Source: Gekko japonicus
Lineage: Eukaryota
Direction: 5' to 3'
Length of the DNA stretch: 64,000 nucleotides
Assembly (NCBI RefSeq): GCF_001447785.1
Contig: NW_015177030.1
Coordinates: forward strand, 408,053 to 472,052
The notes below the pieces were generated by a model. The model saw only the letters and a program-made list of their open reading frames with translations. It searched no databases and was not told the origin of the DNA. Below, piece after piece: positions 1 through 64,000 of the stretch. Position numbers and translations under genes: made by a program. The stretch's first letter is position 1. Every line of letters starts with the position of its first letter.

Positions 1-401
1 GAAAGGAGGACCCCACCCTTGGCGGCAGGCCCCGGAGCGGCGCGGCATGGACCGGCGACCCCCGTAGCGGCCGCGCCCCGGACCCGCCTGCTCGCCCGCC
101 GCCGCCGCCGCCGCCATGCCCTGAGCCGCCCCTGGCCAGAGGGGGGGGCCCGCCGCAGGACATGCCCCGCCGAGCCGGCCCCAGATAGCAGGTAGGCGCA
201 CGCGGCTCCTCGGGCAGGGCGGCCAGGCCCGGGGCTCGGCTACGCGCCCGAAGGGCTGGGTCGCGGCGGCCTGCTGCAAAGGCGGAGCGCTCTGTGCAGG
301 CTCAGAGGCCTTCGGGTCCCCCTAACATCCTCTCTCTCCCTCAGCTGCGCCCCCCCGCCGGGCGCTCCCCGCCCCGCCGCCCGCCCGCCCGCCCCGGGAA
401 G

Positions 402-16361
<15,960 letters not shown>

Positions 16362-18769
16362 TGGCGCGGGGCTGAGCCCCGAGGAACCGGTGCCTTGTGC
16401 CAGCCGAGCCGGACACGGTGCAGGGCTAACTGCTGGCAGCGTGGTGCCCTGCCCGTGGGCCCCTGGCCTGGGACTCACCAGAGACCATGGGCTGCTTGGG
16501 TGCTGCCCCCTGCTGGTGAAGCAGGGCAAATGGCTCTTTGGCCAGGATCCAGGATTGAAAGCAGCACGCTGGGAATACCAGCATGGAAAATCCGTTGCTT
16601 CGCCTCAAGGACCCTCTGTGGAAACGGCTGCCCCACAGGCCCACCCCACAGGCGGCTGCATCTTAGAGTGGGGGCAAGGTTGCCAGCTGGCACCCCTTGC
16701 CCTCACCCTCCAAACCAGCCACGTCTGTGCCAACAACCGACCCATAAGATGCTGCCATTCGTCTTTCTCGGAGGGGGGCCAGCACGATAGCTGTGGGAAG
16801 GGCAGCCATGGCCCCGTTGTCTCTGCCAAGAGGGAGGCCTCCGAGTACCGGGGCGTTTCCAGGTTCTCACGGGGGTTTTCTTACATCGCTGGGGAGGAAG
16901 GTGGGAACCGGGGGGGGGAGGGGGACGTCGTTGCCATGCAGAGTTCTCCAGACTGAAGTGGCCACAATGTCTCCCACTTCACCTGCCAGGCCGTTTGGTT
17001 GGCCAGTTCCTGGTCAGAGATAGGACTTAAAGCTGGGATGCCTGAACACAAGCGGTCTGTCCCTCCCTCCCCAGGGGTGGGGCAGGGTGAAGAGAAGAGC
17101 AGGCCCTTCATAGCAGCCCCATAGGACTTAGCCGCTTCTTCATTGGCATCTGTATCTCTGACTGGGGGGGCCGTCTCCATCAGCTTGCAAAATAAAATAA
17201 GCAAAAATTTCCCAGTCTGGCAGTGAAATTATGACATCAGAGTTTTCTCGTCCTGCAAACTGGAGGAAGGGGACCCAGACTTTGGGTTGGAAATGCAGTT
17301 TTCCAGAAACTCCCCCCCCCCTAATTAAAATGTCAAATGTTTTCCCATGTAGGAAAACTTTGATTTAGCCACATTCACGTTTACAGAAATAACTCATCAT
17401 AGCATCGCTTTCCTTCTTTCCTGCCCTGTTTTCTCATGTCCTGGTTCATTTTTCTTACCTTGAAAGCCAGTAGTTCTGAATTTCAGCAGATGCCTAGAGA
17501 CTCAAGGTTCTGGAATGGGTCATGTGCTGTCTTTCCTCTCCCACTGACTCTTCTCACTTAAATCTGCTTTAAAATTCCCTTTTTCGCTGCCCAGAAAAGC
17601 CAAACTGCAATTTCAATATGGGGGGGGGGGAGATATTTCAGTGGAAATGGGCCTCCTTTGGGAGAACGGCTTGGGTTTTGAGTGCTGTTAGAACTGTGCT
17701 GCTGTTCAAAGTCAGCCAGCAGGGGTGGGGTTGCGGAGGGGACGACGAGAAAACTCTTGTGCTTGTGTCTTCTCTACGCATCTGACCATGTTACAAAGTC
17801 TGCCTTCTGAACTCCAGCCTGGCTCCTTGCCATGGCAAAGCTTCTTGCTCTCTTTGGGCACAGGTGGATTCAAGGGCCTCACAGGGTGGGCTTTGTGCAA
17901 GCTGGGTTAAAAGACAGGGTAGAGATCGTGGTGGCAACTCGCATTGCACATTTGTGTGATCATGCATTCAGTGCCTCCCACAGAGGTGAGAACCTCCTTT
18001 AGACATTAGCCCCTTCCTGTTCATGGAGCTAGTCAGTAGGATCACAGGGGGAGCCCTGGAAGGCTCACCAGTGCTGTTGGTAAGATGGCCCCCACCCGAA
18101 CATCCATGCAGGACTAGCCAAGCAGCAGCAGTAGCCCTGTCCGTCCCATCCCCTGGGCAGCCTCTGCGCCCTGCCTCTTGGCCTCACTCGCCTGTCTCAC
18201 CTGCCTCGTGGTCTGTCTCTCTCTCTCGTTTGTATTCCTCTCCATGGAAGCCACCTCTTCCTGCTGAGCTTTCTGTCTGTGTGCTTGTGATGGCACATGC
18301 TGGCAGAAGTGGAGCCAAGGGGTTTTCCTCTGCTGTGTGCCAGGCAGCCCACCCATGGCCGGCAGCATTTTGTTCCGTGTCTTCAAAGTCTCATCCTCAG
18401 CCAACAGATTTGGGGAACGAAGCTTTTGGAACTGGTCCGGGACCCTCCCAGCACCATCCATGCCATCCCCTCGCCCACTTCTGCTTCAGAACCGACTGCG
18501 AATCCATCCGCCACAATTTCCTGTTAGCGTCCACAAGACACGGCTGGACCGGTTGGGGCGTTGGCATGAATTAGGGTTTAAAAACTGTGTACGGCGCCGT
18601 CAGGGTGAAGGAGAACCCACTCGGGACTCCTTGGTTTTATGCTCCAGCCCCTGATTTAAATATTTCACAAGATTGTCTAGCGTAGCAAGATGATGAAACT
18701 GCTTTGCAAAAATATTTATGCTGGGGATTCGTGGGAGGGTATTTATATATTGAAAAACAATGGAAAGAA

Positions 18770-18775
18770 AATAAA
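18770..18775 (+). terminator. Probable NYAP1 polyadenylation signal (AATAAA); a proximal alternative lies at 17191
   Basis: AATAAA ends an AT-rich, repeat-poor 3' UTR-like stretch and is followed by GT-rich sequence, then repeats. Confidence 0.55.
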
Positions 18776-21004
18776 ACTGTCACACTGGGTTGCTCTACTG
18801 TGGACTAGTTTCTCGTGTGTGATTCTGGGCTATCTATTACAGACAAGAGCAGAGGAGGAGAACACCAGGAATTGCAGGGCTGTGGCTCAGTGGTAGAACA
18901 ATTTGTTTGGCATGCAGCAGATCCTGGGTTCAGTTCCTAGTAGCTCCACTTAGAAGTATGAGATAGCAGGGCACAAAAGACCTGAGACCCTGGAGAATTG
19001 CTGCCAGTCTGAGTGGGGAATTCTGTGGAAGATTGGGGGGGGGGGAGACTTGGAGTTAATCTTTCAAGGGTAAAGTCTTAATGTAAGGGGGAAAGGGAGG
19101 AGTTGAGGTAGGAAGGTTAGGTGTGAATCCTGTTATAAATCAACAGAATTAGTAGTTGCATATCATTGATGGTGAGAGTGGTCATAGGTTTAAATAGATA
19201 AGGAAAGTGATGAAACAGTCATTTCAGAATGAATTGATATTGGTTCAGGGTATCGTCTGATACAGTGTACTGAGAACTGCCAATTAAAATTTCTGAAAAG
19301 TGGATCCCGTAGAGCCATTAGAGATTGTAATGAGTCAGGAAATAAGTCACCGCAAGGACAACATGTAATGTTTAATTTCTTGATGAGTTCCAATTCAGAA
19401 TTATCATATTTTATATTCCCTTTGATTTGAGAGGGTAGGGGGTAGAACAGAAACTTTCAGGTCTGTAATGGAATATCCTGTGCTCCGAGGGCTCTCTCAT
19501 GCGCAGAGCTGGTGGCCACAGGGGTGTGCAGCAGTGTAAGGCATTAATAAGTCATGAAGAGTTTTGCCTTCACAAAAGTGCTTGGGGATCCGCTTTTATT
19601 GATTGAAGCCCAGCATTTCCCCCCCAAAATCTTGCCAGTCCTCAGCAAATCAGCATAATGACAAAAAGAGGAAAGTGGGACTGAGCCGAGAGAGGCTGAA
19701 CGTTTCTTGCAGAGTGTCACATCAGCCTGAGGAGGGGGATTTCCTTCCAAAGGCTGTGGTAAGTCATAAGGCACTCCTGTATCAGAACCTTTCCACAGTG
19801 TTATGTGCTTGACTTAGTATCCTATAATTGTAGTGAATTGTTCCACATTTCCCAAAAAGGGAGCAGGTTCCATGTGGGAGGGAAAGACTTGACACTGAAG
19901 GTGAATTTGCTGCCAGTCTGTCTACTTGTAACAAGGCTTAAGCGAGCTGGGACTTAGGAGATAGCTGATTTGGGCTCTTCAAGCGTAGCTTTCCTTGGGC
20001 TGCCTTTCTTTGTGCTCCATCTTGTCTGCTTCTGTTCTTGTTCTTCAACAGCCGGATGGAATTGTTTATTTATTTAATTTGTACTTTGCCTTTTTCCCAA
20101 ATTGAGACCCAAAGCGGCGATACCCTTCTTGCAACCTGTCTATTTCATTATTTCACTTAGAAAATGTGTTGACTGCCTCTTCAGGAATTTACCAACATAA
20201 AACAATGAAAGTAACCAGCCAGGTAAAATGAACCCGGTCAGCAAAAAAACCATTTCAAAACCATCAGCAGAAGGGAAAGCGTTTAAATGGTATAAAATTC
20301 TATAAGAGCATATCAAAATCCAGTGTAAACAGGTGGACACAGAATCCATAAAAGACTGTAAAGTACCCTATGTAAGGTAGGCGCCAGACGGACTTCTAGT
20401 GTGTGCTTGTGGGGATGACATAGCACTGACATATTTCTATCAGTAGATGCAGCCCACTTCACCTTATGGGGATATGGGGTGTGTGCAGAGAGAAGGCCCT
20501 GAGCCAAAGGTCTTAACTAGTAAGCAGGACCGTCGAGGAGGAGGCAGCCGTTCAGGTCCCCTGTCCCAAGACCTTTGGGACTTTAACACTCAACACCAGC
20601 ACTTTAAACAGCGTCTGGGAACAGGGAGCCAGATAGTGCTGATCTTTCAGCCCTGTCTCCACCCCCCAATATGAGCCTGGCTACTGAATCTTGAACCAAA
20701 CTTAAACTTCTCAATGGTTTTGGGAGGGAGCCCCACAGAGCACAGGGCAGTAATCCAACTGGCGCGGTCTCAGAATGGATCACCGAGGCCCAGTCCCATG
20801 TTTCAAGGAAAGCCCATGCCTAGTGCATCATCGGCAGAACCTGAGCAGAGGTGCTACATGCAGCAGAGAGAGCCTGAGCTTCCAACCTGAGGCCAGGATC
20901 CAGGAAGCCACAAACCTTCACCATTCCTGGATAGAAGGGTGCCTCGGAATCAACAGATGTCAGCCTGAGTTCCGTGGAGGAAAATGAACGGTGGAAACAG
21001 CAGA

Positions 21005-22490
21005 TAAGAACATAAGAGATGCCAATGTTGGATGCCAAAGGCCCATCCAGTCCAACACTCTGTATCCCACAGTGGCCATAAATACCAGTGCCATCAGGAG
21101 GTCCACCAGTGGGGCCAGGACATTAGAAGCCCCTGTGGCAGTGAATTCCAAGTGTTAATCACTCTTTGGGTGAAGAAGTACTTCCTTTTATCCGTTCTAA
21201 CCCGACCGCTCAGCAATTTCATGGAGTGCCCACGGGTTCTTGTATTGTGAGAAAGGGAGAAAAGTACCTCTTTCTTTACCTGCTCTTTCCCATGCATAAT
21301 CTTATAAACCTCAATCATGTCACCCCTCAGTCGTCGTTTCTCCAAGCTAAAGAGCCCTAAGCGCTTTAACCTTTCCTCATAGGGAAAGTGTTCCAACCCT
21401 TTTATCATTCGAGTTGCTCTTTTCTGCACTTTTTCCAAAGCTATAATATCCTTTTTAAGGTGTGGTGACCAGAATTGCACACAGTATTCCAGATGAGGTC
21501 GCACCATTGATTTATATAGCGGCATTATGATATTGGCTGATCTGTTTACAATACCCTTCCTAATAATCCCCAGCATAGCATTGGCCTTCTTTATTGCAGT
21601 CACACACTGTCTCGACATTTTCAGTGAGTTATCCACTACAACTCCAAGATCTCTCTCTTGCTCAGTCTCTGCCAGTTCAGACCCCATCAATGTGTATTTA
21701 TATTTAGGATTTTTGGCTCCAATGTGCATCACCTTGCACTTGGCCACATTGAACCCCATTTGCCATGTTGACGCCCACTTGCCCATCTTTGACAGATCCC
21801 TTTGGAGTGCCTCACAATCCTCACTGGTTTTCACCACCCTGAACAACTTTGTATCATCCGCAAATTTAGCCACTTCACTGCTTACTCCCAACTCCAAATC
21901 ATTAATGAACAAGTTAAAAAGCAGTGGACCAAGTACTGATCCCTGCGGTACCCCACTGCTTACCTCCCTCCACTGGGAGAACTGCCCATTTATACTCACT
22001 CTCTGTTTTCTATTAATTAGCCAGTTTTTGGTCCATAAAAGGACTTGTCATTTTATCCCATGATTTTTGAGCTTACTTAGGAGCCTTTGATGAGGAACTT
22101 TATCAAAAGCTTTCTGGAAGTCAAGGTAAACAATATCTATTGGATCCCCCTTGTCCACATGTTTGTTCACCCCCTCAAAGAACATTAACAGGTTAGTGAG
22201 ACAAGATCTTCCCTTACAGAACCCATGTTGAGTCTGCCTCAATAGGTTTTGTTCATCTATGTGCCTACTAATTCTTTCCTTAATAATGGTTTCCACCAAT
22301 TTACCCGGTATCGACGTCAGACTGACTGGCCTGTAATTTCCCGGATCTCCTCTGGAACCCTTTTTAAAGATGGGAGTGACATTAGCTACCTTCCAGTCCT
22401 CAGGAATGGAGGCAGATTTTAAGGAGAGATTACATATTTTTGTCAGGAGATCCACAAGTTCACAATTGAGTTCTTTCAGAACTCTCAGAT
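21005..22490 (-). mobile_element. Relatively young, 5'-truncated CR1 LINE (reverse transcriptase)
   Basis: ORFs 22048-22500 and 21094-21999 share one frame and are split by a single stop. Motifs: NYRPVSLTS, YLDFQKAFDKVPH, GVPQGSVLGP, KFADDTKL. Confidence 0.93.
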
Positions 22491-23099
22491 CTTTCCCCAT
22501 TATTTTGCAAACCCACCCAGGAGGTGAGGAGTCCTGCCAACGCTCTCATTCCAACCACATTTTATCCCCTGCTCATCAGCATACCTCTTTCAGACCTCTT
22601 TGATGTACTCTAGCTGTGACTTCTGTTTGGCAATAGGCGGGAGGACAACTGAGGTACAGGATACTAACCTCTGGGCCTCAGAGCACCAGGACTCAAGCAG
22701 AAACGGAGTCCTGGATGCCTGTTGGGCACACCCCCAGACCCCCATCCTCTCTTGAGCCACTCTCCTCTCTAGATAGGACTCCCAACCCAGACCCGGCGAT
22801 GCTACATAGAGTCCATCCCCCAATGGAGACATTTTCTCCAGAGAAACTGATCTTGGTCATCTGAAGGTCAATTGTAATAGGGGGAGATCTTCAGATACCA
22901 CCTGAAGGTTGGTAATCATACCAAAGAAACAGTGGGCAAGTGTTTGGGAAACAGACACAGAAACAGACTGAATTCTGGAGTTTTGGCCCCGCTGGCGGAC
23001 CCCCTGATGGCACTGGGTTTTGGCCACTGTGTCACATAGAGCGTTGGGCTGGAAGGGCCACTGGCCTGACCCAACATGGCTTCTCTTATGTTCTATACT

Positions 23100-23495
23100 C
23101 AGGGCTATTTTGGGGCAGAAACGCACAGGAATTGAGTTCCAGCTGGCTCCTGAGTTGGCCACGCCCAGCAGGAACTCATTAGCATAATAGGGCACACCCC
23201 ATAGCAGAAACACATTAGGATTGGTTGCATTAGGGGTGTGTGGCCTAACATGCAAAGGAGTTCCTGCTACAAAAAAAGCCCTAGGTTTTGACAACAAACA
23301 AGGTAAACAGAATAAGAAGCAAAAGGTGGGTGTGGCTGGATGACCACACTTTTCTGGTAACATGGGGGTGTGGCCTAATGTGCCAATAAGTGGTGCTGTC
23401 AGGGTGTGGCCTAATATGCTAATAAGTTTTGCTGTTGGGTGTGGCCTATTATGCTAATGAGTTCCTGCTGGGCTTTTTCTACAAAAAGAGCCCTG
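23100..23495. mobile_element. hAT-type MITE family 2 with internal ggtgtggcctaat repeats
   Basis: TIRs cagggct / agccctg; perfect 8-bp TSD tctatact at 23092-23099 and 23496-23503. Confidence 0.82.
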
Positions 23496-25839
23496 TCTAT
23501 ACTCCTATGAATTCTCATCTCCTTTTCTGTTTCCAGAGAAATTGGGGGAAAGGTTAGTGTCCTACTCTAAGCTGGTGGAATACAGAAGGTTACAAACAGT
23601 AGTTCCCATCTCCTTCCCAGTTTTATAGCCTGGTGCTGTTCTGAACCCCACACAAATGCTCTGCCAGCAAAAGCTGCAGTCAGATAAGAACATAAGAGAA
23701 GCCAATGTTGGATCAGGCCAATGGCCCATCCAGTCCAACACTCTGTCACACAGTGGCACAAAATACCAGGTGGCATCAGGAGGTCCAGCAGTGGGGCCAG
23801 GACACTAGAAGCCCTCCCACTGTTGCCCCCCCCCCCAAGCACCAAGAATACAGTGCATCACTTGCCCCAGACTGAGAGTTCCTATCTATACCTTGTGGCT
23901 AATAGGGGCCACTGATGGACCTCTGCTCCATATGTTTATCTAATTCCCTCTTACAGCCATCCACGCTTGTAGCTGCTGCCACCTCCTGTGGCAGTGAATT
24001 CCATGTGTTAATCATGTATGAAGCCTCCTGTACAGGAAAAGGTTTCTAGTTAGCTGCACAGGAGAATTCCAGAAAGACAATGACTGGACTGACGGGAGGG
24101 GGGAGCACATGCCCAAAACAGGCTCAGAAAACACATGACAAGAATTTGCAAGAACATTGCTGGTGGGGGGGGGGGGTTGTCAGGTTATGCAGGGGCAGGT
24201 AAGGTGGCAAGACACCTCCATCCCTTCCTGCACCTGCAGAGTTGGGGAATGGAACATTATTCTCTGCAAACCTGTGAAGCGCTAAATAAATATTCCCTTT
24301 TCCACCTACCTCCTTTTTGTTATTGGAAAGCTGCAAAAAGCTGGTATTTTTAAATGAAACAAGAAACAAAAGATTTGCAGTTCCTAACTCTGTCTCATAC
24401 ACAAGGCTGTTTAAAAATCCAAAGTCAGAATCATTCCCCACCCTGGATGTGCACACACAGTCCCTCAAAATCACAAGGCCGGTTTTCGGTCATAAAGTAA
24501 TCAAAAGCTTTGCAACCTTGCACAGCCTGTCTAAGAAGCCAGACCAGCACAGGCCACTGCGTTCACATGTTCACAAGCCCTTCAAAATGTTTAGACAAGA
24601 AAGGCCCGGAGTGCCTTCCACTCCAGGGCAACCGTGGAAAGCTGTTCGGTTGTCCTGTTTTGTCACTAAGAACTTTAGTCTTTTGTATGGTTTTACCATG
24701 CTAGAAGCCACCCTGAAGCACAGAAATCTATTCTGAAGGAAGTGCTTCTTTGCTTGAGGAATGATTGGCTTGTGGAACTCACTGCTGGAGAATGTTGTGA
24801 TGGCCAAAAGCTTATCGGGCTTTCAAAGGGGTCTAGACAAATTCATGAAGGAGAGGCCCATCAGTGGCTTTTAGTCATGATGATTAAATGGATTCTCCAG
24901 GGCCAGATGCTGCTTACCGCTGGATTCTAGTACTGGGGGAGCAAAAATGCTCTTGGACGTTTCAGGGCTACAGCAGACAGTCTAGTAAGCTTATGGACAT
25001 CTCTGTGTTTGGTTACACACTGGACCCCTTGTACTCTTCCATCCTGCAGTGTCCATGCCAATGAATATCTATCTGTTGAGGATTATGTTGCAAGCATCTG
25101 ATGAAATGGGGCTCAAGCACACAAAAAATTCTGCCACAATAAACCTGTTTTGTTTGTCTTTGAAGTGCCAGGAGAGACTCCATTTTGTCTTGCTCTTCTG
25201 GGCTAAGGTGACTGCCCCATTGGACTTCAAATTCAGATGCTCTGGATGGCAAACCACCTGCCCATCCCACCTGTAAGATAGGGAAACTGTTGACCTGGCT
25301 GCGCTACACAGCTGTTAAAATGAAACAAAATTAATTACATGAAATACTTAAGTTGTGGGTTTTATATTTTTAAGCCAGAGGCAGTTGGGACTTCTGCCAG
25401 GAACCAATCTTTGGATTTGCCAGAGCAAGTCAGTAAGTCAGTACTGAGGCCTGCTTGGGGAAAGGGTTTTATTAATGATGATGGCTATTATTATTTCATG
25501 CACTGATTTTTACAGAAGAGACTTGAGTCAGTCCTGAGGAACAGTAAATGACCATTGGCATTTAGGCAGGGAAACATTGTTAGTATTCTCCATGTCTTTT
25601 GCCCCTAAGAGTAAACCTCATGGGGGCTTCAGGGCTTGAGCCCCTTCTCTAAGATTTCAGGCTGCTAACCAATGCTCCTGCTGTGAAATAAAGTATTTCT
25701 TGCTGAGGTTCACCAAGAATGCCCAGCTCAGTAAAAGGGAGAATGCCAGTTTTACAACTTGATTGTGATGGATGATTTCGTGAATGCCCAGAGCAGGCAG
25801 GAGAGGGTGTGGTTTAGGAGTAGATTACCTGCTTGGAAT

Positions 25840-26149
25840 AGGAGCTGCGGTGGCTCAAGTGGTTAAGACGCTGAACTGCAGGCTGTGGAAGGTCAGTAGT
25901 TCAGCGGTTCAAGACCCGGGTGCCGCAAGACAGGGTGAGCTCCTGTCTCTAGTTCCAGCTCCTGCCAACCTAGCAGTTCGAAAGCAAGAAATTGCAAGTA
26001 GATAAATAGGTACCACTTCGGTGGGAAGGTAACAGCGTTCCGTGCGCCTTGGTGTTTAGTCATGCCGGCCACATGACCACGGAAACGTCTTCGGACAGCG
26101 CTGGCTCTTCGGCTTTGAAACGGAGATGAGCACCGCAACCCTAGTTACC
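25840..26149 (+). mobile_element. Sauria-type SINE nested inside a family A tRNA-SINE
   Basis: tRNA-like head; body gctcctgccaacctagcagttcgaaagc...atgccggccacatgacc; 15-bp TSD ttacctgcttggaat at 25825-25839 and 26150-26164. Confidence 0.82.
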
Positions 26150-26479
26150 TTACCTGCTTGGAATGCAGGAAGTCCCAGGTTCAATCCCCAGCATCTTCAG
26201 AAGATCATGTAGTAGGTGATGTGAAAGACCTTTGGCTTGAGACCTTGAACAGCCACTGCCAGTTTGAGTAGACAATACTGACTTTGATGGACCAATAGTC
26301 TGATTCAGTACAAGGCAGCAGCATGTGTTCAGGAAAGAAGAGCGAAGCTCTCAGCTTTCCCTCCATGGGGTTTGCCTCAAAGGTGCTGAGGGCCAATTTG
26401 CACAACACAGCACCATAGTGGAAGGTAGGACCAAGCTGATAATATGCATATTTAGTAATAATATGTTAATTGTGTGCTG

Positions 26480-26660
26480 TGAAGTCACAACCAACTCATG
26501 GTGACTGTAGGACTATGGGGTTTTCAAAGCAAGAGATGAGCAGAGGTGGTTTGCTATTGCCATCCTCTGCATAACAACCCCAGTCTTCCTTGGTGGCCCC
26601 CCCTCCAAGCACTAACCGTGGCCAATCCTGCTTCACTTCCAAGTTCTGATATCAGGCTAT
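26480..26660 (-). mobile_element. 5S rRNA-derived SINE with RTE-like tail
   Basis: The minus strand reads ggaagtgaagcaggattggccacggttagtgcttggag, a degenerate 5S internal control region, followed by non-5S sequence. Confidence 0.65.
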
Positions 26661-26897
26661 TCAGGTTGCTGATGCATATTTACTCAGAAGAAATATAGGG
26701 AGCGGTGGCGCAGGCAGTAAGAACGCCTGCTATAACATCAACGAACAGCCACTATGGCTGTTCGAGACCCACCGCAGCCGGAGTGAGCTCCCAGCCCTAG
26801 TCCCAGCTCCCGCCAGAAGTAAGGTCTGTATTAAGGTGATCTGTTTTGTTTTGCAAGTTAACCACAAGCCTTGCAACTGATTAGGTGGCAGAAAACA

Positions 26898-27942
26898 GAA
26901 GGGCAAGTTTCTTTTCTTTTAACTAAGTTTTCACTGTTCCTTTGCCCATTTTAGTTGCTATCTGCAGAAGAGGCAGAGAACCGGAGTTATGCAAGAACCA
27001 GAGTTATGCCCCTCATTAAATACTTTTTCAATAGTGAAGCTTCTATAGATGAGCTGTGAGTTTGTTTTGCCTTCAAACGAAAACCAAAGGCTAGTGATAC
27101 TTTAAAGCGACACCTTAAAGACTGTGGTATGTTAAATGCTGTCAAGTTGCCTCCAACGTATGGCAATCCTGTGAATTAATGACCTACGGTTAACACGTTT
27201 GCTCAGGTCTTGCAAACCGAGGGCCCTGACTTGGCTTTATGGAGTCAATCCATCTCGTGTTGGGTCTTCCTCTTTTCCTGCTACCTTCAACTTTTCCTAG
27301 CATTATTGCCTTTTCCACTGACTCCTGTCTTCTTATAATGGGATCAAATTACAATCGCTTCAGTTGAGCCATTTTAGTTTCTAGGGAGAGGTCAGGCGGA
27401 AGAAGCCAGACTGTACAATTGTGGCCTTAGTTAGGAACCAATGAAGGGCAAGTTTCTTTTCTTTTAACTAAGTTTTCACTGTTCCTTTGCCCATTTTAGT
27501 TGCTATCTGCAGAAGAGGCAGAGAACCGGAGTTATGCAAGAACCAGAGTTATGCCCCTCATTAAATACTTTTTCAATAGTGAAGCTTCTATAGATGAGCT
27601 GTGAGTTTGTTTTGCCTTCAAACGAAAACCAAAGGCTAGTGATACTTTAAAGCGACACCTTAAAGACTGTGGTATGTTAAATGCTGTCAAGTTGCCTCCA
27701 ACGTATGGCAATCCTGTGAATTAATGACCTACGGTTAACACGTTTGCTCAGGTCTTGCAAACCGAGGGCCCTGACTTGGCTTTATGGAGTCAATCCATCT
27801 CGTGTTGGGTCTTCCTCTTTTCCTGCTACCTTCAACTTTTCCTAGCATTATTGCCTTTTCCACTGACTCCTGTCTTCTTATAATGAGATCAAATGACAAT
27901 CGCTTCAGTTGAGCCATTTTAGTTTCTAGGGAGAGGTCAGGC
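26898..27942. repeat. ~500-bp near-identical tandem duplication (26898-27397 and 27443-27942)
   Basis: Direct comparison shows only a few differences (e.g. gggatcaaatt vs gagatcaaatg) and a 45-bp spacer. Confidence 0.9.
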
Positions 27943-28245
27943 TTGGTTTGATCTAGAACCCACTTATTTTGTCTTTCCGGCTGTCCATAGCATCCGTAAA
28001 ACTCTCCTCCTCCAACACCACCTTTCAAAGGCACCAACTTTCCTCCTGTTGCCTTTCTTCGCTGTCCAACTTTCAGACCCATATACAGTAATGGGGGATA
28101 CTATGGTATTTATTATCTTGATCTTCCAGAGGCACATCCTTACACCTGAGAATCTTTTCTCTCTCCTTCATAGCTGCTCCTTCTGATTTCTTGGTCACAG
28201 TCTCCCTTTGGGTTGGTGATGGAGCCAAGGGATGGAAAATCTTCA
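27680..28245 (-). mobile_element. RTE-clade LINE 3' fragment (partly duplicated at 27135-27397)
   Basis: EKAIMLGKVEGSRKRGRPNTRWIDSIK; similar to 2130-2730. Confidence 0.8.
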
Positions 28246-28345
28246 CTCAGCTTTAAAGGCGAACATCTGTTTCCATATGAACCCGCTGCTCATTCCAGCT
28301 GTGTAAAAAGGAAATCATTCTTCTGTAGGAAAAATAACGCAGGGG

Positions 28346-28917
28346 NNNNNNNNNNNNNNNNNNNNNNNNNNNNNNNNNNNNNNNNNNNNNNNNNNNNNNN
28401 NNNNNNNNNNNNNNNNNNNNNNNNNNNNNNNNNNNNNNNNNNNNNNNNNNNNNNNNNNNNNNNNNNNNNNNNNNNNNNNNNNNNNNNNNNNNNNNNNNNN
28501 NNNNNNNNNNNNNNNNNNNNNNNNNNNNNNNNNNNNNNNNNNNNNNNNNNNNNNNNNNNNNNNNNNNNNNNNNNNNNNNNNNNNNNNNNNNNNNNNNNNN
28601 NNNNNNNNNNNNNNNNNNNNNNNNNNNNNNNNNNNNNNNNNNNNNNNNNNNNNNNNNNNNNNNNNNNNNNNNNNNNNNNNNNNNNNNNNNNNNNNNNNNN
28701 NNNNNNNNNNNNNNNNNNNNNNNNNNNNNNNNNNNNNNNNNNNNNNNNNNNNNNNNNNNNNNNNNNNNNNNNNNNNNNNNNNNNNNNNNNNNNNNNNNNN
28801 NNNNNNNNNNNNNNNNNNNNNNNNNNNNNNNNNNNNNNNNNNNNNNNNNNNNNNNNNNNNNNNNNNNNNNNNNNNNNNNNNNNNNNNNNNNNNNNNNNNN
28901 NNNNNNNNNNNNNNNNN
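28346..28917. other. Assembly gap (others: 40947-40975, 53404-54000, 56686-57604, 63568-63646)
   Basis: Runs of N, flanked by G/C-rich sequence. Confidence 0.99.
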
Positions 28918-29640
28918 GGGGGGGGCGGCCGAGCGGGTGGGCCGGGGGAGCGGCGAGGCGGCGGAGCGTGCGTCACGCGCGGAGAAGGGGCGGCCGCCGG
29001 CGCATGCGCAGTGCCGGGAGAGCGCCTGAGGGGCGAAGGTTGGCGCTGATGGCGGCCGCCGGGTCCGGAGCGAGGAAGCCCGGCTCCCCGCGGGACTCGG
29101 AGTCGGAGGTCTGGTCCCGCCGCGTGAGGGAGCTGGTCGGCGCGGAGCCCGCCAACCGGCTGTGCTTCGAGTGCGGCCAGCGCGGCGTCACCTACGTCGA
29201 CATCACCATCGGCAGCTTCGTCTGCACCGGCTGCTCGGGGGCGCTGTGAGTGCGGGAGGGGCGGGCCCTCCGTCTCGTCCCCGTGTCTTCTCCCGCGGGG
29301 CCTGGGTGCACGTGTGGACGGTGCCAGCCCTGCGACCCCGCGTTGGCCTCCCCGCCGCGGGAGGGAGGGAGGGAGGGAGCCGCGGCCCAAGGTCACCCTC
29401 TGCAAACAGCGCAGCCCGACGAGGGCCCCTCTCCAGCCCAGCAGTCTGCTGCACCACAGCCAAGGCGCGGGGCCCAGAGGCCGCCTCCCCGCAAGCACCG
29501 TTACTCAGGGGGGGGGAGGGGGCGCCTTTCCTCAGTCACCCATCGCGCGGGTCGCGAGAAAGGCACGGGAGCCTCAACCAGCAGCGCGGATCTGCACCCG
29601 GGAAAGCTCCTGCCGCAGGAAACGTGCTAGTTTTCAGGGC
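28918..29640 (+). promoter_or_regulatory. AGFG2 CpG-island promoter
   Basis: CpG-dense; CRE-like TGCGTCA near 28969, GC box near 28987, NRF1 motif GCGCATGCGC at 29000-29009, all just upstream of ATG 29049. Confidence 0.75.
29049..29245 (+). CDS. AGFG2: AGFG2 exon 1 (ArfGAP zinc finger)
   Basis: ANRLCFECGQRGVTYVDITIGSFVCTGCSGAL; donor CT|gtgagt. Confidence 0.93.
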
Positions 29641-32600
29641 GTCCCAATGGGGCTTTTCCTCCTTTTATGGCAGCGGGGAGAAGGCAGACCTGGAATTCGC
29701 TGCCCGAGGATGTCGTGATGGCCACAGGAATAAAACAGCTTTAAACGAGGCTCAGACAGATTAATGGTGTCTGTCAGTGGCTACGACGGAGGGGAACCTC
29801 CACATCCAGAGGCAGTCAACCTCTGAATCCCAGAACCAGGAGGCAGGCAGGGCCACTGCGTGAGGAGACAGGATGCTGGGTTAGATGGACCCTCACTGGT
29901 CCGATCCAGCAGGGCTCTTCTGATGTTCCCTGCCTAGTCCCGACATCTGCCTTTACACACCCAGGTCCTATCTGGTCTGCAGAGGAACTCACCTGTGCCA
30001 AGCCCTGCCAGACAGAGCTAGGGTGGAAAGAACTGCAGCGGGGAGCGAAGCCCCATTGCTGACTGCTCCTATGCAGGGGAGTGCCCCAGCCTGCAGCACG
30101 TACTTAAGTGACCAGACTACAGACAGCTGCACTCTCACACGTGTCCCCACTGCAGATGTGCATTTGATTTTCTGCAGATCAAGTGAAACTCTTTTCTTCA
30201 AAATGCAGCATGAGCCATAGCTCTCAGGCATGACGATATGGGGGGGGGCTGTACCCTGAGGTTACCCCTGTCTGCCGCAGAATTGAGGAGCAAGTGAGGG
30301 GGTGGGGGTGGGTGCACTGGGACAGTATGAGGGCATGGGCTTGTCCAAAGGGTTGTAGACAGGAGCCCTTGTTGGGGAGGGGGCAAAGACAGCCTTTTCC
30401 GCCTTCTTTTGGGAGGCAGTGTCGACTGCCCAGGAGCCTGGCCGACGGGAATACAGACCCTAAATACCTAAAGTGAGACACCTGCTCAAATTGCTGCCTG
30501 TCCATTGGCATCTGAGGAATATGAGCCCGTTGGCTAAAACCATAACCTTAGTTTTGTCTGAGTTAACACTAAGAAGGTCATTTTTACCATAAGAACTAAA
30601 CTGCTTGAACAGTCTTCCACGGCCTGTTTGATAGATTCAGGTGGGTAACCGTGTTGGTCTGAAGCAGTAGAACAAAGTTTGAGTCCAGTGGAACTTTTGA
30701 AAGGTTATACCCAGAATTAAATTTTGTTTGTCTTGAAGGTGCTACTGGACTCAAACTTTGTTCTAAGGCCTGTTTAAGAACATAACAGAAGCCAAGGCTG
30801 GATCGGGCCGGTGCCCCATCCAGTCCAACACTCTGTGTCACACAGTGGCCAGAAATACCGGGTGCCATCAGGAGGTCCAGCAGTGGGGCCAGGACACTAG
30901 AAGCCCTCCCACTGTCCCCCCCCCCAAGCACCAAGAATACAGAGCATCACTTGCTCCAGCCTGAGAGTTCCTATCTATACCTTGTGGCTAATAGCCACTG
31001 ATGGGCTTCTGTTCCATATGCTTATCTAATTCCCTCTTAAAGCTGTTTGAGTAAAGGATAGCAACACGATGTCCTCAGCATACAGCGGTATTGCACTGGG
31101 CTTGTCCCCTACTTTTCCTGGGGCGGGGATGAGTTCCTGACAAAGATCCCATCATGCCAGGGAGGGGTTGCAGGCAGGCGGTGGGTGACATCCGAGGACT
31201 CCCTTTTCAGGGCCTGGAAAGTTTAGAGCAGATAACCCCGCCTGTGTCCCCCCTGTGACCCAATGGAGCCCTTGCTCCTCTCTCTGGTGCTTGCATGCCC
31301 TTGTAAAGAAGAGCTGCAAGTGTGACTCGCAGCAAGATCCAGGGCCCTGGCGCCCCAGCCCCCAAGTGGGTCATTCACATGTGAGGCCTGCCGCTGCACG
31401 AATGGCTCTCTGAATATTTCATGTGAGGCCTCTGAATAATTTACGGCTGCAGGCCAAGAACTTGTATGTCAGCAGTTCTGGGTGGCAGAAAGCGAGGGCA
31501 TAGCTCAGCCAGCAGAAGCCTTTGGGGGGGGGGTGACGTCCAGATATGGCTTGGTCCTGAGGGCTGGTGCTCCTTCTGGGACTGTCCTATCCCCTCCCCT
31601 CCTGCAGGATGGCTCTCGGCATCAGGGCTCACTTGGGGCGCGTAGTTCCTTGAACTGGGCTAGAACTCAAGAGTCCTAGTTTTGTGCCTTTCGGGGCGGC
31701 TGAGGCTTGGCTTCCTATCAGTTGCTCTGTACGGAAGGTACCCTTTTCTCATCCCCCCGCAGCCGCGGCCTGAATCCCCCTCACCGGGTCAAATCTATCT
31801 CCATGACAACCTTCACCGAGAGCGAGGTACAGTTCCTCCAGTCTCGTGGGAACCAGGTGAGTTGGAGGCTGGTCCCTGCCCCTGTGACAGAAGGAGACCC
31901 GGGACTTTGGCTGGGAAGTGGAGCCGGGGAGAGGAAAGGATTTAGAGGGAGATGGTCTGGGATCTTGCTCTGACCACCCCCCTCCCCCTGACTGCAAGTT
32001 CCTGCTCTGATTCTTTCTCTCCCCCCCCCCCCCAACCCTCCCTCGCCCTGCGAAAAGACCTGGGCTCTTTTGACTCGCGGACGTCTCTACTTCCGGATTC
32101 CCAGGACCCTCAGAAGTTGAAGGACTTTCTGCAGGAGAAATATGAGAAGAAGCGATGGTGAGGCAAGGGAGAAAAGGGGCTGGGGAGGGCTGAAGTCAGG
32201 GCCTCCCTCATTGCAACGAGCTCTAAGTTCTGTCCCAGAAGATTAACTGGTGCACAAAGTGTTGCGCGTCGGAGTCATTTGCTTATCTTTCCTAACTTGT
32301 TCCCGTACCCAAATATGAGCCTTCATGAAAGGCAGAGTCAAAGCAAACAGGGATCCAGGGGAAAGGGGGGGGAGGTGGCTCCGGGAGGCTGTGCGGGGTG
32401 ACTGATCCTCCCATCTGGCTCTGTCTGCAGGTACGTCACGCCTGACCAAGGCAGAGGCTTAACTTCTCTGGCTGCCCAGAGCTCCGCCGCAGAGGTCAAG
32501 ACACTGTTGGGGGACTCGGGGCCAGTGGCTATGGCGGTCAAGCCTGCCCAGGTTGGAACTGCTGCCCATAACTCTTGAGCTGAGCAGGGTCTTCCTGGTG

Positions 32601-35600
32601 CCAGGGCCTCCGAATCAGGCTTATGTCGGCTGTGAGCAAGTGAAAAGGGGGCGTATGTGGCCAGGAGATGCGTTGCCTTCAAGCCAGCTTCCTGAGCCCG
32701 TGAGCCTTCTGGCCCGTGGGGGGGTTTACCCTGTCCCCGTTGTGGAGTCCTGACTTCCTTGCATGGTTTCCACTGCCTGCCTTGTCCTCCTCTGGAGCGG
32801 TGGTGGCTGGGGCTGCCTCTCCGGTCAGGCTCTTGGGGATATATATTTACTTATTTACATGATTTATCGTCCGCCTTTGTCACATGGACCCCAGGTGGGT
32901 TCCACAGAGTGAGTCAGCACAATCAACAAAACAGGACGTTCTGTGACTAATGCATTAGGGTATTGGAAGCTTGGAACCACCAGGAAGAAACAGAGACGTA
33001 ACCTAAGTATGAACGCGGCACATTAGTGACGTGACGTCCTTCCACTGGTCTTCTGTGGTGACCTCACGGAGTGCTGCCACCCACTTCTGCTCTGGTGGTC
33101 TCTTGCTGTGCTTGCCAATGCTCCTCCCCCCACCCCAATAATGAAGGCTTCCTTGGTGCAGGTCCAGATAGGGGGCGGGGCTGCTTGCATTCTGATGCGG
33201 GGGACCCTCGGTGTGAACATGGTGGTGTGCAGTAGGCCTCTGGCAAGAAGGCACCTGGCCTCCTCCGCGAAGGGCCAGAGATGGGGAACCCCGGCCTCTC
33301 GGTTCTTTCAGCAAGCCATCTCGTTTACACGAAAGCCAACTCATGGCCACCTCTTCGTTTGGGTCCTACTTCTGTGGCTGTTTCTTCCCCCCGTTTGCCA
33401 GTCAGAATATGCTCTGAACCAGTTTGGTGTCGTTGTGAAGTGCGCAGACTCTAATCTGGGAGAGCCGGGTTTGATTCCCCACTCCTCCGCTTGCACCTGA
33501 CTGGATGACCTTGGGCAAGCCGTAGTTCTGATAAGAGCTGTCCTCGAAAAAAGAGCAGTTTCTGTCAGAGCTCTCTCAGCCCCGCCTACCTCACAGGGTG
33601 TCTGTTGTGGGGAGGGGGAGGGAAAGGAGTTTGTAAGCCACTCTGAGACACCTTTGGGTAGTGAAGGGCCATGGGGTATAAATCCAGTCTCCTCTTCTTC
33701 TCTTAACACAGGCTGCCAGGGTGCGTGCCGGGGTCTGTCCCCCAGCACGGGCGAGGAGGGGAAGGTGGTGAACTGGTGGGGGTGGGATTTCTGGCCTTCG
33801 GGCTGACGAACATTTGTCTTCCAGTCTGTGGACAAGTCCCAACTGCAAGGCCCTCAGCCAGCCAAGAAAACCAGCATGGACCTTCTGGCCGACATTGGAG
33901 GAGACCCCTTTGCTGCGCCTCAGTCTGGACCGGCCTTTACCGCCTTCCCTGCCTTTGGAGGTGAGTGAAATCCTGTCCCGTTGGAGAGTGCGCCTGCGCA
34001 GATACGAGGTGTTGTGTGGCAATCACGCTCTCCCCTGGAGAACCTCACGCGGCATTCTTGAGAGACCGCCGTTCTCAGCCAGAGAGAACTCCCAGGCTAG
34101 GTTGGCACCGCTGGGGAGAGGAAGGGGGTCTTCTGCCTCCCTTCCAAGCTCTGCCCCCAACCTGTTGCTCTCTCAGGCCAGGTGCCAGCCCAGGCCGCTT
34201 TCACCAGTTTTGATGCCTTTGGTGGAAGTCCCGCAGCGTCGGCCTTTGGAGACCCGTTACCCTCCAGCCCAAGCCCTTTCCAGAGCCAGCCAATTCCAGC
34301 AGGTGAAGCCTCCTTGCGTCTCTGTGTGCACCTTCTTTTGGCCCCTTGGAGGTGGTGAGCCACTTGGGAGGCAGGACTCTGGAGGCTTTGGACAGGGGAC
34401 CGTCCCTCTGGTGTGGGAAAAATCAGCATTTTGTTAACATGGGGGAGGGGCAGGCTTGGAGATCATGTGTTGGGAAGCCAGGGCCACTGGGTCCTTGGAC
34501 TTCTTGGCTTCTCGGTGAGGGTGGTGGTGGACATTCCCCTTCCCCCCTCCCTTTTGTTCTGGAGAAGTTACAGAAGCCGCCTACTCGTACAGGCTCCCTG
34601 CTTGATGGGGCTCTTCCTCCCTGTTCCAGGTGGCACACACATGGGCGGATTCCCTGCGTCTCCTGCCAGCCAGCCAGGAGTGAGCATTCCAGACATGGGC
34701 GGCACTTTCCGAGTGGGAGGAGTCCCGAGCAGGTATTCTGTTTCCCGTGGATAAGGGGCCTCAGGACCTCTCTGTGCCCTGATGGGAGAGAGCAGGCCCT
34801 CTGGAGCCGAGAGAGTGGCTGCCCGTCTCTTGTCTGCGCTGAACCCGTCTCTTCCTTTGCCAGTGTCTTTGGTGCCCTGAGCCAGTCACCTCTTTTGCCT
34901 CCGCCCAGCCCAGCCGCTGCCTACGGGGGTAAGTGCTTCCGTGTCTTTCCTTTAAAGGGGGCAGCTTGCCTGCCCATTCCCTCTGCTACCTCTCCTTTTT
35001 CTCATGCAGCATGCACCAACCCCTTTGCGACATCGGCCATCTCGCAGCCCACGCTGCCTTCAACGAACCCTTTCCAAACCAACGGCTTGGCCCCAGGTAA
35101 GCCCCCACCAGCCCTCACTTCATCTTCTTGCCCCGGGGGGTTATGGGAGAAGGGGGAGAGGAGGAGGCAGAAGGTGTGGGGGGGTGCCTGCTTCCAAGAG
35201 AGGCGGTCCCCCTCAGCCTCTCCAAATAGCCGGCTGGCCTTCCCTCCACTGCAGCCTGTGACCATCATGGGGCCAAATAAGTCTTGATTGAAGCGTGAGG
35301 CGAAAGCACTCTCCTGCAAGACCAGGCATGGGTACAGCTGATTGGCTTGGATAGCAGCCTCCTACGGGGGGGGGGGGGGGGGGGGAAGGGTGTGCGTTTG
35401 CCCCAGCCCGGTCATCTTTAAATCAGGCCCCGAACTGTACTGTTTGAAAAGACAAGCGTATTTGATTGTTAGAAGATTTAAATATTGCATTTCATTGTAT
35501 TTAAATTGACCCCAGCAGTTTGTGTTTCTCTTTGTATGGCTGGAATCATGCAAATGTTTCGGTGCGTTGCCCACATCCCCCTCGTTCAGACAGGGCCCTT

Positions 35601-38600
35601 GTCCCCGTCCCCCCCGCTGTCATTGCCATCCCTGTGTCAATCAATCCACTTGGACGACACAGATCGTCTTGACAGTGGGAGATCGTTCCCCTTGTTACTT
35701 TAAAGGCGCTTAGTTTGGGCACCACAAATCCCCTCTCTGTGGTGGCCGTGGGGATGATGTATCAACCGTTCATGGCTTCACGAGAGGCCTCGGGTGGGGC
35801 CTTCTCGGCCTTCCTCCGTGTGGTTGGGCCCCAGTGGGTGGGGGCCTCTTCCTCCATCCCAGGGGGATGCTGATGCACCTCACAGCCCCAAACGCACAAG
35901 AGATGCTAGTTGACAGCAAGCTGGAGCTTAGAGGACGGGACTGTGGATGGGAAATAGTGTCCTGTTGTCGTTATACACCAGTTTGGCGTAGTGGTTAAGA
36001 GCGCGGACTCTAATCTGGGAGAACCAGGGTTGATTCCCCAGTGCTCCACATGCAGCTGCTGGTGTGACCGTGGGTCAAGAACCAAAAGGGTGAAAAGAGA
36101 GTCAAATGAAGGGCCAATATTAAAAACCTAGTTAAAACTTATAATATACAAAAAGACATGTATTTATTAGAAAGACAGTTAAAAACATACATAAGGGCCC
36201 AATGAAAGCCTCGTAAAAAAGTAAAGCCTAAACACAAGGGCCAGTACACATGACCTGAGGCGTTTCTGCCCTACTGGGGCCTTCTTCAGAGGTCAAACAA
36301 TATTGAGGCACACATAACTTAAATACGTATTGCAATAAGATAACCAATAAGTGAATATTGGACGAGGAAGAGGAAGGTTAAGCAGCAAGATCTAAAGACA
36401 CACGACAAAGATGTTTGTGAGGCCTCAAAAGGTGAAAGTCATGTGTCTGGTGCCAAATGCATAGTGGCTGAATTAGAACATTTTCCAATTTAGGTCCAAA
36501 AAAGCACCTGTGTGGCTATCAAAGTCAGAGCTAGAGTGTCCTCAAGCAAATAGCAGTCAGTCATGGCTCTCCGTCCGAGCTGTCCTCTCAGGAGCGTTTT
36601 CTCTCAGAGCTCCCTCAGCCCCACCTACCTCACAGGGTGCCTGTTGTGGGGAGGGGAAGGGAAAGAAGACTGTAAGCCGCTCTGAGACTCCTTCAGGGTA
36701 GAAATCCAATCTCTTCCTCCTCTTCGTAATTGAGCCTAAATAAATGTTAAAACCCCTGTGGCAGAGAATGTGGGAAGTAAGTTTTCCCAACTCTGGTTCT
36801 GGTAAGACGGCAACTGTGCAGGTGAGGCCAGCAGCCTCATGGAAGAGTCTGGGCTGCAGCCGGCCTGCCCGACAGCTTCCCGAAGTAAGGTGGAGCGGAG
36901 AGTTGGGCTCAGCAGGGCACCAGGACTCCTGGCTGGCTGTGGGGTCCCTGTGAGGTCCTTCCCTCTGGCTCTCTCCTTGCAGGCGCCTTCGTGGTGGGCT
37001 CCCCCAGCAGCTTCTCTGCCTCCCCCCTCTCTGGCATCTTCGCGTCTCCCTTGCAGCAGCAGCAGCAGTTTCACCCACAGGCCCTGGTGGGGCAACAGCA
37101 GAATGGCGGTGAGTAGTCCCCGTGAAGATGCGGGAGGCCGTGGTGGTTTGGCCCGCCGGTCTGGCTTCCCTCGCCCTTCTGGTCTCCTGCCTGTCAGGCA
37201 CCCGTGGCTGAGGCTCCTCTTCTTGTCCGCCAGATGGGCAAGGCTTCCCCGGGGGCCGTGTCAGGAGTTCCGCCATGTCCCACACAGGCTCCAGGAAGCT
37301 CTGGGATGGGTGGGTATGTCGGCCGTCTGAGAATCGAGGCTGCCTTGGAGCACGTGAAGCCGCCTTATCCTGAGCCAGACCCCCCCGCCTGGGCCCATCA
37401 CAGTCAGTGTTGCCTGCTCAGTCAGGCGGCTGCTCTCCGGGGCCTTGGGCGACGGTCCTCCCCATCACCCATGGCCTGATCCTTTCAACCGGAGAGGCTG
37501 CCGGGGCTTGGAGCCTCGGACCTCCTGCACGCCAAGCAGAGGCTCCGCCATTGAGCTCCAGCCATTCCTTCTCTGAATGAAGCGCGAGGTTCTGGCCATT
37601 CCGGCGTTGAAGAAAGACTTGCAGGTCTAAGGGCTGTGCCAGGTGAAATTGCAGCTCCCTTGCTTTTCCCATGGCCAGTCATACTATAGGATACATTATG
37701 TAGATCTGGAAAAGTGGCAGAATGGGATGGCGTTTTCTATTGTAATGGTGGGACTGGGTTGATTTTCCTGGACTTTTTAAAGCACAAAGCTAAGGAGGCG
37801 GACGGGGCCCTCCGGCTATTCCTTGTCCCTCCTGTGGATCGTGATAGCTGAGCTGTGTCAGTTCTGAGTTCAAGGACGAGATGAGCCTAGGACACCTCAC
37901 TTCCTCAGCTGCGTCCCGAAGCCAGTCCACCGAACCTTGGCCTGTGAGCAGCATTAGGTGGGGACTGGGAGGCGCAGCGGCTGTGGGGCAGAGTGCCTGT
38001 CTGCCTCTCCAGGCAGGGCAGAAGGATTTCCGGTTCCAGAGCTGCATGGCTCTCTGGCCCTTCTCTGCCTGTGATGCCAGAGAGCTGCTGCTGAGCTGGG
38101 CAGACGGGCGGTTGTGCCTCAAGTCAGGACAAGGCAGCCTCTGATCCGGCGGAGGGTCCGCAGCTCGGAGTTAGGCAGGAGGTCCCGGTTGCAGAGGGCT
38201 GGTCTGTGCCAGAACCGCCAGATCCGAGTCCAGGAGCACCCGGGAGCCCAACGAGATTTTTAGGATTCATAGAATCATAGAATGTTAGAGTTGGAAGGGA
38301 CCTCACTTGTCATCTGGTCCAGCCCCCTGCACTCTGCAGGAGCACAACTGAAAGAGAGCCCTACAACATACCCGAAAGAGGGTCATCCAGCCTCCGCTTG
38401 AAAGCGTCCAGCGAAGGAGCTCTGGAGTGTCGGGGCTCCCTTCTTCGTCAGACATGGGAGGTCTCGTGTTAAAGCATCGGGGGGAGGGGGGGCAGGGCTT
38501 TGAGGTCTTGGAGGCCGGAGGAGGCAGGGGTGCGCCCGGTGGACCGATGGGCTGCGTCTGCACCAGGCAGCTTCGTGTGTCTGGCTGCACCCTGGACAGA

Positions 38601-39256
38601 GAGTTCCCCAGGCGGGCAGCTCCGGATGGCCCGAGCCGGGAAGACTGTGCCCGAGGGCGAAGGCGGTCCCTGCCAGTCTGACTCTTCCTCAGAACTTCCC
38701 TTGGACAGAATTGTCTGGAGTGAGAAAAGGGCGGGGGGAGGCCTGGCGGCTGTTCCTCCCCGCGCTGAAGCCAGCCTTCTCTTGCTTGGCTTCCTCCCCT
38801 GCTTTAGGGTCCCCCTTCGGTGGATTTCCTATCACCAAGGTCGGGCAGAGGCCGCCTGGGCAGCCCGTGGGCATTTCAACCAACCCGTTTGTGGTAAGGA
38901 GCCCCCTTTCCTTCCCCTCTGGTGGGGGAGAGTGGTTGGGGGAGGGACGTGTGTGTGTGGTGAGGAGGAGGAGGGGGTTGGCCCCCCACTGGAGTCAGCC
39001 TGGCCATTCCCGTCACTTTGTGGGGTATGCCCCCACCCCCCACGATCAAAGAACCCCTTCCTTTCCTGCCTATTCGAAGCCGCTCGTAGAGTGCTCAGAG
39101 CCTGTGACCGCTCGGGGACCTTGCTGGCAACTGGGGTGTCCTGGCCTCCTGTTGCTCACCAGCCTTTCTGTCTGTCCCCCACAGACACCGATGACCACAG
39201 CGCCACCCGTCCCCTTCGCGCTGGGGAAGCACCCGCCCACCAACCCTTTCTTATAG
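29049..39256 (+). CDS. AGFG2: ArfGAP domain and FG repeat-containing protein 2; join(29049..29245,31763..31856,~32045..32157,32431..32551,33825..33960,34177..34302,34630..34732,34864..34928,35010..35096,36983..37108,38808..38893,39185..39256), ~440 aa
   Basis: ArfGAP zinc finger CFEC-x16-CTGC-x4-R, GLNPPHRVKSISMTTF, FLQEKYEKKRW, DLLADIGGDPFAAP, four NPF motifs, and C-terminus TNPFL*. The SEVWSRRVREL N-terminus and NYAP1 synteny favour AGFG2 over AGFG1. Phases are consistent; the exon 3 acceptor is corrupted. Confidence 0.92.
31763..31856 (+). CDS. AGFG2: AGFG2 exon 2
   Basis: ccgcag|C RGLNPPHRVKSISMTTFTESEVQFLQSRGNQ |gtgagt. Confidence 0.93.
32045..32157 (+). CDS. AGFG2: AGFG2 exon 3 (5' boundary uncertain)
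   Basis: LGSFDSRTSLLPDSQDPQKLKDFLQEKYEKKRW with donor TG|gtgagg; no in-frame AG acceptor. Confidence 0.8.
32431..32551 (+). CDS. AGFG2: AGFG2 exon 4
   Basis: ctgcag|G YVTPDQ...KTLLGDSG; donor CAG|gttgga (weaker). Confidence 0.8.
33418..33700 (+). mobile_element. tRNA-derived SINE (family B, Squam3-like)
   Basis: Head ccagtttggtgtcgttgtgaag...gggtttgattcccc. Related copies at ~14420-14610, 35978-36725 (split), 46425-46600 and 62360-62545. Confidence 0.78.
33825..33960 (+). CDS. AGFG2: AGFG2 exon 5
   Basis: KKTSMDLLADIGGDPFAAPQ...AFPAFG; donor G|gtgagt. Confidence 0.9.
34177..34302 (+). CDS. AGFG2: AGFG2 exon 6
   Basis: QVPAQAAFTSFDAFGG...FQSQPIPA; phase 1-1. Confidence 0.85.
34630..34732 (+). 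CDS. AGFG2: AGFG2 exon 7
   Basis: GTHMGGFPASPASQP...GGVPS; donor AG|gtattc. Confidence 0.78.
34864..34928 (+). CDS. AGFG2: AGFG2 exon 8
   Basis: VFGALSQSPLL...AYG; donor G|gtaagt. Confidence 0.8.
35010..35096 (+). CDS. AGFG2: AGFG2 exon 9 (two NPF motifs)
   Basis: CTNPFAT...LPSTNPFQTNGLAP; donor G|gtaagc. Confidence 0.9.
36252..36294 (-). ncRNA. Degenerate minimal type I hammerhead ribozyme in a Penelope-like insertion
   Basis: Minus strand GACCT-CTGAAGA-AGGCCCCAGTAGGGCA-GAAA-CGCCTC-AGGTC: stem I GACCT/AGGTC, CUGANGA and GAAA cores, stem II GCCC/GGGC. Confidence 0.6.
36983..37108 (+). CDS. AGFG2: AGFG2 exon 10
   Basis: AFVVGSPSSF...ALVGQQQNG; donor G|gtgagt. Confidence 0.83.
38808..38893 (+). 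CDS. AGFG2: AGFG2 exon 11
   Basis: SPFGGFPITKVGQRPPGQPVGISTNPFV; donor |gtaagg. Confidence 0.9.
39185..39256 (+). CDS. AGFG2: AGFG2 last coding exon
   Basis: ccacag|TPMTTAPPVPFALGKHPPTNPFL TAG. Confidence 0.9.
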   Translation, partial: TPMTTAPPVPFALGKHPPTNPFL

Positions 39257-42232
39257 CAGCAGCAGCAGACGTTGGAGGAGATGCTGCCCCCCCCCTTTGC
39301 CTCTGTCTGTGGGAGCTCCCCCTGCCGGGCACGCACTTTAGTCTGTCTGTCGCCATCTCTGCCTGGGTGGGGGTGAAGTGCTTTAACGACTGGCTGTTGA
39401 AGAGAGGGCCTGCCTCAAAGCAGTGCATGATGGGACTTGCAATGGAAGCTGGGGGGCTTGCTGGGAATCCAGCAGCAATGCGTGCTGGGAGGTTGATGGC
39501 AGGGAGGGAAGGGACAGGCTCAATACAAGCACTTTAAGAGCGGCTGGAGAGGCTCCCCCCTGCAGTGCATGCTGGGATGTGATGTCAAGGTTGAGGCCGT
39601 TGCAGTGCTTGCTGGGAAAAGGGAACTCTCTTTGGAGTCTGAGTCTGCTCCAATCTCGGAGCTTCCTCTCCAGCCGCCCCCTTGCCGGTCTCCCAGCAGC
39701 CCTTGCTGTTGGCACTGCCGGATTGCCAAGGGCCAAGGTTCAGTCTTCTGCTGGGCCTCCCCCAAGGCCTCTAGCAGTGGGATCCCTTTGCTTATCTGCT
39801 TTCTGGTTCTCCTGCCCCCAGTGAATTCCATCGTGTGGGTTTGTAGCCAGAGAGAGGCTTCCAGGCGCTCTGGATGGAGTGAGAAGAAGCCACGGTGCCG
39901 ACATGGGGCGGGAGGGTTCTTGCCTTGATCGTCCACGCCATCCCCTCATTTCTCTCAGTCATTGCACTAACTAAAAGGGACTCGGGCAGTTGCATCCTGG
40001 CAAGAGTCTCCGCAGCGCCCCTGCACCACGCATGCCTGCCGAGGAGGCAAGGAGCAGTAACACTGAGGGAGGCCCAGTGTCCCAGCCTGCTGCCTGGGGT
40101 GGGTGGGAGGCCAGGGTCTGCACGGACCCTGAAGCAGGGCGCCGTGGTCCCTGTTGCTGCCCCAGCAAGCTTGCACTGGCCCTGGTCTCTATGCCACCGC
40201 ACCAGGGAGGGTTTGACTGGCACGTGCTTGGACAGATGTGCCCTGCCCCCACCTCCCGCTTCTGGGCAAAACTCACAAGGGTGTAAAACTGGAGCCCACA
40301 GGGGCCCCCTCCTCCAGCCTTGCCCCACTTAATTTCTCCCTCTACCGTGTGGCCTGACACTGTGCCAGGAAGGGGGTCCACCGCGTCACGGCCCCCTTGG
40401 GAAGCTCCCTGAGTAAGCCGGGGTGGGGGTGGGGAGAGGGCTCCTTCCTCCAGCCTCCCACCTTGGTCAGAACGGCCCCTCTCCTCCGACGTTGCCTCCT
40501 GCAGTATTCTGTGTCCCCCCCCCCAGCTCACCAGAACCTTCCCTCGGGGGCCTCTGTCCACGCAAACAGTGCCTCTTGGATCCAGTGGTCGGAAGCTGAG
40601 GTTCTGGCACTCAGCAGCCAGTCTTGGCCTGCGATGTCACAGAAGCTGAGCAAGCTTCACTTTGGCTGACTTAATTTCTACTTGACTAAAAGCAGGGATT
40701 TATGCAGCAGAAGTGGGTGCAAAAGCTCTTATTAAACGTTAGGGGCTTTGCACAGAAAGCGGGGGATTTCATAAGAAACTTGTGAGTGGTTATTTGGGGG
40801 GGGTGCTTTAATTTGCTGCACCCCCCTCCTTCTCCTCCTCCTCCTGCCCCCATGCCTTTCCTCGCTTCTCCCCAGGGGGCTCCTGTCCGAGGCCCTCTCC
40901 CTTCCCAGCCTCTCCTCTGGGCGGGGCTTGTTTTTGTAACACCCCTNNNNNNNNNNNNNNNNNNNNNNNNNNNNNATGCGGAGGCGGTGGTGGGTGCACG
41001 CAAGGGGGGGGGGGGGGGGGGGGGGGGGGAACAGCTTGGCTGCCTGCTCCTGTTTAAAAGGTGTCCAGTTTGGTGTCCGCTGAGGCTCCCCCAAGGGAGA
41101 AAGGCTGGGGTGCAGAGGACTGCCCGTGGAAAGGTTGGCGTGGGAAGCCCTTGTCTGCCTCAGTGCCCAGAAAGCTCCCTGTGCCTGCATTGCTCACCTG
41201 GCAGAAGGTGTGGCTGCTGTGCTTCCCCAAACCTTGCTCCCTGCACCACCACCACCCCGTGCGTATGGGATGCCTCCCTCTGCTTCTCTTGGGTTAAGAA
41301 CATAAGAGACGCCAATGTTGGATCAAGCCAAAGGCCCATCCAGCCCAACACTCTGTGTCACACAGTGGCCAGAAATCTTTCCGAGGGGAGAGCCAACATC
41401 CTGCGACTTGCAGGCCCACCCCCTGAACTGCTCCATCCCAGCCCCCTTTCCCAGGGGCCTTTTGTGTGCCCAGGAGGGGGGGGTCTTATCTTCAGGCTAG
41501 CCCTTTGTGGCCTACTCAGAGACCCCCTCCCATTGCCAGCCTCCAGGTGGAACCTGGAATTCTGGAATTCCAGTTTTTATCCAGTGGTACCTTTAAGACC
41601 AGGAAGGTTCAATTCTGGGGATCAGCTTTCGTGAGCATTTCCGGACTACAGAGATTGGTTTCCATTGAGGAAAAGTGCAGACTCTGGGAATACCAGGCAG
41701 CCTAGGAGAAAATGAGGTCCTGGAGTGGTATCGCATCTCCGCTAAACTTCCTCCCCAAACTCGCTTTCCCCAGGCAAACCCCCCCTCCCCCCAAAAAAAG
41801 CCTCCAGGCTTTTCCCACACTTGAACTGGCAGCCCTCAACCCCCAGATCCTGGTTGGAGGGCCCCTCCCTAGCTCAGCCCCGTCACAGCAACGGGGTTTC
41901 TCCCCGTGCAGAGATGTTTCCGTCCTGCAGCCCTGCCGTCCTTGTGGTGGCTTAGCAGGGACCACAGAAAGCCCCGGGAGGAAAGGGAGGAGAAGTCCCT
42001 GCACAGCGCACATGCTTGGGCTACCTGGTTTCGGCAAGACCTGCAATGCAGCCTCCCTTCCTTCTGAAAGGCTGACGTACATCCACACGTGCTTTCCCTC
42101 CACGCCACGCCCCAACCCTGCTTGGCCCTGACATGTAGGGTTCCCACTCCACCCCTTGCTGAGACCTCAGAATCAGACGTGGAAAGGGTGGGTGGGGGGA
42201 CACTGTATTGCAAGACGTGTTGTCCACGTGGG

Positions 42233-42323
42233 TCAGTTGGCGCTGCTGTCGCCCAGGCGCAAAGGGGAGGCGGAGAACGCAAGCCCAGCCAGGATCCCGG
42301 AGACGTGGCCAGTGACGGAGCTC
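42233..42323 (-). CDS. Rhomboid coding exon C (catalytic His, stop)
   Basis: ctctctccccctttttcttacag-type acceptor, then SSVTGHVSGILAGLAFSASPLRLGDSSAN TGA. Confidence 0.85.
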
Positions 42324-43387
42324 CTGTAAGAAAAGGGGGAGAGAGACACGGGCATCAGCAGCTCCCCTCTGGCATTGCTCGCTTGCCTTTAGGATGTCCC
42401 ACGCACACCCCTCCCCCCCCCCACAACAAAGGGCCCAGGGGAGGCGTGGGCCAGGCCTTTGTCCTGGGAATAGCACCTGCCTCTGAGCAGGTCCAGACTG
42501 CATCCCAGTTCTGGTTTCCTCAAAAGGGCAGGAGTTTCCCAACTTGGGCCGGGCCTACCTGGGGTGGATGACGGCAAGCAGGAGGCATTCCAGGATGCAC
42601 AGCCACCTGGTCGTCAAGGCGACGCCGCTGGCCAGCGTGGCCACTGGGAAGGGCTCCACCTGCCGGCCCATGGCTTCCAGCGAGAAGAGGACCCCTGCGT
42701 GCGGGACCAGAGGGAGGCGGGGCTAGCACGAGCAGCAGGGGAGGTGGGCGTGGAGGCCTGGGGGGGTGGCCAGCTCCAGGCAGAGGTGTTCCTGGAGATC
42801 TGGGGGTGTGGCTGCCTGGGGAGGGTGGAGTCTGGGCAGGAGGACCCCAATCCCATCGAGCGCACGCTGCAAAGCGGCCGTGTTTCCCGGGGAGCCGATC
42901 GCTCTCATCTGGCGATCAGCTGGCAGGCCCCACCTGGAGGCTGGCACCCCTCGCAGACGGTTCGGCCTCCGCTCTCCACGTGAGGGGGCGTGGAGAGAGA
43001 GAGAGGCGCCAGGCCAGGACGAACCGCACCTGAGAATCCCACGGCGCAGTGTTCCCAGTACCACTGTTGCCCGGTGACCGCGGCCAGCGTGGCGTTGAGC
43101 ACCAGGTGCAGCAGCCCACCCAGCAGCGCCAGGAGGAGCAGAACGGTGCCCGTCCGTAGGCTGCCCACCTCCTGCTCCATCCGCCAGCCCAGCCAGACGA
43201 GGGTGGCCATGTTCATCAGCAGGTGGCCCGTGCTCAGGTGGTGGAAAGGTGCCAGGAGCAGCCGGTGCCACTGGCCCCGCTCCCACACGGTCTGCACGCT
43301 CAGGCAGGAGCCTCCGGGGGTCCGGATCGGGTGCCAGAAGAGGGCCCCGTTCAGGGCCACCAGGGCCAGAGTGGCCCAGGGCACCAT
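42233..43387 (-). CDS. RHBDD1/RHBDL4-like rhomboid intramembrane serine protease (putative paralog); complement(join(42233..42323,42559..42694,43030..43387)), >=194 aa
   Basis: WHRLLLAPFHHLSTGHLLMNM (L1/TM2 motif), CAVGFSG|VLF (catalytic Ser), TGHVSGILAG (catalytic His). Both introns are GT-AG with good pyrimidine tracts and correct phases (1, 2). Start codon uncertain. Confidence 0.88.
42559..42694 (-). CDS. Rhomboid coding exon B
   Basis: acgcag|GVLFSLEAMG...RWLCILECLLLAVIHP AG|gtaggc. Confidence 0.85.
43030..43387 (-). CDS. Rhomboid coding exon A
   Basis: MVPWATLALVALN...SCLSV...EHCAVGFS; donor G|gtgcgg. Confidence 0.88.
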
Positions 43388-44964
43388 GGGGGCAGCCTGC
43401 CCCCGGGGGAGGGTGTGGGGCAGGAGGAGGAGGGGGGCCTCTCTGTGACCTCAGGGCTGATGCCGGCTCTCACCTCTGACCTCCCCTGCCCCACCCCAGA
43501 GGAGGGCTCCTGCCTGCCTGGCTGCCTGCCCAAGAGGCCGGGTCTTCTTTCCCGGGACTGGGCGACGGCAGAGGGCCTCGGCAGCTCAGTTTCGTCTCTG
43601 CGCTGAGGAGGGCCGGAGGACTGGATTTCCTTTACCCACTGGCTCATGGCCACCTCTCTCTCTGTGGGATCCAGGAATCCCTTTGGATTCCATCGGGAGC
43701 CAGTCTTGGGAGCTGTTCAGAATGAACGCCAGAGCCCACTAGCCAGGCACAGATTCCTCGGGTGTGGGTGATTTCTTTTTGAGACACGTGGGGTGTGTGT
43801 GTGTGTGTGAAATATATGCAATGTTTGCTTTTCTGTCAGACCTAAACTGATTTTACTGTTTTAAAAGTATTAAATGTGTAACGTCAAGATGGGTAGCCAG
43901 ATTAGTCTGCGGCAGGAGCAAGGAGTCCAGCAGCACCTTAGAGACAAACCAGGTCTGTGGCAGGGGAGGCGCTCTCGGAGTCACGTGGCTCCCTTCTTCA
44001 GATACTCTGTGCCCGTTACGCCGCCCACTGTGCCACGCTCGCTGCCTGCCCGCCCGTGAGGTGCTCAGCCACTGGACCTCAGACCCTCTGCCGGTGGCAC
44101 TCCGTTTTTCAAAGAGAAGCCTGCGCTGCTTAAGCCACTGGTCTTGGGGGGATGTCGGGGTTTTTGAAGCCCTGGATTCCATAGCGCTGCGGAACAACAT
44201 CTCCTCCCAGGATGCCGTGTGACCCGTGAGCCCGTGTGGAAGGCTCCCTGTGTCAGTCAGGGGCTGGGAGTGGGGCCGCCAGCTGGAGATTGGGGGGAAC
44301 AGCCTGGAAAAGGAGGGGAGGGGCTTCAGAGGTGACTTAACGCCCTAGACTCCACCCTCCCAGGCAGCCATTTCCTCCAGGGGAAGGGATCTCTGGAGTC
44401 TGGCGATCAGCTGCAATTCCAAGAGGACTTCAGGCCTCACCTGGTAGTTGGTGCCCCCCCCCACAAGAGAACGGAATGCAGAGACGGGCCTTTACTTTGG
44501 GGGGTGGGGTGGGAAAGCCGAGGGACCCGGGGGTGGGCCGGTCAGTGACAGTAGGCGGTGTCCGGTTGAGGTTCCTCAGGGAAGGTCCTGCCAGTGAAAC
44601 TTCCAGCATCGGAGCCTGTTCCCCTCCCTCTCTGGCGTGGACGCCCCCCATGCCTTCTCAAAGCGACCCTTGGGACAGCCCTGCGAGGGAGGCCGACAGC
44701 ACCACCCTTGCCGGAGGAGTTCGGGGCAGAGGCCTCTTGAGTCACAGCTCAGGGCTTTGGCGAAAGCGGCAACCATCCCCAGCTGCCATCTGGACATCTT
44801 GGAAAACCCAAACCAGGCTTGGAAGCCGCAACGGCCCCTCCTGCTTCTGGAGTCTCCCAGCTTTTGGCCCATAGAGGTAGACTGTCTCTGCAGACAGAGG
44901 TTCTGCCCAGGATAATGATGACCATCGACAGGTTTTCTCACCTGTGAGTTCCATTGATGTATGT

Positions 44965-45350
44965 CAAAGACCGCCAGTGAGGGGGAGCTCACCACCTTCC
45001 CTAGGCAGCCGATCCCACTGTTGCGCAACTCTAAAAAGGTTTTCCATGATATCCAGCCTTTACCTTCCCGCCCTTAATTAAAACCCATTCTCGCGAGTCC
45101 TCTGCTGCCAACAGGAGGAGCTCCCTGCCCTCCTCTAAGTGGCAGCCCTTCAAATACTTGAAGAGAGCAATCGTGTTCCCCCTCAACCACCTCCTCCAGA
45201 CTGAACCTTCCCAAGCCCCTCGGCCTTTCCTCGTAAGGCTTCTTGGACTCCAGCCACACACACCCCGATCATCCTCGTCGCTCCCCTCCGCACCTGCTCC
45301 ATTCTGTCCACATCCTTTTTGAAGTGAGGCCTCCAGAACTGCACACACAA
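44965..45350 (-). mobile_element. CR1 LINE fragment
   Basis: CVQFWRPHFKKDVDRMEQV and LRGNTIALFKYLKGCH. Confidence 0.8.
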
Positions 45351-45704
45351 TATTCCAGGTGCTTCATAGCCCCCCTTTCTCAACCAGACTCCAGGTGGAT
45401 TATGCTGTGCAACATGATGCAATCCAATTGCATGAGACACCTAATAACCATCTGATAACATCTGCAAACAATGCAGTCCGATAGCCTGAGACAGCCAATA
45501 AACCCTTCAATAGAACTAGGATTACAAAAATGACAGTAAAAAGTATCAGGTGTGGTATGTCATAAACAATGCAACCTCCCCCCCCCCACGACATTTCAAA
45601 AGTAGAAAACAACACAGTAAGCAGGGGGAGAAAAACATAAAATAATCAGTGGAATCAACTACAATCCTGTTTACTTTATAAAATTATCCTGAACTGTTCC
45701 TTAC

Positions 45705-46106
45705 CAGGGGTCATTTCATACAAAAAGGTGCAGGAGCTCATTAGCACAACTCATTAGCATAACATTTGCATATGCTGCACCCCCTGACATCTCCCTTCCC
45801 TTCACCTCTAAGCGGGGTGAAGGGAAAGGGGGGGGAGGATCTCTGGGCTTCTGCCTGACAGAAGCAGGCCGGGGAAGGTGGGGGGGCTCTCTCCAGGCCT
45901 TCCCCGACTCACATGCTTTGCGCGCGGACTGGGGAAGGCACAGGGAGGCCTTTAAATGCCTTCTGGCTCTTTGCAGAGCCTTCCCCGGCTCACCCACCTT
46001 GGTGGGCGGGCCAGGGAAAGCCGGGAGGGGCTCTCTGCAGGAAGAGAGCTGGGCTTGTTATTGCCGGAACGCCGTCCCAGCTCGTTCCGACTAGAAATGA
46101 CCCCTG
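45705..46106. mobile_element. hAT-like MITE family 3 (TIR caggggtcattt)
   Basis: caggggtcattt...aaatgacccctg termini shared with the 61439-61709 copy; TSD unclear. Confidence 0.65.
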
Positions 46107-47529
46107 CCTTATACTATGACCTTATTCCATTTATAAAAATGCCCTCCTGAACAATTCTGTTTACACAGTTTGTAGACTGACTCCAGTATGGAAGCCCTTC
46201 TGACCTCCTCAGGCCAGCCGTTGCAGGAGGCAGGGGCCCCAGCAGAGGAGGTGTGTCTGATCTTTCCTTCTCCGAAGGCCCTGTTCAGGTGGGCACAGTT
46301 GTTGTAGTGGGGCGGGGGGGAGGTGGTATTGCAGATATGAGGGTCCACGTCTTGAGGTCACTGTGGCATGGATCCACATGGACAGATCAACCGAGTCAAG
46401 CTGGGGAGCCGTGGATAGACCTTCCTCCACATGCAGCCAGCTGGGTGACCTTGGGCCAGTCACAAGTTCTCTCAGAGCTGTCTCAGCCCCACCCACTCAC
46501 AGGGTGTCTGTTGTGGAGAGAGGAAGGGAAGGCGATTGTAAGCCGCTATGAGACTCCGAGTGAAGGGCAGGGTAGAAATCCAACTCCTCCTCCTCTTCTT
46601 CAGAAAACTTTGTAACCTCAGTCTTTAACGGGTCACAGGACTCTTACCACACTCTCTGACAAACTTGAGACAGTGCCGGGTTGTGTGTGGGCGACACCAG
46701 ACCCCTCTCCTTCTTGGCTCCCCACATGGTCAAGCCCTGCATCCGCTGGGCCCAATGAAGCCACAGATGCACACTGTAAAGAGCCACATTCCCAGTGGGA
46801 GGAACAGTGGCGACTGGCCCTTTAAGAGTCAGGCAGCCACTGACAGCTGGCCCTTTACCTGCCAGCTGACGATCAGCTGTCTGTGGAAGCTCCACCCTGG
46901 GGGGGGAGAGGGATTGGGGGTGGGGAGATTGCTCGGAAGGCACCATTGGTCCCTCCAAGGGCTCTGGGCATGCCCCCCCCCCGGGGGCTTATGGGTAGAG
47001 CAAGAGCTCTGGGCAGGACCCAGGCCTGGCGAAGACTGGAGGGGGGGAGGCCGAGGAGGACAGAGCCGCTCCTCAGGGAGAGGAGGGGAGGGAAGGCCGA
47101 GGAAAAGGGCTTCAGTCCAACAGGAGCCTGAGGGAGGCCTGCTCTGAGAACCGTCTGCTCCCGGAGCAGCAGCAACCAAGTCCGCCTCCCGTCTGATATT
47201 TATTTATCTGTTTAAATATTTGTAATTCCCCTTTTCTCCCTGGGGCTGCCGGCTGCAGCACGGCGCTTAATTCCTGCCATGGGTGGCTGTCGGGAGGCCC
47301 CCGCTATGTGCTCTGTATTATTTTCGGTTTATATCCCGCCTTGCCCGGCGGCGTAGCACAAGTTAGAAGACAACAAAACACAGATGCATAAATGCAGTAC
47401 TATAAAAACGCACAAAAACAATATATGTATAAAGTGCAGGTCAGTGTAGACGACGATCGCTGTGCAGTGATCCGGTGTAACCAGGTCAGCATCCATAGTT
47501 GTTCTTTGTGCTCATTCATCCCTCGTGGC

Positions 47530-47765
47530 TCCTAATTGAAGGCCTGGTGGAAGAGCTCTGTTTTACAGGCCCTGCGGAACTGCAAAAGGTCCCACAGGGC
47601 CCTGATGCCTTCCAGGAGCTCATTCTACCAGTGTGGAGCCGCCACTGAAAAGGCCCTGGTCAAGGCCAGTCTGGCATCTCGGGCCAGGAAGAGTCAGGCG
47701 ATTTTGTGACCCTGATCTCTGCTCTCTGGGGGATATATGGGGGAAAGCGGTCCCTTAGGTAGGCA
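47530..47765 (-). mobile_element. L2-like LINE 3' fragment
   Basis: Resembles, from memory, the common squamate L2 3' region (gaaggcctggtggaagagctctgttttacaggccctgcggaac). Confidence 0.5.
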
Positions 47766-50700
47766 CTTGACATGTTAATACTTCTGCCTTGCTTCACATC
47801 TGGTTGCATCCGAAGCTGCCGTCTCCGGCATCTGACCCTTGGGCCACGAGGGCCAGTGCTGTCTGCTCAGATGGGCAGCTGCTCTCCAGGGTCTCAGTCT
47901 TTCCCATCCCCTCCTTGACCTGGACATGCCGGGGGTTGAACCCACGACCTTCCGCATGCCAGGCAGAGGCTTCACCACTGACTCACGGCCCCTCCTCAGA
48001 ATCATAGAATGTGAGAGTTGGAAGGGACCTTGAAGGTCTTCTAGTCCAACCCCCCTCTGCACTCTGCAGGAGCATAGCCGAAAGAGAGCCCTACATACCT
48101 ACAGCATACAACATCCTCTTGGGTCACTGAGGTCAGTCTTGTCTACTCAGGCTGGCGGTGGGTCTCCAGGGTCTCAGGCACGGAGGCCTTTCCCATCCCC
48201 TCCTGCCTGGTCCTTTTCAACGGGTGATGCCGGGGACTGAACCTGGGAAATCCTGCATGCCACGCAGGTGCTCTACTGTTTCTACAAGTCAGATCCTAAG
48301 GCACCGTCTATTGGATGTTCCACCTGGATTTATTGTACTGAACCGTTCTGTGCAATCTACTTTGAGTCCCAGTGAGAAAGATGGACTATAAACAAATAAA
48401 GCACCAACCAGCTAACCAACAAAGCACAGCAACCCACCGTGTCTGGGGTTCAGCAAAGGGCTCTTCCAGGGGCACCGGCTTCCACCAAAGGGCTCGTGGC
48501 TCTGGCTGTGACTCAGCCTTACAGTGCTTGAAAGGGGAGGGGAAGCCCAAAGAGCGCTCCGCATTGCCCCTGCCTGAGCCATTCTCCCCCTCCCTGCTGT
48601 TTGGTCTCTTCCCTATCACCAGCTCATTGCCCTCTTCCAAACCTGTCCTATTGTGTCCGATCTGTCCAATCCTCCTTAAAATACGGTGCCCAGGACAGGA
48701 CCAAGGACTCCCAGTGGAGCTCGGCAGTGCAGAGCAGAGCGGAGCTCTTGCTTCTTGTGACTTGGCTTCTAGGCTTCTATTAATGTCGCCTCAGATCATG
48801 TTTGCCTTTTTTGCAGCGGCATCACACTGTTGACTCAAGTCCAACCTGTGATCCAGTGCCATCCCAAGATCCGTTTTCCGTGCACTACCACTAGGCCTGG
48901 TGTCCCCCATCCCATAGGGGGGAAATATTCAAAAACTGCCAAAAGAGGGAAAGTACCTAACCAAGAAAGGCAGGGTAACCTAAAAAGTGGCAGGAAACAG
49001 AAGAACAATATATAACGCAATATAAAAATTGTTCATTATTTGTGTATCGCATGTATATATTCCTTTGCTTTCTCAGCCTCTTGGTCCCCCTCCATATACC
49101 TGTGCCTGAAATTCCTTTGGCCTCTTACATTACAACCACACCACAGTACAATCACACCATTCCCACAATCCATTTGAATGTGGCTCACGTAACTCGGGGG
49201 GGGGGGTCCAAAGAGCAGGAATATCCCAAAAAAAACCCCATTGATCTATCAAATCCCTACTAAAGCTTCCCTACCTGTTCTCCATTTGACAGGGCTGTGG
49301 TGTGAAAAGCCCCCCCACACACACACACACACCTGGTGTCCTGCGGGGATCAGAGGTCACCTCTGCTTTCATGCAAGCCCCTGGCGCTGTGATCACAACA
49401 ACGGGATGCCTGACTGGGCCACGTGCAGGGGAGGGTGCCCACACGCCAGCCCAGGAGGGTGGCCGCGAAGACTGTTTGCCCACAAACGCCAGGGGCGCAT
49501 GGCAGAAAACAAGCTCAGGTTTGGTAAACAGGCCAGCTTGGCACCCACAACATTACGAAGAAATTGGTCTGTCTGGCCATCCTACACGGCGGCGGGTGAG
49601 GCTGAGTGCACGTCAAGGGGGGCAGAGTTTACATCTGATGCTTCGTGAGAGAACAAGTTCTGGAGAGCACAAGTCACCTGGCTGGGAAGGCGTCACGCCC
49701 TTGGCCTCAGGGACTCACTGCACACAGAACTTTTAAATCTCATTTTATTCTTTATTTTCTACTTAATGTCAGGTACAGTCCACCTTTCTCCAGGCGGATT
49801 ACAGAGGCTGAGTTGGTGCAATCAGTCGACAGGAGGGGGCATTTAGTGGATAATGCAACAGGAAGGAGGGCTGTCGGACCAGCCAGAAGTCAAAAAGCAG
49901 AACTGAAGCAAAACAAGTCTTAGCACGACACATTAAATGATGCAAAAATTACGTAAGGATCCTAGTTCCAGCAAAATATACTGGGAGGGGGGAAATACCC
50001 CCCCCGCGCTGGCCTCCCACCTGACCCATGCAGCAATAGCTTCCTTTGGCCAGGTAACTGAATAAAAGGAAGTCCTTCACCCAAAGAGTGATTAACACGT
50101 GGAATTCACGGCCACAGGAGGTGGCGGCGGCTACAAGCATGGGCGGCTTCAAGAGGGAATTGGATAAACACAGGTAGCAGAGGTCCATCGGTGGCCCCTA
50201 TGAGCCACAAGGTATAGGTAGGAACTCTCGGTCTGGGGCAAGGGATGCTCTCTGTATTCTTTGTGCTTGTGGGGGGGGGGCAACAGTGGGAGGAAACATC
50301 ATCCAAGCTAACAAGGTCCTACCCACACACCCCATTGCCTCTCCCCACCTGAGAATTGTCTTTGCTCCAGTTCCAGGAAATGTGGTAAGCAGGAGTCCGC
50401 GGATGAGGCTGCCCTGGTGGTGGTGGTGGGGGCACATCAGGAGAGCTGGGGGAGGAAGGGCCCCATCCAGGGTGTTGTTTGTGCTAGGATTTTCTAGGTG
50501 TTCAAAGGACAAGCCAAAGACACATGGGGGGGGGGAGAGACACCTTGTGGAGACAGGACTTCTCGGGGGCTGAAGGTTTGGTGTAAATAATTCTGTGCCC
50601 TTTGCCCGCCCTTGGTGTTTCTCCTGGCTGCTGCCTCTCCAGGCAGGCTCCCCCCCCCCCCCCCCCCCCCCCCAATCAAGCCTCCGCCACCCCCCGAGGA

Positions 50701-52176
50701 TCCCTCAGTTACCCCAGGAGGTGGCGGAGGGCCTCTTCTGGCCTTCCCCCAGGGCCACAGAATTCCAGCGTGGGCGTTGCTTTTCTGGCCATCCACACAC
50801 AGCCCCCCCCCCCAAGCCACCTGCCTCAAATCCAAAGACCACATGACTGGGAAATGGACGGGGGGTGGTGGTGTTTCTACTCTACCCCAGGAAACAGACT
50901 GCCGTCGGCAGCCTCCCCCTGAAAAGGAGGGCTTCATCACCCTCCACTCCACTCCGGGGATTCACGGCCGGCCACCGGGAGGTGGTGGTGACTGGTGGTC
51001 TCCAGCTGAAATGGCTTCAAATGGTGCTTTAAAAAAAAATAAATCTTTCAATCCCTCACTGAATGGGACCCCCAAATTCAGAAGCAGCCAACCACCGACT
51101 GACCATTGGGGGGGGCGCGCGGGGGCTAAGAGAAGGGAGACCTTTTGCTTGTAGGACCGCAGGAGCCACCCAGCTGGGGTGCGGGGGGGGGGTCCTTAAC
51201 CCACAGCGGGAGAAGATTTCGGAGGCGGGTCGACGGCGAGGGAGACGCATTGCCCGGGAAAGACTTTTACGGCCACTCTTTACGGGCAAGGGCGACGTTT
51301 CCAGGCAGCGGGCGGCGGCCACGTGGTGAGGTCTGGCGCGGCCGGTGCCGCCGTCTCTGGGGGAGGGGCTGCTGCCCGGCCAGCAGAAGGTCCCTGGTTC
51401 GATCCCGGGCATCTCCAGTTAAAAAGGACCGGGAAGCTGGCGACGTGGTAGACTACTCTCTCTCTGAGTCCCCGTCCAAGAGCTCAGGGCTGCCCGCCTC
51501 TCACGAGGGTGCGCTGACTCTCCGAACTCTTTGCCAACCTCCAGGTGGCACCTGGAGATCTCCTGCTGTGACAGCTGCTCTCCAGATGAGGAAGGCGCGT
51601 TCCCCCGGAGAGAATGGCTGCTTAGCCCGCCCCCACCCCAAACTCCCCTCTGCCCAGGCTCCATCCCCAAACCTCCGACTCCAAACAGAGGTCACCCCCG
51701 CTGGGAAATGTGCTGGGGGGGGGGGGTCAGACCGCACACGGGGGGCACCGAAGGCCCCCAGTGTCGCGCATCCTCGGAAGCCCGGCCCCGGGAGTTGCGC
51801 GGCCTTTGCAAACGCGCATTCTGGCCCCTCCCCTGCTCTGGCGCCCTGCAGTGTGGCCAAGCCTGCTAGGGGAACTGGCAAAGAGATGGGGGGGACGCCG
51901 CCAAGGAGCCTCTGCTTTCGGAGAGGGCTCTGTGGACCCGCGTCCTGTCACCACCCCCTATAAGGGGGGGGGGGGTTCCTGTCCATCCGGATGAATTCAT
52001 CTGCCCCGTGCGGATTTGTTTTTGGACGACCATCCAGACGTGCTGGGGTTTTTTGGAGGGGGGGGAACTCTCTTGTTGTATTCAAGGAAGAGCCCCCCCC
52101 CCTCCCCGTTGTACAGGCACGCTTCAAATCCAGCCGCCCTCCGCGGAGACCGAGGAAGAAGGGTCGCCGCCGCGTG

Positions 52177-52385
52177 CAGTGTCCCCTTAGAGACTTCGTG
52201 TGAGCTGTTGACTCCCAGTTTTTTAGCCTCCGGCTCACACATTTTTGTCTCGGCTCAGGAAGGAGGGCTCCAGAAGAGCAAACTAATTGATGCAGGAGCC
52301 AAACTGCTCGCTCACAGCTTTAATGCCAGCAGCTCACAGAGCAGGATTTTTGCACACAGGACTCCACAGCTTGGAGGGGGCATTG
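52177..52385 (+). mobile_element. Diverged MITE family 1 copy
   Basis: Internal ttttagcctccggctcacacatttttgtc matches the 1343 and 4198 copies. Confidence 0.7.
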
Positions 52386-52399
52386 GCGCGTCTGTGAGT

Positions 52400-54300
52400 C
52401 TGTCTGGAGCAGAAGAGGGGCCGTCTCAAGACTAACCAGATTGGGGGGGGGCGCCGGGCGGGGAGGAGCTTCCCTGAGTCGCTGCGGCCTTCTGCGGAGG
52501 ATGCAGCCAGAACGCGATAGAAGGGCCGATGGACTCCCCTTCCAGCTGTATCTGATGAAGTGAGCAGCGCCTGAATGAAGCTCCCCCCTTTCCGCCGCCC
52601 ACGTGGTTGGTCTGGAAGCGGCTGCCGGGAAATTCACCACGTGCGAGCGAGTGAGGGGGGGGCTGCTGGGTAGAGACAGAGGAGACGCACGAGGCCGATG
52701 CCCCGGATTCGTCTCCCGCATGCGTTCCCACGCACTCACAAACACGCAACAGCCGCGGTCGCTGAAGCTGATTCGGCGGCGGCAGCAACGGGGCAGGCAA
52801 GGGCTGCGCCAAGGGTTGCCAGCTGACCTTGGGAAAACGCCCCGTCCCTCTTAACAAAGGCTCGACGGGGGCTTGGTGCTGTTCAGGCCCGGGAGGTGAA
52901 CGGCGTCTCCTTCAAGGGGCGGGCCATTTTTTCTCCCGCCAGTTGGCATCCTCAGACGAAGGGGCAAGCGGGAGGCCCCCCCCTCCTCCACGTCTGTCGA
53001 GCTGGCTTGGAGGTGTTGGCCTAGGGGTGTCAGCTCCGGGGTTGCAAATTCCGGGAGATTTGGCAGTGGAGCCTGCCCGGGGAGGCGACGGTCGTTAGCA
53101 GGGCGTCACGGTCACGCCCTCGAGTCCGCCCTCCGTCTCCCGGCTCCTCCTGGAGGTTGGCAGCTCCCTCGGCTCCCCTCCGGCGCAAGACTGCCTGCCT
53201 TCGGCCTCCAGCCCCGGAGGCGGGTCCCGTGCAGACCGCCCCACCTGGGTAGGCGCAGGGCGCGGGTGGCGGCGGCGGCTCCCTCCCGTCCCCCGACACG
53301 TGTCACCGACGCCGTGCGTACCAAACGCGCGCCCAATCGGGCGCTAGGGCTGCGGCGGCGCGGTTGCGGCAGGGGCCTATAAAGGCGGCGCGGGAGGGAG
53401 GGGNNNNNNNNNNNNNNNNNNNNNNNNNNNNNNNNNNNNNNNNNNNNNNNNNNNNNNNNNNNNNNNNNNNNNNNNNNNNNNNNNNNNNNNNNNNNNNNNN
53501 NNNNNNNNNNNNNNNNNNNNNNNNNNNNNNNNNNNNNNNNNNNNNNNNNNNNNNNNNNNNNNNNNNNNNNNNNNNNNNNNNNNNNNNNNNNNNNNNNNNN
53601 NNNNNNNNNNNNNNNNNNNNNNNNNNNNNNNNNNNNNNNNNNNNNNNNNNNNNNNNNNNNNNNNNNNNNNNNNNNNNNNNNNNNNNNNNNNNNNNNNNNN
53701 NNNNNNNNNNNNNNNNNNNNNNNNNNNNNNNNNNNNNNNNNNNNNNNNNNNNNNNNNNNNNNNNNNNNNNNNNNNNNNNNNNNNNNNNNNNNNNNNNNNN
53801 NNNNNNNNNNNNNNNNNNNNNNNNNNNNNNNNNNNNNNNNNNNNNNNNNNNNNNNNNNNNNNNNNNNNNNNNNNNNNNNNNNNNNNNNNNNNNNNNNNNN
53901 NNNNNNNNNNNNNNNNNNNNNNNNNNNNNNNNNNNNNNNNNNNNNNNNNNNNNNNNNNNNNNNNNNNNNNNNNNNNNNNNNNNNNNNNNNNNNNNNNNNN
54001 GGGAGCCGGGGTGGCCGCCTGCGGCCGGGGTGGGGGGCCGGAGTGGCCCGCTGCGGGGGGAGCCCCGGCTGACTGTGGACTCCGGACACTCGTGGGCCGT
54101 CGGGAAGGACTGAACGGGAGCGCTTTGGTCCAGTGAGGCCCGGCCGGGAGCAGTCCAGGATATTCCTCCCACCTCCGGGGAAGCTTTGGGTGCCCGGGCA
54201 GTCGCCAGATTCGAGGCTTGGTGGGCCCCCGTGCTCCAGAGGGGTGCAAAGTTTTTGTCTAGCGCCCCCTCCTCCTAATCTGAGCCAGGTCCCGATGGAT
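52400..54300. promoter_or_regulatory. CpG island and IRS3 core promoter (possibly bidirectional)
   Basis: Palindromic E-box gaCACGTGtc at 53295-53304, CCAAT at 53333-53337, TATAAA at 53378-53383; the likely TSS falls at or in the N-gap 53404-54000. Confidence 0.7.
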
Positions 54301-54643
54301 GCCGAGGGACCCCCTCTTTTCTTGGACGTCCGCCTGTGCGGCTACTTGCGGAAACAGAAGTCCCAGCACCGGCGCTACTTCGTGCTCCGCGGCGCCAGCT
54401 CCAGTGGGCCCGCTCGCCTGGAGTACTACGAAAGTGAGAAGAAGTTCCGGGCCGGGGGGCCGGGCTCACGCCCTAAGAGGGCCTTCCCCTTGGCCAAGGC
54501 ACTGAGCATCAGCAAGCGGGCAGATGCCCGCCACAGACACCTCCTGGTCCTGTGCGGGCGAGAGGGCACCTTTGGCGTGGCGGCCGAGAACGCCGAACAG
54601 CAGCAGGCGTGGTACGCAGCTCTGGTGGAACTCCACGGCAAGG
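54295..54643 (+). CDS. IRS3: IRS3 exon 1 (PH domain)
   Basis: First ATG after the in-frame TGA at 54070; donor G|gtgagt, phase 1. Confidence 0.88.
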
Positions 54644-57600
54644 GTGAGTGGAGCCCCCTCCTGATGAACAGCTCGCTCGCAGAGGTCCATCCCCCACCCC
54701 ACCCCCGGCCAGACTTGGAGGCTGGGTGAGGAGCCCTGCTTGTCTGGGGAGGTGCTTAGAGAGCAGTTACCTAACTGCTGTTCTCAGGGAGAGGAGGACA
54801 CGGTTTGAATTTTCTGCCTCTGGTGGCTCCTGGTTCCCCCCTGGACAGTGATGGGCCCCCCTTCCCTTTGGGCATGTGGCTACAGGGGCTGTGGGGCCTG
54901 CCCTGGGGGCATTGGGGTTAGATTACTGCCATGCTTGCTTCTATGTGGGGCTGCTTTTGAAGCCTGCCTGGAGGCAGCCTGGGGTGGGTCGTGGGGACCA
55001 CATCTCTTCCTCCGGTCTTTATTCCCTCTCCACTGGCTTCCTGTCTGTTCTCCAGGCTCAGTTCCAGGTGCTGCTGGCATTGACGTCTTGAGCCCCATGC
55101 AGCCGGGGACCTCCACCCCAGGGCCAGGCCTCTCTGCTTACCAGATGATTGCTTGCCAGATGTGGGGGCTGCCCTGGGAATTTCGTGGTGGTGGTGGGGG
55201 GTAGAGTTGGCTGGACTCCTTCGGCTCTGCATCAGGCAGCCCCACCTGGGGCCCTCGTTTCTTGTCCCACCTGTCGGGCGACGACTAGGACAGAAAAAGC
55301 CAAATTCGGGATGCCAAACTTGGAACGTTTTGGAATACTTTTTGGTTTCAATACACTATTTTTTTTTTTGGTTCCTGGAGAATTGGGTGCCCGGCATTTC
55401 TGGCTCTTAATGTTGACGAATCTGACTTTCCTTCCTGCGTTTTCTGGAGGTTAAGCAGGCCCAGGTGGATTCTTTTAATTGGGTTCTGTTTGTTGTGTTT
55501 ACATAATAGGGTCGTAGGTTAAAGGGACCATTATCAGGATAGGCAATGGTGGGGAACCAAAATGCAGCACAGCCAACTTCCGCCCGAATGGATGGTCCAT
55601 ATCAAGTGGAATATCAATAAAGCTACTCCTTACCAAAAGAAACAGCCCGGAAGTTGTGTGACGGAGCCAGCTCCTGCACAGCGGATTGGGTCCCACATGT
55701 CCGTCCCACAGAGCCTTCCCCTGGCACAAGGAAGGGTTCTTGGGACTCACAACCTGTCCCCTGGCCTGTCTGACCTGACTCGCCTTCCCGGCACCCCTGT
55801 TCCTCAAGGCCCACGCCCTTTGCCGCACATCTCCACTCCAGCTTAGGTCTCTCCCTCCAACCCACCGTTTCTCTCGGTGCCCCTCTCCCTCGGTGGACAC
55901 ACAACGGGGGGGGGTCCTCTTGGTGCTCCAGCGATGGCTCCCCTGAGTAGTTAAGATTCTCCAGCGGGATGCTGGAGTGAAGCATCCTTTGACCCCGTGG
56001 GTCTTCTGGTGCGCATGCGCAGACTTCAGCGGGGCGGGGCTGATCCCTGCAGACGGTGGGCCTTCTTTTGGATTCAGCTGCTTGGGCCTGCTTTTGCTTC
56101 ATGAAGCGGAGGGCTCCTTCCGGCCTCCCCAATGAGCAAAGCTTTCTGTCTCTCCTGTACGGACGGATCATTTGCCCAAAGTACAGGCCAAGTGGGGGGG
56201 GGGTGTCATTTAGCTGATCTATTTGTTTAAACATTCATGAGCCGCCTTTTTTGCTTATGGAGCGCAAGGTGGCTGGCCGTATGAATAAAACAGGTACCCC
56301 GTGGAGTACCTAGAAACCAAAAACTTACATCAGACCGTCTCACAGACTGTCCCCCCCCCCCCCGCCCATCCTGGCAGGCGGGTGGCTTTGACCCAAGGAG
56401 GGAGGAGGGGGTCAGCCCCTCGTGGAGACGGAGGTGGCAGCTGCTGCGGGGTCTCGATCTCTTCTGTGCTGCGTCTTGGCCAGGGAGGGGGAGGCCCAGA
56501 GACGGAAGGCGAGACCCTCCCACTGACTCCCCCCCCAATCACCTGGCATGGAAAATATTGGGTGGGTTTTGGGGGTTTTTTTGGCTTTTGCTCACAGGCC
56601 GCGATTGCAGCTGTTTCTGGGCTGGAGCAGCTGCTTAGGGCAGCGTCTGTCTGTCGTTGAGGTGCCTGAAGTGACTCGGGAGGGGNNNNNNNNNNNNNNN
56701 NNNNNNNNNNNNNNNNNNNNNNNNNNNNNNNNNNNNNNNNNNNNNNNNNNNNNNNNNNNNNNNNNNNNNNNNNNNNNNNNNNNNNNNNNNNNNNNNNNNN
56801 NNNNNNNNNNNNNNNNNNNNNNNNNNNNNNNNNNNNNNNNNNNNNNNNNNNNNNNNNNNNNNNNNNNNNNNNNNNNNNNNNNNNNNNNNNNNNNNNNNNN
56901 NNNNNNNNNNNNNNNNNNNNNNNNNNNNNNNNNNNNNNNNNNNNNNNNNNNNNNNNNNNNNNNNNNNNNNNNNNNNNNNNNNNNNNNNNNNNNNNNNNNN
57001 NNNNNNNNNNNNNNNNNNNNNNNNNNNNNNNNNNNNNNNNNNNNNNNNNNNNNNNNNNNNNNNNNNNNNNNNNNNNNNNNNNNNNNNNNNNNNNNNNNNN
57101 NNNNNNNNNNNNNNNNNNNNNNNNNNNNNNNNNNNNNNNNNNNNNNNNNNNNNNNNNNNNNNNNNNNNNNNNNNNNNNNNNNNNNNNNNNNNNNNNNNNN
57201 NNNNNNNNNNNNNNNNNNNNNNNNNNNNNNNNNNNNNNNNNNNNNNNNNNNNNNNNNNNNNNNNNNNNNNNNNNNNNNNNNNNNNNNNNNNNNNNNNNNN
57301 NNNNNNNNNNNNNNNNNNNNNNNNNNNNNNNNNNNNNNNNNNNNNNNNNNNNNNNNNNNNNNNNNNNNNNNNNNNNNNNNNNNNNNNNNNNNNNNNNNNN
57401 NNNNNNNNNNNNNNNNNNNNNNNNNNNNNNNNNNNNNNNNNNNNNNNNNNNNNNNNNNNNNNNNNNNNNNNNNNNNNNNNNNNNNNNNNNNNNNNNNNNN
57501 NNNNNNNNNNNNNNNNNNNNNNNNNNNNNNNNNNNNNNNNNNNNNNNNNNNNNNNNNNNNNNNNNNNNNNNNNNNNNNNNNNNNNNNNNNNNNNNNNNNN

Positions 57601-60600
57601 NNNNCCCCCCGGGCAGGGGGTTCTGGGGGTATCCTCAGTGGAGCCCCCTCCTGGCCAGAGGTGGGCCTGCACTGCTGGGGCCTGTCCAGAAGGACGGCTG
57701 GGGGACCCCATCTGAGGTGCTGGTCTGGACCTCTGTGCTTCCTCACCTCTTGGGGCAGGCTGGGCACGGTGGGGCTGCCTTGGGGTCCTGGGGCCTGCCA
57801 GAGGAGGAGCAACCGAATTAAGCAGACCCCACCCCCCGCTGCATGGTTGGGGGGGGGAGTGAGAAGTCTTTGATATAAACCACTCATAAGAACATAAGAG
57901 AAGCCCATGTTGGATCAGGCCAATGGCCCCTCCAGTCCAACACTCTGTCCCACAGTGGCCTGAAATACCAGGGGCCATCAGGAGGTCCAGCAGTGGGGCC
58001 AGGACACTAGGAGCTCTCTCACTGTTGACCTCCCCTCCCAGGCACCAAGAATACAGAGCATCCCTTGCCCCAGACTGAGAGTTCCTGTCTATCCCTTGTG
58101 GCTCATAGCCACTGATGGACCTCTGCTCCATATGCTTATCTAATTCCCTCTTGAAGCCATCCGTGCTTGTAGCCTCCACCACCTCCTGTGGTAGTGAATT
58201 CCATGTGTGAATCACTCTTTGGGTGACGAAGGACTTCCTTTTATCCGTTCTAACCCGACCGCTCAGCGATTTCATGGAGTGCCCACAAGGAGTTCTTGTC
58301 TTGTGAGAAAGGGAGAAAAGTACTTCTTTCTCTACCTGCTCTATCCCATGCATAATCTTATAAACCTCGATCATGTCACCCCTCAGTCGTCTTTTCTCCA
58401 AGCTAAAGAGCCCCAAGCGCTTTAACCTTTCCTCATAGGGAAAGTGTTCCAACCCTTTGATCATTCGAGTTGCCCTTTTTGAGGTGTGGTGACCGGAACT
58501 GTACACAGTACTTCAAATGAGGTCACACCATTGATTTATCTAGGGGCATTATGATACTGGCCGATTTGTTTTCACTCCTCTGCCTTAGAGGCACCTGGGG
58601 ACATCCTTTGGGATTGCAGGGTCGTTCTGTCTCCCCTGGAGCTGGAGGGCCCCTCCCCCCCAGATTCCGCCCGGTCTTCCCCGGAAGAAGCCCGCTGAGG
58701 GAGGTGGCACTCCACAAAGTCACGGCTCCTTCCCCGTGTTCCCCGTCAAATAAACGCCTGGAGCAGTGATCGGTGTTCTTAGAAGAATATAGTGAAGCAG
58801 CGATTAAATCAGCAGAGTGAGGAGTGAGAGAGCCTGAGTTTGAAAAATAGAAAAAACTTTTCTAGAACTTAACCATGGGGGGGGGGGCGGTGAACAGGAT
58901 GCAAACAAGAAATGCCAGATTCCTACATCTTTACAGCGAGGGAGATTCTGTAGGAATGGCAACGTGTCTTCTCCACAAGGCAGTAAAAGAGACCCCAATA
59001 TATGCTAAACAATGCTCCCTCTAAGCTGTGGATTCCTGTGAGCAAAAGTTCTACTTGGTGAGCTCCTGGCGTTAAAGTTGTGAGCCAGCGATTTGGCTGC
59101 TGCGTAAATCAGTTTGCTCTGGAGTCACGTCCTTTCTGGGCTAAGACAAAAATGTGTGAGCCGGAGGCTAAAACACTGAGCCACCTCACACTAACTCAGC
59201 TTAGGGGGAACACTGGTGCTAAACAGCCAATACATTGATTTCCCTTCACAAAGCTACAGGGTCAGGTCCCTTTACTCATACCTCCGACAACAAATTCAGA
59301 GTCCAGTCAAGCACCTTTAAGACCAACAGAGGTTTATTCAAAGGATGAGCTTTGTGACTCACACAAAGTTACCGTAACTATAATTACTGAAGTGCTTTGA
59401 CTTGCTAAGCCCAACAAGCTGCCTTCTACCAAATCAGACCTCCTGTAGCTCGCCAGAGTCTTCCACAGCACCTGTGCCCCAATCCTTGACTGGAGATGCC
59501 ACCGGGGATTGAACTGAGGGCCTTCTGGGTGCCAAGCAGAGGCCCTGCCACTGAGCCACACGGCCCCCTCTCCCCAACCGCCTCCTGCTCAGGCGACGTT
59601 TCTCTTCTCTCCTCTTGCAGGGAAAGCATCCCCGGACGGAGATGGAGACCCGGCGCTCTCCGGCCCAGCGTTCAAGGAAGCCTGGCAGGTCAGCCTCCGT
59701 CCCAGAGGCCTGGGCCACACCAAGCGCCTGGCCGGCACCTACCTCCTCTGCCTGACCGACAAGACCATCAGCTTTGTGAAGCTGAACACGGACGTGGCCG
59801 CCGTGGTCCTGCAGCTGCTCAACGTCCGGCGCTGCGGCCACTCGGAGAACTACTTCTTCATGGAGGTGGGCCGCTCGGCGGTGACGGGCCCCGGGGAGCT
59901 CTGGATGCAGGTGGATGACCTGGTGGTGGCCCAGAACATGCACGAGACTATCCTGGAGGCCATGAAGGCCCTGAGCGAGGAGTTCCGCGTCCGCAGCAAG
60001 AGCCAGCCCCTGGCCTCCCCGCCCATCTCGGTGCCCCCTCGCCACCCGCCCCTCAGCACGCCCCCGCCCGGCCAGGCCGCTTTCCCCTGGAGACCCCGCC
60101 CCCCGGGGGCCTCCGCCGTGAGCAGGAGCCCCGGCCCCCCCGGGCAGAAGGGGGCCGGGCTGCAGAAGCCGGGTTCCTTGAGCGATTACAGCGTGGTCTC
60201 CTCGGACGAAGGGGGATCGAGCCCGGGCGACTCACGCCCGCCCAACACTCCCGACCGGCTGAGTGACCTGGTGCCCGAGGGGGAGCTGGACTACATTGCC
60301 ATGGGCAAGCGGGCTCTGCCGGACGGGCGCGGCTTGGCCGGGTGGGGGGTGGGGCCCAACAAGCGGGCCTCGCTGCCCCCCCTGGCCCTGGAGAAGGGCA
60401 GCCTGCCCCACCGGAAGCGGGCCCTCAAGCCGGTCGCCGCCTCGGCAAGTTACCCGGAGGGCCTCAACCGCAGCACCGACCCCAGCTACATGGCCATGCT
60501 TCCCGGCGTGGCCCGCAGTGCGGAGGGCCAGGCCTACATCCCGATGACCCCGAGCAGCGCCTCCCCTCCCCAGGAGAGCGGCGGGAGTGGGTGCTGGGCG

Positions 60601-63111
60601 GCGGGGGGGGTGGCTCCTTGGCCAGCGACTACGTGAACATGTCCCCCCTCAGCCGCTCGGCCTCCAGCACCCCGCCCGAGTACAGCCCCCTGCTGGCCCC
60701 TCCCGGCGCCGCGCCCTTCTACTCCCTGCCGCGCTCCTACAGGCGAGGGGGGAGGCCGCTCTCTTTCCCCTTCCACCCGGGGCGCCTCTCGAGCTCCTCG
60801 TCCACCAGCTCAGACAGCCTGGAGGAGTGGGTGGGCGCCCCGTGTTCGGCCCGTCCTCCTCCGAGGCTCCTGGTGGGGGGCAGAGCCACACCGGCCGCAC
60901 CCCGCAGCTCCGGCGAGTACATCAGCCTCGAATACGGCCCCCGAGCCCCCAGCTGTGTCCACTTGGAGCTCCAAGCCGTGCCGGCGGAGGTCAGCGAGGT
61001 GGCGGGGCCTCCTGGCGATGGTGCAGCGGTGCCGATGACCCGTCTGGTGCGAGCAGACGCCCCAGGGAGGCGACACCACGGACCGGAAGCCTTCCCTGAA
61101 GTGGAGCAGAACGGGGTGCAGCCCTGCGAGGCCGGGACTGAGCCAGGGCTGAACTATATTGACCTCGACCTGGTGAAGGAGGCCGGGGCGGAGGGGGGGC
61201 CCCCACTGCGTGCCGCTGCCGCCATCCCCAGCCAGGGCGGGGCCCTCCACACGTATGCCAGCATCGACTTCCACCGCCCGTGGGAGCTGCGTGGATGCCA
61301 GCCAGGCCCTGAGCAAGCCGGTGAGGGAGCAGGCCGGCACTTGAGCGGGGGAGACAGTGGGGGTTAGGGAGGGGAAGGAAGCTCTGGGCAGAGAGAAGAT
61401 CGGGCCGCCTGTTCTATGGCAAAGGAGACGCCTGTCTTCAGGGGTCATTTCCTAGAAAAAGAGGTGTAGGAGCTCATCTGCAGAACTCATTTGCATATGC
61501 CACACCCCCTGACAAAGGGCAGGCATGTTTAAAATGCAAAGGCAGAGAGGCGGGCGGGCTGGAGAAGGGGAGGGCAGGGAGGCAAACATGCCTTGCATTC
61601 AAACCCCCCCCCCCCCCGTTTCTCCACCAGCAGCCAGGAAAGGCCGGGGGTCGGGGCTCCTTACTGCCGGAGCGCCGCTCCGGGGTGCTCTAGCAGGAAA
61701 TGACCCCTGCCTGTCTTCCTGTCTTAAGTTTCACAACAGCCTTGCGAGGTAGGCTAATGAGGGAGGGGGCTGCTCTTCAGCTGTTGTCGAAGGAGGCCAC
61801 ACTGGCGAGTCTTTGGGCGTAGCCCTCTGAGTCAAACTGGGGACCCAAAATAACCTCTGCGATTGATGGGTGTCGTTTTGGGTGGTTACCGTGACCCCAA
61901 ATGCCACCCGAAGCTCTGTCTCCCCCCCTCCCAGCCCCAGGATTGTTCAGGCATCTCTTTTCCTGCTCTGGGGTGGGTTAGCCCCTTGACATTGTGGAAA
62001 TGGTGCACACCTTAAGTCACCGGTCCCCTAAATTTGTCGAAATCTGTACCGTGGCCCTGCCTGCGGTGGCCCCGGGGGTGTCTCTGGGCCGGATTTCTCT
62101 GGCTCTGCTAAAGAGTTGTCTTCCTGTTGCGCCTCCCCACCTGGCCACAGCCTGGTCTGGACCGCGAGTGGACCCTGTTCCTCTGTCCCCTTTCAACCAG
62201 GAAATGTTTTGTAACTTGAGGCAAGCTGCCCGTTTTCTGTGGGGTCTGCATTTCCACTTGGTGCCCACCCCACGGCGAACAAGAGTCCTCCCCTTCCTGG
62301 GCTTGGGCCTCCCTCCCAGCCAACTCTTCCCCTTTCCAGTCCTGCTTCAAGCTTCCTTCAAGAGCCAGTTTGGCGTCGTGGTTAAGTGTGCGGAGTCGGA
62401 CTCTAATCTGGGAGAACCGGGTTTGATTCCCCATTCCTCCACTTGCACCTGCTGGATGACCTTGTGCAAACCACAGTTCTCTCAGAGCTCTCTCAGCCCC
62501 ACCTGCCTCCCAGGTTGTCTGTTGTGGGGAGGGGAAGGGAGAGGAGTTTGCTCCCTAGTTCCGTTTTCCAGATGGGGAGGGGGGGTGCGTCAGGGATGCC
62601 TGAATCTGTTGGGGAAGGGGCCAGGCCCTTTCTCCCCCCTGTCTTTTCCGGCGCTCTCGCCCTCTTAGTTTGTAGCGGCGGAATCAGGAGTAGGGGCGAT
62701 GGCAGGACGCAGGCCTGTCCGGTGCCGCCGGACTCCTGGGCGCTTGTCCCAGGCCTCTAGCTTAGACATCTGCATCGAGTCCTCCCCCTTCCCCCCCCAT
62801 ATTTTTTGGGAGGCTTGTCCAGGGTGCGGGGGCCGATCCCTCCAAGGGTGCCACAGCAGGGCACGTGCTTTCTTCTGCGGCCTCTGGATCCGTTCTGCCT
62901 GCAGGGAGGTTCCGTCAGCCGTTTTGTTACATCTTGTGTCTGAATTGCGTTCCAGAAGGTGTGGAGGAGGAGGATGGGCTTGGTCCGCCAGTGTGCGCTC
63001 TTGGGCAGGATCCGTGGGTCTTTTCTGGAGCACCCTTTGAAAAGAGCTCCCCCCCCCCACCCTGAACTGAAACTGCTCCTTTTCCTTCTCTCTTTCATTC
63101 CAGAGTTGTGA
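54295..63111 (+). CDS. IRS3: Insulin receptor substrate 3; join(54295..54643,59621..61320,63104..63111) with an apparent 1-nt deletion near 60585-60612; ~685 aa if corrected
   Basis: PH domain [22 protein letters not shown]...[12 protein letters not shown] (IRS3-type); intron between PH and PTB as in rodent Irs3; IRS-type [38 protein letters not shown]; YxxM sites; LNYIDLDL; YASIDF. Syntenic with NYAP1/AGFG2. Confidence 0.88.
57886..58575 (-). mobile_element. CR1 LINE 3' end in IRS3 intron 1
   Basis: [42 protein letters not shown]; near-identical to the 21005-21550 copy. Confidence 0.9.
59010..59215 (-). mobile_element. hAT-type MITE family 1 (inverted copy)
   Basis: TIRs caatgctccctctaag / cttagggggaacactg; TSD atgctaaa/gtgctaaa. 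Confidence 0.82.
59621..61320 (+). CDS. IRS3: IRS3 exon 2 (PTB domain and tyrosine-motif tail; frameshift near 60600)
   Basis: Strong acceptor tctcttctctcctcttgcag|. ORFs 59776-60636 and 60342-61367 overlap and each carries IRS motifs. Donor CCG|gtgagg. Confidence 0.88.
61439..61709. mobile_element. hAT-type MITE family 3 in IRS3 intron 2
   Basis: TIRs caggggtcatttcct / aggaaatgacccctg; perfect 8-bp TSD cctgtctt at 61431-61438 and 61710-61717. Confidence 0.85.
63104..63111 (+). CDS. IRS3: IRS3 terminal coding mini-segment (E-L-stop), start of 3' UTR exon
   Basis: Long pyrimidine tract ...ctctttcattccag|AG TTG TGA; matches the phase-1 donor at 61320. Confidence 0.65.
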
Positions 63112-63734
63112 TGCCCCAGAAGCCGCCTCCGGAGAGACCCGGCTGGCCTCAGCTGCTCCTTGGCTGCCCCAGGGGGATTGGGGCCCCTCCTTCCCTCCCT
63201 CCTCCCTTCTCTCCCTGCGGCTGCCTGCCATGTGCCTTTTTTGGTGGGGAGGATAAAGCCCTTCCTGGACTCTGCCGGGGTCTCTCTCCCCCCCCACACA
63301 CCAAAGATGTGCTCTCTGTGTGTGCCCCCTCGTGCCTTGGCTGCCTGCCTGCCTGCCTGTGGGGTTGGGAGACTCCAGGTGAGCCCTCCCCCCAGGTTCC
63401 CCCCTCGAGTGCGGGCCTTGCTGCTCCGGCCCCGGCCCCAAAGAAGAGTGTGGGCCCTCTGTCCCCGGGTCTTGTTCACAAGCTGGCCCCTGTCTGCCCC
63501 CCCCCCCTCCACTGCCCCGGCTGAAGAGCCAGGGACTTCTTCCCCAGAGACTGGTGGGCCCTCCCCTNNNNNNNNNNNNNNNNNNNNNNNNNNNNNNNNN
63601 NNNNNNNNNNNNNNNNNNNNNNNNNNNNNNNNNNNNNNNNNNNNNNTGATTGAACACCCCCCCCCCCGCATGCAAACAGTCCCCTCCCTGTCTCTGGAAT
63701 TTGGAGTTGAACTACTTGGTTCCCGGTCCTGGGC

Positions 63735-63740
63735 AATAAA
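63735..63740 (+). terminator. Probable IRS3 polyadenylation signal AATAAA
   Basis: First AATAAA in the called sequence after the proposed stop, followed by T/C-rich sequence. Confidence 0.55.
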
Positions 63741-64000
63741 GGCACTTTGAAGACCAGCTCCTGTCTTCTGCTCTTCGCTCAAAGGACAAGAGGAGTCCCA
63801 ACGGCGGGGGCGGGGGCTTGGTTCACTCCCGAAGCACCCCTCTGCAGCCTGACCCACAGGAGAGGGCAATCTGGTTGTGGCTGCCAAGTACCCGGAGCTC
63901 ACCCCGCCTTGCGCCTTCGCTTGCTGTGGGTCACTGTGATGCAGCGTGGCAGTTTTTGTCTTCTCAAAAGGAAAGAGGGTCTTTCCTCCATGGATCCTGG

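What the first reader, a model, noticed from the sequence alone, without database searches (positions are those of the whole stretch)
42233..43450. Candidate RHBDD1/RHBDL4 paralog: a second rhomboid protease of this type, between AGFG2 and IRS3
Seen in sequence: three phase-compatible exons on the minus strand, only the first visible in the ORF track. They splice into a six-TM-type rhomboid with no internal stop and with WHR, HHxxxxHxxxN, GFSG (catalytic Ser) and GHVSG (catalytic His). Established, from memory: human RHBDD1 reads SCLSV...WQRLLLSPLHHADDWHLYFNM...CAVGFSGVLF...AGHLAGILVG, has introns at matching points, and sits beside IRS1, NYAP2 and AGFG1 on 2q36. I know of no rhomboid between AGFG2 and IRS3P on human 7q22. 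Inference: this is not a retrocopy, since it has introns, and not RHBDD1 itself, since its neighbours are the paralogs NYAP1/AGFG2/IRS3. It is most simply a whole-genome-duplication ohnolog kept in this reptile lineage and lost in mammals.
Basis: partly seen in the sequence, partly recalled or inferred. Interest (0 to 1): 0.92.

Follow-up and report, generated by a model that had tools for sequence, protein, structure and literature searches.

The report
Tail-less second RHBDD1-type rhomboid gene
This gecko window carries an intact three-exon gene for a very short rhomboid membrane protease, an old sister copy of RHBDD1/RHBDL4 that sits beside IRS3; databases name it automatically in reptiles, coelacanth, a caecilian and sharks, but I found no paper describing it.

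Summary
On the minus strand, three exons (43387-43030, 42694-42559, 42323-42233) with canonical GT/AG sites and phases 1 and 2 encode a stop-free 194-aa protein. It has every rhomboid catalytic motif.

The gene is neither RHBDD1 itself nor a recent copy:
- Geckos have a separate canonical RHBDD1 on another chromosome-scale contig.
- An AU test rejects grouping the reptile copy with sauropsid RHBDD1 (p = 0.0004).

Orthologs of 187-199 aa, auto-named "rhomboid-related protein 4-like", occur across squamates and turtles. Probable orthologs occur in a caecilian, coelacanth and many sharks and rays. Within squamates it is about as conserved as the RHBDD1 core, so it is under purifying selection.

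It lies in the order NYAP(+), AGFG(+), rhomboid(-), IRS(+), head-to-head with the IRS gene. In mouse, RHBDD1 is likewise drawn beside Irs1. The tree and this synteny favour an early vertebrate genome-duplication origin. AU tests cannot exclude a later duplication on the sarcopterygian stem.

The reptile protein is a bare six-helix core without the RHBDL4 cytoplasmic tail that carries ubiquitin and p97 binding.

It is a new member of a known kind, of moderate interest.

The parts
43030..43387 (-). Exon 1 (coding): Met1 to the first base of Gly120. Covers TM1, the L1 loop, TM2, TM3 and the start of TM4 with GFS119.
   Evidence: Pfam Rhomboid E = 4.3e-14; 88% to Gekko kuhli P0001 residues 1-119.
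42695..43029 (-). Intron 1 (335 nt, phase 1), GT...AG.
   Evidence: ORF calls on short genomic contigs of other squamates read on past GFSG into unrelated sequence, so the boundary is conserved.
42559..42694 (-). Exon 2: the rest of TM4, the L4/L5 region and TM5.
   Evidence: 42/44 identical to P0001 residues 121-164.
42324..42558 (-). Intron 2 (235 nt, phase 2), GT...AG with a strong pyrimidine tract.
42233..42323 (-). Exon 3 coding part: TM6 with G-H171-V-S-G and GxxxGxxxG, a 12-residue end, and stop TGA at 42235-42233.
   Evidence: 28/29 identical to P0001 residues 166-194.
43031..43033 (-). Codon of the predicted catalytic Ser119 (TCA) in GFSG.
   Evidence: Invariant in all 41 aligned rhomboids of this type, sponge to gecko.
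42305..42307 (-). Codon of the predicted catalytic His171 (CAC) in GHVSG.
   Evidence: Invariant column.
43211..43225 (-). TM2 H55xxxN59 (oxyanion-hole residues of rhomboids).
   Evidence: Invariant columns H55 and N59.
43262..43270 (-). L1-loop W40-H-R42 (the rhomboid WR motif).
   Evidence: Invariant columns W40 and R42.
43451..43453 (-). In-frame TGA 21 codons upstream of the ATG. It bounds the N-terminus within exon 1.
12783..14393 (+). Neighbour: large NYAP-type coding exon.
   Evidence: Pfam NYAP_N E = 2.5e-57.
28968..29246 (+). Neighbour: first coding exon of an AGFG-type ArfGAP (CX2CX16CX2C zinc finger at 29163-29234).
   Evidence: Pfam ArfGap E = 2.2e-09.
54133..54729 (+). Neighbour: IRS-type gene, exon with the PH domain. 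About 11 kb from the rhomboid ATG, head-to-head.
   Evidence: Pfam PH E = 3.7e-08.
59776..61367 (+). Neighbour: IRS-type gene, PTB domain end and YxxM-rich tail, read in two frames.
   Evidence: Pfam IRS PTB E = 1.5e-15. ORFs.

Best explanation
The locus is a functional protein-coding gene for a minimal six-transmembrane rhomboid intramembrane serine protease. It is the gecko ortholog of the proteins that NCBI names 'rhomboid-related protein 4-like'.

It is an ancient paralog of RHBDD1/RHBDL4. Most probably it is the copy left by an early vertebrate whole-genome duplication in the NYAP1-AGFG2-IRS3 block, the counterpart of RHBDD1 beside IRS1.

Shown here:
- The exon structure.
- The rhomboid fold, on the 91%-identical Gekko kuhli ortholog.
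- Invariant Ser119/His171 and H55/N59.
- Conservation across squamates at the same level as the RHBDD1 core.
- A separate canonical RHBDD1 in geckos.

Inferred:
- It cuts membrane-protein substrates within or near the bilayer using the Ser-His dyad.
- Both termini are only a few residues long and the RHBDL4 cytoplasmic tail is absent. It therefore probably acts without direct ubiquitin recognition or p97 recruitment.
- It would then be a constitutive or differently targeted protease, perhaps in the early secretory pathway like RHBDL4.
For: Gene model and fold:
- Gene model.
- Pfam Rhomboid: and for the full-length ortholog (E = 8.9e-18, profile positions 1-137 of 143).
- The exons are colinear with ten independent squamate gene models of 187-196 aa.
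- AlphaFold2 model of ortholog P0001: pLDDT 88.8, pTM 0.82, six long helices.
- Foldseek best matches are GlpG rhomboid proteases, probability 1.0, TM 0.55-0.67.
- Catalytic and structural motifs are invariant across 41 sequences.

Constraint:
- Squamate 'like'-to-'like' identity is about equal to the RHBDD1 core for the same species pairs. Examples are 87.4 vs 86.0, 79.8 vs 81.4 and 76.3 vs 76.7.

Paralogy and age:
- Canonical RHBDD1 lies on different contigs in the same species.
- In the ML tree the 'like' clade has support 95/87 and its internal topology matches the species tree. The canonical clade has 93/94.
- The 'like' clade survives removal of the reptile rows (93/91).
- A recent sauropsid duplication is rejected (AU p = 0.0004).

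Synteny:
- NYAP_N, ArfGap and IRS PH/PTB domains flank the gene.
- In mouse, Rhbdd1 and Nyap2 are drawn beside Irs1, and Agfg2 and Nyap1 beside Irs3 (PMC5482937).

Tail:
- The reptile protein ends about 23 residues after the GH motif, with no UIM-like or VBM-like motif. Such motifs are readily seen in canonical and lamprey sequences.
- The RHBDL4 C terminus mediates p97 and ubiquitin binding (PMC6663880).
Against: - There is no transcript evidence.
- No codon-level dN/dS could be computed, because no orthologous DNA could be fetched.
- AU tests do not reject sharks' 'like' plus canonical as one clade (p = 0.229).
- AU tests do not reject sarcopterygian 'like' plus sarcopterygian canonical as one clade (p = 0.151).
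- 'Like' branches are long, the tree tool warns that long branches meet, and no derived residue unites all 'like' proteins against canonical ones.
- Only a weak poly(A)-like hexamer (AATACA) follows the stop.
- Protease activity, localisation and substrates are untested.
Confidence: 0.75

Rival explanations
1. It is a real conserved gene, but it arose by a later small-scale or segmental duplication of RHBDD1. An example would be the sarcopterygian stem, with an independent duplication in cartilaginous fishes. The grouping of all 'like' proteins would then be long-branch attraction.
For: - AU tests do not reject these topologies (p = 0.229; p = 0.151).
- Long-branch warnings.
- No shared derived residues across all 'like' proteins.
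Against: - The gene lies directly beside the IRS paralog in a block that also holds NYAP and AGFG paralogs (PMC5482937). A random insertion would not be expected to land there.
- 'Like' and canonical genes are on different large contigs in geckos, a caecilian, sharks and a ray.
- The best tree recovers one 'like' clade with species-tree order.
Confidence: 0.17
2. It is a decaying or non-proteolytic relic. That is, a pseudogene, or a rhomboid-fold protein that no longer cleaves and works as a scaffold or a partner of RHBDL4.
For: - No RNA evidence was obtained.
- Both cytoplasmic ends have been lost.
- Evolution was faster than RHBDD1 on deep branches. Turtle vs squamate identity is 53-58%, against 74-78% for RHBDD1.
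- The TM6 GxxxG motifs that could support oligomers are kept.
Against: - The reading frame is intact with the same three exons in at least ten squamates and several turtles.
- Ser, His, HxxxN and WR are invariant.
- Within-squamate conservation equals the RHBDD1 core.
- Known pseudoproteases (iRhoms, derlins) have lost the catalytic residues, from general knowledge of the family.
Confidence: 0.06
3. It is RHBDD1 itself, relocated, or a retrocopy of it.
For: None beyond family resemblance.
Against: - A canonical RHBDD1 exists in four gecko species. In Heteronotia and Paroedura, which also have the 'like' gene, the two lie on different contigs.
- Identity to it is 36%.
- The gene has two introns.
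- AU p = 0.0004 against a sauropsid-level origin.
Confidence: 0.02

Closest known systems
RHBDD1 / RHBDL4 (rhomboid-related protein 4), the ER-resident vertebrate rhomboid protease
   Same: - It is the nearest characterised relative by sequence and tree.
- Same six-helix core, with gap-free alignment of exon 1 to RHBDD1 residues 27-144.
- Same catalytic motifs.
- Probably the same two intron positions.
- Same kind of neighbour, an IRS gene (PMC5482937).
   Different: - Only 37-40% identical to RHBDD1 of the same reptile species.
- Lacks the roughly 25-residue N-terminal segment.
- Lacks the whole cytoplasmic tail of about 100 residues, which carries the acidic LxxAxxxS (UIM-like) and RRxRLxRF (VBM-like) motifs.
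- That tail mediates ubiquitin and p97 binding in RHBDL4 (PMC6663880).
- HHADDWHLYFNM becomes HHLSxxHLLxNM, and the WKG after TM2 becomes WLG.
NCBI 'rhomboid-related protein 4-like' models of squamates and turtles (for example Heteronotia binoei, Paroedura picta, Sceloporus undulatus, Chrysemys picta)
   Same: Orthologs. They have the same length (187-199 aa), the same start (M-x-P-W-A-T-L in squamates), the same exon junctions and 60-88% identity.
   Different: None of substance. These are automatic predictions with no described function. The window adds one more species.
Bacterial GlpG-type rhomboid core
   Same: Six-helix core of about 180-195 residues, with Ser on TM4 and His on TM6. It is the best structural match.
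   Different: About 20% identity. GlpG has an extra N-terminal cytoplasmic domain. There is no orthology.
Cartilaginous-fish 'rhomboid-related protein 4-like' (254-347 aa)
   Same: - They group with the reptile gene in the best tree.
- They coexist with canonical RHBDD1 on other contigs.
   Different: - They keep the N-terminal hydrophobic segment.
- They keep a short tail that in several species ends in a conserved R-R-Q-R-R-R-C-type motif.
- Orthology is not secured.

Membership tests
Rhomboid proteases (Pfam PF01694, MEROPS S54) | Significant match to the rhomboid domain profile | tested here: met
   - Exon 1: E = 4.3e-14, 53.4 bits against a cutoff of 22.6.
- Full-length ortholog P0001: E = 8.9e-18 over profile positions 1-137 of 143.
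Rhomboid proteases (Pfam PF01694, MEROPS S54) | Six-transmembrane-helix rhomboid fold | tested here: met
   - AF2 on ortholog P0001 (177 of 194 residues identical to the window's three exon peptides): pLDDT 88.8, with helices at 4-18, 53-74, 76-105, 119-128, 148-162 and 168-183.
- Foldseek top hits are GlpG, probability 1.0.
- The joined window model itself was not folded.
Rhomboid proteases (Pfam PF01694, MEROPS S54) | Catalytic Ser in GxSG on TM4 and catalytic His on TM6, plus TM2 HxxxN and the L1 WR motif | tested here: met
   GFS119G, GH171, H55xxxN59 and W40xR42 are read in the window. They are invariant in a 41-sequence alignment.
Rhomboid proteases (Pfam PF01694, MEROPS S54) | Intramembrane proteolytic activity | not testable with these tools
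   Needs a cleavage assay with wild-type and Ser119Ala protein.
RHBDD1/RHBDL4 subfamily | Closest relatives are RHBDD1 proteins, within the vertebrate RHBDD1 radiation | tested here: met
   The vertebrate node holding the lamprey, 'like' and canonical clades has support 96/95. All best non-'like' hits are RHBDD1.
RHBDD1/RHBDL4 subfamily | Orthology to RHBDD1 proper | tested here: not met
   - Separate clade.
- AU p = 0.0004 against grouping with sauropsid RHBDD1.
- Both genes occur in the same gecko species.
RHBDD1/RHBDL4 subfamily | Cytoplasmic C-terminal tail with a ubiquitin-interacting motif and a p97-binding VBM | tested here: not met
   - The window protein ends 23 residues after the GH motif.
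- No UIM-like or VBM-like pattern was found in reptile, turtle or coelacanth 'like' proteins.
- These patterns are present in several canonical and lamprey sequences.
RHBDD1/RHBDL4 subfamily | Shared intron positions with RHBDD1 | tested here: inconclusive
   - The evidence is indirect only.
- RHBDD1-derived truncated or read-through proteins diverge right after GFSG (P0026, P0030, P0036, P0051).
- Others diverge after (T/S/N)PG (P0022, P0027, P0028).
- These points match the window's two junctions.
- No RHBDD1 genomic DNA was available.
Ohnolog from the early vertebrate genome duplications | Lies in a block of paralogous genes matching the block around its paralog | tested here: met
   - The window holds NYAP, AGFG, rhomboid and IRS genes.
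- Mouse Irs1 is drawn with Rhbdd1, Col4a4 and Nyap2.
- Mouse Irs3 is drawn with Agfg2, Nyap1 and Lrch4 (PMC5482937).
- Naming the window's neighbours as the '1/2/3' paralogs rests on this arrangement, not on a tree.
Ohnolog from the early vertebrate genome duplications | Duplication node older than the split of cartilaginous and bony vertebrates | tested here: inconclusive
   The best tree says yes (95/87; 93/91). AU tests do not reject later duplications (p = 0.229; p = 0.151).
Ohnolog from the early vertebrate genome duplications | Conserved synteny of the 'like' gene in sharks, coelacanth, caecilian and turtles | not tested
The only evidence is that 'like' and canonical genes sit on different large contigs.

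The most novel reading that the evidence does not exclude
Jawed vertebrates ancestrally had two RHBDL4-type rhomboid proteases from the early genome duplications. The second, beside IRS3, survives from sharks to squamates as a progressively stripped-down enzyme. In reptiles it is a bare catalytic core with no ubiquitin- or p97-binding tail, and it was lost in mammals and probably birds. On this reading it is an undescribed active vertebrate rhomboid lineage that works independently of the ERAD ubiquitin/p97 machinery. It also supplies the missing IRS-rhomboid gene pair showing that the IRS3 locus is a genome-duplication counterpart of the IRS1 locus.
Probability: 0.5. Interest if true: 0.6.

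Novelty: new member of a known kind. Interest (0 to 1): 0.45.

Why it matters
- Accounts of vertebrate rhomboids centre on the mammalian set. Here is a conserved extra RHBDL4-type gene in many non-mammalian vertebrates. Six literature searches found no description of it.
- The reptile protein is a natural 'core-only' version of RHBDL4. Comparing the two could separate what the catalytic core does from what the ubiquitin/p97-binding tail adds (PMC6663880).
- The 2017 study of the Irs family left open whether Irs3 arose by genome duplication, because its mouse neighbourhood lacks the collagen IV pair (PMC5482937). An RHBDD1 paralog head-to-head with IRS3, next to NYAP and AGFG paralogs, is direct synteny evidence for a shared origin of the IRS1 and IRS3 loci.
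- Ohnologs lost in mammals are common, so this is a useful but not startling addition.

Tried and rejected
- **The look-up of encoding contigs was closed.** I could get no neighbouring genes for the turtle, caecilian, coelacanth or shark genes, and no orthologous DNA for dN/dS. Protein identity against RHBDD1 for the same species pairs served as a substitute.
- Read laying could therefore not be used, and there is no RNA junction evidence.
- **Logan-derived proteins are not spliced mRNAs.** P0004, P0005, P0007, P0011 and P0012 read through into intron 1. They give no splicing evidence.
- **PDB sequence search with exon 1 found nothing at E up to 1.** The fold search did work.
- **Supplements of two ohnolog papers are not held.**
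- **The Conger conger 'like' protein is an eel-lineage duplicate of canonical RHBDD1, not an ortholog.**
- **I looked for diagnostic residues uniting all 'like' proteins.** I found only two, and both are ancestral states.
- **Absence from other lineages is not firm.** No 'like' protein from birds, crocodilians, mammals, frogs, salamanders or ray-finned fishes appeared. But one search scored only 8000 candidates and dropped even some of its own query members.
Exons were searched by reference, and ortholog P0001 stood in for full-length analyses.
- **No human sequence was used.**
- **Relocated-ortholog and retrocopy readings are rejected**.
Full report
**Observation**

The minus strand of 42233-43387 holds three exons.
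- Exon 1 runs from the ATG at 43387 to 43030, followed by GTGCGG.
- Exon 2 is 42694-42559. It is preceded by a pyrimidine tract and CAG, and followed by GTAGGC.
- Exon 3 is 42323-42233. It is preceded by TTTTCTTACAG and ends in TGA.
- The phases are 1 and 2. The split codons give Gly120 and Arg165, and no exon has a stop.
- An in-frame TGA lies 21 codons upstream of the ATG.
- GC at third codon positions is 0.86-0.91, against 0.45-0.62 at second positions.

Each exon was searched by reference. The Gekko kuhli ortholog P0001 served as the full-length stand-in.

**Is it real?**

- Exon 1 alone matches Pfam Rhomboid at E = 4.3e-14.
- Exon 1 finds fifteen squamate proteins, including named NCBI and UniProt models from ten species. 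The named ones are 187-196 aa long and start the same way. The rest are short ORF calls on genomic contigs.
- The best hit is Gekko kuhli at 88% identity, so the window comes from a gecko close to Gekko.
- Exons 2 and 3 match residues 121-164 (42/44) and 166-194 (28/29) of that protein. Independent gene models therefore use the same junctions.
- An AlphaFold2 model of P0001 is confident (pLDDT 88.8, pTM 0.82) and has six long helices. Ser119 is at the start of helix 4 and His171 is in helix 6.
- Its best structural matches are GlpG rhomboid proteases at probability 1.0.
- In a 41-sequence alignment from sponge to gecko, W40, R42, H50, H55, N59, G117, S119, G170, H171, G174 and G178 are invariant.

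**What it is**

An exhaustive HMMER search and cluster look-ups found short 'rhomboid-related protein 4-like' proteins in several lineages:
- turtles (199 aa, 60% identity),
- coelacanth,
- the caecilian Rhinatrema,
- many sharks and rays.

The same species also carry a canonical RHBDD1 of about 300-316 aa on a different large contig. Examples are the geckos Heteronotia and Paroedura, and Sceloporus, Hemicordylus, Rhinatrema, Heptranchias and Narcine; Pristiophorus also has both proteins, with no contig on record. Window exon 1 is 36% identical, without gaps, to residues 27-144 of gecko RHBDD1.

A 60-row maximum-likelihood tree (LG+C20) gives these groupings:
- a 'like' clade (support 95/87),
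- a canonical clade (93/94),
- lamprey apart from both, inside a vertebrate node (96/95).

Within the 'like' clade the order is sharks, coelacanth, caecilian, then turtles plus squamates. That is the species tree. Removing the reptile rows leaves the remaining 'like' proteins together (93/91).

**Limits of the tree**

- The AU test firmly rejects a sauropsid-level duplication (p = 0.0004).
- It does not reject sharks' 'like' plus canonical as one clade (p = 0.229).
- It does not reject sarcopterygian 'like' plus sarcopterygian canonical as one clade (p = 0.151).
- 'Like' branches are long, the tool warns that long branches meet, and I found no derived residue shared by all 'like' proteins.
- Sequence alone therefore shows an old paralog. 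It only favours a duplication before the jawed-vertebrate radiation.

**Synteny**

The window holds four genes in this order:
- a NYAP exon on the plus strand (12783-14393; NYAP_N E = 2.5e-57);
- the first exon of an AGFG-type ArfGAP on the plus strand (28968-29246);
- the rhomboid on the minus strand;
- an IRS gene on the plus strand, with a PH domain in 54133-54729 and a PTB domain plus YxxM tail in 59776-61367.

The rhomboid and the IRS gene are head-to-head, about 11 kb apart.

In mouse, the Irs gene-family study draws Rhbdd1, Col4a4 and Nyap2 beside Irs1, and Agfg2, Nyap1 and Lrch4 beside Irs3. It leaves open whether Irs3 arose by genome duplication (PMC5482937). An RHBDD1 paralog beside the IRS paralog, in a block with NYAP and AGFG paralogs, is what a genome-duplication copy should look like. 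It is hard to explain by a stray insertion. This is the main support for the ohnolog reading.

**Constraint**

No orthologous DNA could be fetched, so there is no dN/dS. As a substitute I compared protein identity for the same species pairs. Within squamates the 'like' protein is about as conserved as the first 215 residues of RHBDD1:

| Species pair | 'Like' identity (%) | RHBDD1 core identity (%) |
|---|---|---|
| Heteronotia-Paroedura | 87.4 | 86.0 |
| Heteronotia-Hemicordylus | 79.8 | 81.4 |
| Heteronotia-Podarcis | 76.3 | 76.7 |

The frame, the three exons and the catalytic residues are intact in every species seen. That argues strongly against a pseudogene. On deeper branches it changed faster than RHBDD1: turtle vs squamate identity is 53-58%, against 74-78%.

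**Mechanism**

- Shown: a rhomboid fold with a complete Ser-His dyad and oxyanion residues.
- Inferred: it is an active intramembrane serine protease.
- It differs from RHBDL4 at the ends. The reptile protein starts at the first transmembrane helix and stops about 12 residues after the sixth.
[quoted passage not shown] Canonical and lamprey sequences show the acidic LxxAxxxS and RRxRLxRF-type motifs. Reptile, turtle and coelacanth 'like' proteins have none.
- The paralog therefore probably cleaves without direct ubiquitin or p97 coupling.
- Shark and ray 'like' proteins keep a short tail that in several species ends in a conserved arginine-rich motif (RRQRRRC type). This may be a remnant of the p97-binding motif.
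- Localisation and substrates are unknown.

**Intron positions**

I had no RHBDD1 genomic DNA. However, several truncated or read-through RHBDD1 proteins in the databases diverge exactly after GFSG, or after the (S/T/N)PG before the GH motif. These are the window's two junctions.

**Novelty**

The orthologs are already predicted by NCBI. Six literature searches found no paper on a second RHBDD1-type gene. The only paper naming IRS3 and RHBDD1 together does not mention one.

No 'like' protein from birds, crocodilians, mammals, frogs, salamanders or ray-finned fishes appeared. The eel 'like' protein is a duplicate of canonical RHBDD1. This absence is weak evidence, because one search scored only part of the candidates. 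Bird assemblies are reported to lack Irs3 and its flanking genes Agfg2 and Lrch4 (PMC5482937).

**Not done**

- dN/dS.
- Synteny outside the window.
- A search of this genome for RHBDD1.
- No human sequence was used, and no contig was taken for human.

**Verdict**

The genome-duplication origin is likely but unproven. It is a new member of a known kind, of moderate interest.

Noticed in passing
window 60342-60636, G8 run at about 60603-60610: The IRS-type coding sequence is plausible in one frame up to about 60575 (AYIPMT...) and in another from about 60612 (DYVNMSP...). The switch falls in a G-rich stretch with a run of eight G. It may be an assembly length error or a real frameshift.
   Followed up: partly
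window 54133-54729 and 59776-61367: The IRS gene here has its PH domain and its PTB/tail on ORFs 5 kb apart. An N run (56686-57604) and a repeat-like ORF lie between them, so it appears to have an intron, unlike the single-coding-exon picture I recall for mammalian IRS genes. Its total length looks closer to the 662-aa snake Irs3 listed in PMC5482937 than to IRS1, IRS2 or IRS4.
   Followed up: partly
window 57997-58506, minus strand: This open frame resembles, from memory, the C-terminal end of a CR1-type LINE ORF2 (…[20 protein letters not shown]…). Pfam gave no hit.
   Followed up: partly
window 28346-28917, 40947-40975, 53404-54000, 56686-57604, 63568-63646: These are runs of N. The first lies directly upstream of the AGFG first exon.
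   Followed up: no
proteins P0174, P0175, P0178-P0180 (shark and ray 'like' proteins): They share a conserved C-terminal arginine-rich end (R-R-Q-R-R/K-R-C/Y), reminiscent of the RRxRLxRF end of canonical RHBDD1. No UIM-like motif is present.
   Followed up: partly
protein P0045 (Conger conger 'rhomboid-related protein 4-like'): Despite the name, it groups with Anguilla canonical RHBDD1 (100/99). It is an eel-lineage duplicate with a full tail, not an ortholog of the window gene.
   Followed up: yes
window 42209, minus strand: Only a weak poly(A)-like hexamer (AATACA, 23 nt after the stop) was found within 1.2 kb downstream (41000-42232). No AATAAA or ATTAAA is present, so the 3' end of the transcript is undefined.
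   Followed up: no
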